Origin: Minisyncoccota bacterium
Lineage (GTDB): Bacteria; Patescibacteriota; Minisyncoccia; Phycocordibacterales; JAQTLZ01
Direction of reading: 5' to 3'
NCBI GenBank assembly: GCA_028711065.1
Contig: JAQTSY010000003.1
Span: 1,136 to 65,135 of the forward strand
Length of the DNA: 64,000 nt
Part shown: one piece after another, positions 1 to 64,000 of the stretch
Layout of the letters: every line of letters begins with the position of its first letter
Numbering within the stretch: the first letter of the stretch is position 1
Made by a program: the position numbers and the translations under genes
Notes under the pieces: model-generated
What the model was told of the DNA's origin: nothing
Databases searched by the model: none
What the model saw: only the letters and a program-made list of their open reading frames with translations

Positions 1-1321
1 CGAGAGTTCTTTTGCATTGACTCACGGCCTGAGGATGACCGAATACCTGCTTTATAGCTTCGACATCCTTTATTGATTTGTGCGCCAAAAGGCATTGCAT
101 GATTTCCATTCCGATCACTGCTTGTATCTTGAATGTGTATTTGGCCAAAGGTGCCATGCTGGAAACATACGCGCCGGAACCAGAATTAGCGATAGCAAAA
201 ATCCCCAGATCGGTCTTTCCAGAATCTACTGCTTTCAATACATTCTCCCCGGTCACCAAAAACTTTGGTTCGACTCGCGTCTCCGAAATTCCATTTTCCT
301 CGAGGAAACGCAAAAGTGCTTCATGAGTAAAGCAGCCGTCAATGCCGTGTATTCCTACGGTAAGAATTTTCTTTTTTGCCGGAAAAATATTTTTTATTGC
401 TTCCATCCACTGGATATTCAAATTCGGCTTTACTCGGGTCTCTTTTGCGGATTTGAAAAAAGTCTTGGTCGAATCTACAAACCACTGGTTGATCCATCTT
501 CGGATACGGTCTCTTTCTGCCGGAGCAATTTGAGTGATCTTTTTTGCTTGAGTGGCGATAGATTCCTCCACGCTTTCGAGAGAAATATTCTCTATTTCTT
601 TGCAGGCTTCTTTTACGGACTGAAGCAAGTCGTGCGGAGCTTCGCGGATAATTTCGTTTCGAAGCCACTCGGGAGTGCTGTTTATCGTATGCGCGTATGC
701 TCCAAAAATGGCGTTTGATGCTGGCACCGCCCATCGCATAAGTTCTTCTTGGGTTGGAGAAGATTTTCCAGCATCTTTTGCATAATTGCCAATAACTTTT
801 TCTAAAATAATAGTAAGAACTTCTGGGATGCTCAAAGTAATCCCCATCATAAAATCATGCTGATCTTCCGAACTGGCCGATAAAAACGCCACGCCTTGTT
901 TTTTAAAAAAATCTATAAGAACTTTCGCGTGAGGGTTTTTCTCTCCGTGAGAAGAAGTCTCAATAATCGCCCAACGCTGGCCGATGAGGGGCACCTTCGC
1001 CCCATGAAGCGGATGCAATGAAAGATGGATTGCGCCCGTTTTCTCTATCACCTTTCCCAATCCCCTTTTGAGAGAACAGAGATCTATGAGAAGTTGTTTT
1101 TTGGTAAATTTTTTGCCAGAAAGCATTTCATCCAAAGACGAACGAGGAACGGAAAGCCAGATCACATCCGCTTTCCAAGCCTTATTCCAATCTGCTTTGG
1201 AACTATCACGGTTCACTTTCATTATTTTAGAAACGGGAGAAAGGGTATCAACCAAAAACTGGCCCATACTTCCCCTGGCACCAATAATTGCTTGTGTAAA
1301 TTGTAATTTTTTTGAATCCAT
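1..1321 (-). CDS. Bifunctional prephenate dehydrogenase (TyrA-like N-terminus) / prephenate dehydratase (PDT domain). Truncated by the window start; the gene continues beyond position 1.
   Basis: Hand translation of the minus strand from the ATG at 1321 has no stop down to position 1. N-terminus shows GxGxxG (IIGARGSMGQ) and an HPLHG region like TyrA. C-terminal part shows PDT motifs (ILTVGIHGIDGCFTHEA, then GHPQAVSQCKRTL matching the conserved SHPQALxQC motif). Not listed in the ORF track, presumably because it runs off the edge. Confidence 0.55.
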   Translation of the reverse strand, partial: MDSKKLQFTQAIIGARGSMGQFLVDTLSPVSKIMKVNRDSSKADWNKAWKADVIWLSVPRSSLDEMLSGKKFTKKQLLIDLCSLKRGLGKVIEKTGAIHLSLHPLHGAKVPLIGQRWAIIETSSHGEKNPHAKVLIDFFKKQGVAFLSASSEDQHDFMMGITLSIPEVLTIILEKVIGNYAKDAGKSSPTQEELMRWAVPASNAIFGAYAHTINSTPEWLRNEIIREAPHDLLQSVKEACKEIENISLESVEESIATQAKKITQIAPAERDRIRRWINQWFVDSTKTFFKSAKETRVKPNLNIQWMEAIKNIFPAKKKILTVGIHGIDGCFTHEALLRFLEENGISETRVEPKFLVTGENVLKAVDSGKTDLGIFAIANSGSGAYVSSMAPLAKYTFKIQAVIGMEIMQCLLAHKSIKDVEAIKQVFGHPQAVSQCKRTL

Positions 1322-1413
1322 GAAAAGAAAAAATAAATTTGGGCTCTCGTCTGGATCTTCTAGAATCCGACGAGAGCCTCAAATTGGTTACGTTCGCACT
1401 TCCATGCAAAAGG

Positions 1414-2181
1414 TCACCGGGTGCTTTTGAGAAGGTTGAATCCCGATGCGGTGATCCCACCAAAGAAAAGCATCGGCGGGGAGCCGAACACGTGCACCAT
1501 GGTCAAACGGTGAAGCTTGCGAGCCGACTCGGTCGTCATGCAAGCTTCCACTTCGCCAACTGCGCACATCTCGGCCGCTTGTGCATTGCTCTTCGCATCA
1601 ATAAGTGTCGCCCCATTAGCGACAAGTGTATCGAGGAGCGGAGCTGGAGAGACATGGGTAGCAATCTTAACCCCCGAAAGTGCGCCTTGAGTACCCCCCT
1701 GCTCCACAATCAGGGAGAGATACTTCAGATTACGCACAGCAAGCTGCATTTCGTCGAGAACCATTTGCTGTACGAAGAAAAGTGGCAGCGTTGCGGGGTT
1801 CCCGAAAAAAACCTTGTGCAACCGAGCAAACACGGCGCACGTCCAGAACACTGCGAGAACTCCGTCCTCCTGCATTGCGATTGCCTTTTTGACCGCCGTT
1901 TCTGGCAAATCGCAAAGCTCGATAACCGCTTTGTGTTCGATACTCATGTGAGCATGCCAGAGCCGCGCGACCTGCTCCATGTTAGTGCCTGTTGGCCCAA
2001 GAGCGTAAGAGACAACGGCCTTAACTCTAGGAGACAACAGCGCTTGGCGTTTTGCCAGATCATTCCACCTCACAGCGTCGCACGCTGGAAATGTTGGTAA
2101 CTGGTGCATACAGCCTCCCTTCCCCAAAAGTATGAAGAACTCATTCTGCCCGAAGTGGGCATCCAAAACCCGCACGGGCAT
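1414..2181 (-). CDS. PDT-like / periplasmic-binding-fold protein; a divergent prephenate-dehydratase-family paralogue with no ACT domain. Locally GC-rich.
   Basis: YALGPTGTNMEQVA resembles the PDT N-terminal LGPxGTFSxxAA. KIATHVSPAPLL sits where the SHPQ motif would be. GC about 55% against about 40% in the flanks. Confidence 0.3.
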   Translation of the reverse strand: MPVRVLDAHFGQNEFFILLGKGGCMHQLPTFPACDAVRWNDLAKRQALLSPRVKAVVSYALGPTGTNMEQVARLWHAHMSIEHKAVIELCDLPETAVKKAIAMQEDGVLAVFWTCAVFARLHKVFFGNPATLPLFFVQQMVLDEMQLAVRNLKYLSLIVEQGGTQGALSGVKIATHVSPAPLLDTLVANGATLIDAKSNAQAAEMCAVGEVEACMTTESARKLHRLTMVHVFGSPPMLFFGGITASGFNLLKSTR

Positions 2182-2248
2182 GAATCCAAATCTTCTGACC
2201 TGGAAATTGAGAACTTGTTTTTTACGTAAACGCCCAATTTCCAGATGA

Positions 2249-2277
2249 GAAAAACTCCCGTTTTGCGGGAGTTTTTC
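2249..2277. terminator. Perfect hairpin aaaaactcccg-tttt-gcgggagttttt flanked by A/T runs. It lies in the leader of the minus-strand aromatic genes, about 70 nt upstream of the 2181 start.
   Basis: Inverted repeat plus T-tract seen directly in the sequence. Confidence 0.5.
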
Positions 2278-2425
2278 TTTGCTAGGTGTAAGTTTTAAAT
2301 AGCAACAAAATCTCCCGTTTAACGGCTAAAATAGAAGAAGTTAAAGAATTTGTCAGCTAACATATTCATAAATCCAGTTTATTCCTACCCATCATTTTTG
2401 TCAAACAAACTGTTATACTACCCAA

Positions 2426-3415
2426 ATGAGCTTCGTATTTAAGATGTTTGTGGCAGTTGTGGTTCTTGGCGGAATTTTTTTCCTCCTGGAAAAAAATTCC
2501 GCCTCCGTTACCCCCGTTATTGCACCCACACTATCTCCCACCGCTACTTATAGTTCTGGACCAAGCCCTGAATCTACTGATTCACCTTCTCCTGTTTCAA
2601 CTCCGACACCAACCCCGACTCCTGCCCCCGCTATTTCAATCACGCCAACCAAAATTATCCAAGGAGAACCAATCCTAGTGCAAATAAAAACTGCCGACTT
2701 GCCGGAAATTAAAAATATTTCTTTCGATGGAAAATCTTTAGGAATTTTTTCATACAAATCAGAACCGAGCGCCTTTATCGGAATTGACCTTGCAAAGAAA
2801 CCGGGAACTTACAAACTTCTTGCAACACTTGCCGACGGCGAAGAACTTGAAAAAAATATAACCATCGGCATGCGGCCGAAAGTTGAAGCGCCGCTTGGCA
2901 TTCCAGAAAAACTTGGTGGCAACACCGAAGAAGCGGTGACGAATGTTATCAGCACAATGGCGCAGGAAAGCAAGACGCTTCTCGGTATTAAAACGGCAAG
3001 CACAGCACTTTGGACAGCACCGTTTCGCTTTCCACTCGCAGGCAAGATAACTGTCACTGATCCTTATGGATATGTGAGACAAACAGTTGGCGAAGCGATC
3101 AATCACAAGGGCACGGATTTCCATGCAGACGAAGGCACTCCCGTCTTCGCAATGAATACAGGAATTGTGAGAATCGCAAGGTTATATCAAATTTACGGAA
3201 ACACCGTCGTCATTGATCACGGCCTTGGTCTTATGAGTATTTATATGCACCTCTCAAAAATAAATGTGAACGTGGGAGAAAAAGTAAACATCGGACAGAC
3301 AATCGCCCTCTCCGGCCAAACAGGCTACGCAGAAAGCCCGCATCTTCACATCACAATCCGTATCAACGACATCTCAATTGACCCGATGAAATTTATGGCG
3401 TTTTTTGCCAAATAG
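2426..3415 (+). CDS. Membrane-anchored M23 (LytM-type) metallopeptidase with a Pro/Thr-rich linker.
   Basis: N-terminal transmembrane helix, TPTPTPTPAP linker, C-terminal HKGTDFHADEGTPV...PHLHITI (HxxxD and HxH motifs). Confidence 0.85.
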   Translation: MSFVFKMFVAVVVLGGIFFLLEKNSASVTPVIAPTLSPTATYSSGPSPESTDSPSPVSTPTPTPTPAPAISITPTKIIQGEPILVQIKTADLPEIKNISFDGKSLGIFSYKSEPSAFIGIDLAKKPGTYKLLATLADGEELEKNITIGMRPKVEAPLGIPEKLGGNTEEAVTNVISTMAQESKTLLGIKTASTALWTAPFRFPLAGKITVTDPYGYVRQTVGEAINHKGTDFHADEGTPVFAMNTGIVRIARLYQIYGNTVVIDHGLGLMSIYMHLSKINVNVGEKVNIGQTIALSGQTGYAESPHLHITIRINDISIDPMKFMAFFAK

Positions 3416-3469
3416 GCGAAAAATGTTAGTATGCTACTCGTTCGCCTTTGGTTTTTATAGTAAAAAATT

Positions 3470-3541
3470 GGCCCTATCGTCTAATGGTTAGGACAGAGCC
3501 TTCTCAAGGCTTAAATCCGGGTTCGACTCCCGGTAGGGTCA
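3470..3541 (+). tRNA. tRNA-Glu (anticodon CTC).
   Basis: Cloverleaf folded by hand. Acceptor ggcccta/tagggtc, anticodon loop ttCTCaa, T-arm ccggg-ttcgact-cccgg. Confidence 0.8.
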
Positions 3542-3551
3542 CAGTTCAAAT

Positions 3552-5264
3552 CTATCTATCCGGCGGTATCTCATAATAATTTATCAAAAATTTTGTAATG
3601 TCGAAGAAAGAAGTTGTGAGGGTCTCTGACGCATAATTCGCTCCTTTCGGGTACACCATATACATAAAAACCAAAAACTTTGGATTATACGCCGGGAAAT
3701 AGCCGAAAAACGAGTGGAGATATCTGTCCGCGTAATATCCTTTTCCCGCAGGATTTGCCATCTGGGCCGTACCGGTTTTCGCCGCTACGCTCCAATTTTT
3801 GAGCTTCACCGTTCCATGACGAAGTGCTTTGTCTACCACTTCGACGAGCATTTTTGTAATTGTTTCAGACGTTTCTTTCTTTAAGACTTGTTTCTCCCCT
3901 CCGCCAGTGAAAAGATCTTTTGAAAGACCTACGTTATATTTCAAAGTTTTTACCACATGTGGATCGGGAAGTGTACCGCCATTCCCAAGAGACGAAAGCG
4001 CTCGGACAGTTGCGATAGGTGTGAGCGCAATTCCCTGCCCATACGCTGCCGTTGCATGCTCGATATCTCGAGGACTTTTTAAGTTCTCGACAAGCCCAGC
4101 AGCTTCATTGGGAAGATCAATTCCTGTCTCCTCGCCCAAACCGTAATTCAGCATATATTTCGAGAAGAGATCCTTTCCCATCCGAAGCGCGACAGTCGCC
4201 GCGCCGGTATTCAAAGATTGATTGAGTACCTCTTGCATAGGAACAACGCCTCGGCCTCGAAAATCGAAGTTCGAAATTTTTGAACCATTCAGTTCGAGAA
4301 ATCCTTTGTCATCATAGGTTGTTGTGGGGGTGACGGTACCCGAATCAATTCCCGCCGCCATAGTCAGTGGCTTAATAATCGAACCCATTTCATAGACGCT
4401 ATCAACAAGCGGGTTGGTAAAGACGCGCGGATTTTTTTCAAGATTAAAATTGTTTGGGTCAAATGTCGGGAGCGCGGCCATGGCATAAATCTCGCCTGTT
4501 TTCGGATCAATAATAATCGCACCAGAAGTATCCGGATTCCATTCAGCCTGAAGCGATTTTAACTGTTTTTCAAGAAAAAGCTGAACTGACGGTTCTATTG
4601 TGGAGACAATGTCCCCTTCTGCCTGTTTGTCGTCGACAAGCGTTTTGCTTACATCAGAAAATATTTCAGCGAAAAAATTGACATTTAACTTCGTGTCGTT
4701 TCGATTCAGCTCCGCTTCATAATATTTTTCGAGGCCATATTGACCGGCAACAGATTTCCCATCGGAACCGACGAAGCCGAGCACATTCGCGGCCATAGTC
4801 ATTCCAGGGTAGTACCTCCATTTTTCTTTGTACACAGAAACTCCCGGAAGTTTGAGACTCTCGATTTTAGTGGCATCTGCTTCAGAAACTTTTCTAGCCA
4901 CCTCCTCGTAAGGATCGGCTTTCTTGCCCGCTTTCTCAAGAAAAGATTCTTTTTCGAGCGGAATCACGCTGTCCATCTTTTCGAACGTGGTTTCGGGATC
5001 TGTCACCAATTTAGGACTCAACGAAACAAGATAGCCAGTCTTCAAGGTTGCCGCACTCACCAAATCTCCGCTTCGAGTTTGAAAAAAAATAGAACCTCTG
5101 TCAAAAAGGTTTTCGTTCGGTTTTACATACTGACGATCGGCTTTGTCAGTATAGAGATGGCCATCTACGACCTGGACAAGATACAATTTTGCAACAATGA
5201 GTACCGCGAACAGAAAGAGTGCGATAGAAATGATACGTATTCTAGATAAAGAGTGGATCTTCAT
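3552..5264 (-). CDS. ftsI: Penicillin-binding protein 2/3 family transpeptidase (FtsI-like).
   Basis: N-terminal membrane anchor, SIIKP (SxxK), SNF (SxN) and KTGTA motifs. Sits in a dcw cluster after ftsL. Confidence 0.9.
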   Translation of the reverse strand: MKIHSLSRIRIISIALFLFAVLIVAKLYLVQVVDGHLYTDKADRQYVKPNENLFDRGSIFFQTRSGDLVSAATLKTGYLVSLSPKLVTDPETTFEKMDSVIPLEKESFLEKAGKKADPYEEVARKVSEADATKIESLKLPGVSVYKEKWRYYPGMTMAANVLGFVGSDGKSVAGQYGLEKYYEAELNRNDTKLNVNFFAEIFSDVSKTLVDDKQAEGDIVSTIEPSVQLFLEKQLKSLQAEWNPDTSGAIIIDPKTGEIYAMAALPTFDPNNFNLEKNPRVFTNPLVDSVYEMGSIIKPLTMAAGIDSGTVTPTTTYDDKGFLELNGSKISNFDFRGRGVVPMQEVLNQSLNTGAATVALRMGKDLFSKYMLNYGLGEETGIDLPNEAAGLVENLKSPRDIEHATAAYGQGIALTPIATVRALSSLGNGGTLPDPHVVKTLKYNVGLSKDLFTGGGEKQVLKKETSETITKMLVEVVDKALRHGTVKLKNWSVAAKTGTAQMANPAGKGYYADRYLHSFFGYFPAYNPKFLVFMYMVYPKGANYASETLTTSFFDITKFLINYYEIPPDR

Positions 5265-5275
5265 GCTCTCTCGAA

Positions 5276-5596
5276 TTACTCAACCGAGTTGACGGAGAGT
5301 GCTTTCGAAAGCGCTGTACGAGAAATAAAGACAGGATTTTGAACCGTCTGAAACCCAAGCGATGATGCGAGATCGAGGGTAATTGAGTCCTTAAGGACGA
5401 TATAGCGAGATTCAAGCTCTCCCACTGCGCCTCGAATTGAAGCGATACGTGTCTCTGCCTTTTGTCTTTCTACCACATTATGAATAGTGTCATTGAGAAA
5501 ATATACATATGAACAGACAAAACCTACCAAAAGCAAAAGAGCGCTCGCAAAAAGGAGTTTTTGATAGTGGTTGAATTTTTCTGTTCTGCTTATCAT
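5276..5596 (-). CDS. ftsL: Small bitopic coiled-coil division protein (FtsL/DivIC-like).
   Basis: Single transmembrane helix followed by a predicted coiled coil. Position between rsmH and ftsI. Confidence 0.5.
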   Translation of the reverse strand: MISRTEKFNHYQKLLFASALLLLVGFVCSYVYFLNDTIHNVVERQKAETRIASIRGAVGELESRYIVLKDSITLDLASSLGFQTVQNPVFISRTALSKALSVNSVE

Positions 5597-6486
5597 CTTT
5601 TTTCTAAAATACGCAGTTTCGAACTTCTTGAACGCGGGTTTTTCACTACTTCTTCACGGCTCGGCACGATTGGTTTTTTCGTAATTAAAATTGCTTCTTC
5701 TGCCTTTTCTTTTGATTTAAAAAATTGTTTTACAATTCTGTCTTCGATACTGTGGAATGAAATGACTGCCATTCTGCCTTTCGGAGCAAGGATACTGTAG
5801 CCTTTTTCCAATCCTTCTTTGAGCGCTCGAATTTCATCGTTTGCAGTAATACGCAGTGCCTGAAATGTTTTTGTTGCGAAATGGATTTTTCTTCTGTGGT
5901 AGGGCGCCGGTGTTGCATTTTTGATTATCTCTACGAGTTCCCCCGTTGTTTCGATAGGCTTCACGGCTCTCGCTTCCACAATTCCCTTTGCGATCCGTCG
6001 TGAAAATGTTTCTCCTCCATATCCATAAATCACATCAGCAATATTTTCTTCATCCCAGTTGTTTAAAATTTCTTTTACCGTCAAATCGCTTTCAGTCGGC
6101 TTCTCTTTGAAAGTCATGAGAAGCGGCTCGTCTTTTTGAAAAGAAAATCCCCTTCCCGAATCTTCGAACTGATTGGAAGAAAGTCCCAAGTCGTACAAAA
6201 TCTTGTTCGCCTGTTGTATGCCGAATTTTTCAAGCACTTTGTCGGCATTTCGGAAGTTATCTTGCGCAAGGAGAAACTTTGCTTTCTGTACCAAAAGCCG
6301 TTTTTCAGCCCTTTGGAGCGCACTTTCGTCCATATCAATTCCGATGATTTGCACAGCTTGTCCGAATCGCTTAGCTACCTCTTCGCTGTGGCCACCGCCG
6401 TTTATGGTGCAATCAAGGAAAACATCACCCACTGTGATCGCCAATCCATCTATTGATTCCTGTAAAAGAACACTCGTGTGCGTCAT
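5593..6486 (-). CDS. rsmH: 16S rRNA (cytosine1402-N4)-methyltransferase RsmH/MraW.
   Basis: Family pattern and GGGHS motif. Located downstream of mraZ. Confidence 0.9.
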   Translation of the reverse strand: MTHTSVLLQESIDGLAITVGDVFLDCTINGGGHSEEVAKRFGQAVQIIGIDMDESALQRAEKRLLVQKAKFLLAQDNFRNADKVLEKFGIQQANKILYDLGLSSNQFEDSGRGFSFQKDEPLLMTFKEKPTESDLTVKEILNNWDEENIADVIYGYGGETFSRRIAKGIVEARAVKPIETTGELVEIIKNATPAPYHRRKIHFATKTFQALRITANDEIRALKEGLEKGYSILAPKGRMAVISFHSIEDRIVKQFFKSKEKAEEAILITKKPIVPSREEVVKNPRSRSSKLRILEKR

Positions 6487-6917
6487 AGGATTCCCACCTG
6501 TCCTAGCTTTTCTGCCAATGTGTCAGCCTGTTTTTCGACAACTTTTTTGTATTCACCCCACGCTTTCTCGTTCCAAATTTCCGCCCGATTCTCTACTCCG
6601 ATGATGACCACCTCGTCTTTCAAATGCGATCGCTCGCGAAGAAAATCTGGAACCAAAATACGTCCGATCGAATCAACTTCCGCTTCTGCCGCACCTGCGA
6701 ACATAAACCGGTTGAAGCTTCGGTTGTCGGCCGACAAGAGTGACGATTGCGAAAGCTTCCCCGAAATCTTTTCCCATTCCTTTTGGGCAAATACGAACAA
6801 ACAATTGTCGAGCCCCGGCGTGAGCACCACTTTCTTTCCCATTTCTTTTCGAAACTTTACCGGAAGCGAGAGCCGGTTTTTGTCGTCGATTGTGTGAGTG
6901 TATTCCCCGATGAGCAT
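6483..6917 (-). CDS. mraZ: Transcriptional regulator MraZ.
   Basis: MLIGEYTHTIDDKNRLSLP, the typical MraZ N-terminus with tandem DxxxR motifs. Confidence 0.9.
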   Translation of the reverse strand: MLIGEYTHTIDDKNRLSLPVKFRKEMGKKVVLTPGLDNCLFVFAQKEWEKISGKLSQSSLLSADNRSFNRFMFAGAAEAEVDSIGRILVPDFLRERSHLKDEVVIIGVENRAEIWNEKAWGEYKKVVEKQADTLAEKLGQVGIL

Positions 6918-6950
6918 AGTTCATAGTATAGAGTAAAAAATTATTATTTA

Positions 6951-6995
6951 CCACTCTTTCCCACCTAGGCTCTATTTTATACCACTCTCCCCCAC
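6951..6995 (-). promoter_or_regulatory. Putative MraZ operator / Pmra. Two direct repeats, GTGGGGGAGAGTGG and GTGGGAAAGAGTGG on the coding strand, give four GTGG units at roughly 10-nt spacing, overlapping a TATAAAAT -10 element.
   Basis: Repeats seen in the sequence immediately upstream of the mraZ start. Matches the known MraZ binding-site architecture (direct GTGGG repeats). Confidence 0.5.
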
Positions 6996-7029
6996 TTACC
7001 AACAGAGTTATCCACAACTTGGTCTGACG

Positions 7030-7060
7030 AAAAAATCGGCCTTTCGGGGCCGATTTTTTC
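7030..7060. terminator. Bidirectional intrinsic terminator aaaaaatcggcc-tttcgg-ggccgattttttc between alr and the mraZ promoter.
   Basis: Hairpin with A/T tracts on both sides. Confidence 0.6.
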
Positions 7061-7082
7061 GTCATTTTTCTTTTTTTCGCTT

Positions 7083-8225
7083 CTAAAAATAAATCCGTTT
7101 AATCAGAGGATTAATCCGGGTGATTATTTCGTTATGTCCCGTATCCGCATGCTCGGCGAGTTCATAAACATCAACAGTTTCATCTCCATCATATCCTATA
7201 AGCGTTACGACATCGCCGACTTTGACGTCGGGAATATCGGTGCAATCAAGAATGATCATATCCATCGAAACAAGTCCTATGATTTTCGCTCGCTTTCCAT
7301 TCAAAAGCACTTCAGCGTTATTAGACAAGGAACGCGGAAGTCCTTGCCAATATCCGACTGGACAAATTGCAATCTTCGCTCGCGAAGAAAGCTTGTATGT
7401 TCGTTCATAGCCCACAGACTCACCCGCTTCAATTTCTTTTACTTCTGAAATAAGCGTTCTCCAAGAAAGTATGGGGGTAAGATGTATTTTTTCTTCAAAA
7501 GCTTCTCGTAATTTGTGAGATGGCCAAAGTCCAAACAGCCCAGAGGCAACGCGAACCATATCAAAATCCGCTTCTGGGTAGAGAAGGGTACCCGCTGTGG
7601 CGCCCGCATGCGTAATGAGTGAAAAACCCTTACTTTCAAAGCTTTTCTTCCACTCCAAAAACTGGCTGATCTGGCTTTTCGTATATTCAAGCGAAGATGG
7701 ATTTTTCGCCTCTGCAAAATGCGTATACAACCCCTCCACTTTTACGAAATCTTTGTACTTCTCGATTGCTGAAAATAATGTCTCCTTATGTTCAGAAAGA
7801 AAACCTTGCCGATGCATTCCCGTATCGACTTCAATATGTATATTTATTTTTTGCGATGCTATTTCTTTCGGCAGGTTTTCAAAAAATGACAGATCTGAAA
7901 CGGTGAGAGAAATGTTTTTCTCCGATGCTTCATGAACAAGTTCTGGCAAAGTGTAGCCAAGAACTAAAATCGGAAGCGTAATTCCTTCTCTTCGCAAAGC
8001 AAATCCTTCAACGACAGAATCAACGCCGATCCAATCTGCGCCAAGTTTTGAAATCTCTTTTGAAAAATCGACGAGACTATGGCCATAGGCATTCGATTTC
8101 ACAACCGCCATCAACTTGCACGATTTTGGAATGATCTTTCTGAAAATTTCGTAATTATGCGCGATCGCGCGAGTATCCACCTCGATCCACGTTCGAAGCC
8201 CCATTCGTTCATTTTTAGCGATCAT
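7083..8225 (-). CDS. alr: Alanine racemase.
   Basis: AVVKSNAYGHS PLP-lysine motif and the overall family pattern. Confidence 0.9.
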   Translation of the reverse strand: MIAKNERMGLRTWIEVDTRAIAHNYEIFRKIIPKSCKLMAVVKSNAYGHSLVDFSKEISKLGADWIGVDSVVEGFALRREGITLPILVLGYTLPELVHEASEKNISLTVSDLSFFENLPKEIASQKINIHIEVDTGMHRQGFLSEHKETLFSAIEKYKDFVKVEGLYTHFAEAKNPSSLEYTKSQISQFLEWKKSFESKGFSLITHAGATAGTLLYPEADFDMVRVASGLFGLWPSHKLREAFEEKIHLTPILSWRTLISEVKEIEAGESVGYERTYKLSSRAKIAICPVGYWQGLPRSLSNNAEVLLNGKRAKIIGLVSMDMIILDCTDIPDVKVGDVVTLIGYDGDETVDVYELAEHADTGHNEIITRINPLIKRIYF

Positions 8226-8355
8226 AGCCTACAAAGTAGCAAGTTTTTCAGCTCTTCACAACAGGAGTGCCGCGCCTCCATGGGTGTGTAAAACTTTTAA
8301 AATAGAAAATATCTTTCGTTGTATACTATATTCATTAGCAAGTAATCGAGTATTC

Positions 8356-9525
8356 ATGAAAAAGATATTTCTCTTTGCAATAATTTTGAGTCTCTTTAGC
8401 GCAGTTTCTCTTGTGCACGCAGAAAGCACCAGCACTGACTCGATTGCTACAACAACTCCTCTTGCGACCATAACCGCAATTAGAGGGGGAAATAATTACG
8501 ACAGCGCAATTTCGATAGATCCCGGCTCGTATCATCTCGATCATAACCAGAAAAACGGCGACTATGATTATTTTAAGATCTCCGTTACACAAAGTCTTCC
8601 TGTTACAATCACGCTTATTACTTCAGACAAAGCAATCGGATACGATGAAAACACAAAGACATTTATTCCGAGCAAGCAGATAAACGCAGGACTTAAAATT
8701 CAAGATAAAGACAGAACTGACCTTGGCAAAACATACAGCGTTGAAGCTAATGCAAAAAATGTCATTTCTTATACCCCAACGAGCACCGGGTTCATTTATC
8801 TTTTGGTAGGACCGCTCCAAGACTACTATTCAAATGCTTATTATTCGATGGATAAAAGCACGGTCTTTCAGATCGAAGTGGTGGAACCTTCTCCAACAGT
8901 CGAAGCCGTAGTCGCAGTGACTCCAGTAAGCACCGCTGGAAATGGAGATCAAATAAACCCTTCCCCGCTTCCGCAAAATGGAGATTTCTTTTCATTGTTC
9001 AGCACCTCACTCCTCGACAACACTACGTTGCTGTATGTTTTGATAGGAATTGGACTCCTCATACTGCTTCTCCTGCTTATCCTTATTGCAAAAGTGTCGA
9101 GAAAAAAGAAACTTCCACAAACTCCTCCTCAGATGATGCCGCCCATGATGCTACGACCAAACTTCACACCCCCATCATCAATGCCGCCCCCTATGCCAGC
9201 GTCTCTGCAGACTCCTCCCACTCCTCCACGACCCACCTACACTGCGCCAATCGTCACACCTCCTGTGATAACCCGTCCACCCGTGCAGACCATGCCAGTA
9301 GCTCCTACACCGCCTCCCGCACCAAAACCAGCATACGCAGCACCCGTTCCGCCTCCGATTACCGTAATGCCTTCAGTTGCTCCCACCATTCCAAGACCCG
9401 CACCAGTAACACCCGTCATGCCGACCCCGCCAGCTCCAATACCAATGCCGACCCCTCCACCACCTCCGGTACCTCCGCAAATTCCACCTGATATTCCAAA
9501 AACAATGCCTCCAGTGGGACTCTAG
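8356..9525 (+). CDS. Single-pass membrane protein with an N-terminal extracellular domain (PPC-like, GDYDYFKISV) and a ~140-aa proline-rich cytoplasmic tail.
   Basis: Signal peptide MKKIFLFAIILSLFSAVSLVHA, a transmembrane segment LLYVLIGIGLLILLLLLILIA, then PPxP-rich sequence to the C-terminus. Confidence 0.55.
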   Translation: MKKIFLFAIILSLFSAVSLVHAESTSTDSIATTTPLATITAIRGGNNYDSAISIDPGSYHLDHNQKNGDYDYFKISVTQSLPVTITLITSDKAIGYDENTKTFIPSKQINAGLKIQDKDRTDLGKTYSVEANAKNVISYTPTSTGFIYLLVGPLQDYYSNAYYSMDKSTVFQIEVVEPSPTVEAVVAVTPVSTAGNGDQINPSPLPQNGDFFSLFSTSLLDNTTLLYVLIGIGLLILLLLLILIAKVSRKKKLPQTPPQMMPPMMLRPNFTPPSSMPPPMPASLQTPPTPPRPTYTAPIVTPPVITRPPVQTMPVAPTPPPAPKPAYAAPVPPPITVMPSVAPTIPRPAPVTPVMPTPPAPIPMPTPPPPPVPPQIPPDIPKTMPPVGL

Positions 9526-9529
9526 AAAC

Positions 9530-9560
9530 AAAAAACTTCCGCTCTTGCGGAAGTTTTTTG
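9530..9560 (+). terminator. Intrinsic terminator aaaaaacttccgc-tctt-gcggaagtttttt.
   Basis: Hairpin plus T-tract after the 8356..9525 gene. Confidence 0.6.
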
Positions 9561-9608
9561 TCATTGTTTTTTCAAGAATTTTCTGTTACCTTTGTAGAGT
9601 AATTATAT

Positions 9609-9691
9609 GCGCCGGTCGTATAGCGGCTATTACAGGAGACTGTAAATCTCCCGACCTTTGGTCATCGTTGGTTCGAGTCCAACCCGGCGCA
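9609..9691 (+). tRNA. tRNA-Tyr (anticodon GTA) with a long variable arm.
   Basis: Acceptor gcgccgg/ccggcgc, anticodon loop ctGTAaa, T-arm gttgg-ttcgagt-ccaac. Confidence 0.85.
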
Positions 9692-9696
9692 CATGA

Positions 9697-9727
9697 GAAA
9701 AAAATCTGGACTGCTCCAGATTTTTTC
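9697..9727. terminator. Hairpin aatctgga-ctgc-tccagatt flanked by A7 and T6 runs; bidirectional terminator between tRNA-Tyr and clpB.
   Basis: Seen in the sequence. Confidence 0.55.
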
Positions 9728-9891
9728 ATACATGAGCGAGACGGAGTCATATTTTTTCAGCAGAAAAAAGAGACGAGTCAGGGTCGTGAAAATTATTTCG
9801 TGACGACAAAATAATTATTCCTGACCACAAATAAAAAATCCAAACAGGATACTGAAGCTGTAAGCTTCGAGATTCCAACCCCCAATAGAAC

Positions 9892-12582
9892 CTACTTCAC
9901 CCCCTCACCCTTAGAAACCTGAATATCAGAGACAACGCTTTTCTTTTCGCGACGCCCAACTTTTTTCACTTCAAAAATAAATTCTTTTGCTTTCATTCCA
10001 ACATACACTTCTCCGCCTTTCATAACCCCTCGGGAAATCATAAGGTTCGCAACGGGTGTCATAAGCTTGTCCTGAATAAGCCTCTTCAAAGGCCTTGCAC
10101 CATATTGCGGATTGTAACCTTCTTTCGCCAAGTATTTGAGCACATCTTCTCCGACATCAAGCTTGATCTCCTTTGCAACAAGCCTGTCTTTCACAACTCC
10201 GATCTGAATATCCACGATTTCTTTGATAGCTTCTTCGCTCAAGATATCGAAGACAATAATATCATCGAGACGATTCAAAAATTCTGGTCGGAAATGATCT
10301 TTCAAAGCTCCCTGCACTTTTGATTTAATCTCCTGATAATCGCTCTTTGCGTTTCCAGAACTAAACCCGATCTTCTGCATTTTATCGATGTAATTTGCGC
10401 CGATATTCGAAGTTAATACGATAATCGTATTCTTGAAATTCACCACGCGGCCCTTTGCATCGGTAAGTCTTCCGTTATCAAGCACCTGAAGAAGAATATT
10501 GAACACTTCAGGGTGCGCTTTCTCAATTTCATCGAAAAGGAGTATCGAATACGGTCGGTGTCGAACCATTTCAGTAACACCACCCCCCTCTTCATGTCCT
10601 ACATATCCTGGAGGCGAACCAATGATCTTTGAGACAGAATGTTTCTCCATAAATTCAGACATATCAACGCGAATGAGCGCTTTCTCGTCATCAAACATAA
10701 ATTTCGCAAGCGATTTCGTAAGCTCTGTCTTTCCGACTCCAGTAGGACCGAGGAAAATAAATGAACCGATCGGACGATTCGGATCTGCAACTCCAACACG
10801 AGAACGCTTCACTGCGTCGGAAATCTTTCGCACCGCCTCATCTTGTCCCTTTATTCTAGATTTGAGCTCCTCCTCCATACGAGCGAGCTTGCCGGCTTCT
10901 TCTTCAAGCATTCGGGTCACAGGAATTCCCGTCCATTTCGAAACAATGCCGGCTATATCATTTTCGATAATTTCTTCTTTGAGAATACGGCGTGAACTTT
11001 GCAATTTCTTGAGCCTCTTCACTTTCACCTCAAGTTCTTTTTCAAATTCAGGAATTTTGCCATAACGGATTTCCGCTGCTTTTGAAAGATCAGAATGCGC
11101 TTCTGCACTCTCCCCTTCCATACGAAGGCTCTCAAGTTCTTTCTTAATTGTCTTGATCTCGGAGATAGTTTCTTTCTCGTTTTTCCATTTAAGTTCGATC
11201 TCCGCAGTCTTTTCTTTCAGATCAGCAATTTCTTTTTGAATTTTGGCGACGCGAGATTTTGCGATCTTCGATGTTTCTGCCTCTTTTTTCAGAGCTTCTT
11301 TTTCAATTTCAAGACGCATCACTTTTCGGTGAGTTTCCTCGAGAACTGGGGGCATATCTTCAAGAGAAATTTTGAGCGAAGATGCTGCCTCATCAATAAG
11401 GTCTACCGCTTTATCAGGCAAAAATCTGTCGCTAATATATCGGCTTGAAAGATTTACCGCAGCAATAATTGCGTCATCGGTAATTCGAACGCCGTGGAAA
11501 AGTTCGTATTTTTCTTTGAGTCCCCGAAGAATTGCAATGGCATCTTCAATTGAAGGTTCGCTTACGTGCACCGGCTGAAAGCGTCTTGTAAGTGCGGGAT
11601 CTTTTTCGATATGACGAGAATATTCTTTGAGCGTCGTTGCGCCGATTGCTCGAAGCTCTCCTCGAGCCAGCGCAGGTTTTAGCATATTCGATGCATCCAT
11701 CGAGCCTTCTGCCGCACCGGCACCGACAATAGTATGAATTTCATCAATGAACAGAATAATTCTGCCTTCAGAACGCTCCACTTCTTTAATAATATTTTTG
11801 AGACGCTCTTCGAATTCTCCGCGGTACTTTGTGCCGGCAATGAGAGAACCGAGGTCAAGCGAGACGAGCTCTTTATCTTTCAAAGACTCTGGAACATCTC
11901 CAAGCGCCATTCGACTCGCAAGTCCTTCCGCAATAGCCGTCTTTCCAACTCCGGCTTCACCGATAAGCATCGGGTTATTTTTGGTTCGGCGTGACAGAAT
12001 TTGGATAATACGGGAGATTTCTGCATCACGGCCAATCACAGGATCCAATTTATTTTCCCTCGCAAGTTTTGTCAGGCTCCTTGTATATTTTGAAAGTGAT
12101 TTGAATTTCTTCGGCTGATTGACATCGGTAATTTTTGCGCTTCGAAGTTCTTCGAGCACGCGTAGTACGCCTTCTTTGTCGATTCGAAAACGGGAAAGAA
12201 TTTCTCGAGCGCTTCCCGGAACTTCAAGGATAGCGATGAAGAGGTGTTCTGTAGAAACGAATTCATCTTTAAGTCCTGCTGCAATTTTTGAAGATTTTTC
12301 GATCGCTTCAGCAAGTTCGGGGGTCAAATAGATCTGGTACGACGGAGCAACAACAGCTCCAGATTCCGGGCCTTCGATCGCTTCAATAAGAGAGTCGGAA
12401 AGAAGAAGTGTGTCTACTTCAAGTTTGTCGAGAATAGACGCGACCATACTCTCTTCCTGGAGGAGAAGAGCGGTGAGAAGATGGAGAGGATTTACGTGGT
12501 TTTGACCGCGCTCAATAGCAAGCTCGTGAGCTCTCCTGATCGCCTCCTTTGCTTTGGTTGTGAAATGATTGAATGGGGGCAT
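9892..12582 (-). CDS. clpB: AAA+ disaggregase chaperone ClpB.
   Basis: 896 aa. Clp-N domain, two Walker A/B nucleotide-binding domains ([16 protein letters not shown]) and a middle coiled coil. Confidence 0.9.
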
Positions 12583-12586
12583 TTGT

Positions 12587-12603
12587 TTAGCTTAATTAGC
12601 TTA
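12587..12603 (-). promoter_or_regulatory. Direct repeat TAAGCTAAT-TAAGCTAAA (coding strand) abutting the clpB start codon. A TTGATT-17-TATAAT promoter lies about 90 nt upstream. Candidate heat-shock operator.
   Basis: Repeat and promoter hexamers seen in the sequence. There is no Shine-Dalgarno sequence between the repeat and the ATG. Confidence 0.3.
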
Positions 12604-12730
12604 TAGATCTTAGGAAGAACTGAATATTTACATACATTATGCCGTATATGCCATACCTATCTTACGTATTATAGTGTGCAAAGGGGTGCAAATCAAATTT
12701 AGCCGTTTTTCCTCAGCAAACTAAGAGAAA

Positions 12731-13546
12731 TTAGTTCGAGGAGGGAGGAATTTCCGACTTTATCAAATTTATCGGAGTGTAGCTGCTTCTCGAGGAGGTG
12801 CCGTCGCCCAAGAGGTGAATACCGATGATTTCTCCGGAGAGGTTCAAAAGATAGTAGCCAGAAGCAGAATCTGCTGCATTCAAATTTGTTTTTATAAGAG
12901 AAGGAATCTGGGGCACTGTTTTTGCTTTTTCTGCGTCAGGATTATTCATCATGGAAACGCCAGAAATCACTCCAACGCCGACAACATTTCCCGCCTCTCC
13001 CGCTCCTAAAGATATGACCGTTTGTCCAAGACGAATAGTGTCTGAATTAGAAAGTTTTGCCGGAGTGAAAACATATTTGTCTTTGACGTTATCTCCTGCG
13101 GTTTTAAATATTGATACGGACTTCCCTGTCGTCTGCATCGCAAGGATTGGATAGGATTTTCCATCAGAAAAAACCGCGCTTAATTTTCTGTTCGGATCAA
13201 AAGCTACGCTGTCGGAGAGAATAATGCCCTCTTTTGAAACGACAATTCCAAGCTGTGAAAAGCTCTGTATATCTGCATCCTTTATCTGTACAAGACTTTT
13301 TGAATTCCGGTTCACGGCTGAGACGATCAGATCTTCATCCGTAACGGGGACTTCTTTCGTTATAATTGTCGGTTCACCCGGCACGACTTTTTCAACTGTT
13401 GTCTGTATGACTTTGTTAATTGTCTGGGTGACACCGGGCGGAGCCTGGTCAAGAAGTGAAACTGTCACGATACCAGTCGCGATCGAGGTAATAAAACTCA
13501 CGAGAAGGGTGAGGAGAATAATTTGGGATTTGGTCAGTTCTTCCAT
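12731..13546 (-). CDS. Membrane-anchored trypsin-like (HtrA-type S1C) domain protein. Catalytic Ser motif present (DSASG); His and Asp not evident. Possibly an inactive protease.
   Basis: The C-terminal barrel aligns with HtrA (GQTVISLG..., NAADSASGYYLLNLSGEIIGI). N-terminal transmembrane helix. Confidence 0.4.
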   Translation of the reverse strand: MEELTKSQIILLTLLVSFITSIATGIVTVSLLDQAPPGVTQTINKVIQTTVEKVVPGEPTIITKEVPVTDEDLIVSAVNRNSKSLVQIKDADIQSFSQLGIVVSKEGIILSDSVAFDPNRKLSAVFSDGKSYPILAMQTTGKSVSIFKTAGDNVKDKYVFTPAKLSNSDTIRLGQTVISLGAGEAGNVVGVGVISGVSMMNNPDAEKAKTVPQIPSLIKTNLNAADSASGYYLLNLSGEIIGIHLLGDGTSSRSSYTPINLIKSEIPPSSN

Positions 13547-13578
13547 TTATCCTAATGATAGCAGTTTTCTTTGAAATT

Positions 13579-14736
13579 TCAATTTAAAGCTTTTGGAAGA
13601 ATTTTAAGAACTTTATCAAGTTCTGCTTTTGTTGTGCCTCTTCCTAGAGTAAATCGTAATGACGAGCTCTTGCATCGTTCTTTCTCCGGCAATGCGCCGA
13701 TAACATACGAAGAAGGATTTTCGGAGAGATTGTTGCAGGCACTTGCCGATGCGCAAGCAATTCCCGCCTCATCGAGTTTGATGACGGCAAATTCTGCATC
13801 AAGATTTTGAAAACAAATATTTACGTTGTTCGACAGACGTTTTTCCAGATCGCCATTAAGCGAGGCTTTGGGGAATTTCTTCAAAATCCCCGAAATTAAA
13901 TAATCTCGTAAACCCGTGAGGCGGGAAAATTCGCTTAGGCGAATTTTCCCGCAGATCTCCACCGCTTTCCCCATCCCTACAATTCCCGGAACATTTTCAG
14001 TTCCCGATCGAATCCCGCCTTCCTGCCCCCCGCCAAAAAGAATCGGTTCAATTGAAATTTCTTTTTTCTTATACAAAACCCCAACTCCTTTTGGCCCATA
14101 GATTTTTGAGCCATCGAGCGTCATCATTGAGATACCAAGAGAATCCACTTTAAGTGGTAAATAATTCGCCGCTTGTGATGCATCAGTGTGAAAAGCAATT
14201 TTTACTCCAGAATCTTTTGAAAACTGCCGGATGACCCGAGCAATTTCCGAAATCGGTTGAATTGTACCAATTTCATTATTCGCGTACATAATTGTTACAA
14301 GGACAGTATTTTTCTTCAGAGCTTTTTTTATTTCCTTCGCCTCGACAATTCCATTTTCTCTAACTGAAACATAAGTCACCTCTCCCCCTTCGCGCTCGAT
14401 TTGTTTACAGACTTCGAGAACCGAAGGATGCTCGATTACTGTCGTAATGACATGTGGTTTAGCAATTTTCTTTTTTGCGGAGCGGAAAACTCCGAGCAAT
14501 GCCGTATTATTTGCTTCAGTTCCAGAAGATGTGAAAATAATTTCTTCCGCCCGCACACCAAGCTCATTCCCAATAATTTTCCTTGCCCCCATCACAGCCT
14601 TTTTTGCAGAAACTCCTTCAACGTAGAGAGACGAAGGATTTTCAAAATTCTCGGAGAGAAACGGCTCCATAGCCCTCAAAACCTCCTTGTCTAAGGGAGT
14701 TGTTGAAGCGTAATCAAGATATATGCGCTTTTTAAC
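13579..14736 (-). CDS. Cysteine desulfurase (NifS/IscS family, class V aminotransferase).
   Basis: Strong family pattern (IYLDYASTTP..., PLP-lysine region). The start is probably MVKKRIY rather than the ORF-track start. Confidence 0.85.
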   Translation of the reverse strand, partial: VKKRIYLDYASTTPLDKEVLRAMEPFLSENFENPSSLYVEGVSAKKAVMGARKIIGNELGVRAEEIIFTSSGTEANNTALLGVFRSAKKKIAKPHVITTVIEHPSVLEVCKQIEREGGEVTYVSVRENGIVEAKEIKKALKKNTVLVTIMYANNEIGTIQPISEIARVIRQFSKDSGVKIAFHTDASQAANYLPLKVDSLGISMMTLDGSKIYGPKGVGVLYKKKEISIEPILFGGGQEGGIRSGTENVPGIVGMGKAVEICGKIRLSEFSRLTGLRDYLISGILKKFPKASLNGDLEKRLSNNVNICFQNLDAEFAVIKLDEAGIACASASACNNLSENPSSYVIGALPEKERCKSSSLRFTLGRGTTKAELDKVLKILPKALN

Positions 14737-14845
14737 CATTGCCGCACAATATAGCAAGAAGCTGTCAATTTTCCCAATTTTCTGTATAATTCCCTCCTAT
14801 ACGTGAACGCTATCGCGATGACGAAAAAACACTTAAATACCTGCC

Positions 14846-16348
14846 ATGAAGCCCGAAAAGAACAACACCATAGTTCGCCCGCCTGTTATTGCAATAATGG
14901 GTCATATTGACCACGGCAAATCAACTCTCCTCGATTACATTCGTAAATCAAATATCGTAGATAAAGAAGCTGGTGGAATCACCCAGCATGTCGGTGCGTA
15001 TGAAGTAGTCCATAAAACTGCCGACGGTAAAGAAAGTAAAATTACTTTCCTCGACACACCGGGACACGCGGCTTTCACCGGCATCCGTTCTCGCGGAGTG
15101 CGCGTGGCAGATATCGCTGTGCTTGTCGTCTCTGCAGAAGACGGAGTGAAAGCGCAAACTATTGAAGCGCTCAAAACAATTCAAGCTGAAGAAATTCCTT
15201 TTATTGTCGCGATTACAAAAATCGACAAGCCAAATGCAAATATAGAGATGGCAAAGCAGAGCATGGCTACGAATGAAATCTATGTCGAAGGTTACGGCGG
15301 TTCTATCCCCTGCGTTGCTATTTCCGCAAAGACTGGAGAAGGTGTTCCGGAGCTTTTGGACATGATGCTCCTCGTATCCGAAATGGAAGAATTGAAGACT
15401 GACACTTCAAAGCCAGCAGAAGGGGTTGTGCTCGAAAGCAATCTTGATCCGAAAAAAGGAATCTCTGCAACGCTCATCCTTACCGATGGCACATTAAAAT
15501 CCGGTTCGTTCGTCGTCTCTGGCAAAAGCACAGCGCCTGTGCGAATCATGGAAAATTTTGCCGGTGTGAAAATTACGGAAGCAATGGCTCCCTCCCCTGT
15601 AAAAATTATCGGCTGGAGTGAGATGCCTCAAATTGGAGAGCTTTTCAAAACCGTAGAAAATAAAAAAGAAGCGGAAAGTTTGGCTTTAACATTCAAAGAA
15701 AAAGCAGATGCGACTCCGGAGAAAAAAGAAGAAGCTACTGATAGATTAGAAATTCCCCTCGTCGTAAAAGCAGACGTGTCGGGAAGTCTTGAAGCTATTC
15801 AAAGTGAAATCGCCAAAATCCCACAAGAGAAAGTGAAATTAAAAATTATTCAATGCGGAATCGGTACCATTTCCGAGAGCGATGTGAAAGTTGCAAACGG
15901 AAGTGTGGGGTCAATTCTCATTGGCTTCAGCGTGAAGATTGATTCTCAAGCGGAGAGCCTTCGAGAGAGACTGGGAGTACAGATGCAGATGTTCGACATT
16001 ATTTACAAACTCGTCGAATATCTCGAAGAAACCGTAAAAACACGGACACCGAAAGTAATGACGGAAGAAGCGACTGGCCGAGCGAAAATTATGAAAACTT
16101 TCAGCCGAAACAAAGACCGACAAATCGTTGGAGGAAAAGTAGAAACGGGTGAAATTAAAACTGGAAAAGAGGTAAAAATTCTTCGCCGAGATGTTGAGAT
16201 CGGCCGAGGGCGAATCAAAGAACTTCAGCAACAGAAAGCCAAGGCGACAGAAATCCGAGAAGGATATGAATTCGGCGCTGATATTGAGGCGAAAATTGAG
16301 ATCGCTCCGGGAGATCGAGTTGAATGTTTTGACGTGGTAGAAAAATAA
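14846..16348 (+). CDS. infB: Translation initiation factor IF-2, short form.
   Basis: G domain [20 protein letters not shown], and the C-terminal IF2 domains. Confidence 0.9.
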
Positions 16349-16354
16349 GCAAAT

Positions 16355-16681
16355 ATGGCTGAATTTCGAGACGAAAAAATCATAGCAATTATCAAAGAAG
16401 CGGCAGCACAATTTCTTGCGCAAGAGTCCACTCGTGCTTCCCTTCTCACTGTCACAAAGGTAGTGCTCTCAATAGATGGAAAACAAGCGACTATCTTCTT
16501 CACCGCCTTCCCAACAGAAAAAGAAGAAACGGCGCTCCTTTTTGCAAAGCGAAAACGAAAAGAGTTTCAAGAATATATGCGGGAAAAAACTTCCCTCGGC
16601 CGAATGCCCTTATTCGACTTTGCAATCGATGAAGGTGAAAAGAATCGCCAAAAAATAGATTCTCTGTCGCAAAAAATCTAA
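16355..16681 (+). CDS. rbfA: Ribosome-binding factor A.
   Basis: Size, KH-like pattern (SLLTVTKVVLSIDGKQATIFFT), and position immediately after infB. Confidence 0.7.
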   Translation: MAEFRDEKIIAIIKEAAAQFLAQESTRASLLTVTKVVLSIDGKQATIFFTAFPTEKEETALLFAKRKRKEFQEYMREKTSLGRMPLFDFAIDEGEKNRQKIDSLSQKI

Positions 16682-16722
16682 AAAATGCTACACTAAACGG
16701 GTCATTATTTGAAGAAAGTAAT

Positions 16723-16794
16723 GGCCACGTAGCCAAGTGGTAAGGCAGAGATCTGCAAAATCTCTATGCGGCGGTTCAATTCCGCCCGTGGCCT
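16723..16794 (+). tRNA. tRNA-Cys (anticodon GCA).
   Basis: Acceptor ggccacg/cgtggcc, anticodon loop ctGCAaa. Confidence 0.85.
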
Positions 16795-16936
16795 CCGGAC
16801 ACGAACTCGCGCCTGCGCGCGAGTGTGGCGGAATTGAAAGGGTTTTCGATGTTTTCGAAAAGCTTTGCTTTAAGAAAACCGAAAACCACCTGGCGACGTG
16901 GTCGCCAATTCCCAGCCTCGTGGCCCTTGTATAATT

Positions 16937-17025
16937 GCCCGGGTGGCGAAATTGGTAGACGCAGAGGACTTAAAATCCTCGGCCCCTTAAAAGGCATGCC
17001 GGTTCGAGTCCGGCCCTGGGCACCA
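16937..17025 (+). tRNA. tRNA-Leu (anticodon TAA), class II with a long variable arm and an encoded CCA end.
   Basis: Acceptor gcccggg/cctgggc, loop ctTAAaa, T-arm ccgg-ttcgagt-ccgg, 3' ...gcacca. Confidence 0.85.
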
Positions 17026-17217
17026 CAATTGTCAGAACGCTTTTTTTCTGTTATTGTTTTTGAGTTTCCAGGATTGTGTATGGTCACGGATATTTTGTCT
17101 GCCGTCGCAAACAAAATTCCTCGACCCCGCCTCACCTATTTTTCTTCTTAGAAAAATATGGTTCCGGCTTGCACAAGTCCACAAAAACTTAAAGCAGTTT
17201 AAGTTTTTAGGCATTAT

Positions 17218-17290
17218 GCACCCATAGCTCAGCTGGTAGAGCAGATCCCTCTTAAGGATAAGGTCGAAGGTTCGATCCCTTCTGGGTGCA
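17218..17290 (+). tRNA. tRNA-Lys (anticodon CTT).
   Basis: Acceptor gcaccca/tgggtgc, anticodon loop ctCTTaa, T-arm gaagg-ttcgatc-ccttc. Confidence 0.8.
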
Positions 17291-17344
17291 CAGAAAATTT
17301 TGAAGAAATTTTCAGGCACCCAAGCAAAGCGCGGGGCGCTTTGC

Positions 17345-17445
17345 GGGAAGGGATCGAAGCCCCGATGAGCAGATTTTTAAGTTCGTAATCGAACGTAAAA
17401 AATCTCCATCGGGGATACTGGTCGTGTAACGACCGATACCCCAGG
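17345..17445 (+). ncRNA. Structured RNA-like element A (three-way junction): long hairpin ccccgatg...catcgggg, hairpin ggtcg-UGUAA-cgacc, and an outer stem. Unknown family.
   Basis: Stems identified by hand. It is paralogous to element B (17614..17716), and the two show compensatory stem changes. Confidence 0.35.
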
Positions 17446-17461
17446 TGCCTCAATAAACAAT

Positions 17462-17543
17462 GCCGGGGTGGCGAAATTGGCAGACGCACTTGCCTTAGGA
17501 GCAAGCGGAGTAATCCATGGAGGTTCAAGTCCTCTCCCCGGCA
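17462..17543 (+). tRNA. tRNA-Leu (anticodon TAG), class II.
   Basis: Acceptor gccgggg/ccccggc, loop ctTAGga, long variable arm. Confidence 0.85.
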
Positions 17544-17550
17544 CAAAATG

Positions 17551-17579
17551 AAAAAACCAGCTTGTGCTGGTTTTTTCAT
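17551..17579 (+). terminator. Intrinsic terminator aaaaaaccagc-ttgt-gctggtttttt ending the tRNA array.
   Basis: Hairpin plus T-tract. Confidence 0.65.
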
Positions 17580-17613
17580 TTTGGCACAGGAGTAAGTGCC
17601 AAAGGGCACTTAC

Positions 17614-17716
17614 GGGAGAGGACTTGAAGCCCGATTGAGCATTTTTTCTAGCTTTACTAAGCGAAGAAAAAATCCAATCGGGGTACTGCTCCTGTAAGGA
17701 GAAAGATTCTCTCCCC
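17614..17716 (+). ncRNA. Structured RNA-like element B: outer stem gggagag/ctctccc, hairpin cccgattg...caatcggg, hairpin ctcc-UGUA-aggag. Paralogue of element A.
   Basis: Shares the core GAAGCCCCGAUGAGCA...AUCGGGGUACUG with A, and stems differ by compensatory pairs (agattttt/aaaaatct versus attttttct/agaaaaaat). Confidence 0.35.
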
Positions 17717-17893
17717 CGGCTTCAACAAAATCGAAAAGTACCGGGCGTAGCCGACAAGTCCTCAATTTATTTATCATTGACTTTCCCCATCAAATATGGT
17801 AATGTCCGGCCAGGGATTGTTCCCTGACATTGTTTTAGTAAGCTTTCCTTCGAACTTCACATTGGCCACAGAGCCAGAAAGACGAGGTGTAAG

Positions 17894-19183
17894 ATGGTTT
17901 TCATCCTTTGGATTGTTTCGCTCGCAGCGAACGCTGGGCTCTTGTGGCTCAACTGGCACTATCTCCATCCGCTTGGAGAATGGTACGAAAAGTCGGCACT
18001 CATCGCACAGGCCTGCTTCATTTTTGTAAGCCTCGGTGATGTAGACATCACAGAGCGAGCAGGAGTACTTTTGTTCGGCTGGCCATTCTTTGAGATCGGC
18101 CCTGGAAAATATCTCGGACTCTGGGGAATCCTTTCTTTTCGGAAGGTCCCCAAGTCAATCGTGTCCCTGATTTTTCCCGATCCAGCCAAGGTCTCCTTCG
18201 ATCATAAGAAGGCAAATGTGGTCGCCGCTGGCAAAGAAATGCCGATTCGGACAACACACTTGGGGATACTGGATACAAGAGACCCGCTTGAAGTATCCAT
18301 GACCACAGAACCAGAAGTCCAAATGCGCTTTATCATTAAAGAGGGAGAAGTGCTCGCATTTCTCTCTGCATTTGGAAGTATCAAAAAATTCTACACGCAG
18401 ATGAGGGGTGTCATTGAGACGAGACTCAACATTGAGTGTCCGCTTAAGACCCTGCGGGCAATCATGATGAATCAACTGCTACTCAACTTACGTCTCAAGG
18501 AAGAGGTTCAGAAAACGATCGACAACACCTCGGGTGGCATTGTCAAAGCGATGCGTATCCTGACACTTCTCGACGTGTCCGTCACGAGCTTCGACAAAGG
18601 ACACGCCCTCAACCTTAGTCTCCGCAAGATGGGAGAAGGAGTGGGAGCCGCAAACGTTATCCACTCCGAAGGCAAGGCGAAAAATGAAGTCGAGCTTGAA
18701 CGTCTGGAATACATTGCGAAAGGAAACAGGGCCCAGCTTATGGCTGAAGTCGATGCGGAAGAGGCATCGGCAAAACGGGTCATGAACACCAAGGGTGGTC
18801 GGCGAGCAGCAGAGTTAGGAACCATCACCAAGATTGCTGGAGAAATCTATAAAAATGCGCAAGTTGCGGTGGTCTCCAACGATCTAGGTTCAAGCCTCAC
18901 TGGGGCATCTGCAGCGCTCGGTATCCTCGGCAAGCTCGAGGGTAAATTAACTCCACCTGACAAAGTCCATAAGGAAGGTGGAGATGGTCATGGACATGAC
19001 AAGACGAAAGATGGGAAGGGCGACGGGAAGCACAAGAAGAAAACTGACAAGGACAAAAAGGGTGGCGGTGGTGGTCCGGGTGAACACGCTGCCCCAAAGC
19101 CCGGCGACGCGACTGCTAAGCCTGACGAGAAAGCGCACGGCGCAGCAGATCCAGGCCACGGAACCCCGCCGACAGGTCACTAA
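17894..19183 (+). CDS. SPFH/band-7 (flotillin-like) membrane protein with a flotillin-type Ala/Glu repeat region and a Lys/His/Gly-rich C-terminal tail. GC-rich.
   Basis: N-terminal transmembrane helix. SPFH-like block (PGKYLGLWGILSFRKVP...), AE-repeat (AQLMAEVDAEEASAKRV), and tail GHGHDKTKDGKGDGKHKKK. Own TTGACT-17-TAATGT promoter and GAGGTG Shine-Dalgarno sequence. Confidence 0.65.
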   Translation: MVFILWIVSLAANAGLLWLNWHYLHPLGEWYEKSALIAQACFIFVSLGDVDITERAGVLLFGWPFFEIGPGKYLGLWGILSFRKVPKSIVSLIFPDPAKVSFDHKKANVVAAGKEMPIRTTHLGILDTRDPLEVSMTTEPEVQMRFIIKEGEVLAFLSAFGSIKKFYTQMRGVIETRLNIECPLKTLRAIMMNQLLLNLRLKEEVQKTIDNTSGGIVKAMRILTLLDVSVTSFDKGHALNLSLRKMGEGVGAANVIHSEGKAKNEVELERLEYIAKGNRAQLMAEVDAEEASAKRVMNTKGGRRAAELGTITKIAGEIYKNAQVAVVSNDLGSSLTGASAALGILGKLEGKLTPPDKVHKEGGDGHGHDKTKDGKGDGKHKKKTDKDKKGGGGGPGEHAAPKPGDATAKPDEKAHGAADPGHGTPPTGH

Positions 19184-19397
19184 ACTAAAACAAGACAGAA
19201 ACTCTATAGTACGCGAGCCATCAGTGAAATTATCTGGTGGCTCATTTTTTATGCTAAAAATCCCTTTTTTACGTTGAAAAATAAAGCTTTTTTTGAACAA
19301 GTCTTCCTTGACTTATACTTATTAATATGTTATCATAGGAACTAGTCAAAGAGTAAATTGTCAGTTTCACATTCGAAACCAACGGAGGATTGGACAC

Positions 19398-19736
19398 ATG
19401 GGTACAAACGTCGTTTGGATCGTGATCATCATCGTGGTGATCGCAGTAATCGTGAAGGTCATCCCTCGCGCAGGTGCGGGAGTAAGCTGGTGGAGCAGTT
19501 TCAAGGATCCCATCTGGAAGTTCCTCGTGAGCGACTGGAAAAAGCCTTCAATCGCACGCAGAACATTCTTAGGATTGGTATTCCTCTGCGCCGCAGTGTG
19601 GCTGGCTGACCCAGAAGATGTCCGGGCCATGCCGCCGAGCACCAAGCTACGAGCTGTTCTGTTTCTCTTTTCCCTTTTGTTTTGTAGCATTCTCGTGAAT
19701 GCGGCATTAGGGAAAAATGAGACAAAGGATCACTAA
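19398..19736 (+). CDS. Small multi-transmembrane membrane protein, island gene 2.
   Basis: ORF with a TTGACT-17-TATCAT promoter and GGAGG ribosome-binding site. Hydrophobic segments. Confidence 0.45.
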   Translation: MGTNVVWIVIIIVVIAVIVKVIPRAGAGVSWWSSFKDPIWKFLVSDWKKPSIARRTFLGLVFLCAAVWLADPEDVRAMPPSTKLRAVLFLFSLLFCSILVNAALGKNETKDH

Positions 19737-19751
19737 CGAAAGGAGTCGGGC

Positions 19752-20330
19752 ATGAGTAGCGCGAGCACAGGAGGAAGCAAGATACAGCCGGGCGGGCTTC
19801 TCCTCATCGTTGTTGCAATTCTGATACCGTCCATTTTGCTAGTGAGCGTCGTCCACGACGCGGAAGAGAAGGGATACAAGCCGAAGGAGCTGGAGTCGTA
19901 TTCTGGCTCCGGCAAGGCCGAAGAACCGACCAAGGCCCCGGCCGTTACGCCGAAAGGTACGGGGACTCCCATCGCGCCAGCGGAAGCGCCACCCGCAGTT
20001 ATAGTTCGAAGAGAGCTCAAGCCGACCGGCCCGAAAGGTCCGGAAGAGATGGAGCCGATTCCGGTAGAAGCGGGTAGCGAAAGTGAAATACTTCCTATCT
20101 CTACAAACGCAACCCTATTTCGAATCCACCTCGACCGGCGCTCGGACGAACACCATTTCTTCATCGTGTCATACGACGCGAAATTGAAGAATGGAAAATG
20201 GGTCCCAAATCTCGACACTCGCGCGGAGCACGATGCTACGAATGAGTGTGTCGGCACTTTCCCCTTCGTGCAGTTTGTAAACAGGGGGAATGGGGGCGCC
20301 ATGGCTGGTTGGAGAAAGCGAATGGACTGA
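19752..20330 (+). CDS. Membrane-anchored protein with a Pro/Ala-rich linker and a C-terminal globular domain, island gene 3.
   Basis: AAGGAG ribosome-binding site 7 nt upstream of the start. Transmembrane helix LLLIVVAILIPSILLVSVV. Confidence 0.45.
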   Translation: MSSASTGGSKIQPGGLLLIVVAILIPSILLVSVVHDAEEKGYKPKELESYSGSGKAEEPTKAPAVTPKGTGTPIAPAEAPPAVIVRRELKPTGPKGPEEMEPIPVEAGSESEILPISTNATLFRIHLDRRSDEHHFFIVSYDAKLKNGKWVPNLDTRAEHDATNECVGTFPFVQFVNRGNGGAMAGWRKRMD

Positions 20331-20349
20331 TAGAATAGCGGGTTATAAT

Positions 20350-20379
20350 GGCTGAAAGAACAAATGGTTTCTTTCAGCC
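20350..20379 (+). terminator. Hairpin ggctgaaagaa-caaatggt-ttctttcagcc (alternative pairing gaacaaatgg/ccatttgttc) ending the island operon.
   Basis: Seen in the sequence. Confidence 0.5.
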
Positions 20380-20413
20380 ATTTGTTCTGTCAATTTTCTA
20401 AAAAAACACTGCC

Positions 20414-20650
20414 TTATGATCCTAAAAGGGTACGAGCGATGAAATTTTTAATAACAATTGCAGCAGTCATAATAAAAAGTCCGATAAGTCCCCACATTAT
20501 ATGCTGGGCACCGGCTTTTCGAGCCTCTTCATCATCAGATTTCCAGATAAATTGAATAACACCGTATACAAAAATAACCACCGCCACGCCAAAAAGAAGT
20601 GTGATGAGAGGATTCAAGACGACCGTTTCCAATTTGCCGATTAAATTCAT
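20414..20650 (-). CDS. VirB2/TrbC-like (type IV secretion, T4SS) pilin-like small protein, paralogue 1.
   Basis: Two hydrophobic helices separated by GVIQFIWKSDDEEARKAGAQHIMWGLIG, the family-typical loop. The ORF-track start is TTG; the internal ATG was chosen as the start. Confidence 0.5.
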   Translation of the reverse strand: MNLIGKLETVVLNPLITLLFGVAVVIFVYGVIQFIWKSDDEEARKAGAQHIMWGLIGLFIMTAAIVIKNFIARTLLGS

Positions 20651-20701
20651 AGGAGAAAAACGGAGAAAAGAGCTCGTTGGCGAGCTCTTTCTTTTCAATT
20701 A

Positions 20702-21034
20702 TTAGCGAGGAAGAAGATTCGGAACGTTATTTGCCTGATTCAACTGAAGAGAATCTCGGAGAAGGTTTACTAAGCCCCAAACAGAAACCATAACGAAAAT
20801 AGCAATAATACCGTAAATCATTGTGTTTCGTCCCGCTGATCGCTTCTCTTCGTCTCCTCCAGCCAGAATGTATGTAAGGACTCCGTAAAGAAAGAGTACA
20901 ACCGCTGCAGAAATAAAGAGCGGTACAAGTTTGGTAAGGATATTTTGGGCAAAGTTAATGAGACCATCAATGCCAGCTGCAAATGCAAGCATTGGAAGTG
21001 CCCAGGCTGATGCAATAATAAGAGTTTTTTTCAT
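20702..21034 (-). CDS. VirB2/TrbC-like pilin-like protein, paralogue 2, with a cleavable signal peptide.
   Basis: Signal peptide MKKTLIIASAWALPMLAFAAG, then LYGVLTYILAGGDEEKRSAGRNTMIYGIIAIFVMV. Confidence 0.6.
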   Translation of the reverse strand: MKKTLIIASAWALPMLAFAAGIDGLINFAQNILTKLVPLFISAAVVLFLYGVLTYILAGGDEEKRSAGRNTMIYGIIAIFVMVSVWGLVNLLRDSLQLNQANNVPNLLPR

Positions 21035-21138
21035 TGCTTAAAAAATAACTTAATAAATTGATAATAATACGTACTCTAATCGTAACAAACCAAGAAAAAT
21101 GAGCAAGAAAGACGTGTGGATACCAAAAAGCCTTTCTC

Positions 21139-21456
21139 TTAGCGACCTGGAGGGGTTAATTGGGGAACAATTGGATTGCTTCCTACCACACTGGTGCTAA
21201 TAATACCGACAAGCGCCCACAATGTTGTAATCACAGCCAGCCCTACAATTCCATAAGTAATGAAACGTATCCCCTCTTTTCGCTTCTCTTCGTCTCCGCC
21301 TGAATAAATATAGCGAAGCACGCCGTAGAGAAAACCTATGACCGCAAGGCCAACAAGAAGAGGGATCACGCTGCCCAAATAGCTATTCAAACATCGGACG
21401 AGAGCGCTAAAGTCAGGGGTGCATACGGCGGCGGCAAGATTTTGTGAAGGAATCAT
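21139..21456 (-). CDS. VirB2/TrbC-like pilin-like protein, paralogue 3.
   Basis: CTPDFSALVRC cysteine pair, then LYGVLRYIYSGGDEEKRKEGIRFITYGIVGLAVI. Confidence 0.6.
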   Translation of the reverse strand: MIPSQNLAAAVCTPDFSALVRCLNSYLGSVIPLLVGLAVIGFLYGVLRYIYSGGDEEKRKEGIRFITYGIVGLAVITTLWALVGIISTSVVGSNPIVPQLTPPGR

Positions 21457-21483
21457 AGAGATAGATAAATTATATTATTAAAA

Positions 21484-22650
21484 TTATTTTAATTGATTAA
21501 TAGTATTGGTAATAATACTGGAAAGCACTGTTGCCCCGAGAAGCACTCCCGCCCCAATCACAGTCCAGAGAAATGCTCTTTTGGCAGTCTCAAGTTCCTC
21601 GCTATTGCCTTGAGCTTTCACGAAGAGAAACCCGGTATATATGATGGCAAGTACAACAAGTATTCCTCCAAGCTGTTCAACTACCTTCAGAACTTTGGTA
21701 AAAAATGTATAAAGGTCGCACGTGCTACCGAGAGGATTCGGGAGTCCCCCGCCACCATTACAACTGCCCCCGCCACCTTTAGGAGTCAGATCAATACCAT
21801 CCCCAGCCTTGGGAAACAGATCAGCGCCGGGATCCGCGGGTGGGTTTGGATTGGTGGCAGGTGTCGGAGATGTTTGGCTACAATCCTTAGCTTGCAACTC
21901 TGACATTTTGGACTGAACAAGGTTGCGGGAATCTTGAAGTTGCGCGACTTCTACAAGAGCGATTTCATTAGCCTTATTTATATTATCTGGGTCGCTCGTA
22001 TCTGCTGCAAGAGCTTTTGCTTGTGCTGTTTTTGCGCTAATTTGAGAATCGATCGCCGAAAGAGCGTTTTGAATTTGCTGAATACTGTAAGCTTTATTTT
22101 CTTCGCAGGAACTACCCGCCCCCGTGCCAGCGCCAGCAGGAATTTGATCCAATATTGAAAGGGGTAAATCGATACCAGTATCGCCGTAACTACCCGAAAC
22201 ACCCCCGATTCCTAAATTAAACAAAGACCCTGATGGAAAATCTGCTGAAGGTGTCTTCGAAGTATACGGAAGAAGCTTTCTATTTATTGTAGTGATATCG
22301 GTAGCGGTGCATTGACGACACAGGCCTCCAGATACTCCTGAATTATTGATATAGCCCGTACATGCAGCATTTGATGGGAAAGCATTCACCGCTTTTTTAT
22401 CTTTACCCACAGCACACCACACAGTACACGTACCGCAAATATTCCAGGAGGATTGTCTGCCTTGGGTACAAGCCGGACCCGAAGAAAAAACATGGACTAC
22501 ATTATTGGAATCTTTTGAACACCATGTCGCTGCGGAGGCGGAAGAAGGAACAGCTCCCAAGATCAAAAGCAAGGCTACGACAGAGAGAAAACCGAAAACA
22601 AAAAATGATGTATGCGCGTAGGCGTCTTTTCCTTTTTTAATAATAGACAT
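21484..22650 (-). CDS. Pilin-like protein, paralogue 4. Large Cys/Gly-rich extracellular N-terminal region fused to a C-terminal VirB2-like pilin module.
   Basis: C-terminus IYTGFLFVKAQGNSEELETAKRAFLWTVIGAGVLL matches the paralogue motif. N-terminal signal or transmembrane segment. Confidence 0.55.
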   Translation of the reverse strand: MSIIKKGKDAYAHTSFFVFGFLSVVALLLILGAVPSSASAATWCSKDSNNVVHVFSSGPACTQGRQSSWNICGTCTVWCAVGKDKKAVNAFPSNAACTGYINNSGVSGGLCRQCTATDITTINRKLLPYTSKTPSADFPSGSLFNLGIGGVSGSYGDTGIDLPLSILDQIPAGAGTGAGSSCEENKAYSIQQIQNALSAIDSQISAKTAQAKALAADTSDPDNINKANEIALVEVAQLQDSRNLVQSKMSELQAKDCSQTSPTPATNPNPPADPGADLFPKAGDGIDLTPKGGGGSCNGGGGLPNPLGSTCDLYTFFTKVLKVVEQLGGILVVLAIIYTGFLFVKAQGNSEELETAKRAFLWTVIGAGVLLGATVLSSIITNTINQLK

Positions 22651-22661
22651 TTTAAAAAAAA

Positions 22662-23540
22662 TTATCCCAGCAAGTTAAAACTTTTATCAACAAGAGAAGT
22701 AAGTATCGTATTCACCAGAAGCCACGCACAAAGCATGATGATAATTCCTACCAGTACACTCCAAAATATATGATGCGCCTCTTCTATTTTCCCAGGATTC
22801 CCTCCTGCGGTCAAATAGAGAAATCCGGCAAAAAAGAGAGAAATGGCCGCAATTGGAACCGCAACCCAAAGAAGAAACTTGATAATACTGGATACAAGAT
22901 CGATAAATTTCTTGTACCCGCAGCTATTAGCACTACCATCTGTAACTGAACCATCACATTCAGGAACAATGCCTTTGTGAGAAGTAAGTACAGCTGTCGG
23001 AGGAGTTGCCGCTGGATTTACTTTTTTCACGTTTTTGACAGGGGTTGCGACAGGGAGACCCTTTTTACAACTTTGACCAACCGGAAGATTATCAGCACAA
23101 GATATCACATTTGCATAAGGACCGCTCACAGGCTTATCTGTACTGTCATATCTGTACCAATCATAGGTACTGGAAGAGTTAGAACCCGGAAGGCCTTTAT
23201 TGCAAGTTTGGCCGGCTTGAAGATCTCGCTGACACTGAATCTGATTATTATAGGGACCCGCAAAAGAATTACCGAGACTATCGTAAATATACCAATCTTC
23301 ACTTGGCGGAGGAGTTCCGGGTTTGCAACTTTCGCCATCTGAAAGTGCGTCACTACAAGAGATAACATCGCTGTAGGGCCCTGCAATGGCAGATCCCGTA
23401 TCGTCGTAGATATACCATTCATCAGCAAATACTTTCTGTATCTGAAAAAAGAAAAGACCATAGAGCAGGAAAATAAATGCGCATACGGAAAAAAGTTGGC
23501 TTGTTTTTTTCGTAAAGGCAATTTTTTTGTCCTTCATCAT
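22662..23540 (-). CDS. Pilin-like protein, paralogue 5. Three tandem ~40-aa DWYxYD...GPY...C...C repeats fused to a C-terminal VirB2-like pilin module.
   Basis: Repeats DEWYIYDDTGSAIAGPY..., DWYIYDSLGNSFAGPY..., DWYRYDSTDKPVSGPY.... C-terminus FFAGFLYLTAGGNPGKIEEAHHIFWSVLVGIIIML. Confidence 0.55.
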   Translation of the reverse strand: MMKDKKIAFTKKTSQLFSVCAFIFLLYGLFFFQIQKVFADEWYIYDDTGSAIAGPYSDVISCSDALSDGESCKPGTPPPSEDWYIYDSLGNSFAGPYNNQIQCQRDLQAGQTCNKGLPGSNSSSTYDWYRYDSTDKPVSGPYANVISCADNLPVGQSCKKGLPVATPVKNVKKVNPAATPPTAVLTSHKGIVPECDGSVTDGSANSCGYKKFIDLVSSIIKFLLWVAVPIAAISLFFAGFLYLTAGGNPGKIEEAHHIFWSVLVGIIIMLCAWLLVNTILTSLVDKSFNLLG

Positions 23541-23549
23541 TGCTGAAAA

Positions 23550-24824
23550 TTATTGATTGAATAAGAGTCCTATTTCCTGACTGGACTGGCCGATTGCATC
23601 AGAATATTTTTCCTGTCCCGAAGAAACTGTCTCAATCATACGCTGGAAGATACTCTTTGTCTCTGTGGGGTTTGGATCAAACCAGGCTTTTGAGCGCAGT
23701 GCTGAGGTGTAAAGAACTGGACTCAAAGGATCCTGCGGAGGGGTCGCGAGAAGATCAAGCCGCACAGGAGGAAGACCGCTCACGTCCGTGAAATTTTTGA
23801 TCACATCTCCCGACGTAAGATAGGTCACCATCGAAAGAGCGCTTGCATAATTCGGCGATGTCTTCAAAATCGCGAGCCCCAACATTTTCCCAAATGTGAG
23901 AGTGACTTTCGTGTCTTTTGGTTGCGGCATAAGAGCAATATCGAGATTCAAATTCGGATTTTCTTGACGGAGTTTGGGAAGTTCTGATGCAAAACCGAAA
24001 TAGACCGCGAGCTTCCCCGAGGAAAAAGAGTGGAAAGAAAGGGGCAACGAGCGGTTCCATGTATAAGCTTCATTCGTCGGATTGCCAAATTGAGCATAGA
24101 AACGAAGGCCATCTTCTGCAGAATTCCCTTCTGAATCCAGAACGGCATTCCAGCCAATTTCGTCTTTTTGCGTGATTGGATTTCCAGACTGAAGAAGAAG
24201 TGTCGCGAGAATTTCTTTTGCATTTGAGACATTTCTAAACTCGCCCATCGCTGTCGCGCTTTGAAGTATGACGGATGCATCATTTTTCTTAGTGAGCGTT
24301 TTTACAAACTTCACAAAATCAGTCCAATTTTTCGGCGGAGCAACGACCGAAGCATTTGTTAAAAGATCCCGATTCCAATACATAACGAGCGGATCAATAA
24401 CAAAAGGCAGGGCCAAAATTCCGTCTGGAGTTATATACATATTCCCCTCTTGTATAAATGTGTCCTGAAACTGCCTTTGACTAAGCGCGGTGAACGGAAT
24501 TTGAGCGATTTTTTCGGAATGTCGAAAGATTTTATCTTGGGCCAAAAGAAAAACATCGGGTCCGTGACCTGTAGCGATCGCTTCAGCAAGTTGAGTATCG
24601 AATGTCGCTTCATCTTTCTCAACGTACGTAAGCTTCAACTCGTCCTGTTTGCCTGCATTCAAGTTGGTAAGAAGAGCATTGAATGTCGCTTGAGGAACTG
24701 TGCCCCAGATGGTAATGGGAGCAGTTGCGCTTCCGTCCGGTGCTTTCACAATCGCAAACGTAATGACGCCAACGATGGCAAAGAAAATCAGAATTCCAAT
24801 AAAGACAATTTGAAAATTCGACAT
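23550..24824 (-). CDS. Extracellular solute-binding protein, family 1 (MalE-like), membrane-anchored; no adjacent permease.
   Basis: ITIWGT...KLTYVEKDEATF...GHGPDVFLLAQD pattern typical of SBP_bac_1. Confidence 0.65.
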   Translation of the reverse strand: MSNFQIVFIGILIFFAIVGVITFAIVKAPDGSATAPITIWGTVPQATFNALLTNLNAGKQDELKLTYVEKDEATFDTQLAEAIATGHGPDVFLLAQDKIFRHSEKIAQIPFTALSQRQFQDTFIQEGNMYITPDGILALPFVIDPLVMYWNRDLLTNASVVAPPKNWTDFVKFVKTLTKKNDASVILQSATAMGEFRNVSNAKEILATLLLQSGNPITQKDEIGWNAVLDSEGNSAEDGLRFYAQFGNPTNEAYTWNRSLPLSFHSFSSGKLAVYFGFASELPKLRQENPNLNLDIALMPQPKDTKVTLTFGKMLGLAILKTSPNYASALSMVTYLTSGDVIKNFTDVSGLPPVRLDLLATPPQDPLSPVLYTSALRSKAWFDPNPTETKSIFQRMIETVSSGQEKYSDAIGQSSQEIGLLFNQ

Positions 24825-24826
24825 AA

Positions 24827-25357
24827 TTATGGCTTTTTAAAAATGAACCCGTAGTGATGATCCCCTGCCCTGATCTGAGTCTGAAATACAAACCCGGCCT
24901 TCTCAAAAAGTGCTCTGGCTTTCACTGCAGGGAAAATAGTGTCGAACGAAGGACCCATGCCCCCAAATGAATCTGTCCAATCAATCACCAGCGCTCGGCC
25001 GCCCGATTTTAAAATTCTTTTTGCCTCCGAAAGGACAGCTTCTTTTGCGGCAGTCTGGAAGAGAATATTTGAAATCACAACACCATCAACAGAATCTGCT
25101 CTCAAATGCGTACCCCCTGGTTTTTCCACGTCCGCCCAAACGATCTCTATGTTTGTGAGATTTCGCTTTCCTCCTTCAGTTTTAATTTTCGAAAGCAGAT
25201 CTTTCTGGACATCAATCGCGTAGACTTTCCCCGCACCGCCGACAGCTTTTGCAATTTCAAAAGCATAAAAGCCGGTACCCGCACCAAAATCCGCGACTCT
25301 TGCTCCAGATTGAAGTCCGAATTGTTGTATATTGTGTTCTGGGTCTGTAAAGGCCAT
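24827..25357 (-). CDS. Class I SAM-dependent methyltransferase.
   Basis: VADFGAGTGFYAFEIA (motif I) and KVYAIDVQKDLL. Confidence 0.75.
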   Translation of the reverse strand: MAFTDPEHNIQQFGLQSGARVADFGAGTGFYAFEIAKAVGGAGKVYAIDVQKDLLSKIKTEGGKRNLTNIEIVWADVEKPGGTHLRADSVDGVVISNILFQTAAKEAVLSEAKRILKSGGRALVIDWTDSFGGMGPSFDTIFPAVKARALFEKAGFVFQTQIRAGDHHYGFIFKKP

Positions 25358-25501
25358 AGAAATGAATCCTTTACAGTATACAACAAAACAAAAGTGAAAG
25401 ACTGGTGGGGCTGGGGAAAAAGAAATGAGTTCGGAGCAACAAAAAACCGCTCGACCGAGCGGTTTTTTGTTGCTAATAATTCTAAGAGATTTGTCCTTTA
25501 A

Positions 25502-27931
25502 CTAGTGAAGAGGACAATTCTCTGGAGCAGTGAATCGAGCCGCGAGATCGCTGTATGCGCTGTCTGTGCCCGGAACCGCTGCGTTAAACGCGTCGATAAT
25601 CTGTTGAGTAGTGAAGCCTGTCGTGAGTCCAGCTGAAGTGTTGAGGAGAGCGTTGACTGTTGCTCGAGCGAGTTGATTGATTCCCCCGCCGTTTGCCTCA
25701 AGCGCTTGCTGGAGCGTAGGGTTTGCTACTGGAGCAGGCTTGCCTTTTGCACTCCACATAATTGAGATCTGTTCGAAGACACTACTAAACAACTGACTTG
25801 GAGTGTATCCGACCCAACTTGCTGGATGATTCTTCCAATATCCTGGAGAACAATACTGCAAGACTGGTGCTTTCGTGTTGGTGATTGTACAAGTCTTTGT
25901 CTCTCCTGGTCCTACTGCAACATCCGTACAAGTATTTCCAGTCTGATTCCATCCTGATGGAACAGTTTCAGTTACTGAATAGGTGCCTGGAGTTACTTCA
26001 TAGTCTTTGTTATTTGCGTCAGTTACCGTACCCGCTCCACCGCCAGTGATCGTTCCACTTCCTGTCGCGTTGATCGAGAAAGAAGTTGTATCACCGCTTG
26101 GGTCAGTTACTTTGTCTACAATAAGGTGGCCATTCTTTGTGTTCGTGAATGTACAGGTTACTGTCTGACCTGCGGCGAGAGTGATACTTGCTGGGGTATT
26201 TCCTTGACCATCACATGTTGCACTTGTTTGAACCCATCCTGATGGAAGAGTTTCAGAAACAGAATAAGTACCAGCGTTTAGAGTCTGGTCATTTGGTGCC
26301 GCAGCGTCAGTGAGAGAAAAGTTTGTGTATCCTGCACCTCCTGCGGTGAAATCAAAGCTTTGTGAGTCGCCAGAAGGATTAGTTACTTTGTCCACAATGA
26401 TGTGGCCCTGCGAAACTACCGTGAATGGCTCACACTGACCGTCTGCTGCCGAGTAGGTAGCATCACCATTATAGTGTGCTTTGAATCCATAACTACCTGC
26501 TGAAAGTGGTCCTTGGCTCGATGATGGATGAGCAACTCCGGAAACAAGCGGAATGCCTGAACCAGAGGCTGTCGCCTGACTATCGCAAGTGCTTGATGTG
26601 TAGAATGAGAAATCTACGGTTCCTGTTGGAGTCGGACCTGAACCTGAAACAGTTGCTTTATCATGAACTGTCACTGGACTCGTTACTGAACCACTCACTA
26701 CTGCCTCAGAAGCATTATGAACTTCAGTGGCTACTGATGGAGTGAGTTTGTTTACCGTAAGAAGTTCGCATGCTCCTTCGCTTGCATTGTACGTATCGCT
26801 TCCTGCATAGCTAGCTTTGTAAGACATCGCGGGAGCAGCTGCTGCAACTCCAGTTGTCTCTGCATGTCCTGTGCCATCGAGCGCTACTACTTGAGGAGCG
26901 CCATTTGTTGCTGTACATGCGCCGTCGCTGTAAAGCTGGAAGGAAACATTGCCAGTTGGAGTTCCTCCTGTACCAGTGACAGTTGCATTGTCATGCACCA
27001 TATCCCCGACTGTTGCGGAGGTGATGACTGCATGAGTAGCACTGTGAATATCAGTAGAAGTCTGGGAATCAAGTTTTGTTGCCGCTAATGGCTCGCATGC
27101 GCCATCTGCTGCTACATAATTGCCATCGCCATTATAGTGAGCTTTGTAAGAGAGACCTGTTGTTGGAACAGTTGTTGCGCTTGATTCTGCTACCCCCGCG
27201 ACGAGTGCTACGCCCGACTGTGTTGTTGGAGTCGCCTCACAAGTGGTATTTGGATAGAGATTAAAATTGACAGTGCCTGTAGGAACAGGGCCGCCAGTTT
27301 CGCCAGTAACCGTTGCTTGATCGTGTACAGAAGAACCGATTGGAGCTGAAGTGATAACACCATGATTTGCATCATGAACATTCGTAGTTACCGTCGGAGT
27401 GTGAACAACCTTCAGAATCTTTGATGCACCGAGTGTTGGGCCTGCTGTCTCATCAAGAGCGTCAGCATGAGATTTTCCTCCGCTGTAGCTTGTGATTGCA
27501 TCAATATGTCGCGTGGAATTCACAATTTCATTTGCATGATTGACTGTATAGGGAATGAGAGCTGAGCTAAGACTTGCAACTCCCGTACCGCCGATTCTTG
27601 GGACTGCGCCCAATGCATGAGAGACACCATCCGGTGTAGTGAGCGTCCACGTTCCGCCTTCAAATGCACAGTTCGGAGTAGGAAGTGCCGAAAGTGTTGC
27701 TTTATACTTAATAGCTTCACCATCAGACACTGTTCCTGATCCGATGTTTGTTGTTCCGTCAGAACGGAACGCGGCAACAGAAATTCCTCCGCCGTTATCG
27801 GTACAACCTGCTGGGTCAACATCTGCTCTTGCCGGAGTACCTGCAAAGGCGACTGCAAGCAAGAGACTCAAAACTGAAGCAGAAAGGATCTTGCCGAAAA
27901 TCGATCTTTTTTGCGTTGTTATTTTTTTCAT
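25502..27931 (-). CDS. Large secreted surface protein (809 aa) with four or more Ig-like repeats (VHDxATVxG...PTGTVxFxLY...C...Y.GD..Y), two prealbumin/SdrD-B-like GxYxVxET...C...TCTxTNT domains, and a C-terminal CSPGYWKNH region. Putative adhesin.
   Basis: Signal peptide. Internal repeat periodicity about 85-90 aa visible in the translation. Confidence 0.65.
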   Translation of the reverse strand: MKKITTQKRSIFGKILSASVLSLLLAVAFAGTPARADVDPAGCTDNGGGISVAAFRSDGTTNIGSGTVSDGEAIKYKATLSALPTPNCAFEGGTWTLTTPDGVSHALGAVPRIGGTGVASLSSALIPYTVNHANEIVNSTRHIDAITSYSGGKSHADALDETAGPTLGASKILKVVHTPTVTTNVHDANHGVITSAPIGSSVHDQATVTGETGGPVPTGTVNFNLYPNTTCEATPTTQSGVALVAGVAESSATTVPTTGLSYKAHYNGDGNYVAADGACEPLAATKLDSQTSTDIHSATHAVITSATVGDMVHDNATVTGTGGTPTGNVSFQLYSDGACTATNGAPQVVALDGTGHAETTGVAAAAPAMSYKASYAGSDTYNASEGACELLTVNKLTPSVATEVHNASEAVVSGSVTSPVTVHDKATVSGSGPTPTGTVDFSFYTSSTCDSQATASGSGIPLVSGVAHPSSSQGPLSAGSYGFKAHYNGDATYSAADGQCEPFTVVSQGHIIVDKVTNPSGDSQSFDFTAGGAGYTNFSLTDAAAPNDQTLNAGTYSVSETLPSGWVQTSATCDGQGNTPASITLAAGQTVTCTFTNTKNGHLIVDKVTDPSGDTTSFSINATGSGTITGGGAGTVTDANNKDYEVTPGTYSVTETVPSGWNQTGNTCTDVAVGPGETKTCTITNTKAPVLQYCSPGYWKNHPASWVGYTPSQLFSSVFEQISIMWSAKGKPAPVANPTLQQALEANGGGINQLARATVNALLNTSAGLTTGFTTQQIIDAFNAAVPGTDSAYSDLAARFTAPENCPLH

Positions 27932-28060
27932 ATTTTTGTTTTTATTCTTATAATTTAATTGTTAAAGAAAACCACTCTGCGTAAGTTTTCGACCTTGTCA
28001 TTGCTCTTTATTCTACCTTGCACTCTTTTTGATTGCACCGTTGATTTTTTAAAATATATA

Positions 28061-28077
28061 TTGTACAAGCTGTACAA
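28061..28077. promoter_or_regulatory. Near-perfect palindrome TTGTACA-agc-TGTACAA in the promoter region of the adhesin gene. Candidate operator.
   Basis: Seen in the sequence, about 130 bp upstream of the start at 27931. Confidence 0.3.
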
Positions 28078-28168
28078 TATGTATATAACCTGTGCATTTT
28101 GTGTGGATAAAAAAGCAATCATTCGACCTCTATAGTGACGCCACAGATTAATTCTTCTTACAAACGAA

Positions 28169-28199
28169 AGCCCCGCGAAGCCGAAGGCTTCGCGGGGCT
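28169..28199. terminator. Strong GC hairpin agccccgcgaagcc-gaa-ggcttcgcggggct ending the type IV pilus operon; possibly bidirectional.
   Basis: 14-bp perfect stem followed by an A/T tract. Confidence 0.7.
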
Positions 28200-28215
28200 T
28201 CAAAACTTCAAAAAT

Positions 28216-28707
28216 TTAGCGAGTAACAGTTATAACCTCGTTTAATTCTGCAAAGGGAGCGGAAACGGTAATTCTTGTCGTTGTAGCATCTTTTTGAACA
28301 GTATACCCGCTGTTATAGTCCGAAGCGGTCTTAAAATAAGCCTTGCTTGCATCGGGATCGATAGGCAACGAAGGAAAATAGGTCGGAACAAGACAAGCAT
28401 TGAGATCAATCGCATTCGATATCGCGGTGCTTGATGCGATTTTCCAAATAGTCGTGGTCGCGATGTCCTGGCCACAAGTAGAATCAGTTGCCAATCGAAA
28501 TACTCCTTTATTATCAGCGATCCTCTGGCCGATGGCATTTAAAATTTCATTTACATTGCTCTGACGCTGTAAATTTCTCGCTTGAGCAAATTGCCGAGAA
28601 GGATTAATAGCAATGAGAACAATACCCGCCAATATGGCGATTATTCCGATCACAACAAGCACTTCAACCAAAGTGAAGCCGCCTTTCCTTGCAATTTGAG
28701 TTTTCAT
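28216..28707 (-). CDS. Type IV pilin (major pilin candidate).
   Basis: Prepilin motif KGGFTLVEVLVVIGIIAILAGIV (G^FTLVE); size about 160 aa; C-terminal Cys pair. Confidence 0.8.
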   Translation of the reverse strand: MKTQIARKGGFTLVEVLVVIGIIAILAGIVLIAINPSRQFAQARNLQRQSNVNEILNAIGQRIADNKGVFRLATDSTCGQDIATTTIWKIASSTAISNAIDLNACLVPTYFPSLPIDPDASKAYFKTASDYNSGYTVQKDATTTRITVSAPFAELNEVITVTR

Positions 28708-28733
28708 AACAACTCCCCTATTCTGCCACATTT

Positions 28734-29165
28734 TTACGGCAATGAACAGTTCTCGGCACTCGAAGTCGCTGTTTCTTCAAATGAGAGAATAGATAAGTTA
28801 CCGCTATTCAAAAGCGCTTTCAAATTGGTATGAGCGGAATGTACCAGAGCCCTTGTTTGAATTTCAATACCTCCAGGCGAAGCCTGAAGAGGACAAATTC
28901 TGCAAGAATCTTCTCCTTCCATGATTTTCTCATTTCCCGCGTATAAACTATCTTCTGAAAGGTTCATACGAGCTGTTTCAAAACAGGCCAGCGCCAAAAG
29001 AGCACTGCGTTTTTTATTTTCCGAATCCAAAATATTGAAGCGGGTGAAAAAAGAACCTAAATTTAAAGAAAGAAGAATTGCAAGCAAAACCGCAGAGATA
29101 ATAATCGCCGAGACAAGCGCGATGAATCCTTTCTTTTTTTCTTTTTTCTGTTTTCTACCTGACAT
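28734..29165 (-). CDS. Minor pilin-like / pseudopilin. Pilin-type N-terminal helix but no Glu at position +5.
   Basis: KKGFIALVSAIIISAVLLAILL N-terminal helix; location inside the pilin operon. Confidence 0.4.
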   Translation of the reverse strand: MSGRKQKKEKKKGFIALVSAIIISAVLLAILLSLNLGSFFTRFNILDSENKKRSALLALACFETARMNLSEDSLYAGNEKIMEGEDSCRICPLQASPGGIEIQTRALVHSAHTNLKALLNSGNLSILSFEETATSSAENCSLP

Positions 29166-29622
29166 AATACGTGCTTGTTGCGAATCGACTTCCTATTTGT
29201 ATGACAACCTGAATCCCGGGAGGACTGTCAGAAGATGTGGGAGAAATGTAAGAAAAAGAAACAGAATCAACTTTTACAGACTCACTATTCAATGGAATGG
29301 CTTCTTTATTGGATCTCGAGAGTGTGAGTAAACCATCCTTTGCCACAAGTGTCAGAGGATTTGTTGAAAAATTATATTTGCGAACAATAAGTTTAGTCGA
29401 AACTCCCGGTCCAAGCGGAGCGTCTATCGAAGAAACGCTCGAAAGGACCCAGTCTATTTTTTTGAAAAGAAAATTCAACTCTTCATCCACAAGAATGCTC
29501 TGACTTTGTCTTCCGGATGATTCAATTAAATAATAGGACGCGGAAAGAATGCCTCCAAGAATAAGTGAAAGCAGGCCTATATAGAGTATTGTTTCGATTA
29601 AAGTGAAGCCGCCCTTTTTCAT
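29155..29622 (-). CDS. Type IV pilin-like protein.
   Basis: MKKGGFTLIETILYIGLLSLILGG prepilin signal. Confidence 0.7.
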   Translation of the reverse strand: MKKGGFTLIETILYIGLLSLILGGILSASYYLIESSGRQSQSILVDEELNFLFKKIDWVLSSVSSIDAPLGPGVSTKLIVRKYNFSTNPLTLVAKDGLLTLSRSNKEAIPLNSESVKVDSVSFSYISPTSSDSPPGIQVVIQIGSRFATSTYYVR

Positions 29623-31055
29623 TGTGGTGAAATTGCTACAACCGCGCCATTTTGGAGCGACGCATACACGCGATTATTTTCGTAATCAAGACCGGAAATG
29701 CGAAAAGAAAAAGATACTTTTCCTATCGCAACGGCTTTGCTTGGATCAGAAACATCCCAAATCTCCATCTCATTCGCTTCTTTTTGGGTACCGCATTTTA
29801 CGCACACGCCAAGATACACTAGATTCCCGCTCGCCAAAATCTCCGTGACATCGCCATCAACAAAATATCCAAAAGCCGGTGGAATATTTTTGGGATCTCT
29901 TATATCAAAAATGAGAAATTCCGGTTCGCTTCCGTCACTTTTTCCTCGCTCCCGCCCAAGATACAATTTTTGCCCCAAAACGGCCAAAGAAAGGCCGGAT
30001 TTTTCTCCTGGAGCACTTCCCGAAGAGAGGAGCGTAGGGAAATAAGGATCTGAAATGTCGACAATTTTAAGCGGTGTGAAAGGTGCAGTAGAACCAGGGC
30101 CCGTAGCGAGATATGCAATATTTCCCTGCACAACAATATGATTTACATTGCGATTTATTTTGAGACTCCCCTGCCAAATCGGATTCCCCGGATCTGACAC
30201 ATCAAAAATATGAAATTCATTTTGCGCGCTCGGGAGAAGTCTTTGTGTTCCAAGATACGCTTTTGTATCGTAATAAAAAACACTTCTTCCCAAACCATTC
30301 GTGACTCCTGGAATTGTGAGAGAAGCTAGAAGAATGGGCACGTTTGTATCTATTATTTCAAACTGTTCAGTGGATGAAGCGTTGGCCACGTAAGCATAAT
30401 TTCCCGCAACATCTACCTCTTGGGGCATTCCGGTATTGAGAGAAGAAGCACTGCCGTTTTTAATATCGTAGGTAAAAAAATTCGAAACATCGGGAGTTGT
30501 AGATGCGGTTGCATAGATGATGCCATTTTTCACATCCATCCCAGTAATTTCTGGTGCGGGCAGTGAAAAAGATTCTTGTTTAGTAAGATCCCAAAGAGAA
30601 CCTGGAAGCATACTCCCTCCGCAATCATTCCCCAATTTTGAAAGTATTGATTTGCTTCCAAAAAAACTTGCAAGGGTTATGCTTTGCGGCCTCTTCCCGC
30701 TTTGCCAAGAGAGAATTTGCGAAACCTGTTTTCTGCAGGGGGTGACATCGGAAACCAAAAGCGTTTTCGTATAGAGGCCGCTATAGAGCCCTTCGTCTGT
30801 ATTCGTAATGACAGATGAGGTGGCGATAATCCCATTGAAATCGGTAAATGATTTCCCGCGAAGGGCTTCGAATTCGCGCGACGCAAGAGAGAGGCCGTGA
30901 TTATTGAGATCGGTATCGAGCGTCAGAGTTTGGTTAGAAAAACTAAGAAGAATAAGCGCGGTAAAGGTAATAGACAAAACCGCAAGCGCGATAATAATTT
31001 CGAGCGTACTTATTCCGCGAGTGTAATTCTTTTTAATAATTAATCCTCCCTTCAT
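29619..31055 (-). CDS. Pilin-like N-terminus fused to a beta-propeller (LVIVD-like repeats). Putative PilY1-like tip or minor pilin.
   Basis: RGISTLEIIIALAVL prepilin-type N-terminus. Repeated GNxAYVA/GNIAYLA/GNLVYLG blocks. Confidence 0.5.
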   Translation of the reverse strand: MKGGLIIKKNYTRGISTLEIIIALAVLSITFTALILLSFSNQTLTLDTDLNNHGLSLASREFEALRGKSFTDFNGIIATSSVITNTDEGLYSGLYTKTLLVSDVTPCRKQVSQILSWQSGKRPQSITLASFFGSKSILSKLGNDCGGSMLPGSLWDLTKQESFSLPAPEITGMDVKNGIIYATASTTPDVSNFFTYDIKNGSASSLNTGMPQEVDVAGNYAYVANASSTEQFEIIDTNVPILLASLTIPGVTNGLGRSVFYYDTKAYLGTQRLLPSAQNEFHIFDVSDPGNPIWQGSLKINRNVNHIVVQGNIAYLATGPGSTAPFTPLKIVDISDPYFPTLLSSGSAPGEKSGLSLAVLGQKLYLGRERGKSDGSEPEFLIFDIRDPKNIPPAFGYFVDGDVTEILASGNLVYLGVCVKCGTQKEANEMEIWDVSDPSKAVAIGKVSFSFRISGLDYENNRVYASLQNGAVVAISPQ

Positions 31056-31521
31056 TGTTGATGGTAATAAAATCAGTATGAACCCCGTCAGTTATTGTTG
31101 TCGTTCCAACTCCTTTTTGAAATGATGGTAAAAAGGCCGGAACAGAATCCCCGGACAGTGCTTCAAAAACGATATCTTCTTCTAAAGAAACGCTAACAGC
31201 AGTATTTCTCGGAATAAATTCATTTCTCTCATCGTCTGGATCAAATTCTGTACCCTGAAATATGGAGTAGCCGTTTTCATCGATGTGCACTCCGTGCGGA
31301 GCTTCATCGATATTGTTCATTGCCTGATTTCGGGCTTTTTGAAGTGTGCTCACTAAAAGCGCTTTCTCGCTTCGAAAAAGATATGATCGATAAAAATCCA
31401 TTCCCACGGGCAAAGAAAGTCCGAGAACAATGCCGAATAACCCGATCACAACGAGAATTTCGACTAAAGTGAACCCACGGGAAAAATTGCCCTTACCGGC
31501 GAAGATGCGCAGTGATTTCAT
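31033..31521 (-). CDS. Pseudopilin (GspH/FimT-like).
   Basis: RGFTLVEILVVIGLFGIVLG prepilin signal. The start is probably MKSLRIF. Confidence 0.65.
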   Translation of the reverse strand: MKSLRIFAGKGNFSRGFTLVEILVVIGLFGIVLGLSLPVGMDFYRSYLFRSEKALLVSTLQKARNQAMNNIDEAPHGVHIDENGYSIFQGTEFDPDDERNEFIPRNTAVSVSLEEDIVFEALSGDSVPAFLPSFQKGVGTTTITDGVHTDFITINNEGRINY

Positions 31522-32776
31522 AGATAGGAGTAATAACCGATACAGCAACAAGGCCGACCAAAAGGCCCATGATAATCATAAGCACCGGCTCGACAGAACT
31601 CGCAAGATTTCTTGTGATGTCATCAACTTCCCGTTCGAACATATCGGCTATATACAGAAAGGTATTTGAGAGATTCCCCGTCGTTTCTCCGACCGCAACC
31701 ATGTGAGAAAGCGTATCCGGAAAAAGTTTTTCATTTTTATTGAAATACGTCGAAATACGCTCGCCCTTCATAACACTCTCCGTCAAATTCGAAAGTTCCT
31801 TTTGAAAAACTAAATTATTAGTACTTTCCCCAGTAAGTAAAATTGCCTCACTGACTGTCACTCCGCCTTTCAAAAGAAGTCCAAGCGTTCGGGACATATT
31901 CGCCATGTTGTAGCTTTGCACGATCTTTTTTACAAAAGGAATTTTCAAAAGAAATACATCGAGCCAAAATCGAATTCTCTCAAATCGTTTCACCAAAAAA
32001 ATGACAGTAGCCGAAAGAAGAAATATGAAGAGAAGAAATGACCAACCATAAAGATGCAAAAATGAGCTTACCGAGATGAGAATCCGGGTAGTGAGAGGAA
32101 TTGCGATATGAAGGCTCGTAAAAATCGGAAGAATTTTAGGAAAAATAAAAGCAGTAAGGAGAAGGGTGAGGCCCAGCGTTGCTATCGTAACGAAGATCGG
32201 ATAGATCAAAGCACCGACAATTCTTTGTTTCAGGGCATGCTTTTTTTCCAGTTCATGTGAAAGGTATTCGAGATTTTGATCCAAAATTCCGCTCGTTTCC
32301 CCCACCCGAATCATGTTCACCGCAAATGCGCCGAAAAGATTTTTAAATCGCTCAAGACTTGTTGAAAGATACTGGCCCGAAGAAACATCCGCGATGATCG
32401 TCTCGAAAAATATCGCCCGGCCTTTTGAACGATTTTGTTTTTGAATGATAAGAAGGCTTTCAACAATCGGCACTCCGCCATGAATAAGAAAACTAAGTCG
32501 TTTCGAAAAATGAATCTTGTCTTTCATGCTGAAATGTCCGAAGCGCACCCTTTCCGATACGCGCTTGAAAATACTTTTTTGTTCTTCTTTCGAAGGAGCT
32601 TTTTTTTCTCCCACCACGCTTCGAGCGGGTTTCGAACGATGAACAGAATCGAGATGTTTGGGAGACTTCATCTCCTTTTTCTTTCTGAACACGCGAGAAA
32701 TCGAACGACCAACACTGCCTATGTGCTGTTTCAAAGCATCCTCAACATGAGAAATTTCTTTATTCATGACCGACAC
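31493..32776 (-). CDS. pilC: Type IV pilus / type II secretion (T2SS) platform protein PilC/GspF.
   Basis: Two T2SSF repeats and three transmembrane segments; matches the family over the whole length. Confidence 0.85.
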   Translation of the reverse strand: MSVMNKEISHVEDALKQHIGSVGRSISRVFRKKKEMKSPKHLDSVHRSKPARSVVGEKKAPSKEEQKSIFKRVSERVRFGHFSMKDKIHFSKRLSFLIHGGVPIVESLLIIQKQNRSKGRAIFFETIIADVSSGQYLSTSLERFKNLFGAFAVNMIRVGETSGILDQNLEYLSHELEKKHALKQRIVGALIYPIFVTIATLGLTLLLTAFIFPKILPIFTSLHIAIPLTTRILISVSSFLHLYGWSFLLFIFLLSATVIFLVKRFERIRFWLDVFLLKIPFVKKIVQSYNMANMSRTLGLLLKGGVTVSEAILLTGESTNNLVFQKELSNLTESVMKGERISTYFNKNEKLFPDTLSHMVAVGETTGNLSNTFLYIADMFEREVDDITRNLASSVEPVLMIIMGLLVGLVAVSVITPIYEITAHLRR

Positions 32777-33974
32777 GCAATACTTCCTCGAGAGTAGTTA
32801 TGCCAGCTTTTGCTTTTGAGAGGCCATCTTCCACCATGGTTTTCATTCCGGCTTTCACGGCAATCTCCCGAATCGTCGAGGCGGAAGCATGATCAATAAT
32901 TGCCTCCCGAATGTCGTGATCCACTTCAAGTACTTCGTAAATACCGACTCTCCCACGATATCCAGTACCGTTGCACTCATCACAACCCGCTCCGTAGTAG
33001 TAAACTGTTTTTTCATCAAAACCTTTTCCAGCAAGGGTTTGAGTAAAACTTTTTAATTCGTGTTCGGATAATTTTTTCTCTTTCTTGCAAGATGCACAAA
33101 TTTTCCGCACGAGACGCTGTCCAATCGCCACATTCACCGTCGAGGCAACGAGAAATGGCTCGATCTTCATATCCAAAAGACGAGGCAGAGTTGTCGCGGC
33201 ATCGCTCGTGTGAAGAGTCGAAAGAAGAAGGTGTCCCGTAAGGGCGGTGTTGACGGCAATTCCAGCCGTTTCGGTGTCGCGAATTTCCCCCACCATGATG
33301 ATGTTCGGATCTTGGCGCAAAATCGAGCGCAGGCCGTTTGCAAAAGTGAGCGAACTTCGCGGATTTACTTGAATCTGCTCGATTCCGTCGAGCGCATACT
33401 CGATCGGGTCTTCAATCGTAATGATTGAAACTTCTTTGGTATTGAGCATCTTCAAAATGGTGTAGAGCGTCGTCGTTTTCCCAGAGCCAGTTGGGCCTGT
33501 GGCAAGAATCATTCCTGAAGATTTTTCCGCCGCTTTTTTCAACTTTGCATAATCAGTTTCCGAGAGTCCGAGCATTTCAAGCGAAAGATTTTCCGCCTTG
33601 TCAGAAAGAAGACGAAGCACTGCGTTCTCGCCAAAAAATGTCGGAACAATGGAAACTCGGACATCAACTGGCAAAGTGTCTTTCAAAGAAATGCGAAAAC
33701 GTCCATCTTGCGGAGCCTGATGTTCATCGGTTCGCAAAGAGGCGAGAATTTTTATTCGAGAAATAATTTCAGGGTGGATGTCTTTGGGAAATACGCAAAG
33801 CTCCTCCAAAACACCGTCAATACGGAGCCGGACCCGCACCTTTTTCTCCGACGGATCGATGTGAATGTCTGACGCGTGATTTCCATGCGCGTATTCAACA
33901 AGCGAATCGATAAGATTCACGATGGAAATATCCTTCCACTCACCGAGCTCTTTTCTAGTTCTCTGTTCTGCCAT
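32760..33974 (-). CDS. pilB: Type IV pilus assembly ATPase (GspE/PilB family, short form with tetra-Cys motif).
   Basis: Walker A GPTGSGKTT, Asp box, His box, and CASCKK...CDECNGTGYRGR. Confidence 0.85.
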   Translation of the reverse strand: MAEQRTRKELGEWKDISIVNLIDSLVEYAHGNHASDIHIDPSEKKVRVRLRIDGVLEELCVFPKDIHPEIISRIKILASLRTDEHQAPQDGRFRISLKDTLPVDVRVSIVPTFFGENAVLRLLSDKAENLSLEMLGLSETDYAKLKKAAEKSSGMILATGPTGSGKTTTLYTILKMLNTKEVSIITIEDPIEYALDGIEQIQVNPRSSLTFANGLRSILRQDPNIIMVGEIRDTETAGIAVNTALTGHLLLSTLHTSDAATTLPRLLDMKIEPFLVASTVNVAIGQRLVRKICASCKKEKKLSEHELKSFTQTLAGKGFDEKTVYYYGAGCDECNGTGYRGRVGIYEVLEVDHDIREAIIDHASASTIREIAVKAGMKTMVEDGLSKAKAGITTLEEVLRVGHE

Positions 33975-33980
33975 GTATGT

Positions 33981-34985
33981 TTAGATTACAATCACCTGCG
34001 GGAAGAGAATTGCCCGAGAGAGGTAGAGTAGCACAAGGACTAATGCTAAAACAAGAAATCCATACAGGATGTGTTTTGGATGCTGTTTTTTAACTTCAAT
34101 GAAAATAAGAAGCACGAGTGAAAGAATAACAACACCCGCGAGAACAAGATATGCGTCAGTGACAAGTGTTGGATACCCGAGCACAAATTCCTGATACCAC
34201 GAAAGTTTTGGCAAGGACTTTCCGTCAATAACAGTCTGTGCCGGTGCGGAAGAAACGGCCGCTTCATTTTTCACAGCAACAAAAGTTTCGAGCGGTGCCA
34301 CTTCCTGCACAGGGACTTTTTTCACACTCTCGCCGGCAACTTTAGGAGAGATTCCCACCGCTGAAATTGGAGCGATACTTTTCACCTCTTTCAAAACCGG
34401 CCTCACATTTCCCTCTGTAGACGCGAGGGATGGAGTTCCAAAATCTTGGACAACAAAAATCGTATCTCTTCCTTTATATACTCCGTGAGAAGTGGCGATG
34501 CCAATCTCCGTAAAATGAGTATTGAGAATATTTTCCCGATGCGTCGGAGAATTCATCCACGCGTTCATCACAGTATCCGTGTCATTGAAGTTCACCGCAA
34601 GATTTTCTCCAGCATAGAGATACGAATAACCAGCGATATCGAACCAATGCCACGGAGTGAGTCCTTCCGGAGAAGTGTGGGCAAAATATCCCTTCTTTGC
34701 CATATCATCCGCTTTAAATCCGGCCGATTTTTCTAAGAGCGGATTTACTCGGAGAGGAAGATCGCCTTCTGCAACGCGATTTTCATTTGTAAGATTAACA
34801 ACAAGCGACGGATAAATTGAAGCAAGGAGGTCGGTTTTCGTCGCAATAATTCCATACGAAAGTGAACCGAGAAAAAGAATGAGAGAAAGTGAGATGAGTG
34901 AAGCAATAGAAGCTTCTCTTAAAAAGTGCGGCTTGTACTCATTCCCTTCATGAGGAATAAAGTGGTGCTTTAGAAAATTACTCAT
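33981..34985 (-). CDS. Membrane protein with a CAP/SCP/PR-1-like domain (YkwD-like) and C-terminal transmembrane helices.
   Basis: GYFAHTSPEG...GENLA...W.NSPTHRENIL pattern. Confidence 0.6.
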   Translation of the reverse strand: MSNFLKHHFIPHEGNEYKPHFLREASIASLISLSLILFLGSLSYGIIATKTDLLASIYPSLVVNLTNENRVAEGDLPLRVNPLLEKSAGFKADDMAKKGYFAHTSPEGLTPWHWFDIAGYSYLYAGENLAVNFNDTDTVMNAWMNSPTHRENILNTHFTEIGIATSHGVYKGRDTIFVVQDFGTPSLASTEGNVRPVLKEVKSIAPISAVGISPKVAGESVKKVPVQEVAPLETFVAVKNEAAVSSAPAQTVIDGKSLPKLSWYQEFVLGYPTLVTDAYLVLAGVVILSLVLLIFIEVKKQHPKHILYGFLVLALVLVLLYLSRAILFPQVIVI

Positions 34986-35045
34986 GAACTATTAGAGCAC
35001 AAAAGGCAAGTGAAAAACAAGCCGGATTTCCTCTCTTAGATGATT

Positions 35046-36293
35046 TTAAGGAAGTTGTGGAATCGGCAGATTGAGAGCCGGACAAACATAATTATTTATG
35101 AAGCGTTGTGTCGTCTTATAGACATAACCAGTTGGAGTGTGCGCTGTCGGCAAGCCAAATGGTACCCATGGTGCTAGAACTTGCTCCCAATTCATAACCT
35201 GGAGTCTGTTTACGGCGTCTCTCGTCATCGGACCATAAAAACCATTTACCGGAAGACTCATTTTAAGATAACTATTGAGCAACGTCTGAAGTCTTTTTAC
35301 ATCTTCTGGATCATTTTTCCATCCATAATGAATATATGTTTTCAGATAGACACTGCAAGCTTCGGCTCCAAGTACTTCACCCTGGGTAGGACCGGTAGAT
35401 GCACCGAGCACTTCCCCGTTTCCCCCTCCTATTCCTCCATTTCCTCCACCTGCTCGTCCTCCACCTGAAGACCCTGAATTATGATGAGGAGTTGGCGTTG
35501 GCTCACTGGCGCCGTTCGGAGTCGGAGTTGGAGAAGGAGTCACCTTAGGAGTAGGAGTCGGTGTTGGTTCTGGCGTAGGAGTGAGAGTTGGTTCTGGAAT
35601 TGGCGTCGGCGAAAGAGTTGGCGACGGCGTAACGGTCGGAGTTGGAGTCGCCGTTGGAGTGGGTGTAAGAGTTGGTGTCGGTGAAGGAGTTACGGAAGGA
35701 GTCGGGGTTACGCTTGGTGTTGGTGTCACTGTCGGGGTTGGAGTGGCTGTCGGTGTTGGGGTTGGAGTAGCTGTGGGAGACGGAGTCGGTGTAGATGTTG
35801 GCGTCGGAGTTATTGAAGGAGTTGGGGTTGGTGTGGTCGTGGGTGTCGGAGACGGAGTAGGCGAAGAGGAGGGGGTGGGTGTGGGAGTTCCAGTTGGAGT
35901 CGGGGTCGGAGAAGGAGTTGCAACTGGAGTGGGAGTTGAAGTGGGCGAGGGGGTTGTGGACGGAGTTGGGGTTACGCTTGGTGTGGGTGTTACCGTTGGA
36001 GTAGGGGTTACACCCGGAGTTGGTGTTGGCGTTATGTCGGGTGTTGGCGAAGGAGTGGGCACGGGGGTCGGAGTTGCGGTCGGGCACTCACCAATACTAT
36101 CGCCATGATCGAGATGGGTTTGTAACGAACTTTCTCCGACCTGTATCGTTTGCGGATTTTCGGAATTACCAGGCGGATAATGACAGATTGTTATTTGGTT
36201 CTCACTCGGCTCTGCCTTCGTCGTATATGCAAAAACCCCAGCTGATGCTACGATGATTCCTATCAAAAAAAGGCCCAATAATTTATTTTTCAT
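35046..36293 (-). CDS. Secreted protein: N-terminal Cys-containing domain, long Pro/Thr/Ser linker, Gly-rich segment, and a C-terminal peptidoglycan-binding (PG_binding_1-like) domain.
   Basis: Signal peptide. About 200 aa of (T/S)PTP repeats. [16 protein letters not shown] motif. Confidence 0.5.
35500..36060. repeat. Coding low-complexity tandem repeat (PT/PS-rich linker) inside the 35046..36293 gene.
   Basis: Repetitive ggagttgg / ggtgtcgg units visible in the DNA. The antisense ORF 35581..36108 is an artefact of this repeat. Confidence 0.6.
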
Positions 36294-36479
36294 ACTTATT
36301 TATTAAAACTTTAAATCTCAACTTGAGGACGTTTAGTAAAACAACATATTACAATGGACTCCATTGCAGTTTAAAACAGAGCTAAAAGCCTTTCTTCTAG
36401 CTCTAATTTAGAGGTCAAATCGAATGAAAGTCAATTGAGATAAACACTTGACTTTTTTAATTAGATATGGTATTATAGT

Positions 36480-36722
36480 GGCGGTAGCATAGTTCATGTT
36501 TTACAAAGGTTGAGGAGGGGGAATTCGTTCCCGCCAACAGTATTCTGATTTTACCTAAACGTAAAATCCAATACATCTTCGTAATTCGCCCACCCATTAG
36601 CCAGCGAATTACCCTCTCCCGACCTTTTTGCCCCGAGTCTCATTTGAGCCTCGGGTTTTGCGTTTTCTGGCTTGCCCGCGGAAACTTTTTAAAAAGTTTG
36701 CGCGGGCGTATACTTATTTTCT
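36480..36722 (+). promoter_or_regulatory. Roughly 240-nt structured leader of the EamA transporter gene: promoter TTGACT-17-TATTAT at ~36443-36472, long-range pairing ggagggggaattcg/cgaattaccctctcc, an intrinsic terminator (gccccgag...ctcgggttttgcgtttt), then a 17-bp hairpin (cccgcggaaacttttta/taaaaagtttgcgcggg) next to the start codon. Candidate riboswitch or attenuator.
   Basis: Hairpins and promoter hexamers seen in the sequence; no known aptamer consensus recognised. Confidence 0.3.
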
Positions 36723-37652
36723 ATGAACTGGCTTATCTTCGCGCTTGTACCTCCCCTTCTCTATTCAATCAACAATCACGTTGACAAATACCTTGTCGAA
36801 CGTTTTTTTAAGAACCGCACCTCTGAAAAAGGTGGAATTGGCTCTCTCGTCATTTTCACAGGACTCATAAGTATTTTGTTTTGCCTTATAATTGGAATTG
36901 CAATTCCTTCCCAAATTAGCATCTCTTTCCCGCACGCACTTGTCATCATTCTAAGCGGAATACTTTTGGTCGGTTCTTACGTTCCCTATTTTTCCGCACT
37001 TGAATACGAAGAAGCCTCTGTCATCACACCACTATGGCAATTCATTCCTATTTTCGGCTATATTCTCGGATTTTTCTTTCTCGGAGAAACCTTGCGAAAT
37101 ATACAAATTATCGGCGGATTTCTTATCATCTTAGGAGCTATCAGTATCTCGATTTCCTTCGATAAAAAATCGGCACGGATTAAAAAAGGAATTCTCTTGA
37201 AAATGATGGGTGCAGCATTCTTGGTCTCCCTTTCAATTCTTCTATTTAAAATCATCGCGCTCCAAGAGAATTTCTGGGCTAGTGTGTTTTGGGAATATGC
37301 CGGCATTGTGGTTTTCTCTCTCTTTTTATTTATTTGCATCAAATCTTATCGACAGCAATTTTTAAGCCTCATGAGACAAAATACGGCAGGATTTGTTCTC
37401 GTAAATGTCCTGGGGGAAGTCTTAAGTTTTATAGCAAAACTCGCTTCGAACTATGTAAGTCTTTTGGTACCAATCGCACTCCTTCTTCTTGTAAATAGTC
37501 TCCAGCCATTCTTCGTATTTATAATCGGCATCGTACTTACTGTTTTCCTCCCCCAATTGGGGAGAGAGAAACTCTCTGGACGAGATATTCTGCAGAAATT
37601 TTTCGCAATCGGTGTAATGATTGCCGGAACACTGCTCCTTATTTTCTTCTAA
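36723..37652 (+). CDS. EamA/DMT-family transporter (10 transmembrane segments).
   Basis: Hydrophobicity pattern and duplicated EamA-like halves. Confidence 0.65.
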   Translation: MNWLIFALVPPLLYSINNHVDKYLVERFFKNRTSEKGGIGSLVIFTGLISILFCLIIGIAIPSQISISFPHALVIILSGILLVGSYVPYFSALEYEEASVITPLWQFIPIFGYILGFFFLGETLRNIQIIGGFLIILGAISISISFDKKSARIKKGILLKMMGAAFLVSLSILLFKIIALQENFWASVFWEYAGIVVFSLFLFICIKSYRQQFLSLMRQNTAGFVLVNVLGEVLSFIAKLASNYVSLLVPIALLLLVNSLQPFFVFIIGIVLTVFLPQLGREKLSGRDILQKFFAIGVMIAGTLLLIFF

Positions 37653-37653
37653 T

Positions 37654-38067
37654 ATGAGAAACAGTAAAAAAGTTTTGGTTTTTGGGACATTCGACGGAGT
37701 ACATGAGGGTCACCGACATTTTTTGCGAGAAGCGAAAAAGCTCGGCACTTCCCTCTTCGCCGTAATAGCTCCTGACGCACAAGTTGAAACATTGAAGAAA
37801 CATTCTCCGAAATTCCTTCTTCAAAAAAGAATTGCGGATCTAGAGGCAGAAAAAATTGCGGACTGTGTGATCGCAGGCGATGAAACACTTGGAACATGGA
37901 ATGTCATTCTCAAAAACAAGCCGGACGTAATCGCCCTCGGATACGATCAAGATGCTTTGGGGAAAGCGCTTCAAGAAGCTTCAACACAATTTCCCTTTAA
38001 AATTGAAATCGAAAAAATCACCTCGCATAGACCAGATGTTTTCCGCTCTGGGCTCTTGAACAAATAA
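37654..38067 (+). CDS. Small nucleotidyltransferase with a (H/T)xGH motif (FAD synthetase / cytidylyltransferase-like).
   Basis: VLVFGTFDGVHEGHRHFL. Confidence 0.6.
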   Translation: MRNSKKVLVFGTFDGVHEGHRHFLREAKKLGTSLFAVIAPDAQVETLKKHSPKFLLQKRIADLEAEKIADCVIAGDETLGTWNVILKNKPDVIALGYDQDALGKALQEASTQFPFKIEIEKITSHRPDVFRSGLLNK

Positions 38068-38136
38068 AAAGCGGGCAGCAAAATTTTCTAGAAAATTTTG
38101 CTGCAAAGTGCTATACTAAGAAATTCAAGTATTTTT

Positions 38137-38682
38137 ATGCCAAAACCTCGCGCAAAAGTGGGCAAATACAAGACCGTTTTCAAAGGACACACCTTTGAAG
38201 TGAAGCGCGCTATCGCGGTAATGCCCTCTGGCAAAAAAGAGATCTTTGAGACAATGCATCGTCCGCCAAGCGTTATGATTCTTCCTATCGACGCGAAGAA
38301 ACGCCTTCTCCTCATCCGCGAATACCGTTCGCGAATCAAAAAATATATCTGGGCCCTCCCAGCAGGAAAAGTAAAGAAGGGAGAAACCCCTGCTCGGGCC
38401 GCACAAAGAGAGCTCCGCGAAGAAGCAGGAGTACGCGCAAAAAATCTGAAACTTTTTCGCCTTGCAGAAGGCGGACAATCCTGGGTATGGAGACGCTTCG
38501 CCTATGTTGCAACAAAACTCATCCCCGACCGTCTTCAAAGTGATGAGGACGAGGATATTAAGGTCGTACCCGTCTCAATCGACAAGGCATTTCAAATGAT
38601 AAAAAAAGATCAGATCTATAACGAAAATATGGCATGCATGATATTCCGTCTCTGGTCACTGCGAAAAAAATTCGGAATCTAA
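38137..38682 (+). CDS. NUDIX hydrolase.
   Basis: Nudix box LPAGKVKKGETPARAAQRELREEAGV. Confidence 0.8.
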   Translation: MPKPRAKVGKYKTVFKGHTFEVKRAIAVMPSGKKEIFETMHRPPSVMILPIDAKKRLLLIREYRSRIKKYIWALPAGKVKKGETPARAAQRELREEAGVRAKNLKLFRLAEGGQSWVWRRFAYVATKLIPDRLQSDEDEDIKVVPVSIDKAFQMIKKDQIYNENMACMIFRLWSLRKKFGI

Positions 38683-38762
38683 AATAAAGTTTTAGCAAGA
38701 GGTGAAAGTGCTATACTAAATGAAGAAAGAGTTCTCGTTTTTATTCATTAATATTTAATTAA

Positions 38763-39263
38763 ATGGAACCAACAACAAATTCAAGTTCGAGAAATATGAT
38801 CATCGGCATCGTAGTCGTTATTGTCGTCCTCGCGCTTGGAACATATCTTTTTACTAGAAATTCTACTCCAGCTACCCCAGAGGCTTCACCCACTCCAACT
38901 GACGCAATGGTTTCAGCTGGGGGGGATAAGCTTGCGGTGGGAGCGCAATTCCCAGGCAGTACTCTCTATCTTGATTCAGTAACATTCGCAAAAGGAGGGT
39001 GGGTGGCTGTACATGAAGATAACGCGGGAGTTCCCGGAAAAGTTATCGGCTCAAAATATTTTCCTGCCGGAACAAATCCTGGAAGTATCGATCTTGGCAA
39101 CAACAAAATGGTTGAAGGAAAAGATTATATCGTAATGCTCCACTCTGATGATGGAGATGGAAAATTTGACGAGGTCAAAGATGCTCCAATTCGAGACACC
39201 TCTGGGAATATCATAATGCTCACGGTTCGCGCTTCGAAGACGCCGGAGGAGGTGAAGGGGTAA
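38763..39263 (+). CDS. Membrane-anchored hypothetical protein with an extracellular domain.
   Basis: N-terminal transmembrane segment IIGIVVVIVVLALGTYLF. Terminator hairpin aaaccgctcttgggcggtttttt follows. Confidence 0.4.
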   Translation: MEPTTNSSSRNMIIGIVVVIVVLALGTYLFTRNSTPATPEASPTPTDAMVSAGGDKLAVGAQFPGSTLYLDSVTFAKGGWVAVHEDNAGVPGKVIGSKYFPAGTNPGSIDLGNNKMVEGKDYIVMLHSDDGDGKFDEVKDAPIRDTSGNIIMLTVRASKTPEEVKG

Positions 39264-39439
39264 AAGAAAAACGACGAGAAAGCAAGAAACCGCTCTTGGG
39301 CGGTTTTTTGCTATACACATTGACTTTTTGGCGGAATTTTGTTTAAATAGATAGGTTAACAAACGCCCCCAGCGGGCTTTTTTTAGTAGAAAGCGGCCTA
39401 AAACTTTTTAATCTGAGGAAAGTGAGAGGTGAACATTGG

Positions 39440-39525
39440 GACGGGACCCAATGTGCAAGACCTTGAGTGTTCTGTACTCAGAATGCGAAAGGTGTACCGC
39501 TCCTGTAAGGAGAGGAGAAGGAAAA
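39440..39525 (+). ncRNA. Element C: a degenerate third copy of the A/B structured repeat family in the typA leader (shares GGGACGGGACCCAATGTGCA and GUACCGCUCC-UGUA-AGGAGA).
   Basis: About 20-nt identity with B over the UGUA hairpin, plus similarity to A's 5' core. Confidence 0.25.
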
Positions 39526-39556
39526 TAGAAATTCACCAAATTTACAATTCATTACA

Positions 39557-41326
<1,770 letters not shown>

Positions 41327-41335
41327 AAACTCAAA

Positions 41336-41364
41336 CAGCCCCCGCCCTCATAGGGCGGGGGCTG
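41336..41364. terminator. Bidirectional terminator cagcccccgccc-tcata-gggcgggggctg.
   Basis: 12-bp GC stem with flanking T/A runs. Confidence 0.7.
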
Positions 41365-41368
41365 TTTC

Positions 41369-44300
41369 TTAAACCCTTTCTGCTTCAGAAATCTCCCGAG
41401 CAATTCCTCCTCGAGATAAAACAGAGCCGGCAATCGAAGCTAAATATGCATCTTCAGAAATCTGGCTTTTCACTAATGAAAGAAAACGCTTGAAAATCGC
41501 TTCGGCTTCTTCTCGATCCCCAGTAGACCGAGTAATTTTCGCAAGAGACGCATCAATAACTTCGGCCAATGAAAGTTCAAAATCCTTTTCCTCCTCTCCA
41601 TGCTTCAGTTCATTTTCAATATGGCGCAAAAAGGCCGTTCTCTCATCCAAATCAGCGGGAGCGGGATTTGTAAGATATTTTTGATACGGTGTATACCATA
41701 ATGCATCAAATAAGCGTTCAATCTTTTCCGGTTCATCTTTAGGAATCTCAAGAGAAAGGAGGGAGAAATCAACTGGAGTGATTTGTTTTTTCTTCTTTTT
41801 TGGTTCTGGTCCTTGCGTGGCCTCTTCAGATTTCACTTTTTCTCTGCTCTCTATTATTTTTTCTCTCTTTCGCTCCACATTTTCTCGACGATACCTTTTT
41901 ACAGACCGGATGGGTTTTTGCGACTCATATTGATTCTCTGCAGTAGCGTCAACAAGAAGCGGATAAGGTTTCCCTGAAATATCTGGCATAAGCGCAAAAG
42001 CGACACTATGTGAGCTCCGTTCTTTAATAGCAAGCGCCTCCGCTTTTACACCAGTACATACTCCGGCAGGAATACCCACCCTTCTCATCATAAGAGCCGC
42101 CAGCAAAGCAAAATCCGCGCACACCCCAGCAAAAAAGACTTCGTGTGAAAGCTTTGGTGTCTCTATTTTTATATCTTCTGCGTGCATTTCTATATAATAG
42201 AGCCGATCTTGTATACCGCTTGTTTTCTTGTCCTCGGCGTAAGGATTGGTCAGATCATACGCGCTATTTGTTCGTATAAAATCTTCGATTGCCTCAATTC
42301 GATCAAAAGGTTTCAGTGCTTTTATGCTTTTCAGAAAAATTTCTACCTCGGGTGAAAACCGAGCGTCCGTCTCAAGAAGAGGATCAACGAGTTCATCTCC
42401 AAACTCACTTATTCGTTCTATAAATTTCTTCTGGGAAATTTCTGTGTCGAGAAGCGTTTCATTCCCTTTGAAAATATCGTACTTTGGATGATCTAATCTC
42501 CTCACCTCATCGGGCAATAAAGCGGGAATATTGGGAGAAATAGGGGTATCGATATTTTGAATAGGCCTTTCAATTTGGCCCATTTTCCTTCTGCGGATTC
42601 GCTCTCGTACTGAAAGTTGTTCCTCCTCTTTTTGTCCCTGCACATTCTTCCCGTATCGCCAGTCAAGAGGAATCGGCAAAACACTTTTTCTTGAAGAGGC
42701 AAGAGATACAGTTATTTTTTCTTTGCCTTCAGTTTCTCCTTCGCCCGAAAAAATCTCCCCTTTCTCTGGAAGTTCAAACTTGTACCAAGTTGCATCATCT
42801 TCTGTAAGCTCTCCGAAGAAACCGGTAACAAGGAGCTCTTGGGTTGGAGCGGAAAGTGTCGCGACAGTTTCGGTTTGTTTTTCAAATGATTCTGCATCAC
42901 TTCCATCCAGAGTAGTATATTCTGTCGGAAATAATGGGTTCTCTGAAGGATGAGAAGCGCCGACACCAAACATATATTCCAAGAGTCTCTCTTCAGAGCT
43001 CTTTTTCTTTCTTTCGGCGTTCATTGCCATAATGCGCTTTTGCGCAAGATATGTTCGAAATTCTTTAGGGAAAAGCTGAAGAAAAATCTGTTCAGAAGTC
43101 CTCTCTGGTGAACGATCTCTTTTCGGAAGAATTGCCTCAAGCATAAGTGTCGGGTCCTCTTTCACTGCTTTTGTGGCAAAATCCGCCTCTAGCGCCGTGG
43201 CATAAAATTCACCTCTTCTACGACGTCCGACATAACTCTGCTCCATATACCTTTGTTGCTCTTTTGGGAGCGGTGTTTTGTCCTGCAATAAATCAAGAGA
43301 AGAAGAAAGAAGTTGCTCCCAAGAAGTAACTTTCTTACGTTGAAAAATGTACTTGCCAGATTTTTCATCATACTCCACCTTTCCTTCTTTCACTTTTCGT
43401 AGTCGCTCAACAACCTGTTCTGTGAGCATTTTCCGAAATAATCCCGGGAGCCCCATAAATGGATGGACTCGAGTACGGCGCAAAGCACGCTCATTAAAAT
43501 CAAACGGTGCCTTTTTATTATAATATTTATTATATTCATCCTTAGCTCCTTCTTCAGTAATAAGTCCACGTACAGATGAATGCCTCAATTGAACACCAAC
43601 CATTGTTTTATAGGGACCAAGAAGATTAAGCCTGTCGAGTGCCTTTATAAGCTCATCCACATCATACAAATTCGAAACTTCAACAACATATCGAGATAGA
43701 AGATATAAAAATTGTTCATCTTTTTTGGACAGAATAGTTTCAAATTTTCTATCTTTCAAAAACTCTGAATAGTGTTCGTCTGCTTTTGCCACTCCAGATT
43801 TCTTTCTCGGAGAGAGAAATTCTTCTTCCTTTTCTAAGGAATGATCGGTGTACATATCGTCTTCATAGACTTGATGTAAAAAATCTACAAACTTTTTATG
43901 CAATGCTCCTACCGGAACTAAATCTTTTCCTTTTCTCTCCAGAAAATCTTCATCATCGTCCTCCTCAACCTGCCTGCCAACATCCCTTATCACATCATCG
44001 AGATGATCATACACATCTGAATGTCTATGGCGAAGATCTGAATCCTCCAAAAGTTTCCACCCCCGCTTTCCGCGAATGTCCAGACGGCGCATAAGAACAA
44101 GTCCATCATCAAGCGAAAGCTCGCAGATACGAGAAAGTGCTCCGCGCGCAACTTTTTTATCACCCTCGGTATATTCATGAGTTACAAGATCAAACAACTC
44201 CTTTTTGCTTTGAAGTATCGACTCTCTTTTTGCTTGAAAATCCGGCTCTATTGTCTCTTCTTCCATGCACGAAATAATATCACATTTCATTGACTTGAGG

Positions 44301-44422
44301 CTTCGAAATAAGTACTCTGGACGAAGAATCAGAACATCGATTTTAGGCGAAAATTCGCTGAAGCTCGTAGGGCTTTCCCTACCAAGTGCAAATACGGAAG
44401 GAGGGTACGAAATTGGATTCAC
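41369..44422 (-). CDS. Large (about 1000 aa) cytoplasmic, highly charged protein with a C-terminal transglutaminase-like Cys-protease core. Start uncertain.
   Basis: GVCADFALLAALMMRRVGIPAGVCTG (Cys), HSVAFAL (His), DAT (Asp). No transmembrane segment or signal peptide. Confidence 0.55.
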   Translation of the reverse strand: MNPISYPPSVFALGRESPTSFSEFSPKIDVLILRPEYLFRSLKSMKCDIISCMEEETIEPDFQAKRESILQSKKELFDLVTHEYTEGDKKVARGALSRICELSLDDGLVLMRRLDIRGKRGWKLLEDSDLRHRHSDVYDHLDDVIRDVGRQVEEDDDEDFLERKGKDLVPVGALHKKFVDFLHQVYEDDMYTDHSLEKEEEFLSPRKKSGVAKADEHYSEFLKDRKFETILSKKDEQFLYLLSRYVVEVSNLYDVDELIKALDRLNLLGPYKTMVGVQLRHSSVRGLITEEGAKDEYNKYYNKKAPFDFNERALRRTRVHPFMGLPGLFRKMLTEQVVERLRKVKEGKVEYDEKSGKYIFQRKKVTSWEQLLSSSLDLLQDKTPLPKEQQRYMEQSYVGRRRRGEFYATALEADFATKAVKEDPTLMLEAILPKRDRSPERTSEQIFLQLFPKEFRTYLAQKRIMAMNAERKKKSSEERLLEYMFGVGASHPSENPLFPTEYTTLDGSDAESFEKQTETVATLSAPTQELLVTGFFGELTEDDATWYKFELPEKGEIFSGEGETEGKEKITVSLASSRKSVLPIPLDWRYGKNVQGQKEEEQLSVRERIRRRKMGQIERPIQNIDTPISPNIPALLPDEVRRLDHPKYDIFKGNETLLDTEISQKKFIERISEFGDELVDPLLETDARFSPEVEIFLKSIKALKPFDRIEAIEDFIRTNSAYDLTNPYAEDKKTSGIQDRLYYIEMHAEDIKIETPKLSHEVFFAGVCADFALLAALMMRRVGIPAGVCTGVKAEALAIKERSSHSVAFALMPDISGKPYPLLVDATAENQYESQKPIRSVKRYRRENVERKREKIIESREKVKSEEATQGPEPKKKKKQITPVDFSLLSLEIPKDEPEKIERLFDALWYTPYQKYLTNPAPADLDERTAFLRHIENELKHGEEEKDFELSLAEVIDASLAKITRSTGDREEAEAIFKRFLSLVKSQISEDAYLASIAGSVLSRGGIAREISEAERV

Positions 44423-45327
44423 GCACTGATTTCCGCGGAATCACCGGCGTCCTCGTAGAAAAGGATCCTGTGATCGAGGGAAAGACAAAGGCGGTCTACC
44501 AGGTCGTCGACGAACCGCATGTCGTGCTGGCGTCGAAAGATTCCATCACGGCGGGCAATGGTGCTCGCTGTGAAGATGCCAGTGGGAAGGCCGAAATCTC
44601 CAACGAGATGACCTGTCTCATCTTCAGCTACTTGAAGGAGCAGGGGTTGCCGGTCGCATTCCTAAGGCGCGTTGACAACAAATGTCTCATGGCACTCGCG
44701 CTCAATATGTACAAGCTGGAAGTCGTCGAACGGCACGAAGCGTTCGGTTCGATCTGCAAGCGGGAAGGATTGGAAAAGGGCACCAAGCTTTCGCCACCGC
44801 GTTTCGAACTCTATCTCAAGACGACGGGGCGCGTCTGGGAGATGAACGACAAGAAGTGGGATCTCATCTGCGACGATCCGAGGATGGAAATTGACAGCAA
44901 GATCGTCAAGCTCTACGACCCCGGCGCTGCCCTTAGTGATGCAAAGCCGTTTCTGGAACTGTGCATCAAGGACGTGTTCGAGAACCCCGAACAGGCGCTT
45001 GCCCACATCAAGGAGATGGCGCACATCAATCTGCGGGCAACGCAAGCTATCAGGGATCTCTGCGCGAAGGTGGGAATCAACTGTCCCGACTTCAAGCTTG
45101 AATACGGCATCCACGGTCCGGACGGCCAACTCTATATCGGCGACGTCGCTGATTTCGAGTCCGGCCGCGCGGTGTACAACGGCGCTCCTTCAGGTGAAGA
45201 GCTGTATCCCAATCTCATTGGGCAGCACATCTGCAAGGAATTCTTCCGCAAGGGTGGCGACAAGGACGAGACTGTCTACAGGTACGGAGTCGGTCTCGAT
45301 CTGTTACGGAAAGCCATCGCGGCGTAA
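44386..45327 (+). CDS. SAICAR synthetase (PurC)-family protein. GC-rich, with a GTG start and a 5' overlap with the divergent transglutaminase-like gene.
   Basis: EGKTKAVY...SKDSITAGNG...ISNEMTCLIFSYLKEQGLP follows the PurC N-terminal pattern. GC about 57%. Confidence 0.55.
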   Translation: MQIRKEGTKLDSRTDFRGITGVLVEKDPVIEGKTKAVYQVVDEPHVVLASKDSITAGNGARCEDASGKAEISNEMTCLIFSYLKEQGLPVAFLRRVDNKCLMALALNMYKLEVVERHEAFGSICKREGLEKGTKLSPPRFELYLKTTGRVWEMNDKKWDLICDDPRMEIDSKIVKLYDPGAALSDAKPFLELCIKDVFENPEQALAHIKEMAHINLRATQAIRDLCAKVGINCPDFKLEYGIHGPDGQLYIGDVADFESGRAVYNGAPSGEELYPNLIGQHICKEFFRKGGDKDETVYRYGVGLDLLRKAIAA

Positions 45328-45386
45328 CAAATCGCCAAGACAATAATGGGTTACAAAGGGAGTCAGCCAAGTGGCCGGCTCCGCTT

Positions 45387-46145
45387 TTATTTTATTTCAT
45401 ACTTCCCTACTTTGGTGCGGATAATATTGAGCGCTAATGCTCCAGTGCCAACTTTCTTTCCAATTTCATACGCAAGTGAACGCATATAGGTTCCACTACT
45501 GCAGGACACTAGGATTTTAATAACTTGGAACGGCTCAACGGACTTTTCTCGTTGAGCCGTTAGTGTTTTCTGCCATAATTCAAAGATTTCTTTTTGGCGA
45601 AAGTCGCCTTTTACACGGGAAATGTCGTCGGAAATTTTCGCCAGAAAATTTCCGACCGAAATCTCGTATTTTTCTAAAAGTTTGATTGAATAAATCTCAA
45701 TTTCTTTTGTGGGAATCTCGACTTCATCAAGCTCGCCACTTTTTGCCAAAGCAAAAAGCGGCTTGCCTCCCACAGTCTTTGAAGAAAACGGCGGATAGGA
45801 CTGCACAAGCTTCCCGACGAAAATTTTGAGAAGCTCCTCAAAATTTTCGTCGGTTTCCCCCTTTTTTATCTTCGTAACCTTCCCCAAAATGTCATAAGTA
45901 TCCGTCTCAATCCCCATCAGGACATCCACCTCATATTCTTTATCGAGTCCGAGATATTTTTCCTTTTCTTTGCATTCCTCCCCCACCAAAGCAATCATCA
46001 CCCCTTCTGCGAGCGGGTCCAACCGCCCAGCATAAGTCATTTTCTCACTAGCAAGCTCCGGCTTGGAAGAGCGAAACCGCTCCAAACATTCAAGCGGAGT
46101 CTCGCCTTTTTCCTTGTATAGATTTATCGGCATTACGCTATACAT
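45387..46145 (-). CDS. truB: tRNA pseudouridine-55 synthase TruB.
   Basis: AGRLDPLAEGVM (the GTLDP-type catalytic Asp motif) and the PUA-less short form. Confidence 0.8.
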   Translation of the reverse strand: MYSVMPINLYKEKGETPLECLERFRSSKPELASEKMTYAGRLDPLAEGVMIALVGEECKEKEKYLGLDKEYEVDVLMGIETDTYDILGKVTKIKKGETDENFEELLKIFVGKLVQSYPPFSSKTVGGKPLFALAKSGELDEVEIPTKEIEIYSIKLLEKYEISVGNFLAKISDDISRVKGDFRQKEIFELWQKTLTAQREKSVEPFQVIKILVSCSSGTYMRSLAYEIGKKVGTGALALNIIRTKVGKYEIK

Positions 46146-46177
46146 TACTCTTTTCTTACGCTAAAATACACAACATT

Positions 46178-47155
46178 ATGGCTGACAAAAATCTTTCAAC
46201 TGACCCATACAAAGGCGTGCGGGATTTCTATCCCGAGGATATGGCTATCCAAAATTATATTTTTTCAGTGTGGAAAAAGGTTGCGGAAGAATTTAAATAC
46301 CAAGAATACAGCGCATCTCTCCTCGAATATGCCGAACTCTACCGAAGCAAAGGAAGCGATGAAATTGTAAATGAACAGATGTATATTTTCACCGACAAAG
46401 GTGACCGCGAAGTTGCACTTCGTCCTGAAATGACTCCGACCCTCGCTCGAATGGTGGCGGCAAAACGAAAGTCTTGGAAATTCCCTCTCCGTTGGTTCTC
46501 GATTCCAAATTGTTTTCGTTACGAACGCCCACAACGAGGCCGGAAGCGTGAACACTGGCAGTTAAATTGCGACATCATGGGCATTGCGGGAATTGAAGCT
46601 GAAGTAGAAATCATCTCGCTCGCGCACAAAATTATGAAAGAATTTGGCGCGAAAGATGAGGATTTTGAGATTCGATTAGGAAGTCGAGTTTGGCTTAATT
46701 TCCTCACTTTAGAGCTAGGAGACGCCATCAGCTCAGAAGAAAAGAAAAAAAAGTTGTATAGATTAATTGATATAAAAGAAAAAGACAAAGAAAAATACCT
46801 AGCCGGATTAAAGGAATTAGACATACCCCCTTCTGAACTAGAGTTCGATACAGTTTCTGATGAGTTTTTGGAAAAAATTGGTGTTAAAAATCTTTTAGAT
46901 GAATTAGCAAAAAAAGGCATAAAAAATATTCACTTCGATAAAAGTATAGTTCGCGGTTTTGATTACTACACAGGAATGGTCTTCGAAGTCTTCGATACCA
47001 ATCCAGAAAATCGCCGCGCTCTTTTCGGTGGTGGACGCTACGACAATCTACTCGAAATGTTTGGAGTTGACCCAGTCCCAACCGTCGGGTTTGGAATGGG
47101 AGATGTCACTATGCGGGATTTTCTGGAAACTCACAAGCTTCCTTTAACCCGTTAA
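46178..47155 (+). CDS. hisS: Histidyl-tRNA synthetase catalytic domain only (HisRS/HisZ-like). The anticodon-binding domain is absent.
   Basis: Motif 1, motif 2 FRYERPQRGRKREHWQLNCDIMG, HisA/B region RGFDYYTGMVFEV, and motif 3 GGGRYDNL. The ORF ends about 12 aa after GFGMG. Confidence 0.7.
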   Translation: MADKNLSTDPYKGVRDFYPEDMAIQNYIFSVWKKVAEEFKYQEYSASLLEYAELYRSKGSDEIVNEQMYIFTDKGDREVALRPEMTPTLARMVAAKRKSWKFPLRWFSIPNCFRYERPQRGRKREHWQLNCDIMGIAGIEAEVEIISLAHKIMKEFGAKDEDFEIRLGSRVWLNFLTLELGDAISSEEKKKKLYRLIDIKEKDKEKYLAGLKELDIPPSELEFDTVSDEFLEKIGVKNLLDELAKKGIKNIHFDKSIVRGFDYYTGMVFEVFDTNPENRRALFGGGRYDNLLEMFGVDPVPTVGFGMGDVTMRDFLETHKLPLTR

Positions 47156-47173
47156 AGTTTTAGCTATCGCATT

Positions 47174-47428
47174 ATGCAATATGTTTATGTTTTGCAAAGC
47201 AAAAAAGACGGAGATTTATACACAGGATGTACAAAAGATTTAAAACGGAGGTTTGAATTGCATAATGCAAAAAAAGTCCCAGCTACAGCTCGTAGGACAC
47301 CACTTCGCCTGATATACTACGAAGCGTATCTAAATATGTATGATGCATATAAGCGCGAGAGTTATCTCAAAACGCAGTGGGGAAGAAATTATTTAAAGAA
47401 AACATTGAAGAACTTTTTTAATAGCTAA
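47174..47428 (+). CDS. GIY-YIG nuclease domain protein (84 aa, URI-like).
   Basis: YVYVLQSKKDGDLYTGCTKDLKRRFELHN. Confidence 0.75.
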   Translation: MQYVYVLQSKKDGDLYTGCTKDLKRRFELHNAKKVPATARRTPLRLIYYEAYLNMYDAYKRESYLKTQWGRNYLKKTLKNFFNS

Positions 47429-47443
47429 AATTTTCTCGGGTAA

Positions 47444-48019
47444 ATGCGTAAAATTGTTTTCGACATAGAAACAAGAAATATTTTCAGTGAAGTCGGCTCG
47501 AATGACCCAGCAAAACTCGACATCTCTATCGTGTGTGCTTACGATTCCGAGACCGGAGAATATTCTTCATACCTCATGGAAGAATTGCCAAAACTTTGGC
47601 CCCTCATCGAAAAAGCAGATATGCTCGTGGGCTACAATAGTAACCATTTCGATATTCCCCTGTTGAATAAGTACTACCACGGCGACCTTTCAAAAATAAA
47701 AAGTCTCGATATTCTCGAAGAAATACGCAAAGTCCTCGGGCGAAGAGTAAAGCTCGACCAAGTTGCCGAAGCGACGCTTGGCACCAAAAAGTCCGGCCAC
47801 GGCCTCGATGCCATCGTCTGGTGGAAAAAGGGAGAGATAGATAAAGTTCGCAAATACTGTCTTGATGATGTGAAAATTACAAAAGACGTGTATGAATACG
47901 CCCTCAAAAATGGAAAACTTCTCTTCAAGGAAGGCGGAAAAGCAAATGAAATAAAGCTCGACACATCAGGCTGGGAAAAGAAAAATGAAAGCGCGATGAC
48001 ATTTAGCTTGCCCTTCTGA
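47444..48019 (+). CDS. DEDD-type 3'-5' exonuclease (DnaQ/RNase T-like fold).
   Basis: Exo I VFDIETRN, Exo II YNSNHFDIPLL, Exo III YCLDDVKITKDVY. Confidence 0.7.
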   Translation: MRKIVFDIETRNIFSEVGSNDPAKLDISIVCAYDSETGEYSSYLMEELPKLWPLIEKADMLVGYNSNHFDIPLLNKYYHGDLSKIKSLDILEEIRKVLGRRVKLDQVAEATLGTKKSGHGLDAIVWWKKGEIDKVRKYCLDDVKITKDVYEYALKNGKLLFKEGGKANEIKLDTSGWEKKNESAMTFSLPF

Positions 48020-48059
48020 TATAATAGCCAAACATTACCCACACATTAACTCATTCTTC

Positions 48060-48947
48060 ATGAAATTAAGCACCCCAGTCGCAATCATCGTCGCAGGAGT
48101 CATCATTGCCGGAGCAATTCTTTTGGTACAAACCGGAAAGGTGGGAAATAATAATTCTGCAAACGGAGGAGTCGTAGCACAAGATCACAGCGAAAATGTC
48201 GCTCCTGTGAGCGCAGACGAGCATATCCAAGGAAGCGCAGATGCTCCGATCGTAATGGTGGAATATTCCGACCTCGAATGTCCATTTTGCAAAAACTTCC
48301 ACGTAACACTGGAAGGACTTATGAGTACTTACGGAAAGGACAATAAGCTCGCGTGGGTCTACCGACACTTCCCTCTCGACCGACATCCAAAAGCACCGGC
48401 CGAGGCGCAAGCAAGTGAATGTGCGGCGGAACTTGGGGGCAATGATGGATTCTGGAAATTTGTAACGGGTGTCTACGCAGTCACTCCTTCGAACAACGGA
48501 ATGGATGACGGAGTATACAACACACCGGAACCGGTACCAAAAGACGACGCAGGAGTGCCGTATTACAAAGAAGCAAAGCCAACGAGCGCAAAAGATGCTG
48601 GAATGCTTTCAAAAATCGCTGTGCAAATCGGACTTGAGAAAGCAAAGTTTGAAGATTGCCTCGCAAGCGGAAAGTACAAGCAGAAAGTAACAGACCAGTT
48701 GAATGACGGAGTGCAAGCTGGCGGAAACGGAACTCCTTACACGATAATGGTTCTTAAGAATAAGATTCCCGACGCAGCAAAGAAATATGTTACAGATACA
48801 AACACTGGATTTCTAAAACAAATTAACACTCCCGGCACGCCAGACCTCCTCTTCGTCACAAATGATGGAATGAGAATCGGAGTGAGCGGTGCACAGGACC
48901 CTGCTGTGATGAAGAAGATTATTGATTTGGTACTTGCAGGAAAATAG
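48060..48947 (+). CDS. Membrane-anchored DsbA-family thiol:disulfide oxidoreductase.
   Basis: CPFC active site within a thioredoxin-like context; N-terminal transmembrane segment. Confidence 0.75.
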   Translation: MKLSTPVAIIVAGVIIAGAILLVQTGKVGNNNSANGGVVAQDHSENVAPVSADEHIQGSADAPIVMVEYSDLECPFCKNFHVTLEGLMSTYGKDNKLAWVYRHFPLDRHPKAPAEAQASECAAELGGNDGFWKFVTGVYAVTPSNNGMDDGVYNTPEPVPKDDAGVPYYKEAKPTSAKDAGMLSKIAVQIGLEKAKFEDCLASGKYKQKVTDQLNDGVQAGGNGTPYTIMVLKNKIPDAAKKYVTDTNTGFLKQINTPGTPDLLFVTNDGMRIGVSGAQDPAVMKKIIDLVLAGK

Positions 48948-48950
48948 GAT

Positions 48951-49112
48951 GCTCGAAATAGTTTTTGGAAACCCAGAAAACTGCCCCAGCGGGCAGTTTT
49001 CTTTGTGCTGGGCGCCGGCTGCTTTGTGGTATAGTTTTTGCCCGAAGCAAAAATTACACCACAAAGACCCTGCCAGCCTAGCGTGCGCGGGTTTCCAAAA
49101 ACTATTTCGAGC
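48951..49112. repeat. 162-bp palindromic element. A perfect 24-bp inverted repeat (gctcgaaatagtttttggaaaccc / gggtttccaaaaactatttcgagc) encloses two internal hairpins. Fills the convergent gap between the dsbA-like gene and the helicase.
   Basis: Inverted repeat verified base by base. Internal hairpins gaaaactgccc-cagc-gggcagttttc and ctttgtggt...accacaaag. The motif ATAGTTTTTG occurs three times. Confidence 0.5.
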
Positions 49113-49122
49113 TTGCGTGGTA

Positions 49123-50877
49123 CTAGAGAGTTTCTTTCTTCATCGGACACCATTCGCAATCTTTGTCGTCGCACGTATCTGTCAGAAATTTTCCGGACCA
49201 GACACTTTCGATGAGTGATTGGATTTCGTCTTTGACTCGTTTTTCATCTGCCGAGGTGATCGGGAGTGTTATCGTTGGACACCTACCCTTTGAGTCGGGT
49301 TTTATAAAAACAAGAGCCGGCTCTATACTTTTATTTTTATATTTTGTATTCCCCCCGAGCAAAATTTTGTAGAAAATGAGTTGGCGGAAATATCCCCCGT
49401 CGTCGCTTTTTGTTTCTCCTTTTATAGCATTCACACTCATTCCTTCCTTCGTTTTATAGTCATATACGAGCGTCTTATCCTGCCCATCCACTACGACGTC
49501 CAATTTGCCATGGAGCTTCAAAATGACCTCATTTCCGCCATATTTGCCCTCGTATGAGGCCTCTACCCACGTCTCGGTCAATACCTTACCTTCTGAATTA
49601 AGCAGCGAAATAAGGGCTTTTGCCACTTTAGGAGCATCTGCGAGAAGTGTCTCAACAGCGCCCTCTTTTTCAAACATCGGAAGAAGTGAGCGGTCAAAAT
49701 AGGCCTTCACGGTACTCTCAATCGTCGCCACAATACCCTCTTCGCTCTTATTGTCTTGGTGCCACACATACGAAAGCGCTTCATGCATAGCGTTTCCTTT
49801 TTCCGATGCCACACTTGGCGCTTCCGGCACTTTCAAAATACTTTTATATAAAAATTGGCTCGGGCAAGTCAGAAAATGATTGAGTGCGGTCACCGAAAGC
49901 CCCGATTCGGTCAAAACATTTTTTGCATACTCAATAATCTCCATTTTCTGCTTTTCTTCCCCCCCACTAGCAAGAACGGTTCTTGCTAGTGGGTTTCCAA
50001 ACAGAGCCGGTAGATCGGTCTGCGAAATAGATTTGGCGTCGAGCTCGGAAATAAATCGAAGCGGAGTAAATTCTTTTTTCAAAGCGTCTTGGAGCGGAGC
50101 AATTATCGAAGCGTGTTTTTTCGCCCGTGTGAGTGCTACATAGAAAAGTCGGCGGGCATCTCGCACTTCGTCTTCATCTCCTTTTTCTCGGGGCAAGATA
50201 AACGAGCTTCCGTGTCCGCGGGAGAGCCACGCTTCGTCTGTGGCATACGGCAAAAAGACATAATCAAACTCGAGCCCTTTGGAGCCGTGAGCCGTCATCA
50301 CCCGCACCTGCGAATCCGGCCGGCCCACTGTTATCTTTACGCTTTTCGTCTCCGCTGATTGCCGGTATGCCAGAAGTTCTTCGATTAAAACGCTCGGTGA
50401 TTGAATACTTTTTTCTTCCGCAATATCACTCGCGAGTGCAACAATCGTTCGCCAGACTTCCGCAGAAAGAGGATTTCTTTCCGCGAGCGTTTCAAATCCA
50501 GAAAGTTTCGCCGCGAGAACTAGGAAGTTTATCGCTCCGTCTTTGGTTATTTCTTTTTGGAGCTTCGCAATGGCGGGAATTTCGCTCCGCGAAATTCCCG
50601 CAAAGTCCCCTGCTCGTATCAAACGAATAAGTGCAGTCTTGCGAGCAAAATCAAGATTCCACAACCCCCCAGCAACAGTCCGAGCCAGTGCCTCCACATT
50701 CCCCGGATTCGCCAGGTATTCAATCAAATCAAAATAGAGCGCCCCGACAGGATGCGAAAAAATATCCGCTCCGCGTTCCGCCGAAGCCGGTATTCCATTT
50801 TGCTCGAGCAAAGCAAGTACCCGCTCCACATCCCGATTCCGTCGGACAATTATTGCGATAGTTGGTTTCTCTTTCAC
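49123..50877 (-). CDS. UvrD/PcrA-like helicase C-terminal half (motifs IV-VI) fused to a PD-(D/E)XK / Cas4-AddB-like nuclease with a Cys cluster. Fragment of a split gene, GTG start.
   Basis: VMTAHGSKGLEFDYVFLP (motif V/VI), C-terminal CEWCPMK. Begins exactly where the N-terminal fragment ends. Confidence 0.7.
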   Translation of the reverse strand: MKEKPTIAIIVRRNRDVERVLALLEQNGIPASAERGADIFSHPVGALYFDLIEYLANPGNVEALARTVAGGLWNLDFARKTALIRLIRAGDFAGISRSEIPAIAKLQKEITKDGAINFLVLAAKLSGFETLAERNPLSAEVWRTIVALASDIAEEKSIQSPSVLIEELLAYRQSAETKSVKITVGRPDSQVRVMTAHGSKGLEFDYVFLPYATDEAWLSRGHGSSFILPREKGDEDEVRDARRLFYVALTRAKKHASIIAPLQDALKKEFTPLRFISELDAKSISQTDLPALFGNPLARTVLASGGEEKQKMEIIEYAKNVLTESGLSVTALNHFLTCPSQFLYKSILKVPEAPSVASEKGNAMHEALSYVWHQDNKSEEGIVATIESTVKAYFDRSLLPMFEKEGAVETLLADAPKVAKALISLLNSEGKVLTETWVEASYEGKYGGNEVILKLHGKLDVVVDGQDKTLVYDYKTKEGMSVNAIKGETKSDDGGYFRQLIFYKILLGGNTKYKNKSIEPALVFIKPDSKGRCPTITLPITSADEKRVKDEIQSLIESVWSGKFLTDTCDDKDCEWCPMKKETL

Positions 50878-50881
50878 ACCT

Positions 50882-51772
50882 TCATTCTAGCAAATTTCCA
50901 CACAAGGAAACCAATCGTTCAAAATAAGTTTTAGCTAGTTCTTTTTTATCTTCCGGCAGTTTATCAATAGCTGCAGAAAGTTTTTCTTTGTCAAAATAAA
51001 TACTTGGATAAAATTCGTGATTTCTTTTAAGCCACGCGGGATTGAGTTCAAGATATTTGACAACTCCGTCTTTCAAAGAAAAATTCTGTCCGGCAGAATC
51101 TATGTTTAATCCACTTGCCTTTGCCAGACTTACAAACGTTTTCACCTCTGGTTTTTTTGATATTTCTTCTTGTAACAATCTTTCACTCTCGTCCCCCTCG
51201 GCAGTAAGCTCCTCTTGAAAATACTTCTTGTGTAAAGTTTGGAGCTTATCATGCGTTTCATCTGTTGAGACCCTGTCTGCTTTTAAGTAACCAGTGCGGT
51301 CATGCCAAGTTGCAAATGGATCATCTCCCCTTTCATTTGCGGCTAGATGTATTTCTGGAATATTTTCAGGGAATAAAAGGTGTGCAATTTTGTTGAGATA
51401 AAAAGCACTCTTTATTTGTTCATTTGTAAGCGGCATCTTGAATTCAGCATGAATTCTTTTCTCAGGATTTTCTGAATCAGCATATACTTTTTTGAAGTAT
51501 CCTTCGCCAATTGGTTCGCCGTGTTCCATAATAAGAAAAGTATACACCAACATAATCACTTGTTCACCCCCCTCCCCCAACCTGCTATAATCAGGATATA
51601 TGGGAAACTCGAGCGGAAAAAACATTGCCGGTGGTGTGGTGCATAGCATGCCGGCGGATTTGCGAAAGGCCATTGCCTCTGACAAAGCGGCACTTTCACT
51701 CTGGCAGGATATTACGCCGCTTGTGAGAAGTGGGTGAGTTGATGGGTAGGGACCCATCGACGCAAGACTCAT
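50882..51772 (-). CDS. Hypothetical protein inside the helicase insertion. Glycine-rich loop IGEGYFKKVY (kinase-like?). The start is probably an internal Met.
   Basis: ORF only. AT-rich like the host. Stop codon 4 nt before the helicase C-fragment start. Confidence 0.35.
   Translation of the reverse strand: MSLASMGPYPSTHPLLTSGVISCQSESAALSEAMAFRKSAGMLCTTPPAMFFPLEFPIYPDYSRLGEGGEQVIMLVYTFLIMEHGEPIGEGYFKKVYADSENPEKRIHAEFKMPLTNEQIKSAFYLNKIAHLLFPENIPEIHLAANERGDDPFATWHDRTGYLKADRVSTDETHDKLQTLHKKYFQEELTAEGDESERLLQEEISKKPEVKTFVSLAKASGLNIDSAGQNFSLKDGVVKYLELNPAWLKRNHEFYPSIYFDKEKLSAAIDKLPEDKKELAKTYFERLVSLCGNLLE
51733..51769. repeat. Hairpin-repeat copy 1 (ggtgagttGATGGGTagggACCCATCgacgcaagac). It is the inverted partner of 53781..53816, and a partial direct copy lies at 51814..51830.
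   Basis: 36 of 38 nt match the reverse complement of copy 2. Confidence 0.45.
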
Positions 51773-52152
51773 TGAGGGCTTTTATGAGCGAAGCAAAATA
51801 AAAGACCCAATGAGTGGATAGTGTCTGTAAGACAGGGACCCACTTCGCAAGGCCGGAGCCTGACGAGGCGAGGCAGGGCTGAAAGATTTTTCAGCAGAAA
51901 AATACTTTTGGCCGCAATGAGTGGATTTGCTGGGTCATCTCCGGCAAAAAGACGGAGACGCGAGACATCCGCAGGAAGAATGCCCTCTCAAAAATGAGAG
52001 GCGGAATGCGCCGCCCGTGTTGTTGGGTGGGCTGTACTCATCGGACGGATAAATCAATGAGTCGTTCCCAAAAATTCGTAGTTGGTAGAGGCAAATAAAA
52101 AACTGGGACAACGTTCGCACGTCATCCCAGAATGTTCTCCGTCAGAATAAAT

Positions 52153-52506
52153 TCACCCAGTAGTCTCTGAGTGGAAGCAATAGATGTGCCTCCCAGAATC
52201 AATCCGCCGCCTTTCAGCCTGCCATTCTTCGAAACGTGCCTTGTCGAGGCTAGCTCTTATCGCGAACAGGCACCGGAGCCGTGATTCTAACTCGGCCCGC
52301 ACAATGTCATCGGGGCGACGTACGAACTCGCCACGTGTATCCCCGGGTTGTGGGTCGTAGACCTTATCTTCAGGAAGAAGAGGCATTTTCACCGCACCCG
52401 CATCCGCCTCCGCCATCAACGCTGCAATCTCCTCTTTCGAGAGGTTTCTCTGGAATCTTTGAGGCATTGTCTTGCTCCTTTCTAAAATGACCTCGTCAGA
52501 CCACAC
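52153..52506 (-). CDS. Small GC-rich hypothetical protein (about 104 aa from the ATG with an AAAGGAG ribosome-binding site) inside the helicase insertion.
   Basis: ORF with a good Shine-Dalgarno sequence. GC about 58%. Confidence 0.35.
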   Translation of the reverse strand: MWSDEVILERSKTMPQRFQRNLSKEEIAALMAEADAGAVKMPLLPEDKVYDPQPGDTRGEFVRRPDDIVRAELESRLRCLFAIRASLDKARFEEWQAERRRIDSGRHIYCFHSETTG

Positions 52507-52513
52507 ACTAGCT

Positions 52514-53734
52514 CTAATTTTTCAAAATGTCTACTATTTCCTCCACCAAATACTTGTCGGCGGCTTCAGTATTCCCCGCCATGACCACCTCAACAGGCTT
52601 CGGCTTGTCTCCGTTTTCGGCAGAGAGTTTGATACGCAAATTTTTATGCTCCCCTTCGGCATAGTTATTCTCAATCATCGCAAAACTGGCGTCTAAAATG
52701 CTCTGATGCGAGCGGTAGTTGCCGGTGAGCGAAATGACCTTCATCCCCTTCCAGAGATTTTGAAAACGCAAAAAGTTCTCGACGGACGCGCCCTGGAAAC
52801 GGAAAATAGCCTGCTTCTCATCCCCCACCACGAAGAGATTGGGATTGTCGAAAAAGTCGGCGATAGCACGAATGAGCATATTTTGCGAATCATTGGTGTC
52901 CTGATGCTCGTCAACGAGAATGTAGAGAAATTTCTCCTGGAGCATTTGCAGAAGAAGCTTGTCGGTGCGCAGTGCTGTGAGAAGCTCGATGATGAGGTCG
53001 TCAAAATCCATTTTTCGGTCGGCGCGTTTCTTTTCTTCGTAGGCGAGATAGGCATCGGCAAAGATAATCGTGCGCTCGCATTTTTCAATTCGCTTCAATG
53101 CATCGCCTTTGAGCTGCCCTTTTGTCGGCCCGCGAGTGGAGAGAGATGCTTCATCCTGCTTCACCCGCTCGATTTCTTCAGTGGCAAAAGTCCGCACGAT
53201 TTCCGGCGTCCAAGCTTCTTTTTTGGAATCGCGGATTGCGCCGAGAATTTTGCCAACATAGAAATCCGGCTCGCCGGCAGGGCGGAGCTTCCCAAATTTC
53301 TTATCGCGCAAAATGGTGCGGACGAGGGTTTCCGATTCAATATCAGTGATTTGTTTGGTGCGGGAGAGATGCGGAAAATGATCCGGGAATTCGGCAATTA
53401 CAGAGCCAGCAAAGCCGTGATAGGTATGTACTCGCACCTCCTCTGCGCGCGCTCCGATGAGCGCGCGCAGTCTCCGCTTCATCTCTTTGGCCCCAGCTTC
53501 AGTGAAAGTCAAACACAAAATCCCGCTCGCAGGCGTGTCAGTCTTAAGCAAAATATTCCCAATCCGCAAAGCCAAAATCTGAGTCTTCCCCGTCCCCGGC
53601 CCCGCAATGACCATAACCGGGCCATCGATCGAGTCGACCGCGAGTTTCTGTTGTTTATTTAATTTTTTGTACTCTGCTTCGAATGTCGTCATTTTATTAT
53701 CAATGGTATCCACTTCCTTACAGGAACTGTACAC
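52514..53734 (-). CDS. UvrD/PcrA-like helicase N-terminal half (motifs I-III), fragment.
   Basis: AGPGTGKTQ (Walker A), DEHQDTN (motif II). Confidence 0.7.
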   Translation of the reverse strand: MYSSCKEVDTIDNKMTTFEAEYKKLNKQQKLAVDSIDGPVMVIAGPGTGKTQILALRIGNILLKTDTPASGILCLTFTEAGAKEMKRRLRALIGARAEEVRVHTYHGFAGSVIAEFPDHFPHLSRTKQITDIESETLVRTILRDKKFGKLRPAGEPDFYVGKILGAIRDSKKEAWTPEIVRTFATEEIERVKQDEASLSTRGPTKGQLKGDALKRIEKCERTIIFADAYLAYEEKKRADRKMDFDDLIIELLTALRTDKLLLQMLQEKFLYILVDEHQDTNDSQNMLIRAIADFFDNPNLFVVGDEKQAIFRFQGASVENFLRFQNLWKGMKVISLTGNYRSHQSILDASFAMIENNYAEGEHKNLRIKLSAENGDKPKPVEVVMAGNTEAADKYLVEEIVDILKN

Positions 53735-53780
53735 CTTTTGGACATTTTCTTTGTGATTACACTCGAAACTGTCTCAAAAG

Positions 53781-53816
53781 GTCTTGCGCCGATGGGTCCC
53801 TACCCATCAGCTCACC
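53781..53816. repeat. Hairpin-repeat copy 2 (inverted orientation), immediately upstream of the helicase N-fragment start.
   Basis: Reverse-complement match to 51733..51769. Confidence 0.45.
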
Positions 53817-53900
53817 TCCCCTGCTTTGGATTGAGTTTCTTATATTCCTCCTCGAATTTCATGCCCCAATTGTAGCATTGAAATCACGCTGAAGAAAAAA

Positions 53901-54704
53901 TTATCGGAAATTTGAAAAAGGGTCAACATCATCTCGCCGAGAGTGTTGCATCCTACCTTCTTCAAATATAATCTGCGCCAACTTACTTTTTAAGATCGAT
54001 AGATCGCCATTCTCAATGTCCTTTAGAAACGCTTCAATCTTGTCATAGCTGACAAAATCCACCAAAAAAGTTTTAGACACGTTTTCTTTCGGAGCTAATG
54101 TGTACGTGTAATCAAATTCCAGCTGGAAATTGTTTCGGATCTCTGAAAATTTCCTATCATCTCCCTCCTTCTTGAAAAAATTATCAAAACTCTTTGTAAC
54201 CACCACGGGAAGGTTATAGATGTAGTGAGTTTTTTCACGATAATTTTTCTCATAATAGATCAAAGAATGCACGCTCTGTGTCAAAGCATCATATATGTCA
54301 TCCCGTGTTGCACCCTTCCATGTTTTGGCGACATCCAAGCCTTTTAAATAATGGTTAGCGCGTAAATCAACATAGTCATCGTGCTTTAATATGGAATTAT
54401 CTTTCGCGAGAGTCTTTGCTTTTTCGGAGTTCTTTGTCACAAAATAAAACAAAGTCTCATTTTTTATATACTTACACTCTATAAAAAGTCTTATTAGTAT
54501 AGTTTTGCTTCCTCCCCAAAAGTCATCTTTTACGATAAATTCTTTTCTGGCAATGATATCTATTTCTCTAGATTTACCTGTTAGAACATCCATATAGTAT
54601 GAGGAGATTTGACATGCCCAACCAATGGATGTCAATAATCCAGCAGTATCATGCAAAAGCTCGTCTCCTCCTTCTTCGATGATTTTCAATATTTTTTCTG
54701 ACAT
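53901..54704 (-). CDS. Hypothetical protein with a PD-(D/E)XK-like motif (EIDII...IECKY). Candidate nuclease or defence gene divergent from the MTase.
   Basis: Weak motif only; no family recognised. Confidence 0.3.
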   Translation of the reverse strand: MSEKILKIIEEGGDELLHDTAGLLTSIGWACQISSYYMDVLTGKSREIDIIARKEFIVKDDFWGGSKTILIRLFIECKYIKNETLFYFVTKNSEKAKTLAKDNSILKHDDYVDLRANHYLKGLDVAKTWKGATRDDIYDALTQSVHSLIYYEKNYREKTHYIYNLPVVVTKSFDNFFKKEGDDRKFSEIRNNFQLEFDYTYTLAPKENVSKTFLVDFVSYDKIEAFLKDIENGDLSILKSKLAQIIFEEGRMQHSRRDDVDPFSNFR

Positions 54705-54808
54705 AAAGTGTTTGAATTCTACCCTTTTAAACTATCTTTTGCTAGAAAAAGAGTTAGCTGTGGATAAAACCTATAGAATCCAAAAAGGTATCATACTATA
54801 ATATATAC

Positions 54809-55897
54809 ATGCCTAGTGAACAGATCTTCAAAGCTGTATATTTTCCTGACTACAAAGAAGTAAACCCCAAAGCAAAAGGTTTTATTCTTGCTTTTGGCGA
54901 AAGAAATAAAGATCTCTATAAAAATATCTCAAGTTTTGGAAGCAATGAACTGCGGGAACTTCTGGGAACAAATTCTTATCTTGAATTGGAGCAACGGGCA
55001 CAACAGGAAGGATTACCTGTGAATACATATTGTCTTTGGTATTTGCGTAAAAATCTGGAGACGGTAGATAAAAGAAGCTGGCGAAATAAAACCAAAAAAA
55101 CGTTCGTTGATTTCGAAAACAAGGTTATCAAGGGTGATTGCCTTGATGTGATGGCGGATATACCCTCAAAATCGATCGACATGGTCTTGTGCGATCTTCC
55201 TTATGGAACAACACAAAACCACTGGGATAGTGTTATCCCTCTGGATAAATTATGGGGGCATTACAATCGAATCGTGAAAGATGATGGTGTCGTCGCGCTA
55301 ACAGGACAAGGGCTTTTTACAGCAAACTTGATGTTATCGAATCCTCAATCGTTCAAGTATAAAATAACCTGGGTAAAGTCAAAACCGACTAATTTCTTAA
55401 ACGCGAAAAAGCAACCACTCCGTAAACACGAAGACATTTGCATTTTTTATCGTGCTCAACCGAGATATACTCCGCAAATGACTTACGGAGAGCCTTATAA
55501 TAAAGGTTTCAGAAAAGATCAACTCACAGGAAGCTACGGCGATTTCAAAACTGTTGAAGTTAAAAGCAATGGTGAACGATACCCAACTGATGTCGTATAC
55601 TTCAAAACGGCAGAAAGTGAGGGCGAGGTATTCCATCCTACACAGAAACCAGTCGAGCTAGGACGCTATCTTATTCGCACTTACACAAACAAAGGAGACG
55701 TTGTTTTAGATAATACATGTGGAAGTGGAAGTTTTCTCGTATCAGCAGTTCTAGAGGGAAGAAAATTCATCGGTATCGAAAAAAATGAAGACATCTACCT
55801 CCACAGAAAAGAACAGACTGATTACATTGAAGTTTGCAAAAAGAGAATTAGACAAGCTCAAATGGAGTATAAAGCAAAAGCAGGTAAACTTCTTTAG
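54809..55897 (+). CDS. Type II DNA methyltransferase, beta-class amino-MTase (N6-adenine or N4-cytosine), with an about 100-aa N-terminal extension.
   Basis: Motif IV DLPYG precedes motif I VLDNTCGSGSF. Confidence 0.8.
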   Translation: MPSEQIFKAVYFPDYKEVNPKAKGFILAFGERNKDLYKNISSFGSNELRELLGTNSYLELEQRAQQEGLPVNTYCLWYLRKNLETVDKRSWRNKTKKTFVDFENKVIKGDCLDVMADIPSKSIDMVLCDLPYGTTQNHWDSVIPLDKLWGHYNRIVKDDGVVALTGQGLFTANLMLSNPQSFKYKITWVKSKPTNFLNAKKQPLRKHEDICIFYRAQPRYTPQMTYGEPYNKGFRKDQLTGSYGDFKTVEVKSNGERYPTDVVYFKTAESEGEVFHPTQKPVELGRYLIRTYTNKGDVVLDNTCGSGSFLVSAVLEGRKFIGIEKNEDIYLHRKEQTDYIEVCKKRIRQAQMEYKAKAGKLL

Positions 55898-56811
55898 ATT
55901 CCTGTGTATGGTTCTTCTTGGAGAACATTCCGCGCTTTTTCGATTTCAGCTTCAGTAACAATTCCCTTTTCTTTCAAATATTTAAGAAGGTGAAAATATT
56001 GATTTGCGTGTAAAATAGGTTTTACAATTTTTTGCAAATTTAATTCTTTTTGAACCAGAGAAAGATGTTTTTCAGAAAGAACACCGCGCCCTATTAGATC
56101 GTAAGTGATTCGTAAAGCATCAACTGCTGTCAAATTCAAATCACCGCTGTGTGTTTTGTCCTGTTCAATATCCGAAGGTTCAATGCTTAAAAGATCGTTT
56201 ATTTCATTAAATCCATTCAGATTTCGATTGTAATATTCTATTTCTTGTCCTCGATAAGTGAACCATGTTCTTCCTTGTTCAGTGAGAGAGCCTCGCGGTA
56301 AATAAACACCTTCGTGTATTACTCGTTCTTTTGATGCCCAACCGCAGATATAAAGTATCCATTTCCTTTGTCTTGTTGTACCAGGAAGATCCCTCTTGCT
56401 CGGAGTTTCCAGATGAGTCATCACATAAATATCAGCGTCCAGCCTTTCATCATACATCTGCCGGGCAAAGAAATTATGCTTTGCTTCCCTTACAATACCA
56501 TCACTGCTTTCGTATTCCTCTTTGAATGGTAAAGCCCCGCCGCGACACTTTACATCAACCTTTATCCCAGAGGGAAGTAAAATGTCATACCCGAGAGGAT
56601 GATCCTCAGGTTTGATTTCTGGCATACCCAACTTATTTCGTATAACTATCTCCGCAAGCGCGCCAAACCCCTGCTCTTCTGAACTACCCCGTTCTGCACC
56701 GGTACTATTTTTATTTGCTGCTAAGTAATCGGCAGCTTTTTGTCTTAGTTGGAAACCTAACTCGTCTGCGAGTTTCAAGACTATGGGTTTGGGGTGAAAA
56801 TATTTATACAT
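55894..56811 (-). CDS. Candidate type II restriction endonuclease (PD-(D/E)XK). Convergent with the MTase, with a 4-nt overlap.
   Basis: E...GYDILLPSGIKVDVKCRG (D...DVK signature). Confidence 0.45.
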   Translation of the reverse strand: MYKYFHPKPIVLKLADELGFQLRQKAADYLAANKNSTGAERGSSEEQGFGALAEIVIRNKLGMPEIKPEDHPLGYDILLPSGIKVDVKCRGGALPFKEEYESSDGIVREAKHNFFARQMYDERLDADIYVMTHLETPSKRDLPGTTRQRKWILYICGWASKERVIHEGVYLPRGSLTEQGRTWFTYRGQEIEYYNRNLNGFNEINDLLSIEPSDIEQDKTHSGDLNLTAVDALRITYDLIGRGVLSEKHLSLVQKELNLQKIVKPILHANQYFHLLKYLKEKGIVTEAEIEKARNVLQEEPYTGI

Positions 56812-56905
56812 AACGGAAAATATGTACTCAAAGCATAGCTCAAATCAACACTATTCACAATAATGCGAAAAAACTAAACTCTTGAGATTCTTTTTACAAA
56901 AAATA

Positions 56906-58210
56906 TTAATGCACCAAACCTAAATAAGGAATGTCGATGTGTTTTCTATCCGTCTCACCCCAGAAAAGGGTGAGGCGGCGCGCGGGCTTACTAGCCCGCG
57001 CGCCTTGATGCTGATTTTCATTCATTGCTCGCGCGGAGGAGCCGAGGTAGACGGTGTGTTTGCCAAACTTGTGGTTGAGGTTGTCGATTGCTTGAAAAAT
57101 TTTTACCGAGGCTTCGATGCCAGCACTCTTGCCGAAAAGGTCGAGGGTGGCGGCCTGCGGGTCGATGAGAGAAAAAAGGGTGATGCCGGAGGCCCGGTAG
57201 CGCTCGCGGGGATTAAACACTTGGTCGAAATACTGGCCGACAGCGTCGATGATTTCAAGTGGCGAGGAGGTGGCGAGCGGGAGCTTCAACTCGAGGCCAG
57301 CGTAGCGGAAGTCGTGAGTTTTGAGGAAGAAGGAGATTTGGCGCGCCGCCACGGAGTGGCGGCGCGCCTTGATACACGCATTCTCGATATTTTTAGAAAG
57401 CTGGGAGAAAACAAAACTTTTGTCCGACGTCGCTGGCGTAAACGTCCTCGACCTTATAATCGAGCCGATTTCGTCGACAGGCGTCGTCACGAGCTTCTTC
57501 ACATACTCGCCGTGAAGCTCGTACCAAATCTCTTTGTAGGGTTTCGAAATGCGGTAGCGCTCCAGCCACTCCAAGGGCTTGCGTGCAAAATCGAGCGCGC
57601 TCACAATCCCCAATTTTTGCAAATACAGCGAGGTTTGTCCGCCAATCCCCCAAATTTTCCCCACAGGCAAATCTTTCAAAAAGAGATGAATGTTTCTCGC
57701 CGGAATGACGGTAAAGCCGGCGGGCTTTTTGTGCTTGGAGCCGATTTTCGCCACTACCTTGTTGGGACCGAGCCCCACGCCAAAGGTCACCCCCAGCCTC
57801 TTTTCCAGATCATTTTTTATCATGAGGGCGATAGCATCATAGGGCATTTTGTAATGCATGCGGAGCCCCGTAATATCGGCAAAACATTCATCAATGCTGT
57901 ATTCCTCCACATCCGGCGTATATTCCCGCACAATGTTGTACATCCTGCGGGCAAAGATAGAATAGCTTTCATAGTCGGATGGCAAGATGATTGCCTCCGG
58001 ACAGACTTTCTTTATCTCCTGTATGGTCATGCCCCGCGTCACCCCGCGAGCTTTGGCTTCATAGCTAAGCGAGGCGGCAATATTGCGCTCGCCACCGGTA
58101 ATGACGGGCTTGCCACGGAGCTTGTAGTTGAGCATCTGCTCGACAGAAGCGAAAAAAGCATCACCATCGAAGTGGACGATCGCACGAGGGAACGAGCGGA
58201 GGGAGAGCAT
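56906..58210 (-). CDS. dinB: Y-family DNA polymerase (DinB/UmuC-like). GC-rich.
   Basis: IVHFDGDAFFASVEQ N-terminal motif; 434 aa. Confidence 0.8.
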   Translation of the reverse strand: MLSLRSFPRAIVHFDGDAFFASVEQMLNYKLRGKPVITGGERNIAASLSYEAKARGVTRGMTIQEIKKVCPEAIILPSDYESYSIFARRMYNIVREYTPDVEEYSIDECFADITGLRMHYKMPYDAIALMIKNDLEKRLGVTFGVGLGPNKVVAKIGSKHKKPAGFTVIPARNIHLFLKDLPVGKIWGIGGQTSLYLQKLGIVSALDFARKPLEWLERYRISKPYKEIWYELHGEYVKKLVTTPVDEIGSIIRSRTFTPATSDKSFVFSQLSKNIENACIKARRHSVAARQISFFLKTHDFRYAGLELKLPLATSSPLEIIDAVGQYFDQVFNPRERYRASGITLFSLIDPQAATLDLFGKSAGIEASVKIFQAIDNLNHKFGKHTVYLGSSARAMNENQHQGARASKPARRLTLFWGETDRKHIDIPYLGLVH

Positions 58211-58290
58211 GATAGATATTTATAAGGTTGACAACTGCGAACAATTTGCTAGTATAAGGGTACAAATGGCCTTCGGGCTCGGTCTACCGC

Positions 58291-58325
58291 AAGGTAGATC
58301 AGAAAATGCAAAACCGCGATTAAAG
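58291..58325 (-). terminator. Hairpin aaaaccgcgattaaagg-a-aacctttaatcgcggtttt overlapping the stop codon of the pemK-like gene.
   Basis: 17-bp stem plus T-tract on the minus strand. Confidence 0.6.
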
Positions 58326-58715
58326 GAAACCTTTAATCGCGGTTTTGATTTCTGTAAATGATTTATCGTCTGCTACACCAAGCTTGTCTATAAAACGCTT
58401 CGTATCGATGAGGCGGACTTGGGAAATAATCGCCATGCGCATAGTTTCATCACCGACAGAACACGGCACATAATACTTATTATTCTTTTTGATTTTGGTC
58501 GTAAGCGGGACAACCAACACGACAAATTTGTTGAATTTCTTCAGTATCAAAACCGGGCGGCGAAATTCTTCGCCCTTGCCATCTTGTTCAAATCCAATGT
58601 TCACCCCAAGTGCCGCCCACCAGACCTCCTTTTCACGAAAAAAGATCGAGTCAATGTCCTCTCGTTCATTTAACACTTCTTTCTTCTTATGCCACTTGCC
58701 GTACTCTTTTTTCAT
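58320..58715 (-). CDS. PemK/MazF-family endoribonuclease toxin-like protein. No adjacent antitoxin gene.
   Basis: KEVWWAALGVNIGFEQDGKGEEFRRPVLILKKFNKFVVLVVPLTT aligns with Kid/PemK (GEIWLVSLDPTAGHEQQGTRPVLIV...VVVPVTS), and the C-terminal Q.R.ID.KR also aligns. Confidence 0.6.
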   Translation of the reverse strand: MKKEYGKWHKKKEVLNEREDIDSIFFREKEVWWAALGVNIGFEQDGKGEEFRRPVLILKKFNKFVVLVVPLTTKIKKNNKYYVPCSVGDETMRMAIISQVRLIDTKRFIDKLGVADDKSFTEIKTAIKGFL

Positions 58716-58740
58716 ATAGTTATTTAATAAATAGTAATTT

Positions 58741-59310
58741 TTACTTTTTATACTTACGGAAGGTAGAGACGACAACTCCGAGGATCTGTCCTTCCCGCGG
58801 ATAAATCGGAGCGTATTTCTCATTCGCCGCTTCGAGGTAGAATTTGCCGGCCTTTTTGCGCAGGTATTTTATGGTGTAGCCGTCTTCGGTCAGGGCCACG
58901 ACAATATCGCCCGGCTTGTAGTCGGATGTTTTTTCGAGGATGACCATGTCGCCCGGCTGGAGCCCCGCGTCAATCATCGAATCACCTTCCACTTGGAGGA
59001 GAAAGCTGGCGTCCTTGTCGCGGATGAGATATTCGCCCACGGTGATGGTGTCGGCGAGCTCGTCCTCAGCAGGAGAAGCAAAGCCGGCGCGCACGTGACC
59101 CAAGAGCCGGAGCTCGTGGAGCTTGCCGGTGGGGACGAGCTTGCCGAGACTGTCCTTCTCAACACTTCCCTCTTTGACGAGTGCTTGGATAACATAAAAG
59201 GCGGAACTGCGTGAGCGGAATTTGAAAAGCGCCATGACCTCGGTGATGGTCGGCATGCGTTTATGGTCGCGATAGAATTTAAAAACTTTTTTGGAGTAGC
59301 TTTTCCTCAT
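58741..59310 (-). CDS. lexA: LexA-type repressor (HTH plus S24 peptidase).
   Basis: C-terminal GDSMIDAGL...Lys dyad, N-terminal winged HTH. The start was chosen at MRKSYSKK, which has a GGAGGG Shine-Dalgarno sequence. Confidence 0.8.
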   Translation of the reverse strand: MRKSYSKKVFKFYRDHKRMPTITEVMALFKFRSRSSAFYVIQALVKEGSVEKDSLGKLVPTGKLHELRLLGHVRAGFASPAEDELADTITVGEYLIRDKDASFLLQVEGDSMIDAGLQPGDMVILEKTSDYKPGDIVVALTEDGYTIKYLRKKAGKFYLEAANEKYAPIYPREGQILGVVVSTFRKYKK

Positions 59311-59321
59311 CCCTCCATTAT

Positions 59322-59339
59322 ATCGAACATTTGTTCGAT
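59322..59339. promoter_or_regulatory. LexA box of the Gram-positive/Cheo type: ATCGAACATTTGTTCGAT (GAAC-N4-GTTC). A perfect palindrome about 12 nt upstream of the lexA Shine-Dalgarno sequence.
   Basis: Palindrome seen in the sequence; matches the CGAACRNRYGTTCG consensus. Confidence 0.6.
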
Positions 59340-59365
59340 AGCAAGGATTTGAGGGGAAAAGTCTT

Positions 59366-59794
59366 TTATGCGTTGCGTTTGAGACTTCGCAAAAAGTAGA
59401 CAGCGACAATGATAGCCGCAACAATGAGGGTGATGTGAAATCCGATATCGATCTTGATGAGGCCGGAGAGATTCATGCCGTTGACGCGATGAAGATTGTC
59501 ATGCGGCCACCAGTTCATGAGAAGCCATGCGATGGAGATGTAGGTTGCAAGGGTAAAGTTTTTCGCTTCAGGCATTACATTTTTTACCGACTTGTAGCCG
59601 AAAATTAAGAACGAGACACCAAGACCAAAAGCGATATCTTCCACAATTGCGATGACAATAAAAAATGGCAGCTGGAAGCTTGTCGGCACAGGTGCTCCCA
59701 TCATGTCCGGCCAGATGACTCGAGTAAGGAGAAACGTAGCGATAGCACACACTAGCGTGACGATAACAACTTTTGTTTTTGTTTTCATATCCAA
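59366..59794 (-). CDS. Hypothetical membrane protein with four transmembrane segments.
   Basis: ORF with hydrophobic segments. A GC-rich hairpin gcggcgcggccc-aga-gggccgcgccgc lies in its upstream region. Confidence 0.45.
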   Translation of the reverse strand: MDMKTKTKVVIVTLVCAIATFLLTRVIWPDMMGAPVPTSFQLPFFIVIAIVEDIAFGLGVSFLIFGYKSVKNVMPEAKNFTLATYISIAWLLMNWWPHDNLHRVNGMNLSGLIKIDIGFHITLIVAAIIVAVYFLRSLKRNA

Positions 59795-59914
59795 ATATTC
59801 TACCTTTTTCTAGCTACGTTGACTAGAAAGCGGCGCGGCCCAGAGGGCCGCGCCGCATTTAGGTGATATACTACAAGGGAACCTGTCTCTTTTTTTATTC
59901 ATCTTAAAAAATAT

Positions 59915-60307
59915 ATGAAAAAACTTATCATCGTCGTTGTGATCGGCGTCATCGCCTGTGGCGCATATTATTTTGTTTCTAAACGTAATACTGCCTACTC
60001 TCCCAGCCCAACTCCTACCCCAGAAGCGATAAACCCTGCGCCATCTTCAGGCACAGCAAACATAGACATTCAAAATTCCGCTTTTAGCCCAATGACTATC
60101 ACCGTCAAAGCCGGAACAAAAGTCGTCTGGACGAACAAAGATAGCATCACCCACACAGTCACATCCGACGCGGGTGCACCTCAATACTTCACCTCACGCT
60201 TCCCTGCCGGCGGAACATTCGGCGCGATTTTGACTGCACCAGGCACTTACCACTATCACTGCGACGTGCACCCTGAAATTACAGGCACCGTCATAGTAAC
60301 ACAATAA
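59915..60307 (+). CDS. Cupredoxin (plastocyanin/azurin-like blue copper protein), membrane-anchored.
   Basis: YHYHCDVHPEITGTVIV copper-ligand pattern (His...Cys-x2-His-x4-Met) plus an upstream His. Confidence 0.75.
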   Translation: MKKLIIVVVIGVIACGAYYFVSKRNTAYSPSPTPTPEAINPAPSSGTANIDIQNSAFSPMTITVKAGTKVVWTNKDSITHTVTSDAGAPQYFTSRFPAGGTFGAILTAPGTYHYHCDVHPEITGTVIVTQ

Positions 60308-60431
60308 AAACGCCTCCTAGTGGCAAAGACAGTCCTTTGCTAGGGGCAAAATTGACAAAGTTTGGGAAAAGGCACAGTATTGAAACAGATTCGGCTTAAG
60401 AAACCCTTTTTGAGAAGAAAGAGAGGCACGC

Positions 60432-60659
60432 GTGTCGAAATTTCGCCTAAAGAGAAGTATGAAAGGACAATTCGGAGGGTATGGTTGTCTGATACCCCTG
60501 CTGCCTTTCACGATGGCCATGGTTTTTATCCTACCAGTAATCGGTAGGATGCTACACAGACAAGAGATTAGTACTGGGGGCTGGCTTTCGCTTGCGATTG
60601 GGGCCATAATGCTGGGCCTCAGCGTCTGGACCTTTCTCACAACCCCTCAACGCTTTTAA
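60432..60659 (+). CDS. Small two-transmembrane membrane protein (75 aa) with its own downstream terminator (caaaacgg...ctcgtttttt).
   Basis: ORF plus a terminator at about 60695-60725. Confidence 0.3.
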   Translation: MSKFRLKRSMKGQFGGYGCLIPLLPFTMAMVFILPVIGRMLHRQEISTGGWLSLAIGAIMLGLSVWTFLTTPQRF

Positions 60660-60718
60660 AGCCGAACAGGCTTCCAACGAGACTTGCCGACAAAACGGTA
60701 AAGCCTCGTTTTTTATTC

Positions 60719-61153
60719 CTACATATTTTTTGGCTGGAGCATGCTGACACGGTTGCCTTCGCTGTCCTCGAAAGAGATCCAGAGACCAACGCCGGGGATA
60801 TCTTGGGGTTCCATTGTCTGCTTGCCAGAGCCATCCATCGCTCCCAAAATTTTTCCGCCTCCTTTCTCGACTTCCTTCATGGAAGCGTGAATGTCTTTGA
60901 CTGCGATCACAACTGACGGAGCATGAGATTTGGGGCTATCACTTTTTTTGTAAAAGCCCCCGTTAATGGTGCCGGGCGTTTTCACCATTCCTTTGTCATC
61001 CGTCTCTGCCGTTTGTGCTACGACATAATTTCCCATCTCCGCTCCCATCTGTTGCATTTTCCAATTGAAAACAGTTTCATAAAACTTCTTCATCCTCTCG
61101 CGGTCGTTATAGCCCATTTCGAAATGCACTACGGGATTCATTTTGTTTTTCAT
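60719..61153 (-). CDS. VOC / glyoxalase-bleomycin resistance-dioxygenase superfamily protein.
   Basis: MNPVVHFEM start motif and a beta-alpha-beta-beta-beta pattern. Confidence 0.65.
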   Translation of the reverse strand: MKNKMNPVVHFEMGYNDRERMKKFYETVFNWKMQQMGAEMGNYVVAQTAETDDKGMVKTPGTINGGFYKKSDSPKSHAPSVVIAVKDIHASMKEVEKGGGKILGAMDGSGKQTMEPQDIPGVGLWISFEDSEGNRVSMLQPKNM

Positions 61154-61395
61154 AAGTTTAAAACCTTCATATTTGAAGAATTTCTTCGTTCCAAGTTCCG
61201 TCTGCTCCCGCGCAGTAGGTTTACTACAGCTTAGTCGCAATACTCACTTGCGCCTCGAACTTCATTCAAATCTTAAGGTTTAAAATTAGTTAATAATTAA
61301 CCTAAATTTTCTGACTTATTTTACTACGCCGTATAAAAAACCAAAACATTACAAATTTTATTTTAGCTCTTAACAAAACATGCTATGATACAAAA

Positions 61396-62829
61396 ATGTC
61401 ATCACCTGATACCGAAAAAAGTACTCGAAAACCTGCGGTTGCCGGAACATTTTATCCTGCTGACCAGAAAGAACTCCAACAAAAAATTCAGGTCAGTCTA
61501 GACAACGCTCCTGATTCTCCGAAGAAAAAAGTGGCGATGATACTTGTCCCGCACGCGGGATATGATTTTAGCGCGGATATCGCGGCTCTCGCTTACAAAA
61601 CTCTTATCGGGCAAAAAATCAAACGAGTATACCTCCTAGGAAATTCACATTTCGACCGCTTTCCCGGAGTGGTAGTAGACGACAACGAATTCTGGGAGAC
61701 GCCTCTCGGAAAGGCAGAAGTAGACAGAGAAAAAATCCAGGAATTGTTTGCATTCAGCCCGCTTGTGAGAACGCACTCTCCCACCCATGGAAAAGATCAT
61801 GCTCTCGAAGTGCAGTTGCCATTTTTACAAACTGTTTTAGATTCGCCTTTTACGATTATTCCTCTTTTATTTGGCAATAATACGCTTTACGAGTATGAAT
61901 CAATGGCGAATATTCTCTCGTCGATGTACGAAGATGGCGATCTTTTTGTGATAAGTACCGATCTGTCGCACTACCCTCCCTTCGAAATTGCAAAAAAGAT
62001 TGACCAAGAAACGTTAAAATTAATTAGCCGTAAAGATGGAGAGGGACTGAAAGAGCACGCAAAAAGCGCCTTAACCACAAAAGAAAATATGCTCACAATT
62101 TTATGCGGCCTTCCTGCTGTCGAATGCGCAATTGTAATCGCCCGGGAGTTGAATTTAGAGCCTAAAGTTTTAGGATATAAAAATAGCGGAGATGTAGAAA
62201 CAGAAAATAAAAATAGGGTGGTCGGATATGGCGCGATTTCATTTATTCTAGGCAAAAGCAGGCAAAAGAAACAAGATGAGAAAGAGCTATTAAATGCTGA
62301 AGAACAAGCAATGCTTCTCCAGATCGCCAAAACGAGTGTGGAAAATTTTATTCAAAATAACACTATCTCGGACTTTGGCGATATCATGCCGAAACTCAAG
62401 AAACCGTCTGGCGCCTTTGTCACTATAAAACGGGGCGGTCAGCTTCGTGGCTGTGTAGGGCTTATTCTCCCCGATGACCGCCCTCTGTGGAAGGTGGTAC
62501 GCGATATGGCAATTGCTTCGGCAACAAAAGACGGCCGATTCCGTTCCGTCATGGCAAATGAGCTTCCAGAGTTAAGTTATGAAGTCAGTGTCCTCTCTTC
62601 TCCCACAAAAATAGATGACTGGCAGAAAATAAAACTTGGAATAGACGGAGTGGTGCTCACCAAAGGAGAAAGAGTGGGAATTTTTCTTCCGCAAGTAGCT
62701 AGAGAAACACTTTGGAGCAAGGAGAGATTTTTGAGCGAACTTTGTTTTCAAAAAGCTGGACTAGCCCCAGATGCCTTCAAAACAGATCCTGAAATCACAC
62801 TGAGTGTTTTCCAAGCCCAAGTATTTTGA
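61396..62829 (+). CDS. Fusion of AmmeMemoRadiSam system protein B (MEMO1-like) with AMMECR1 (protein A).
   Basis: N-terminal AGTFYPAD...VPHAGY (Memo) and C-terminal GAFVTIKRGGQLRGCVGLI (AMMECR1). Confidence 0.8.
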   Translation: MSSPDTEKSTRKPAVAGTFYPADQKELQQKIQVSLDNAPDSPKKKVAMILVPHAGYDFSADIAALAYKTLIGQKIKRVYLLGNSHFDRFPGVVVDDNEFWETPLGKAEVDREKIQELFAFSPLVRTHSPTHGKDHALEVQLPFLQTVLDSPFTIIPLLFGNNTLYEYESMANILSSMYEDGDLFVISTDLSHYPPFEIAKKIDQETLKLISRKDGEGLKEHAKSALTTKENMLTILCGLPAVECAIVIARELNLEPKVLGYKNSGDVETENKNRVVGYGAISFILGKSRQKKQDEKELLNAEEQAMLLQIAKTSVENFIQNNTISDFGDIMPKLKKPSGAFVTIKRGGQLRGCVGLILPDDRPLWKVVRDMAIASATKDGRFRSVMANELPELSYEVSVLSSPTKIDDWQKIKLGIDGVVLTKGERVGIFLPQVARETLWSKERFLSELCFQKAGLAPDAFKTDPEITLSVFQAQVF

Positions 62830-62859
62830 CAATCGGAATATAAAGCGTAACTTTTTCCG

Positions 62860-63453
62860 ATGAGCCACGTCTACAAGGGTATGAACCAAGCATGGCAAAA
62901 ACAAGCGCAGAGTGTCCTTTCTCTTGATTATGCTGAGGTATGCTTTGCAGCCTTTCTTAATTTCCTTCTTATGGCGATTATCTTGATTGGAAGAAACAAT
63001 ATTTTCTACGGAGCTTCAGTACCAATATGCCTTGCGATGACGATCACGCTTCTTCTTACTATCCTTATCGAGCGACTTTCATCCCATACAGGAACTTCTC
63101 AAGAGATGAAAGACATTTTAAAAGCAGTTTTCTTTGAGGTATTTCTACTCTTCAGCATTAGCCTTCTGCCCCCGACAGCAAATGTGTTGTTTCTCCTTCT
63201 CGAAACTCTCTTTGTCTTTGCAGTACAATCCGGAGCGACATTATTCTTCGGAAAAGCATTTCGGATTGAGCTCGCAGAATTCTTCATATTTGTCGCTCTT
63301 ACAATTGAGCTTCTTCCCGAGGAGATCTTGCGCTCTCTCGTTTATATCGAGCCAAAAATAAAAATGCTTCAATCCAGACTTGGTCGCATTCATGTTCCGC
63401 ATCTATTAGGAGTTAAGAAAGCGAAAGTCACCGAGAACATCGCGGGAACGTAA
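62860..63453 (+). CDS. Hypothetical multi-transmembrane membrane protein.
   Basis: ORF with hydrophobic segments. Confidence 0.4.
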   Translation: MSHVYKGMNQAWQKQAQSVLSLDYAEVCFAAFLNFLLMAIILIGRNNIFYGASVPICLAMTITLLLTILIERLSSHTGTSQEMKDILKAVFFEVFLLFSISLLPPTANVLFLLLETLFVFAVQSGATLFFGKAFRIELAEFFIFVALTIELLPEEILRSLVYIEPKIKMLQSRLGRIHVPHLLGVKKAKVTENIAGT

Positions 63454-63539
63454 AGATGATTTTATCTCTCATTCAATAAATATGTACTACAAAGGCCCCT
63501 TTCATTGGGGCCTCTTGAGTACAGGAGTTTCAGCATATT

Positions 63540-63734
63540 TCATTTTTTCTTCTCCTCTTCATCATCCTTACTGCTAGCATCATCATCGTCTCCATCCATA
63601 TCCAACATAAAAGCGTTTCTTGAATAAGCGAACATTCGCGACTCCGGTGGATTCAAAGTAAAACCTTTTCCAAGAGGTTTGTTTCCCATATCCATTACAT
63701 ACTTCTGAAGTCTCAATACGCTTTGGTTTAACAT
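63540..63734 (-). CDS. Small acidic-tailed hypothetical protein (64 aa).
   Basis: ORF only. Confidence 0.25.
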   Translation of the reverse strand: MLNQSVLRLQKYVMDMGNKPLGKGFTLNPPESRMFAYSRNAFMLDMDGDDDDASSKDDEEEKKK

Positions 63735-64000
63735 TTTAGTTTTGGTTAGTTATTAAAGGGTCTCGGAGCCCTAAGCATTGATTTTAGAAACCATTACTTA
63801 GGGACAATCAACCCCTATCTTGCCTTCGCTCGGGAGGGGTGCAATGTACATTGCAGCGGACTCCTGAAACTCGGCAAGGAAATACGACTATTTCCTTCTA
63901 GTATTAGTGACGAGATGTATTTTCTTTTGTTACAGAAAGAGTAACTGAAAAAATAACTGCGCGATAAACATTGACGCAGTGTCAAAGATTATTTTATTGA

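Follow-up and report, generated by a model that had tools for sequence, protein, structure and literature searches.

A conserved helicase-nuclease gene divided by patchwork accessory DNA in a Paceibacteria genome

In a Paceibacteria (CPR) genome sampled as a MAG contig, a conserved DNA-repair helicase-nuclease gene that is normally single is present as two intact reading frames, separated by a gap of 1,636 bp. The intervening DNA is a patchwork of accessory sequence, neither an intron nor a transposon. On balance, we lean towards the view that the gene was broken by this accessory patch, which is not a self-mobile element, and that the two halves reassemble into a working enzyme. The original prediction made from the sequence had described a split UvrD-like helicase-nuclease, an insertion into the gene and an inverted hairpin repeat with a partial third copy, all of which are borne out below, together with several interpretations that are revised.

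The two halves and their intact relatives

Both halves are encoded on the minus strand of the window, by which we mean the whole 64-kb stretch of DNA that was analyzed. The N half (52514..53713, NCBI protein MDD5050474.1) comprises domains 1A and 1B, motifs I–IV and the opening strand and helix of domain 2A, and matches the Pfam family UvrD-helicase (PF00580, E=2.9e-59); its start is the GTG at 53713 according to NCBI, an ATG being also available at 53692, and its stop is the TAG at 52514-52516. The C half (49123..50877, MDD5050471.1), whose first codon is the GTG at 50877, supplies what remains of domain 2A, together with domain 2B, motifs V–VI and a PD-(D/E)XK nuclease with four cysteines, and matches UvrD_C (PF13361, E=2.1e-19) and PDDEXK_1 (PF12705, E=1.4e-24). 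The ORFs are those initially proposed, except that motif IV (NYRS), formerly placed in the C half, sits in the N half. With motifs I–VI in order, and PF00580 and PF13361 divided between the two ORFs, the protein belongs to the UvrD/PcrA-type SF1A helicases; its top solved relative is PcrA (E=1e-47), followed by others such as Rep, UvrD and AdnB. The nuclease domain is of the Cas4/AddB type by its PF12705 match, the match to Cas4 itself being weak, and the cysteines (one N-terminal, three C-terminal) lie in LTCPSQF and TCDDKDCEWCP. The whole may be described as a putative Fe-S-type PD-(D/E)XK nuclease fused to a UvrD/PcrA-type SF1A motor.

The position of the break is exact. In alignment, the two halves join end to end on intact orthologues of about 975 residues with no residue missing, and they are contiguous as well on the PcrA, UvrD and RecB models. 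The orthologues vary at this point by a 3-residue indel, and the break lies in a variable surface loop of the RecA-like domain 2A. As first described, the N half closes with ...EIVDILKN-TAG, and an in-frame TAG precedes the C-half GTG by three codons. The stop is the very first codon of the insert, and the C half starts one codon ahead of the resumed homology, a placement so exact that, by our own estimate, chance would produce it in <1% of cases. Both helicase frames are open across 2.9 kb, without frameshifts or stops, and changes at conserved sites number 15 specific to the window versus 14 in the orthologue. A Shine-Dalgarno sequence at good spacing is lacking from both halves.

Of 7,694 relatives, every one of the best 120 is intact (954–1034 aa), and the closest orthologue, 88% identical, is syntenic across 17 kb. 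The split is found in this one MAG only and in none of the best 120 of 7,694, a list that split copies would not reach. Intact orthologous DNA without the insert, 80–85% identical, is available from the contig L001, with the same neighboring dsbA-like, exonuclease and hisS genes. Judging from such sequence comparisons, the helicase-nuclease is a core-genome gene of its clade, near-universal, syntenic and single-copy, and it forms a clade-specific family that scores far under every NCBIfam equivalog cut-off. No adjacent partner-subunit gene is present in the relatives, and no second copy of the gene lies within the 64-kb window, which covers only part of the genome, so that an intact paralogue may exist elsewhere. 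This near-universal, syntenic, single-copy distribution, with the best 120 of 7,694 relatives intact, argues against the suggested 'defence-type helicase'. Gabija or another defence helicase was likewise rejected, the PADLOC matches to GajB reflecting generic UvrD similarity in a near-universal family with conserved neighbors. As for the proposal of a deliberate two-subunit arrangement, it is not the ancestral state because no relative has one, but it is the likeliest functional outcome of the split.

Contents of the insert

The insert (50878..52513, minus strand) is missing in its entirety from the orthologous L001 DNA. Its smaller ORF (52153..52467, minus strand; 104 aa, 55% GC) does possess the canonical ribosome-binding site ascribed to it, AAAGGAG 7 nt ahead of the ATG at 52467. 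No relatives of this orphan were found among proteins, JGI metagenome DNA, Pfam, PHROGs or PADLOC, NCBI leaves it unannotated, and its standing as a real gene is uncertain. An intrinsic terminator (52095..52130, minus strand) consists of a 12-bp stem followed by TTTTTTATTT, the same hairpin appearing in the computed fold; it is predicted to be strong and would end the transcription unit of the N half.

What had been taken for GC-rich non-coding DNA turns out to be a decayed gene of the OmdA/YdeI family on the opposite strand (51600..52095, plus strand; N part at about 51648-51728, C part at about 51880-52020), interrupted by repeat elements. The GC enrichment first noted is modest, at 0.49–0.55 as compared with 0.475–0.495 in the helicase and 0.445 in the window. 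Its separate halves match PF13376 with E=9e-4 and 1e-4, and the artificially joined sequence with E=4e-13; since a full match to this single domain of about 60 residues needs such joining, the gene is regarded as a pseudogene remnant. A 45-aa stub of it is annotated as MDD5050473.1.

The larger ORF, initially given as 296 aa, corresponds to a true gene of 215 aa (50882..51529, minus strand), AT-rich, with a promoter-like site at 51539-51566 in a promoter scan and a stop codon (TGA, 50882-50884) 4 nt ahead of the C-half GTG. Its family counts 384 cluster representatives. Modeling from an alignment of just 2 sequences was of no use (pLDDT 44); the AlphaFold2 model has a pLDDT of 94 and is matched by Foldseek to kinases with probability 1.0, sequence matches to NleH and HopBF1 being weak. 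The modeled product is thus predicted to be a minimal protein-kinase-like fold. A tie between this gene and the helicase was considered and abandoned, for although one homologue in L006 is situated some 1 kb upstream of a helicase-nuclease, that gene shows no more than 28% identity, and further homologues lie elsewhere. P0124, a 45-aa 'cluster representative' for the C half, was discarded as an artefact of clustering with no relation to it.

Neither Pfam nor NCBIfam identifies a transposase or integrase in the insert, its ends bear no TIR or TSD (the similarity between them is matched by 498/2000 shuffles) and the sole long inverted repeat does not bound it; the insert as a whole is therefore not the MITE or transposon that had been suggested. 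An intein was rejected on account of several in-frame stops directly after the N half, and a free-standing homing endonuclease on account of the protein-kinase-like fold of the 215-aa ORF, the 104-aa ORF having no family detectable by sequence.

The structured repeat and the recombination scars

The hairpin GATGGGTAGGGACCCATC occurs exactly 2 times in 64 kb, in opposite orientation, against a chance expectation of 0.02. These inverted arms are parts of two repeat elements, E2 (arm A; 51733..51838, plus strand; CM R1 92.8 bits, E=2e-19; fold z=-6.1) and E1 (arm B; 53710..53816, minus strand; CM R1 90.2 bits, E=8e-19; fold z=-5.8), the latter being now the leader of the N half. They are identical at 36 of 38 positions in the first hairpin (H1) and flanking bases, and their similarity reaches 44 nt at 89% identity (51733-51776 vs. 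53773-53816), with 20 nt as the longest exact stretch common to both arms and several differences between them. E2 is nested in H1 of a further partial copy, with arms at 51722-51732 and 51839-51856, and the third partial hairpin copy, GGGACCCACTTCGCAAGG, is found at 51835-51852; E1 is a chimera of an E2-like 5' half and a 3' half of another subtype. The repeated motif CAATGAGTGGAT does occur twice, one copy within the RNA element, but its count is not significant alone, two or more matches being found in 9/100 shuffles.

The hairpin and one CAATGAGTGGAT copy are parts of an RNA element of about 100 nt with three hairpins. The proposed check for more copies revealed six in the window (CM R1) and 92 in 80 metagenome contigs, the contig total being also put at >100. 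Twenty of 22 base pairs covary, one conserved pair is G-U, and the consensus GGUGAG-H1-GCAAG-H2-GUACNG-YUCC UGUAA GGAR includes long invariant single-stranded boxes; the hairpin sequence varies between copies, wide conservation being limited to the 3' box. Copies often adjoin tRNA genes in the same orientation, rRNA genes also lie beside copies, and both tandem arrays (in metagenome contigs) and nesting (in the window and in L010) are observed. A copy lies upstream of bipA in the window, at a spot where L001 has none.

Searches against Rfam 15 gave no match at E<=10 for two copies and none at gathering scores across 16 repeat-carrying loci; a T-box, hammerhead, SRP or RNase P RNA was rejected, the element being multi-copy and lacking Rfam support. 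No protein family recurs near the 92 copies, the commonest one, a housekeeping gene, occurring in 5/80 loci, and the copies showed neither TIR nor TSD nor an associated transposase. As a genome-wide DNA repeat the hairpin was discarded, its exact 20-mer yielding two chance matches, from unrelated phyla, in 185,579 species genomes; an 18-mer scan of viral contigs gave zero matches. An inversion between E1 and E2 was discarded, as it would restore no gene order, and nothing relevant was found in the literature on the sequence of the repeat or on CPR split genes. Taken together, the element appears to be a widespread, uncatalogued structured RNA repeat.

Upstream of the N half lies a relic of the ancestral 5' end of the helicase gene (53812..53905, minus strand), with an 87.5% match to L001 9986-10041, where the intact orthologue begins. 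It retains an extended -10 box (TGCTACAAT, 53869-53877), which by its sequence would act as a promoter, the ATG at 53862 and 14 native codons (MKFEEEYKKLNPKQ), and is now a 16-codon stub ending at the TGA 53812-53814. Codons 1-14 are duplicated and diverged, and similarity switches at about codon 26. Third-position identity to L001 amounts to 0.68–0.95 for codons 40-280, 0.3–0.55 for codons 300-380 and about 0.5–0.7 for the C half, whereas neither a dip nor a peak of this kind is seen in the outgroups L012 and L014. The N half thus appears to be a recombination mosaic.

Origin and fate of the split gene

From these scars, the patch was most likely acquired by illegitimate or homology-facilitated recombination. 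Homology-facilitated illegitimate recombination, said to take place in natural transformation, joins foreign DNA by homology on one side and by an illegitimate junction on the other; it would account for the diverged duplicate of codons 1-14 and for the switch of similarity at about codon 26, and would here need several events or template switches. The patch, made up of the orphan ORF with the terminator, the dead OmdA gene, repeat copies and the kinase-fold gene, would have landed where dispersed structured repeats abound, and this recombination would also have left the old 5'-end stub and handed the N half its new leader. Given the anatomy present in the DNA, transcription of the N half would start at the old promoter, pass the stub and E1 and halt at the terminator past the orphan ORF, and the C half would be a second cistron after the kinase-fold gene, translated by termination-reinitiation (TGA, 4 nt, GTG). 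The two polypeptides would then reassemble non-covalently, strand complementation completing domain 2A, and the two-piece enzyme probably still assembles. Retained function is favored by the intact frames of both halves while the co-inserted OmdA gene is wrecked, and by the lack of a second copy in the window; OmdA may have been dead before acquisition, however, and if it was already so on arrival, the argument that time has passed is weaker. The location of the split inside a RecA-like domain, and not between domains, speaks against it.

The main rival is a fresh pseudogene, in which the insertion killed the gene and both frames are open merely because too little time has passed. We hold it to be possible, though less probable than the reading just given: the split is intradomain, the translation signals of both halves are weak, it occurs once with the best 120 of 7,694 relatives as reference, recombination scars litter the region and the 36/38 identity of E1 and E2 suggests recent events. 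On the other hand, stop and start stand exactly at the junctions with zero residues lost, 2.9 kb have remained free of frameshifts and stops next to a shattered OmdA, conserved sites show no excess of changes and the gene is near-universal in the clade. Rather unlikely, in our opinion, is an insert brought by or within a mobile unit based on the structured repeat (REP/MITE-like, mobilized in trans) and marked by the inverted E1/E2. Six copies per 64 kb, copies nested in others, the interruption of the OmdA gene by the repeat, the copy upstream of bipA and the tandem arrays would all suit such a unit; E1 and E2, however, flank the N half and part of the insert instead of the insert ends, a TSD is absent, no protein family recurs near the copies, and the conserved G-U pair and tRNA co-orientation point to an RNA-level function and not to a DNA transposon.

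A metagenome assembly chimera would be compatible with a MAG contig as the source, with the mosaic helicase and with a related population, L001, that is apparently from the same study by its accession series only. We deem it very improbable, as the repeat arms share at most 20 nt exactly and differ at several positions, which we reason to be too short and imperfect to mis-join assembly graphs, the junctions fall at codon boundaries with both frames preserved and the mosaic segments are diverged and not identical copies. The idea of an intron-like insertion, that is, a self-splicing group I/II intron with internal ORFs that restores a single mRNA, is barely tenable. At AAT/TAG...GTG/AAA, the last base is U for the 5' exon and G for the insert, as at group I boundaries (a fit with a random chance of 1-in-16), precise removal would yield the orthologue length, and the non-coding part of the insert folds better than shuffled sequence (z=-4.6). 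This z-score is nevertheless equal on both strands, and the fold is explained by the repeat copies and the dead opposite-strand gene. Rfam gave no group I/II match at E<=1 over 6 kb, nor at E<=10 when the insert was scanned by itself; as a positive control, this library picks up a 23S rRNA group I intron (RF00028, 53 bits) on the repeat-carrying metagenome contig L079. A strong terminator lies within the insert, against a continuous precursor, and Pfam scans reveal no RT domain in either ORF; a homing endonuclease is likewise absent, the larger ORF being kinase-fold. A GTGTG that fits the group II 5' end (GUGYG) is present at 52503-52507 but comes after in-frame stops.

A more far-reaching reading, which we put forward tentatively and with low confidence, would see in the repeat a structured RNA class new to Patescibacteria, transcribed together with tRNA and rRNA operons and also spreading or recombining within genomes; here it would have provided the N half with its new leader and seeded the rearrangement, the split enzyme working as two separately controlled subunits.

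Reassembly of the halves after disruption by accessory DNA, the reading we prefer, has parallels. The nrdA gene of Aeromonas phage Aeh1 is reportedly split by a free-standing homing-endonuclease gene, mobE. In both cases foreign DNA in a conserved enzyme gene gives rise to two ORFs with a new stop and start at the junction, without splicing, and the halves are thought to reassemble; unlike Aeh1, the present host is a chromosome, no homing endonuclease is found (the larger ORF is kinase-fold, the smaller an orphan) and the insert holds a dead gene and repeat elements. The reverse gyrase of Nanoarchaeum equitans, a natural split gene of a reduced genome, is encoded in two pieces and is also a helicase-containing enzyme made as two polypeptides by an ultrasmall symbiont-type genome. 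Natural splits in such reduced genomes are located at domain boundaries, unlinked and lineage-fixed, whereas the present one is intradomain, adjacent and confined to one genome with an intact closest relative. The enzyme itself resembles AddA, AdnB, RecB and PcrA/UvrD in its SF1A motor and its C-terminal PD-(D/E)XK nuclease with the Cas4/AddB-type cysteine set; in contrast to these, it has about 975 residues, stays below all NCBIfam equivalog cut-offs and has no adjacent partner-subunit gene in its relatives. Like REP/BIME and MITE repeats and the GOLLD and ROOL ncRNAs, whose tRNA proximity has been described (PMC5737381), the element of about 100 nt is multi-copy, intergenic, hairpin-rich, nested or tandem and often tRNA-adjacent. 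It differs from them in its three covarying hairpins, long invariant single-stranded boxes and conserved G-U pair, in that searches revealed no TIR, TSD or transposase associated with it, and in its absence from Rfam 15.

Almost nothing is known of RNA biology in this phylum, and a strongly covarying element that is absent from Rfam and lies beside tRNA and rRNA genes is a concrete candidate there for a functional or mobile RNA of a new kind. Public annotation presents the halves as two unrelated proteins, so that automatic pipelines would miscount the repair function. The intradomain site of fission bears on the origins of split genes and on the tolerance of SF1 helicases to backbone breaks. 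If the halves cooperate, this would be gene fission caught in the act in a reduced CPR genome, brought about by junk DNA and not by a selfish endonuclease.

The split helicase-nuclease gene

The four minus-strand ORFs placed in this region by the original prediction were recovered at their proposed positions. The N-terminal helicase domain of UvrD (E=2.9e-59) is encoded by the N ORF (52514..53734), which also covers the initial 64 positions of UvrD_C, and the C ORF (49123..50877) encodes the remainder of UvrD_C together with a PD-(D/E)XK nuclease domain (E=1.4e-24); consecutive parts of the PcrA, UvrD and RecB models are covered by the N ORF and then the C ORF. The junction also reads as predicted, the N ORF ending in ...EIVDILKN-TAG and the C ORF starting at a GTG three codons past an in-frame TAG, with 1,636 bp between the two. 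Helicase motif IV had been assigned to the C half; the corresponding NYRS is found in the N half instead. In the NCBI annotation the halves are separate proteins, a "PD-(D/E)XK nuclease family protein" (MDD5050471.1) and an "ATP-dependent helicase" (MDD5050474.1), and the split is unflagged.

A search with the joined halves yielded 7,694 relatives, of which the best 120 are without exception single proteins of 954–1034 aa with a query coverage of 98–100%, and those with a named source are from Patescibacteria, Paceibacteria or Parcubacteria. The nearest among these 120 is P0001 (969 aa, 88% identity), encoded on the contig L001, which between ~36.7 kb and 53.9 kb of the window is colinear with it and has the dsbA-like, exonuclease and hisS genes downstream as well. 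In the alignment with intact orthologues, the end of the N half and the start of the C half fall in adjacent columns, in keeping with the proposed split of one gene. The break site is a short variable linker, in which P0001 is 3 aa shorter and LKN plus KEKP gives the exact length of most orthologues; by comparison with the known structures of PcrA and UvrD, we take it to lie inside RecA-like domain 2A, between the first helix and the second strand. Among proteins of solved structure, the best relatives are PcrA, Rep, UvrD and AdnB. The gene had been described as a defence-type helicase, and PADLOC indeed gives GajB matches; these reflect generic UvrD similarity and come without a partner gene. 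Considering in addition its near-universal presence in the clade and the synteny, the split gene belongs to the clade's housekeeping functions, as a helicase-nuclease, and is not a defence gene.

Other elements are present in the window. The spacer that separates the helicase stop from the dsbA-like gene carries a 162-nt palindromic element (48951-49112) with perfectly complementary 24-nt arms around two further hairpins, one terminator-like (MFE -99.6 kcal/mol, z=-12); the orthologous spacer of L001 has only 53 nt, and no other copy was found in the window or the other loci analysed. An 84-aa GIY-YIG ORF between hisS and the exonuclease gene (47174-47428) weakly matches a GIY-YIG homing endonuclease in PHROG (E=0.002), at a site where L001 has only a 19-nt spacer. 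At 35515-36050 there is a long imperfect repeat of 6- to 18-nt periodicity, one frame of which encodes a Gly/Val-rich (GVGV...) stretch.

Content of the insert

On the gene strand (minus), the insert carries a 104-aa orphan ORF (52153..52467) preceded by AAAGGAG-N7-ATG, absent from the NCBI annotation and without a relative among 5.8 billion proteins, in JGI metagenome DNA or in family searches including PADLOC, and a strong intrinsic terminator (52130-52095; 12-bp stem, then a T-run). The core described as GC-rich is only modestly so (0.49–0.55 GC, versus 0.475–0.495 in the helicase and 0.445 in the window). In the ~570 nt described as non-coding DNA, two fragments of an OmdA/YdeI gene are found on the plus strand, with E=9e-4 and 1e-4 singly and, when artificially joined, E=4e-13 over positions 4–58 of the 60-position profile. 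The 45-aa stub of this dead gene is annotated by NCBI as a hypothetical protein (MDD5050473.1). The predicted 296-aa ORF is corrected to a 215-aa gene (50882..51529, minus), whose family comprises 384 cluster representatives. Its model (pLDDT 94) resembles protein kinases and aminoglycoside phosphotransferases, with weak sequence matches to YrbL and to two minimal kinases, NleH and HopBF1; homologues are housed in small accessory gene clusters, where OmdA and DUF2200 genes are sometimes present.

No transposase, integrase, reverse transcriptase or endonuclease domain was detected in the insert, and its ends show neither an inverted repeat nor a target duplication. An intron-like nature had been suggested; the Rfam scan gave no intron match even at E<=10, while its positive control, a group I intron in the 23S rRNA gene of a repeat-carrying metagenome contig (L079, 365-588), was detected.

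A three-hairpin repeat element

The hairpin GATGGGTAGGGACCCATC, predicted to be repeated, is present in two oppositely oriented copies in the 64 kb, for a chance expectation of 0.02 copies, and forms with its flanks a 44-nt inverted repeat of 89% identity. This hairpin makes up stem H1, the first in an element ~90–110 nt long with the layout GGUGAG - H1 - GCAAG - H2 - G(U/G)A(C/U)NG - H3 (YUCC-UGUAA-GGAR), in which the H1 loop is AGGG or UGGG in many copies and H2, a hairpin that is long and rich in AU, has ACCUUUUG/CAAAAGGU or ACUCAUUG/CAAUGAGU as its closing strands. The two CAATGAGTGGAT copies proposed as a further motif are not significant on their own; the first is the 3' strand of H2 with the box after it, the second the N-E-W-I codons of the OmdA/YdeI gene.

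A covariance model built on four copies recovers six in the window: E1 (53816-53710), E2 (51733-51838), one upstream of bipA (39428-39516) where the same spot in L001 has none, and three just downstream of tRNA genes (9785-9871, 17335-17437, 17591-17705). E2 lies inside the first hairpin of a further, incomplete copy, which accounts for what had been counted as a partial third copy. The repeat is occasionally nested or tandem, and in another Paceibacteria genome (L010) one copy lies within the H2 loop of another. E1 is itself a recombinant, since its H1 half is nearly identical to that of E2 (36/38) and the two copies differ in the subtype of H2 and H3. The 3' portion of a tRNA gene, with the T arm and the acceptor (17514-17538), recurs inverted 75 nt downstream (17614-17638), at the start of a repeat copy.

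A 25-nt box from the 3' end of the element has matches in at least 120 metagenome contigs, in 80 of which the covariance model finds 92 mostly full-length copies (87 complete); conservation of the 3' box is built into this search, whereas the 5' boxes are free of that bias. Paired cells amount to 95.5%, compared with 27–53% in slid controls, and compensatory changes occur in 20 of 22 pairs, with one conserved G-U pair. Independent use of MAFFT and RNAalifold recovered all three hairpins; here 16 of 20 pairs show compensatory changes. The element is enriched beside tRNA and 5S rRNA genes. A same-strand tRNA gene lies within 150 nt for 29 of 99 copies (19 of these 15–120 nt downstream); one copy is located between 5S rRNA and tRNA-Ala and one adjoins a LOOT RNA (L031, 1418-1539), 130 nt downstream of the repeat in that metagenome contig. 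Near the copies no recurrent protein family was found.

Probable origin of the insertion and possible retained function

Upstream of the N half, positions 53877-53822 match the very start of the L001 orthologue at 87.5%, over 14 codons with their ATG and the TGCTACAAT box that precedes it. This relic now terminates after 16 codons; the next ~130 nt form E1, and then the first codons recur in a second copy, far more diverged (MTTFEAEYKKLNKQQ), that runs into the N half. Third-position identity to L001 is near random in the first ~25 codons, 0.68–0.95 in codons 40–280, 0.3–0.55 in codons ~300–380, where the amino-acid sequence resembles the allele of the more distant relatives P0002 and P0008, and about 0.5–0.7 in the C half; pS of the flanking genes is 0.54–0.76. 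This comparison at synonymous sites shows the helicase to be a mosaic. Because the outgroups display no regional slowing, these patterns are recombination tracts. Synteny with L001 ends at the relic; the 3 kb beyond (53901-56811) contain a type II N6/N4 DNA methyltransferase (54809-55897) with an ORF on either side (267 and 305 aa), neither with a detected family, and are probably a restriction-modification island.

Judging from sequence, the insertion would have arisen by illegitimate or homology-facilitated recombination, or by template switching during replication, in a population that recombines naturally and within a region rich in repeats. Such an origin fits the scars better than a self-mobile element of any kind would; these scars are the diverged 5' codon duplicate, the abrupt similarity switches, the chimeric E1, the dead gene interrupted by nested repeats and the absence of element ends. 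A mobile unit mediated by the repeat is a possible but less probable source. Only 20 exact bases are common to the repeat arms and the junctions fall on codon boundaries, which makes an artefact of assembly unlikely.

Ahead of the N half come the old promoter-like box, the stub and E1, and after it the orphan ORF and the terminator. For the kinase-fold gene there is a separate promoter-like site (TGAACA-16-TATACT) that ends 10 nt short of its ATG, and the stop of this gene precedes the C half GTG by 4 nt. The most likely arrangement would be two transcription units, with translation of the C half coupled to the kinase-fold gene and the halves joining non-covalently. We lean slightly towards a functional two-piece enzyme. 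Both frames are open across 2.9 kb while the co-inserted OmdA gene is shattered, although OmdA may have been dead on arrival, which counts against this argument; the insert opens directly with the stop codon of the N half, and the C half starts one codon ahead of the resumed homology, a coincidence estimated at <1% with each event at about 5–10%. Window-specific changes at conserved sites number 15, versus 14 in P0001, the window holds no second helicase-nuclease copy, and the gene is near-universal in the clade. Against function stand the intradomain split, the poor ribosome-binding sites and the single occurrence of the split; a fresh pseudogene is the less likely alternative.

The case in the window is gene fission by insertion, a kind already known. 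Its closest functional precedent is the "gene in pieces" produced by a free-standing homing-endonuclease gene, whose defining endonuclease was looked for in the insert and not found. It resembles the split genes of Nanoarchaeum as well, although here the break lies within a domain, the two parts are neighbours and the split is not a fixed trait of the lineage. The structured repeat, not found in Rfam 15 and unplaced in any catalogued family, is a more novel by-product than the gene split: with its ~100 nt and three hairpins, it may represent a new class of RNA or else an RNA-like repeat that is mobile.

Follow-up and report, generated by a model that had tools for sequence, protein, structure and literature searches.

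A MazF-fold protein gene and a convergent structured RNA, a candidate antitoxin, inserted between lexA and dinB in a Patescibacteria genome

The 64,000-nt stretch of DNA analysed here (the window, to which all positions refer) carries three genes in a row on its minus strand: lexA (59310-58741), a gene encoding a small MazF/PemK-like protein (58715-58320) and dinB (58210-56906). The original prediction had named the three genes in this way, and profile matches, alignment to E. coli LexA and an AlphaFold2 model all agreed with the assignment. The dinB product is a Y-family polymerase of 434 aa with IMS, IMS_C and IMS_HHH domains. GC content is 53.3% in lexA, 52.9% in dinB, 41.7% in the MazF/PemK-like toxin gene, 40.4% in the segment separating lexA from dinB and 44.5% in the window as a whole. 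The interval from 56906 to 59794 also takes in an unrelated membrane ORF of 142 aa (59794-59366), about which the original prediction was silent.

LexA (189 aa) is a winged-helix repressor with a self-cleaving S24 domain. It matched Peptidase_S24 with E = 1.1e-25 and TIGR00498 lexA with 105 bits (cutoff 111), and aligned over its full length to E. coli LexA, an alignment that takes in the wHTH, the cleavage site (VRAG) and the serine and lysine of the GDSM and IKYLRK motifs. Its 837 homologues are mostly Patescibacteria LexA proteins, among which it is an ordinary orthologue, 65-90% identical and without an extra domain. The lexA promoter (59317-59344, minus strand) consists of a -35 element TTGCTA (59344-59339), a 16-nt spacer and a -10 element TATAAT (59322-59317), followed by a GGAGGG ribosome-binding site; it scores 10/12, which places it among the top two of the promoter-like sites between 58100 and 59900, and orthologous loci conserve it. 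A predicted LexA operator of the Cheo type, ATCGAACATTTGTTCGAT (59322-59339), occupies the whole spacer between -35 and -10. The operator had been described as a perfect palindrome; its 7+7 arms (ATCGAAC and GTTCGAT) are perfect, but the 4-nt centre is non-palindromic and the 18-mer is therefore not fully perfect. The core GAAC-N4-GTTC is not rare by itself, with 2 matches in the window compared to 1.1 expected, and the search for further boxes that had been proposed yielded, across the window, only a second match inside an ORF. The longer pattern TCGAAC-N4-GTTCGA occurs at zero mismatch in the window only as the lexA operator. The site is significant because of its position and its conservation in 4/4 orthologous lexA promoters.

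Comparison with relatives revealed that the gene between lexA and dinB is an insertion. In relatives whose LexA is 69-90% identical, lexA is directly fused to dinB and the toxin gene is absent; in five of them the aligned junction reads TAA-(1-5 bp)-ATG, and the insertion is polymorphic even between relatives that are 90% identical. Here the junction holds an additional segment of ~530 bp (58211-58740) that has replaced codons 1-3 of dinB and has placed a bidirectional terminator with an 18-bp stem between two genes that otherwise adjoin. The lexA-toxin-dinB arrangement was found otherwise only in two contigs, both 100% identical. The junction alignment indicates that lexA-dinB is the ancestral operon and that the toxin, together with a small RNA gene described below, is a strain-specific insert of roughly 530 bp. 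The locus is thus composite, as had been proposed from its base composition, but its three genes are not one horizontally acquired cassette, since lexA-dinB is ancestral. The toxin gene follows lexA after a gap of 25 bp that contains no terminator. Its own upstream region scored only 6/12 and held no recognisable promoter in the promoter scan, and of the promoter-like sites that precede it on the minus strand, that of lexA scored best. Because of the short gap and the lack of a recognisable promoter of its own, the toxin in this strain is predicted to be transcribed most plausibly from the LexA-repressed promoter, as the original prediction had supposed. For dinB, we found no LexA box in the window and no recognisable promoter of its own in 58100-59900.

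The 131-aa product of the inserted gene is a predicted endoribonuclease. Its sole Pfam match was PF02452 (E = 4.7e-14), and a profile of its family matched MazF/EndoA in the PDB (2e-07). The AlphaFold2 model had a pLDDT of 82.5, and the best 50 fold matches in the PDB (Foldseek) were all MazF, including MazF-mt1 and the S. aureus, B. subtilis and E. coli proteins at TM about 0.7. In 29 homologues R53 and T72 do not vary, and their counterparts in B. subtilis and B. anthracis MazF lie in the RPV and ITAQ motifs; the two residues are the putative equivalents of the catalytic Arg/Thr pair, whose roles we take from the MazF literature. Profile search, structure prediction and the retained residues thus bore out the proposed MazF fold. 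The family also has features of its own, namely a basic helix at the N-terminus (K3, W8, K12) and the loop NxGFEQDG, which is invariant. Its alignment contains 22 invariant columns, and many homologues are 75-85% identical. None of the PADLOC defence models matched the toxin.

A protein antitoxin was absent from the locus, as had been proposed. No MazE/PemI-like ORF (AbrB, RHH or similar) was present on either strand of 58100-58900, and no flanking ORF or other protein partner was conserved across 85 related toxin loci, half of the inspected contexts having a divergent upstream neighbour. On a Nitratiruptor plasmid, a distantly related homologue precedes an RHH-like ORF, and some relatives of the toxin may therefore use protein antitoxins.

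What does accompany the toxin is a predicted structured small RNA of ~90 nt, encoded on the plus strand (58261-58352; covariance model, 107 bits), single-copy, downstream of the toxin gene and convergent with it. The RNA begins with the 5' tail UACAAAUGG, followed by helix P1 with a UUCG loop (58268-58271/58276-58279), helix P2 with a GCAA loop (58281-58288/58293-58300), an A-rich linker and helix P3. P3 is the bidirectional intrinsic terminator noted above (58309-58347), a 100% complementary inverted repeat with T-runs on both strands, in which 13/13 modelled pairs covary and which contains the toxin stop codon (58320-58322). The minimum free energy of the RNA is -45.2 kcal/mol (z = -9.95). 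Compensatory changes were found in 23/25 pairs, 95.6% of cells were paired, and the covariation score was 0.623, compared to 0.197 for shuffles (0/500 reached 0.623) and at most 0.125 for slid partners. Frequent G-U pairs on the plus-strand reading support the assigned strand, as do the tetraloops, UNCG for P1 in 59/73 and GNRA for P2 in 44/73. The 5' tail and P1 are the most conserved part of the RNA in sequence and lie outside the toxin overlap, though the tail is not invariant, ACAAAUGG and AUAAACGG alternating. Conservation of the DNA extends about 60 nt beyond the toxin stop codon and includes a block of 23-25 nt that is 100% identical. An Rfam 15 search (cmscan in E-value mode, 56000-61000, E <= 1) found nothing over the 5' tail, P1 and P2; the sole overlapping match was a weak one of a miRNA precursor model to the palindromic terminator (58308-58348; 24.2 bits, gathering 68, E = 0.26). 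No tandem or direct repeat family was present in 58180-58780.

The RNA gene has a strong predicted promoter, TTGACA and (TGC)TAGTAT with a 16-nt spacer and a TG extension (58228-58255, plus strand; score 10/12), which ends 5 nt before the start of the RNA model and is conserved in place and sequence across 80 loci. The pattern TTGACw-16/17-TAnnnT, which likewise speaks for the plus strand, scored at least 10/12 in 56% of loci compared to 0.6% of shuffles. By sequence score, the promoters of the RNA are strong across loci and those of the toxin weak.

The toxin has homologues in at least 562 species genomes, mostly of Patescibacteria, and at E <= 1e-30 its subfamily falls into 233 clusters of 50% identity. 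In 74 of 85 loci the covariance model matched the 3' end of the toxin gene on the opposite strand, and by eye the RNA could be recognised in about 83/85; the 3' end of the model reaches into the toxin ORF, by 33 nt in the median. The toxin is therefore not the 'solo' interferase that had been proposed. Paralogous toxins in two loci (L041 and L046), including tandem modules, each have their own copy of the RNA. A reciprocal search, seeded with one 21-mer of the RNA only and covering metagenome loci, gave 17 loci, 17/17 of which were confirmed by the covariance model, and recovered the toxin: a convergent gene that encodes all or the greater part of the toxin was present in 12, an N-terminally truncated toxin in 1 (L112) and a toxin remnant only in 3, while 2 lay at contig edges. 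Decayed copies retain the RNA, the toxin being truncated in L112 and deleted in L114 and its duplicates, where the orphan RNA has newly acquired a terminator of entirely different sequence. Most toxin loci are single-copy and lie in housekeeping neighbourhoods; the genomic contexts of the module vary even among toxins that are 80-85% identical, and it also occurs in MAGs labelled as other phyla. Neither lexA nor dinB was found within 4-5 kb of the toxin in any of 87 loci. At the level of sequence, toxin and convergent RNA are near-obligate partners, in a pairing that recurs in hundreds of other genomes and was previously undescribed.

We therefore favour, with a probability of roughly 0.55 for the reading as a whole, a MazF-family toxin with an RNA antitoxin that was inserted as a compact, mobile toxin-antitoxin-like module into a lexA-dinB operon native to a Patescibacteria (CPR) genome and autoregulated by LexA, and so wired by accident to the LexA-repressed promoter. 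The module would consist of a MazF-family endoribonuclease and a constitutively and strongly transcribed structured RNA that share a bidirectional terminator. By analogy with type III systems, the RNA would act as the antitoxin most likely by binding the nuclease directly, the likely contacts, supported indirectly by their joint conservation, being the conserved 5' tail and P1 on the RNA and, on the protein, the invariant GFEQDG loop together with the basic helix at the N-terminus. The insert in this strain would have lost the toxin's own, generally weak, promoter, and the toxin would therefore be co-transcribed with lexA. DNA damage would then raise toxin output against a constant level of RNA, and the same insertion would set a strong terminator in front of dinB and uncouple it. 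Several observations weigh against this reading. The sequence of P1 may be conserved simply because a C(UUCG)G hairpin is stable and not because it contacts the protein, and the 5' tail is variable. The SOS link is found in one organism only and may be a neutral accident, and the RHH-like ORF of the Nitratiruptor homologue may mean that some relatives use protein antitoxins.

The convergent arrangement, with an overlap at the 3' ends that is essentially universal, would equally be predicted if the RNA acted as a type I-style antisense, its 3' end pairing with that of the toxin mRNA and leading to degradation or blocking of the message, as in txpA/RatA or bsrG/SR4 of Bacillus subtilis, with no contact between protein and RNA. 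The bidirectional terminator makes the two ends perfectly complementary by construction, and a strong RNA promoter opposite a weak toxin promoter also fits. This mechanism nevertheless seems unlikely to us, at perhaps one chance in a few: the most conserved part of the RNA lies outside the overlap, the portion outside the overlap paired with the translation-initiation region of its cognate toxin no better than with non-cognate ones (p = 0.40), although the 3' overlap itself may still pair, the orphan RNA of L114 was kept with a wholly different terminator, both 3' ends would be locked in the 18-bp hairpin, and the toxin is a soluble 131-aa nuclease rather than a small membrane peptide.

The degree of protein conservation, unusually high for a selfish toxin, raises the alternative that the RNA is no antitoxin at all and that CPR bacteria keep the MazF-like protein as a conserved RNase that is not selfish. 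In that case the RNA would be its substrate, cofactor or guide in an RNP, or just an independent sRNA and terminator structure carried along with it. The invariant columns, the prevalence of single copies in housekeeping neighbourhoods and the lack of a PADLOC match are in keeping with such a role. We consider it rather improbable in view of the insertion polymorphism at lexA-dinB, the varying contexts of closely similar proteins, the tandem paralogous modules, the decayed copies that drop the nuclease and retain the RNA, the kept MazF catalytic residues and a promoter asymmetry typical of toxin-antitoxin modules. Least credible of all, in our view, is the SOS-controlled solo interferase of the original prediction, carried on an acquired cassette with LexA as its only regulator or its antitoxin. 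The position of the toxin gene, co-oriented behind lexA with neither terminator nor promoter in between, and the lack of a protein antitoxin ORF are compatible with it. However, toxin homologues lie beside lexA or dinB in none of the 87 loci, and LexA is therefore not the antitoxin; the lexA-dinB pair is conserved in relatives that lack the toxin, which is a strain-specific insert; LexA has no additional domain; and a conserved partner RNA gene is present at the toxin 3' end.

The favoured module of MazF-family toxin and RNA antitoxin shares features with several known systems. Like type II MazEF and PemIK (Kis-Kid), it has a toxin of the MazF fold with the PF02452 domain and the Arg/Thr pair; unlike them, it has no MazE/PemI gene, its toxin carries the additional basic N-terminal helix and a longer, invariant GFEQDG loop, and it is paired with a small RNA gene that runs convergently. 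Type III toxins (ToxIN, CptIN, TenpIN) have an endoribonuclease fold related to Kid/MazF. As in those systems, an endoribonuclease gene is combined with a noncoding RNA and a terminator lies between the genes, and direct inhibition of the protein by the RNA is plausible by analogy. The toxin here, however, is a bona fide PF02452 MazF and not ToxN/AbiQ, CptN or TenpN, and the RNA is one three-hairpin unit rather than a tandem repeat array, located downstream and convergent with its own promoter instead of upstream and co-directional.

In the B. subtilis systems txpA/RatA and bsrG/SR4, the toxin is a hydrophobic peptide of <60 aa and an antisense RNA overlaps the 3' end of the toxin mRNA. The module resembles them in its convergent genes, its transcripts, which are predicted from sequence alone to overlap at their 3' ends, and its strong RNA promoter opposite a weak toxin promoter. 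It differs in that the toxin is a soluble RNase and that the overlap is confined to the common terminator, with the conserved RNA domain outside it. Type I 3'-overlap systems of this kind are reviewed in PMC6562991. An antisense RNA at a MazF locus is also described in E. coli, where aMEF is reported to stimulate expression and to fine-tune a mazEF operon of the classical type II, in which MazE is retained (PMC8749433); our locus has no MazE, and the gene for its RNA is conserved, structured and equipped with a promoter of its own.

We put forward tentatively that this is an unrecognised class of toxin-antitoxin system, in which MazF would be neutralised, in place of a MazE protein, by a single-copy, convergent, three-hairpin RNA that binds the nuclease directly, possibly as a pseudo-substrate via its UACAAA-like 5' tail. 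On that reading, capture of the toxin by the SOS promoter would mean that DNA damage shifts the ratio of toxin to RNA. MazF is the textbook type II toxin, and an RNA-controlled MazF subfamily would therefore blur the boundaries between types I, II and III. 'Orphan' PemK/MazF annotations, a whole class of them in CPR genomes, would find an explanation, and a new, well-supported RNA family would be added in organisms whose regulatory RNAs are almost unknown. The very small size of the module (about 560 bp) and its promoters, predicted to be strong, allow direct tests in E. coli.

Toxins linked to the SOS response and operons joining lexA to a polymerase gene are known, among them dinB-yafNOP, symE/symR and tisB/istR of E. 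coli and the lexA-dinB operons of Geobacter. The window would represent a natural experiment in which one insertion placed a toxin under LexA control and cut off a translesion polymerase, and would illustrate how a minimal SOS regulon can acquire new wiring from selfish modules. As in Geobacter, lexA is joined by a Y-family polymerase gene, and relatives conserve the pair. As with the SOS-linked toxins, a predicted LexA-repressed promoter lies in front of the toxin gene. Neither the family of the toxin nor its partner RNA is related to those systems, however, and the SOS link is a lineage-specific insertion rather than a conserved member of the regulon.

The lexA, MazF/PemK-like toxin and dinB assignments of the original prediction were borne out by Pfam, alignment and fold matches. 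lexA (59310-58741, minus strand) encodes a 189-aa protein with a Peptidase_S24 match (1.1e-25). Its score for the TIGR00498 lexA model, 105 bits, was slightly below the 111-bit cutoff, and E. coli LexA aligned with it over the full length, including the wHTH region, the VRAG cleavage site, the GDSM serine and the IKYLRK lysine. The toxin gene (58715-58320, minus strand) starts 25 bp past the lexA stop; its 131-aa product matches PF02452 (4.7e-14). The profile and structure checks proposed for this protein both returned MazF: a PDB profile search built from it recovered the MazF proteins of B. subtilis, B. anthracis and S. aureus, the top 50 structure matches of its AlphaFold2 model (pLDDT 82.5) were MazF only, and R53 and T72, which correspond to the catalytic Arg and Thr of MazF, do not vary among homologues. 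The subfamily is further set apart by two invariant features that canonical MazFs lack, an NxGFEQDG loop and a basic helix at the N-terminus carrying K3, W8 and K12. dinB (58210-56906, minus strand) encodes a 434-aa Y-family polymerase. The predicted difference in composition was likewise found, with a GC content of 53.3% for lexA and 52.9% for dinB compared to 41.7% for the toxin (window, 44.5%).

The lexA promoter, P_lexA, lies upstream of lexA on the minus strand (TTGCTA-16-TATAAT, followed by a GGAGGG ribosome-binding site), and its entire spacer is taken up by the LexA operator read from the sequence, ATCGAAC-ATTT-GTTCGAT (59322-59339). Both arms of this operator are perfect and its 4-nt centre is non-palindromic, so the palindrome first described as perfect holds for the arms. 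GAAC-N4-GTTC occurs twice in the 64 kb window against 1.1 matches expected, the second match lying inside an ORF; the operator is convincing because of its position and because the same layout, TTGCTATCGAACAAnTGTTCGA-TATAAT, is present in 4/4 orthologous lexA promoters, not because the motif is rare.

LexA homologues are plentiful in Patescibacteria (65-90% identical). In every relative inspected, with LexA 90% (L091, L097), 79% (L092, L093) or 69% (L094-L096) identical to that of the window, the polymerase gene begins 1-5 bp past the lexA stop. In the junction alignment, ~530 extra bp of the window (58211-58740) fall precisely after the lexA stop codon and before the polymerase, whose first three codons were lost to replacement at the insertion (MKEQ to M). 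The order lexA-toxin-dinB was found elsewhere on only two contigs (L098 and L099), both 100% identical to the window in DNA, meaning that they come from the same organism. No terminal repeats or target-site duplication flanking the 530-bp insert were detected; by eye, TTATTAAATAACTATATG upstream of the toxin and TTATAAATATCTATCATG upstream of dinB share a weak, AT-rich likeness. Instead of one acquired cassette, as had been proposed, this comparison very strongly indicates an old lexA-dinB pair that received the toxin as an insert. The toxin gene and the small RNA gene that accompanies it, together referred to as the module, are a fresh insertion in this operon. The operon neighbourhood differs in each relative, and GC3 is 66-67% in lexA and dinB, 49% in the toxin and 31% in a neighbouring 305-aa ORF; in these genomes the lexA-dinB operon may thus itself have an atypical composition or be mobile.

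Toxin homologues were numerous (311 word-indexed; 233 clusters at 50% identity, E <= 1e-30), and at least 562 species-representative genomes contained relatives, the great majority of them Patescibacteria. None of 87 homologous loci carried a LexA or Y-family polymerase gene within a 4-5 kb flank on each side. Their neighbourhoods consist of unrelated housekeeping genes, even among proteins 80-85% identical, and no LexA boxes were seen upstream of the homologues in the first 7 loci. Because lexA and dinB are absent from 87/87 toxin loci, LexA is not the antitoxin of this family, contrary to one of the roles initially considered for it. The statement that no protein antitoxin ORF is present held: neither six-frame ORFs around the toxin, including the suggested search for small ORFs on both strands, nor clustered flanking ORFs of the 87 loci, nor small same-strand neighbours yielded a conserved flanking ORF, which argues against a cryptic protein antitoxin. 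Phd-like (L007) and XRE-like (L050) neighbours were isolated cases and were rejected as a general antitoxin. PADLOC defence-system models gave no match, no phage match was found for the toxin, and plasmid carriage was limited to a 39%-identical homologue on Nitratiruptor plasmids.

The toxin is not solitary, as had been supposed, since a convergent gene of ~90 nt for a structured RNA (sRNA) lies at its 3' end. In BLASTN comparisons, DNA conservation extended ~60 nt beyond the toxin stop codon and included a block of 23-25 nt that was 100% identical even beside toxins only ~50% identical in protein. On the opposite strand, the loci share one layout. A TTGAC(A/T)-16/17-TAnnnT promoter is followed after 5 nt by the tail (U)AYAAAYGG and then by two hairpins, the short P1, in most cases with a UUCG loop, and the longer P2, which varies in sequence and in most cases has a GNRA loop. 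An A-rich linker leads on to the terminator hairpin P3, and the 3' arm and U-run of P3 fall within the final part of the toxin ORF. For the window, the covariance model and this layout place the sRNA at 58261-58352 on the plus strand, and the two best promoter-like sites of the region are its promoter (58228-58255, plus strand) and P_lexA.

Plain MAFFT alignment with RNAalifold recovered the terminator alone, and a hand-annotated seed followed by covariance-model realignment was needed. The resulting model (R1), built from 11 seeds, detected the convergent sRNA at the toxin 3' end in 74/85 loci, or ~83/85 with visual inspection added. Among the 45 top matches, 95.6% of cells pair and 23/25 pairs show compensatory changes; such pair counts lean somewhat towards the model, but a slid-partner control and single-sequence folding nevertheless agree with them. 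The covariation score was 0.623, compared to 0.197 for shuffles (0/500 reached the observed value) and <=0.125 for slid partners, and the window RNA folded on its own into the same structure at -45.2 kcal/mol (z = -9.95), versus -39.3 kcal/mol for its complement. The sRNA strand is rich in G-U pairs, which on the toxin strand would become A-C mismatches. The P1 loop is UNCG in 59/73 copies and the P2 loop GNRA in 44/73. No Rfam 15 family matched the sRNA. An encoded peptide was rejected: the tail has AUG in only 52/82 copies, with ACG in all others, and P2 indels cause frameshifts. We are highly confident that this is a real structured RNA linked to the toxin. Four viral-contig matches to an 18-mer of the sRNA were put down to chance, having neither covariance-model confirmation nor a toxin.

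Tandem paralogous toxins in two loci (L041 and L046) have one RNA copy each. When metagenome contigs were searched with 21 nt of the RNA alone, 17 loci were recovered, and the covariance model confirmed 17/17: 12 with a convergent toxin gene that spans the whole protein or most of it, one with an N-terminally truncated toxin (L112), 2 at contig edges, and 3 copies of one sequence (L114 and its duplicates) in which just a 24-aa toxin remnant is left. In L112 (2443-2811), which adjoins uvrB, the toxin lacks N-terminal residues 1-48 and the sRNA is intact; in L114 (3528-3615; the same as L102 and L107), an orphan sRNA beside a tRNA gene retains its promoter and has acquired a new replacement terminator. 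A toxin and its antidote would be expected to decay in this way, with the nuclease lost and the RNA kept. Promoter strength is asymmetric as well, with sRNA promoters scoring >=10 of 12 in 56% of loci versus 0.6% of shuffles and toxin promoters barely exceeding background. From these sequence patterns we infer, with a probability of about 0.55-0.7, that this MazF-family toxin has the RNA as its antitoxin.

How the RNA would act is less certain than its antitoxin role. We favour direct inhibition of the toxin protein, as in type III systems, because the sequence-conserved tail and P1 lie outside the region complementary to toxin mRNA, because the subfamily has its own invariant N-terminal helix and NxGFEQDG loop, and because the orphan RNA of L114 persists despite its terminator swap. 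The main rival, a type I-like RNA acting antisense to toxin mRNA, would account for the universal 3' overlap of sRNA and toxin; however, the non-overlapping part of the RNA showed no signal of cognate-specific pairing with the toxin 5'/start region (p = 0.40), and the position of the tail and P1 outside the overlap also speaks against it. A role of toxin and RNA outside toxin-antitoxin function, of RNP type, is weaker than the antisense explanation.

The module departs from each of types I, II and III. Its toxin belongs to the MazF/PemK family of type II systems, but the locus lacks the protein antitoxin that defines them; it has neither a type III toxin family nor a repeat-array RNA, although its likely logic resembles type III; and the toxin is not the small hydrophobic protein of type I systems, although the gene geometry resembles B. 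subtilis type I loci. Full-text literature searches turned up no report of a MazF toxin served by a convergent sRNA of its own; the only MazF-associated antisense RNA found there was aMEF of E. coli, which belongs to a normal mazEF operon (PMC8749433). The object of interest is this apparently undescribed and widespread MazF-sRNA module, not an SOS cassette. Overall, the original observation is confirmed and its interpretation partly supported.

In the window strain, the insert keeps only 25 bp upstream of the toxin ATG. Because this stretch has a promoter score of only 6 of 12, the toxin is most plausibly transcribed from P_lexA. The predicted SOS control would thus survive in this strain, but as a lineage-specific accident. 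dinB now lies behind a bidirectional terminator with an 18-bp stem and is without an operator or recognisable promoter. The suggested scan for further boxes, run on the window, gave no full site for dinB at <=2 mismatches, the only candidate being a CGAAC half-site in the sRNA promoter spacer. Expression of dinB would depend on terminator read-through. Any such transcript would be antisense to the whole sRNA and would run into the sRNA promoter; SOS induction could thereby also lower the antidote. In the same spacer, CGAACAATT at 58240-58248 equals the left half and centre of the LexA operator of the relative L091 (CGAACAATTGTTCG); with the right half-site missing it is not usable as an operator, and it could be a chance match or a remnant.

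Assemblies labelled as non-CPR phyla carry the module too: Trueperaceae (L047, chromosome OY759346.1), Chitinophagaceae (L042), Chloroflexota (L036) and Bacteroidia (L063); one of these assemblies is a complete chromosome of 4.48 Mb. This suggests horizontal spread, though MAG labels may be unreliable. The 39%-identical homologue of a cultured epsilonproteobacterium (L100, Nitratiruptor sp. YY08-14 plasmid NZ_AP023062.1, 1432-2092) has a similar convergent layout, in which a TGTATAAT box is accompanied by the tail UAUAAAU and by two hairpins directly adjoining the stop codon; R1 does not score this element. The toxin gene is also followed by a 62-aa ORF of ribbon-helix-helix-like appearance. 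This locus may be an evolutionary intermediate or an experimentally tractable system. In a subclade of toxin loci (L023, L037, L046, L053, L066, L073, L081) that includes Yanofskybacteria-labelled MAGs, a conserved hairpin lies ~30 nt upstream of the toxin ATG, the motif CTGGTAAttttTACCAGacTTTGTTTTAATA immediately precedes the start codon, and the sRNA has a different 3' end, without the in-ORF terminator. The hairpin and CTGGTAAttttTACCAGacTTTGTTTTAATA may be a 5' regulatory element or a shared upstream terminator.

Two further features flank the operon. A terminator hairpin of 12 bp, all GC (59830-59856), lies between a 142-aa membrane ORF and a divergent cupredoxin gene (59915-60307); it explains weak Rfam matches to RT-9 and AaHKsRNA41 (E 0.3-0.8), which are not real family members. 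Directly downstream of dinB, and also in L098, is a low-GC (~39%) pair (54809-56811) made up of an N6/N4 DNA methyltransferase gene (PF01555, plus strand) and, convergent with it, the 305-aa ORF, which has no Pfam or PADLOC match and probably encodes the partner restriction enzyme. The two genes together look like an island that was acquired separately.
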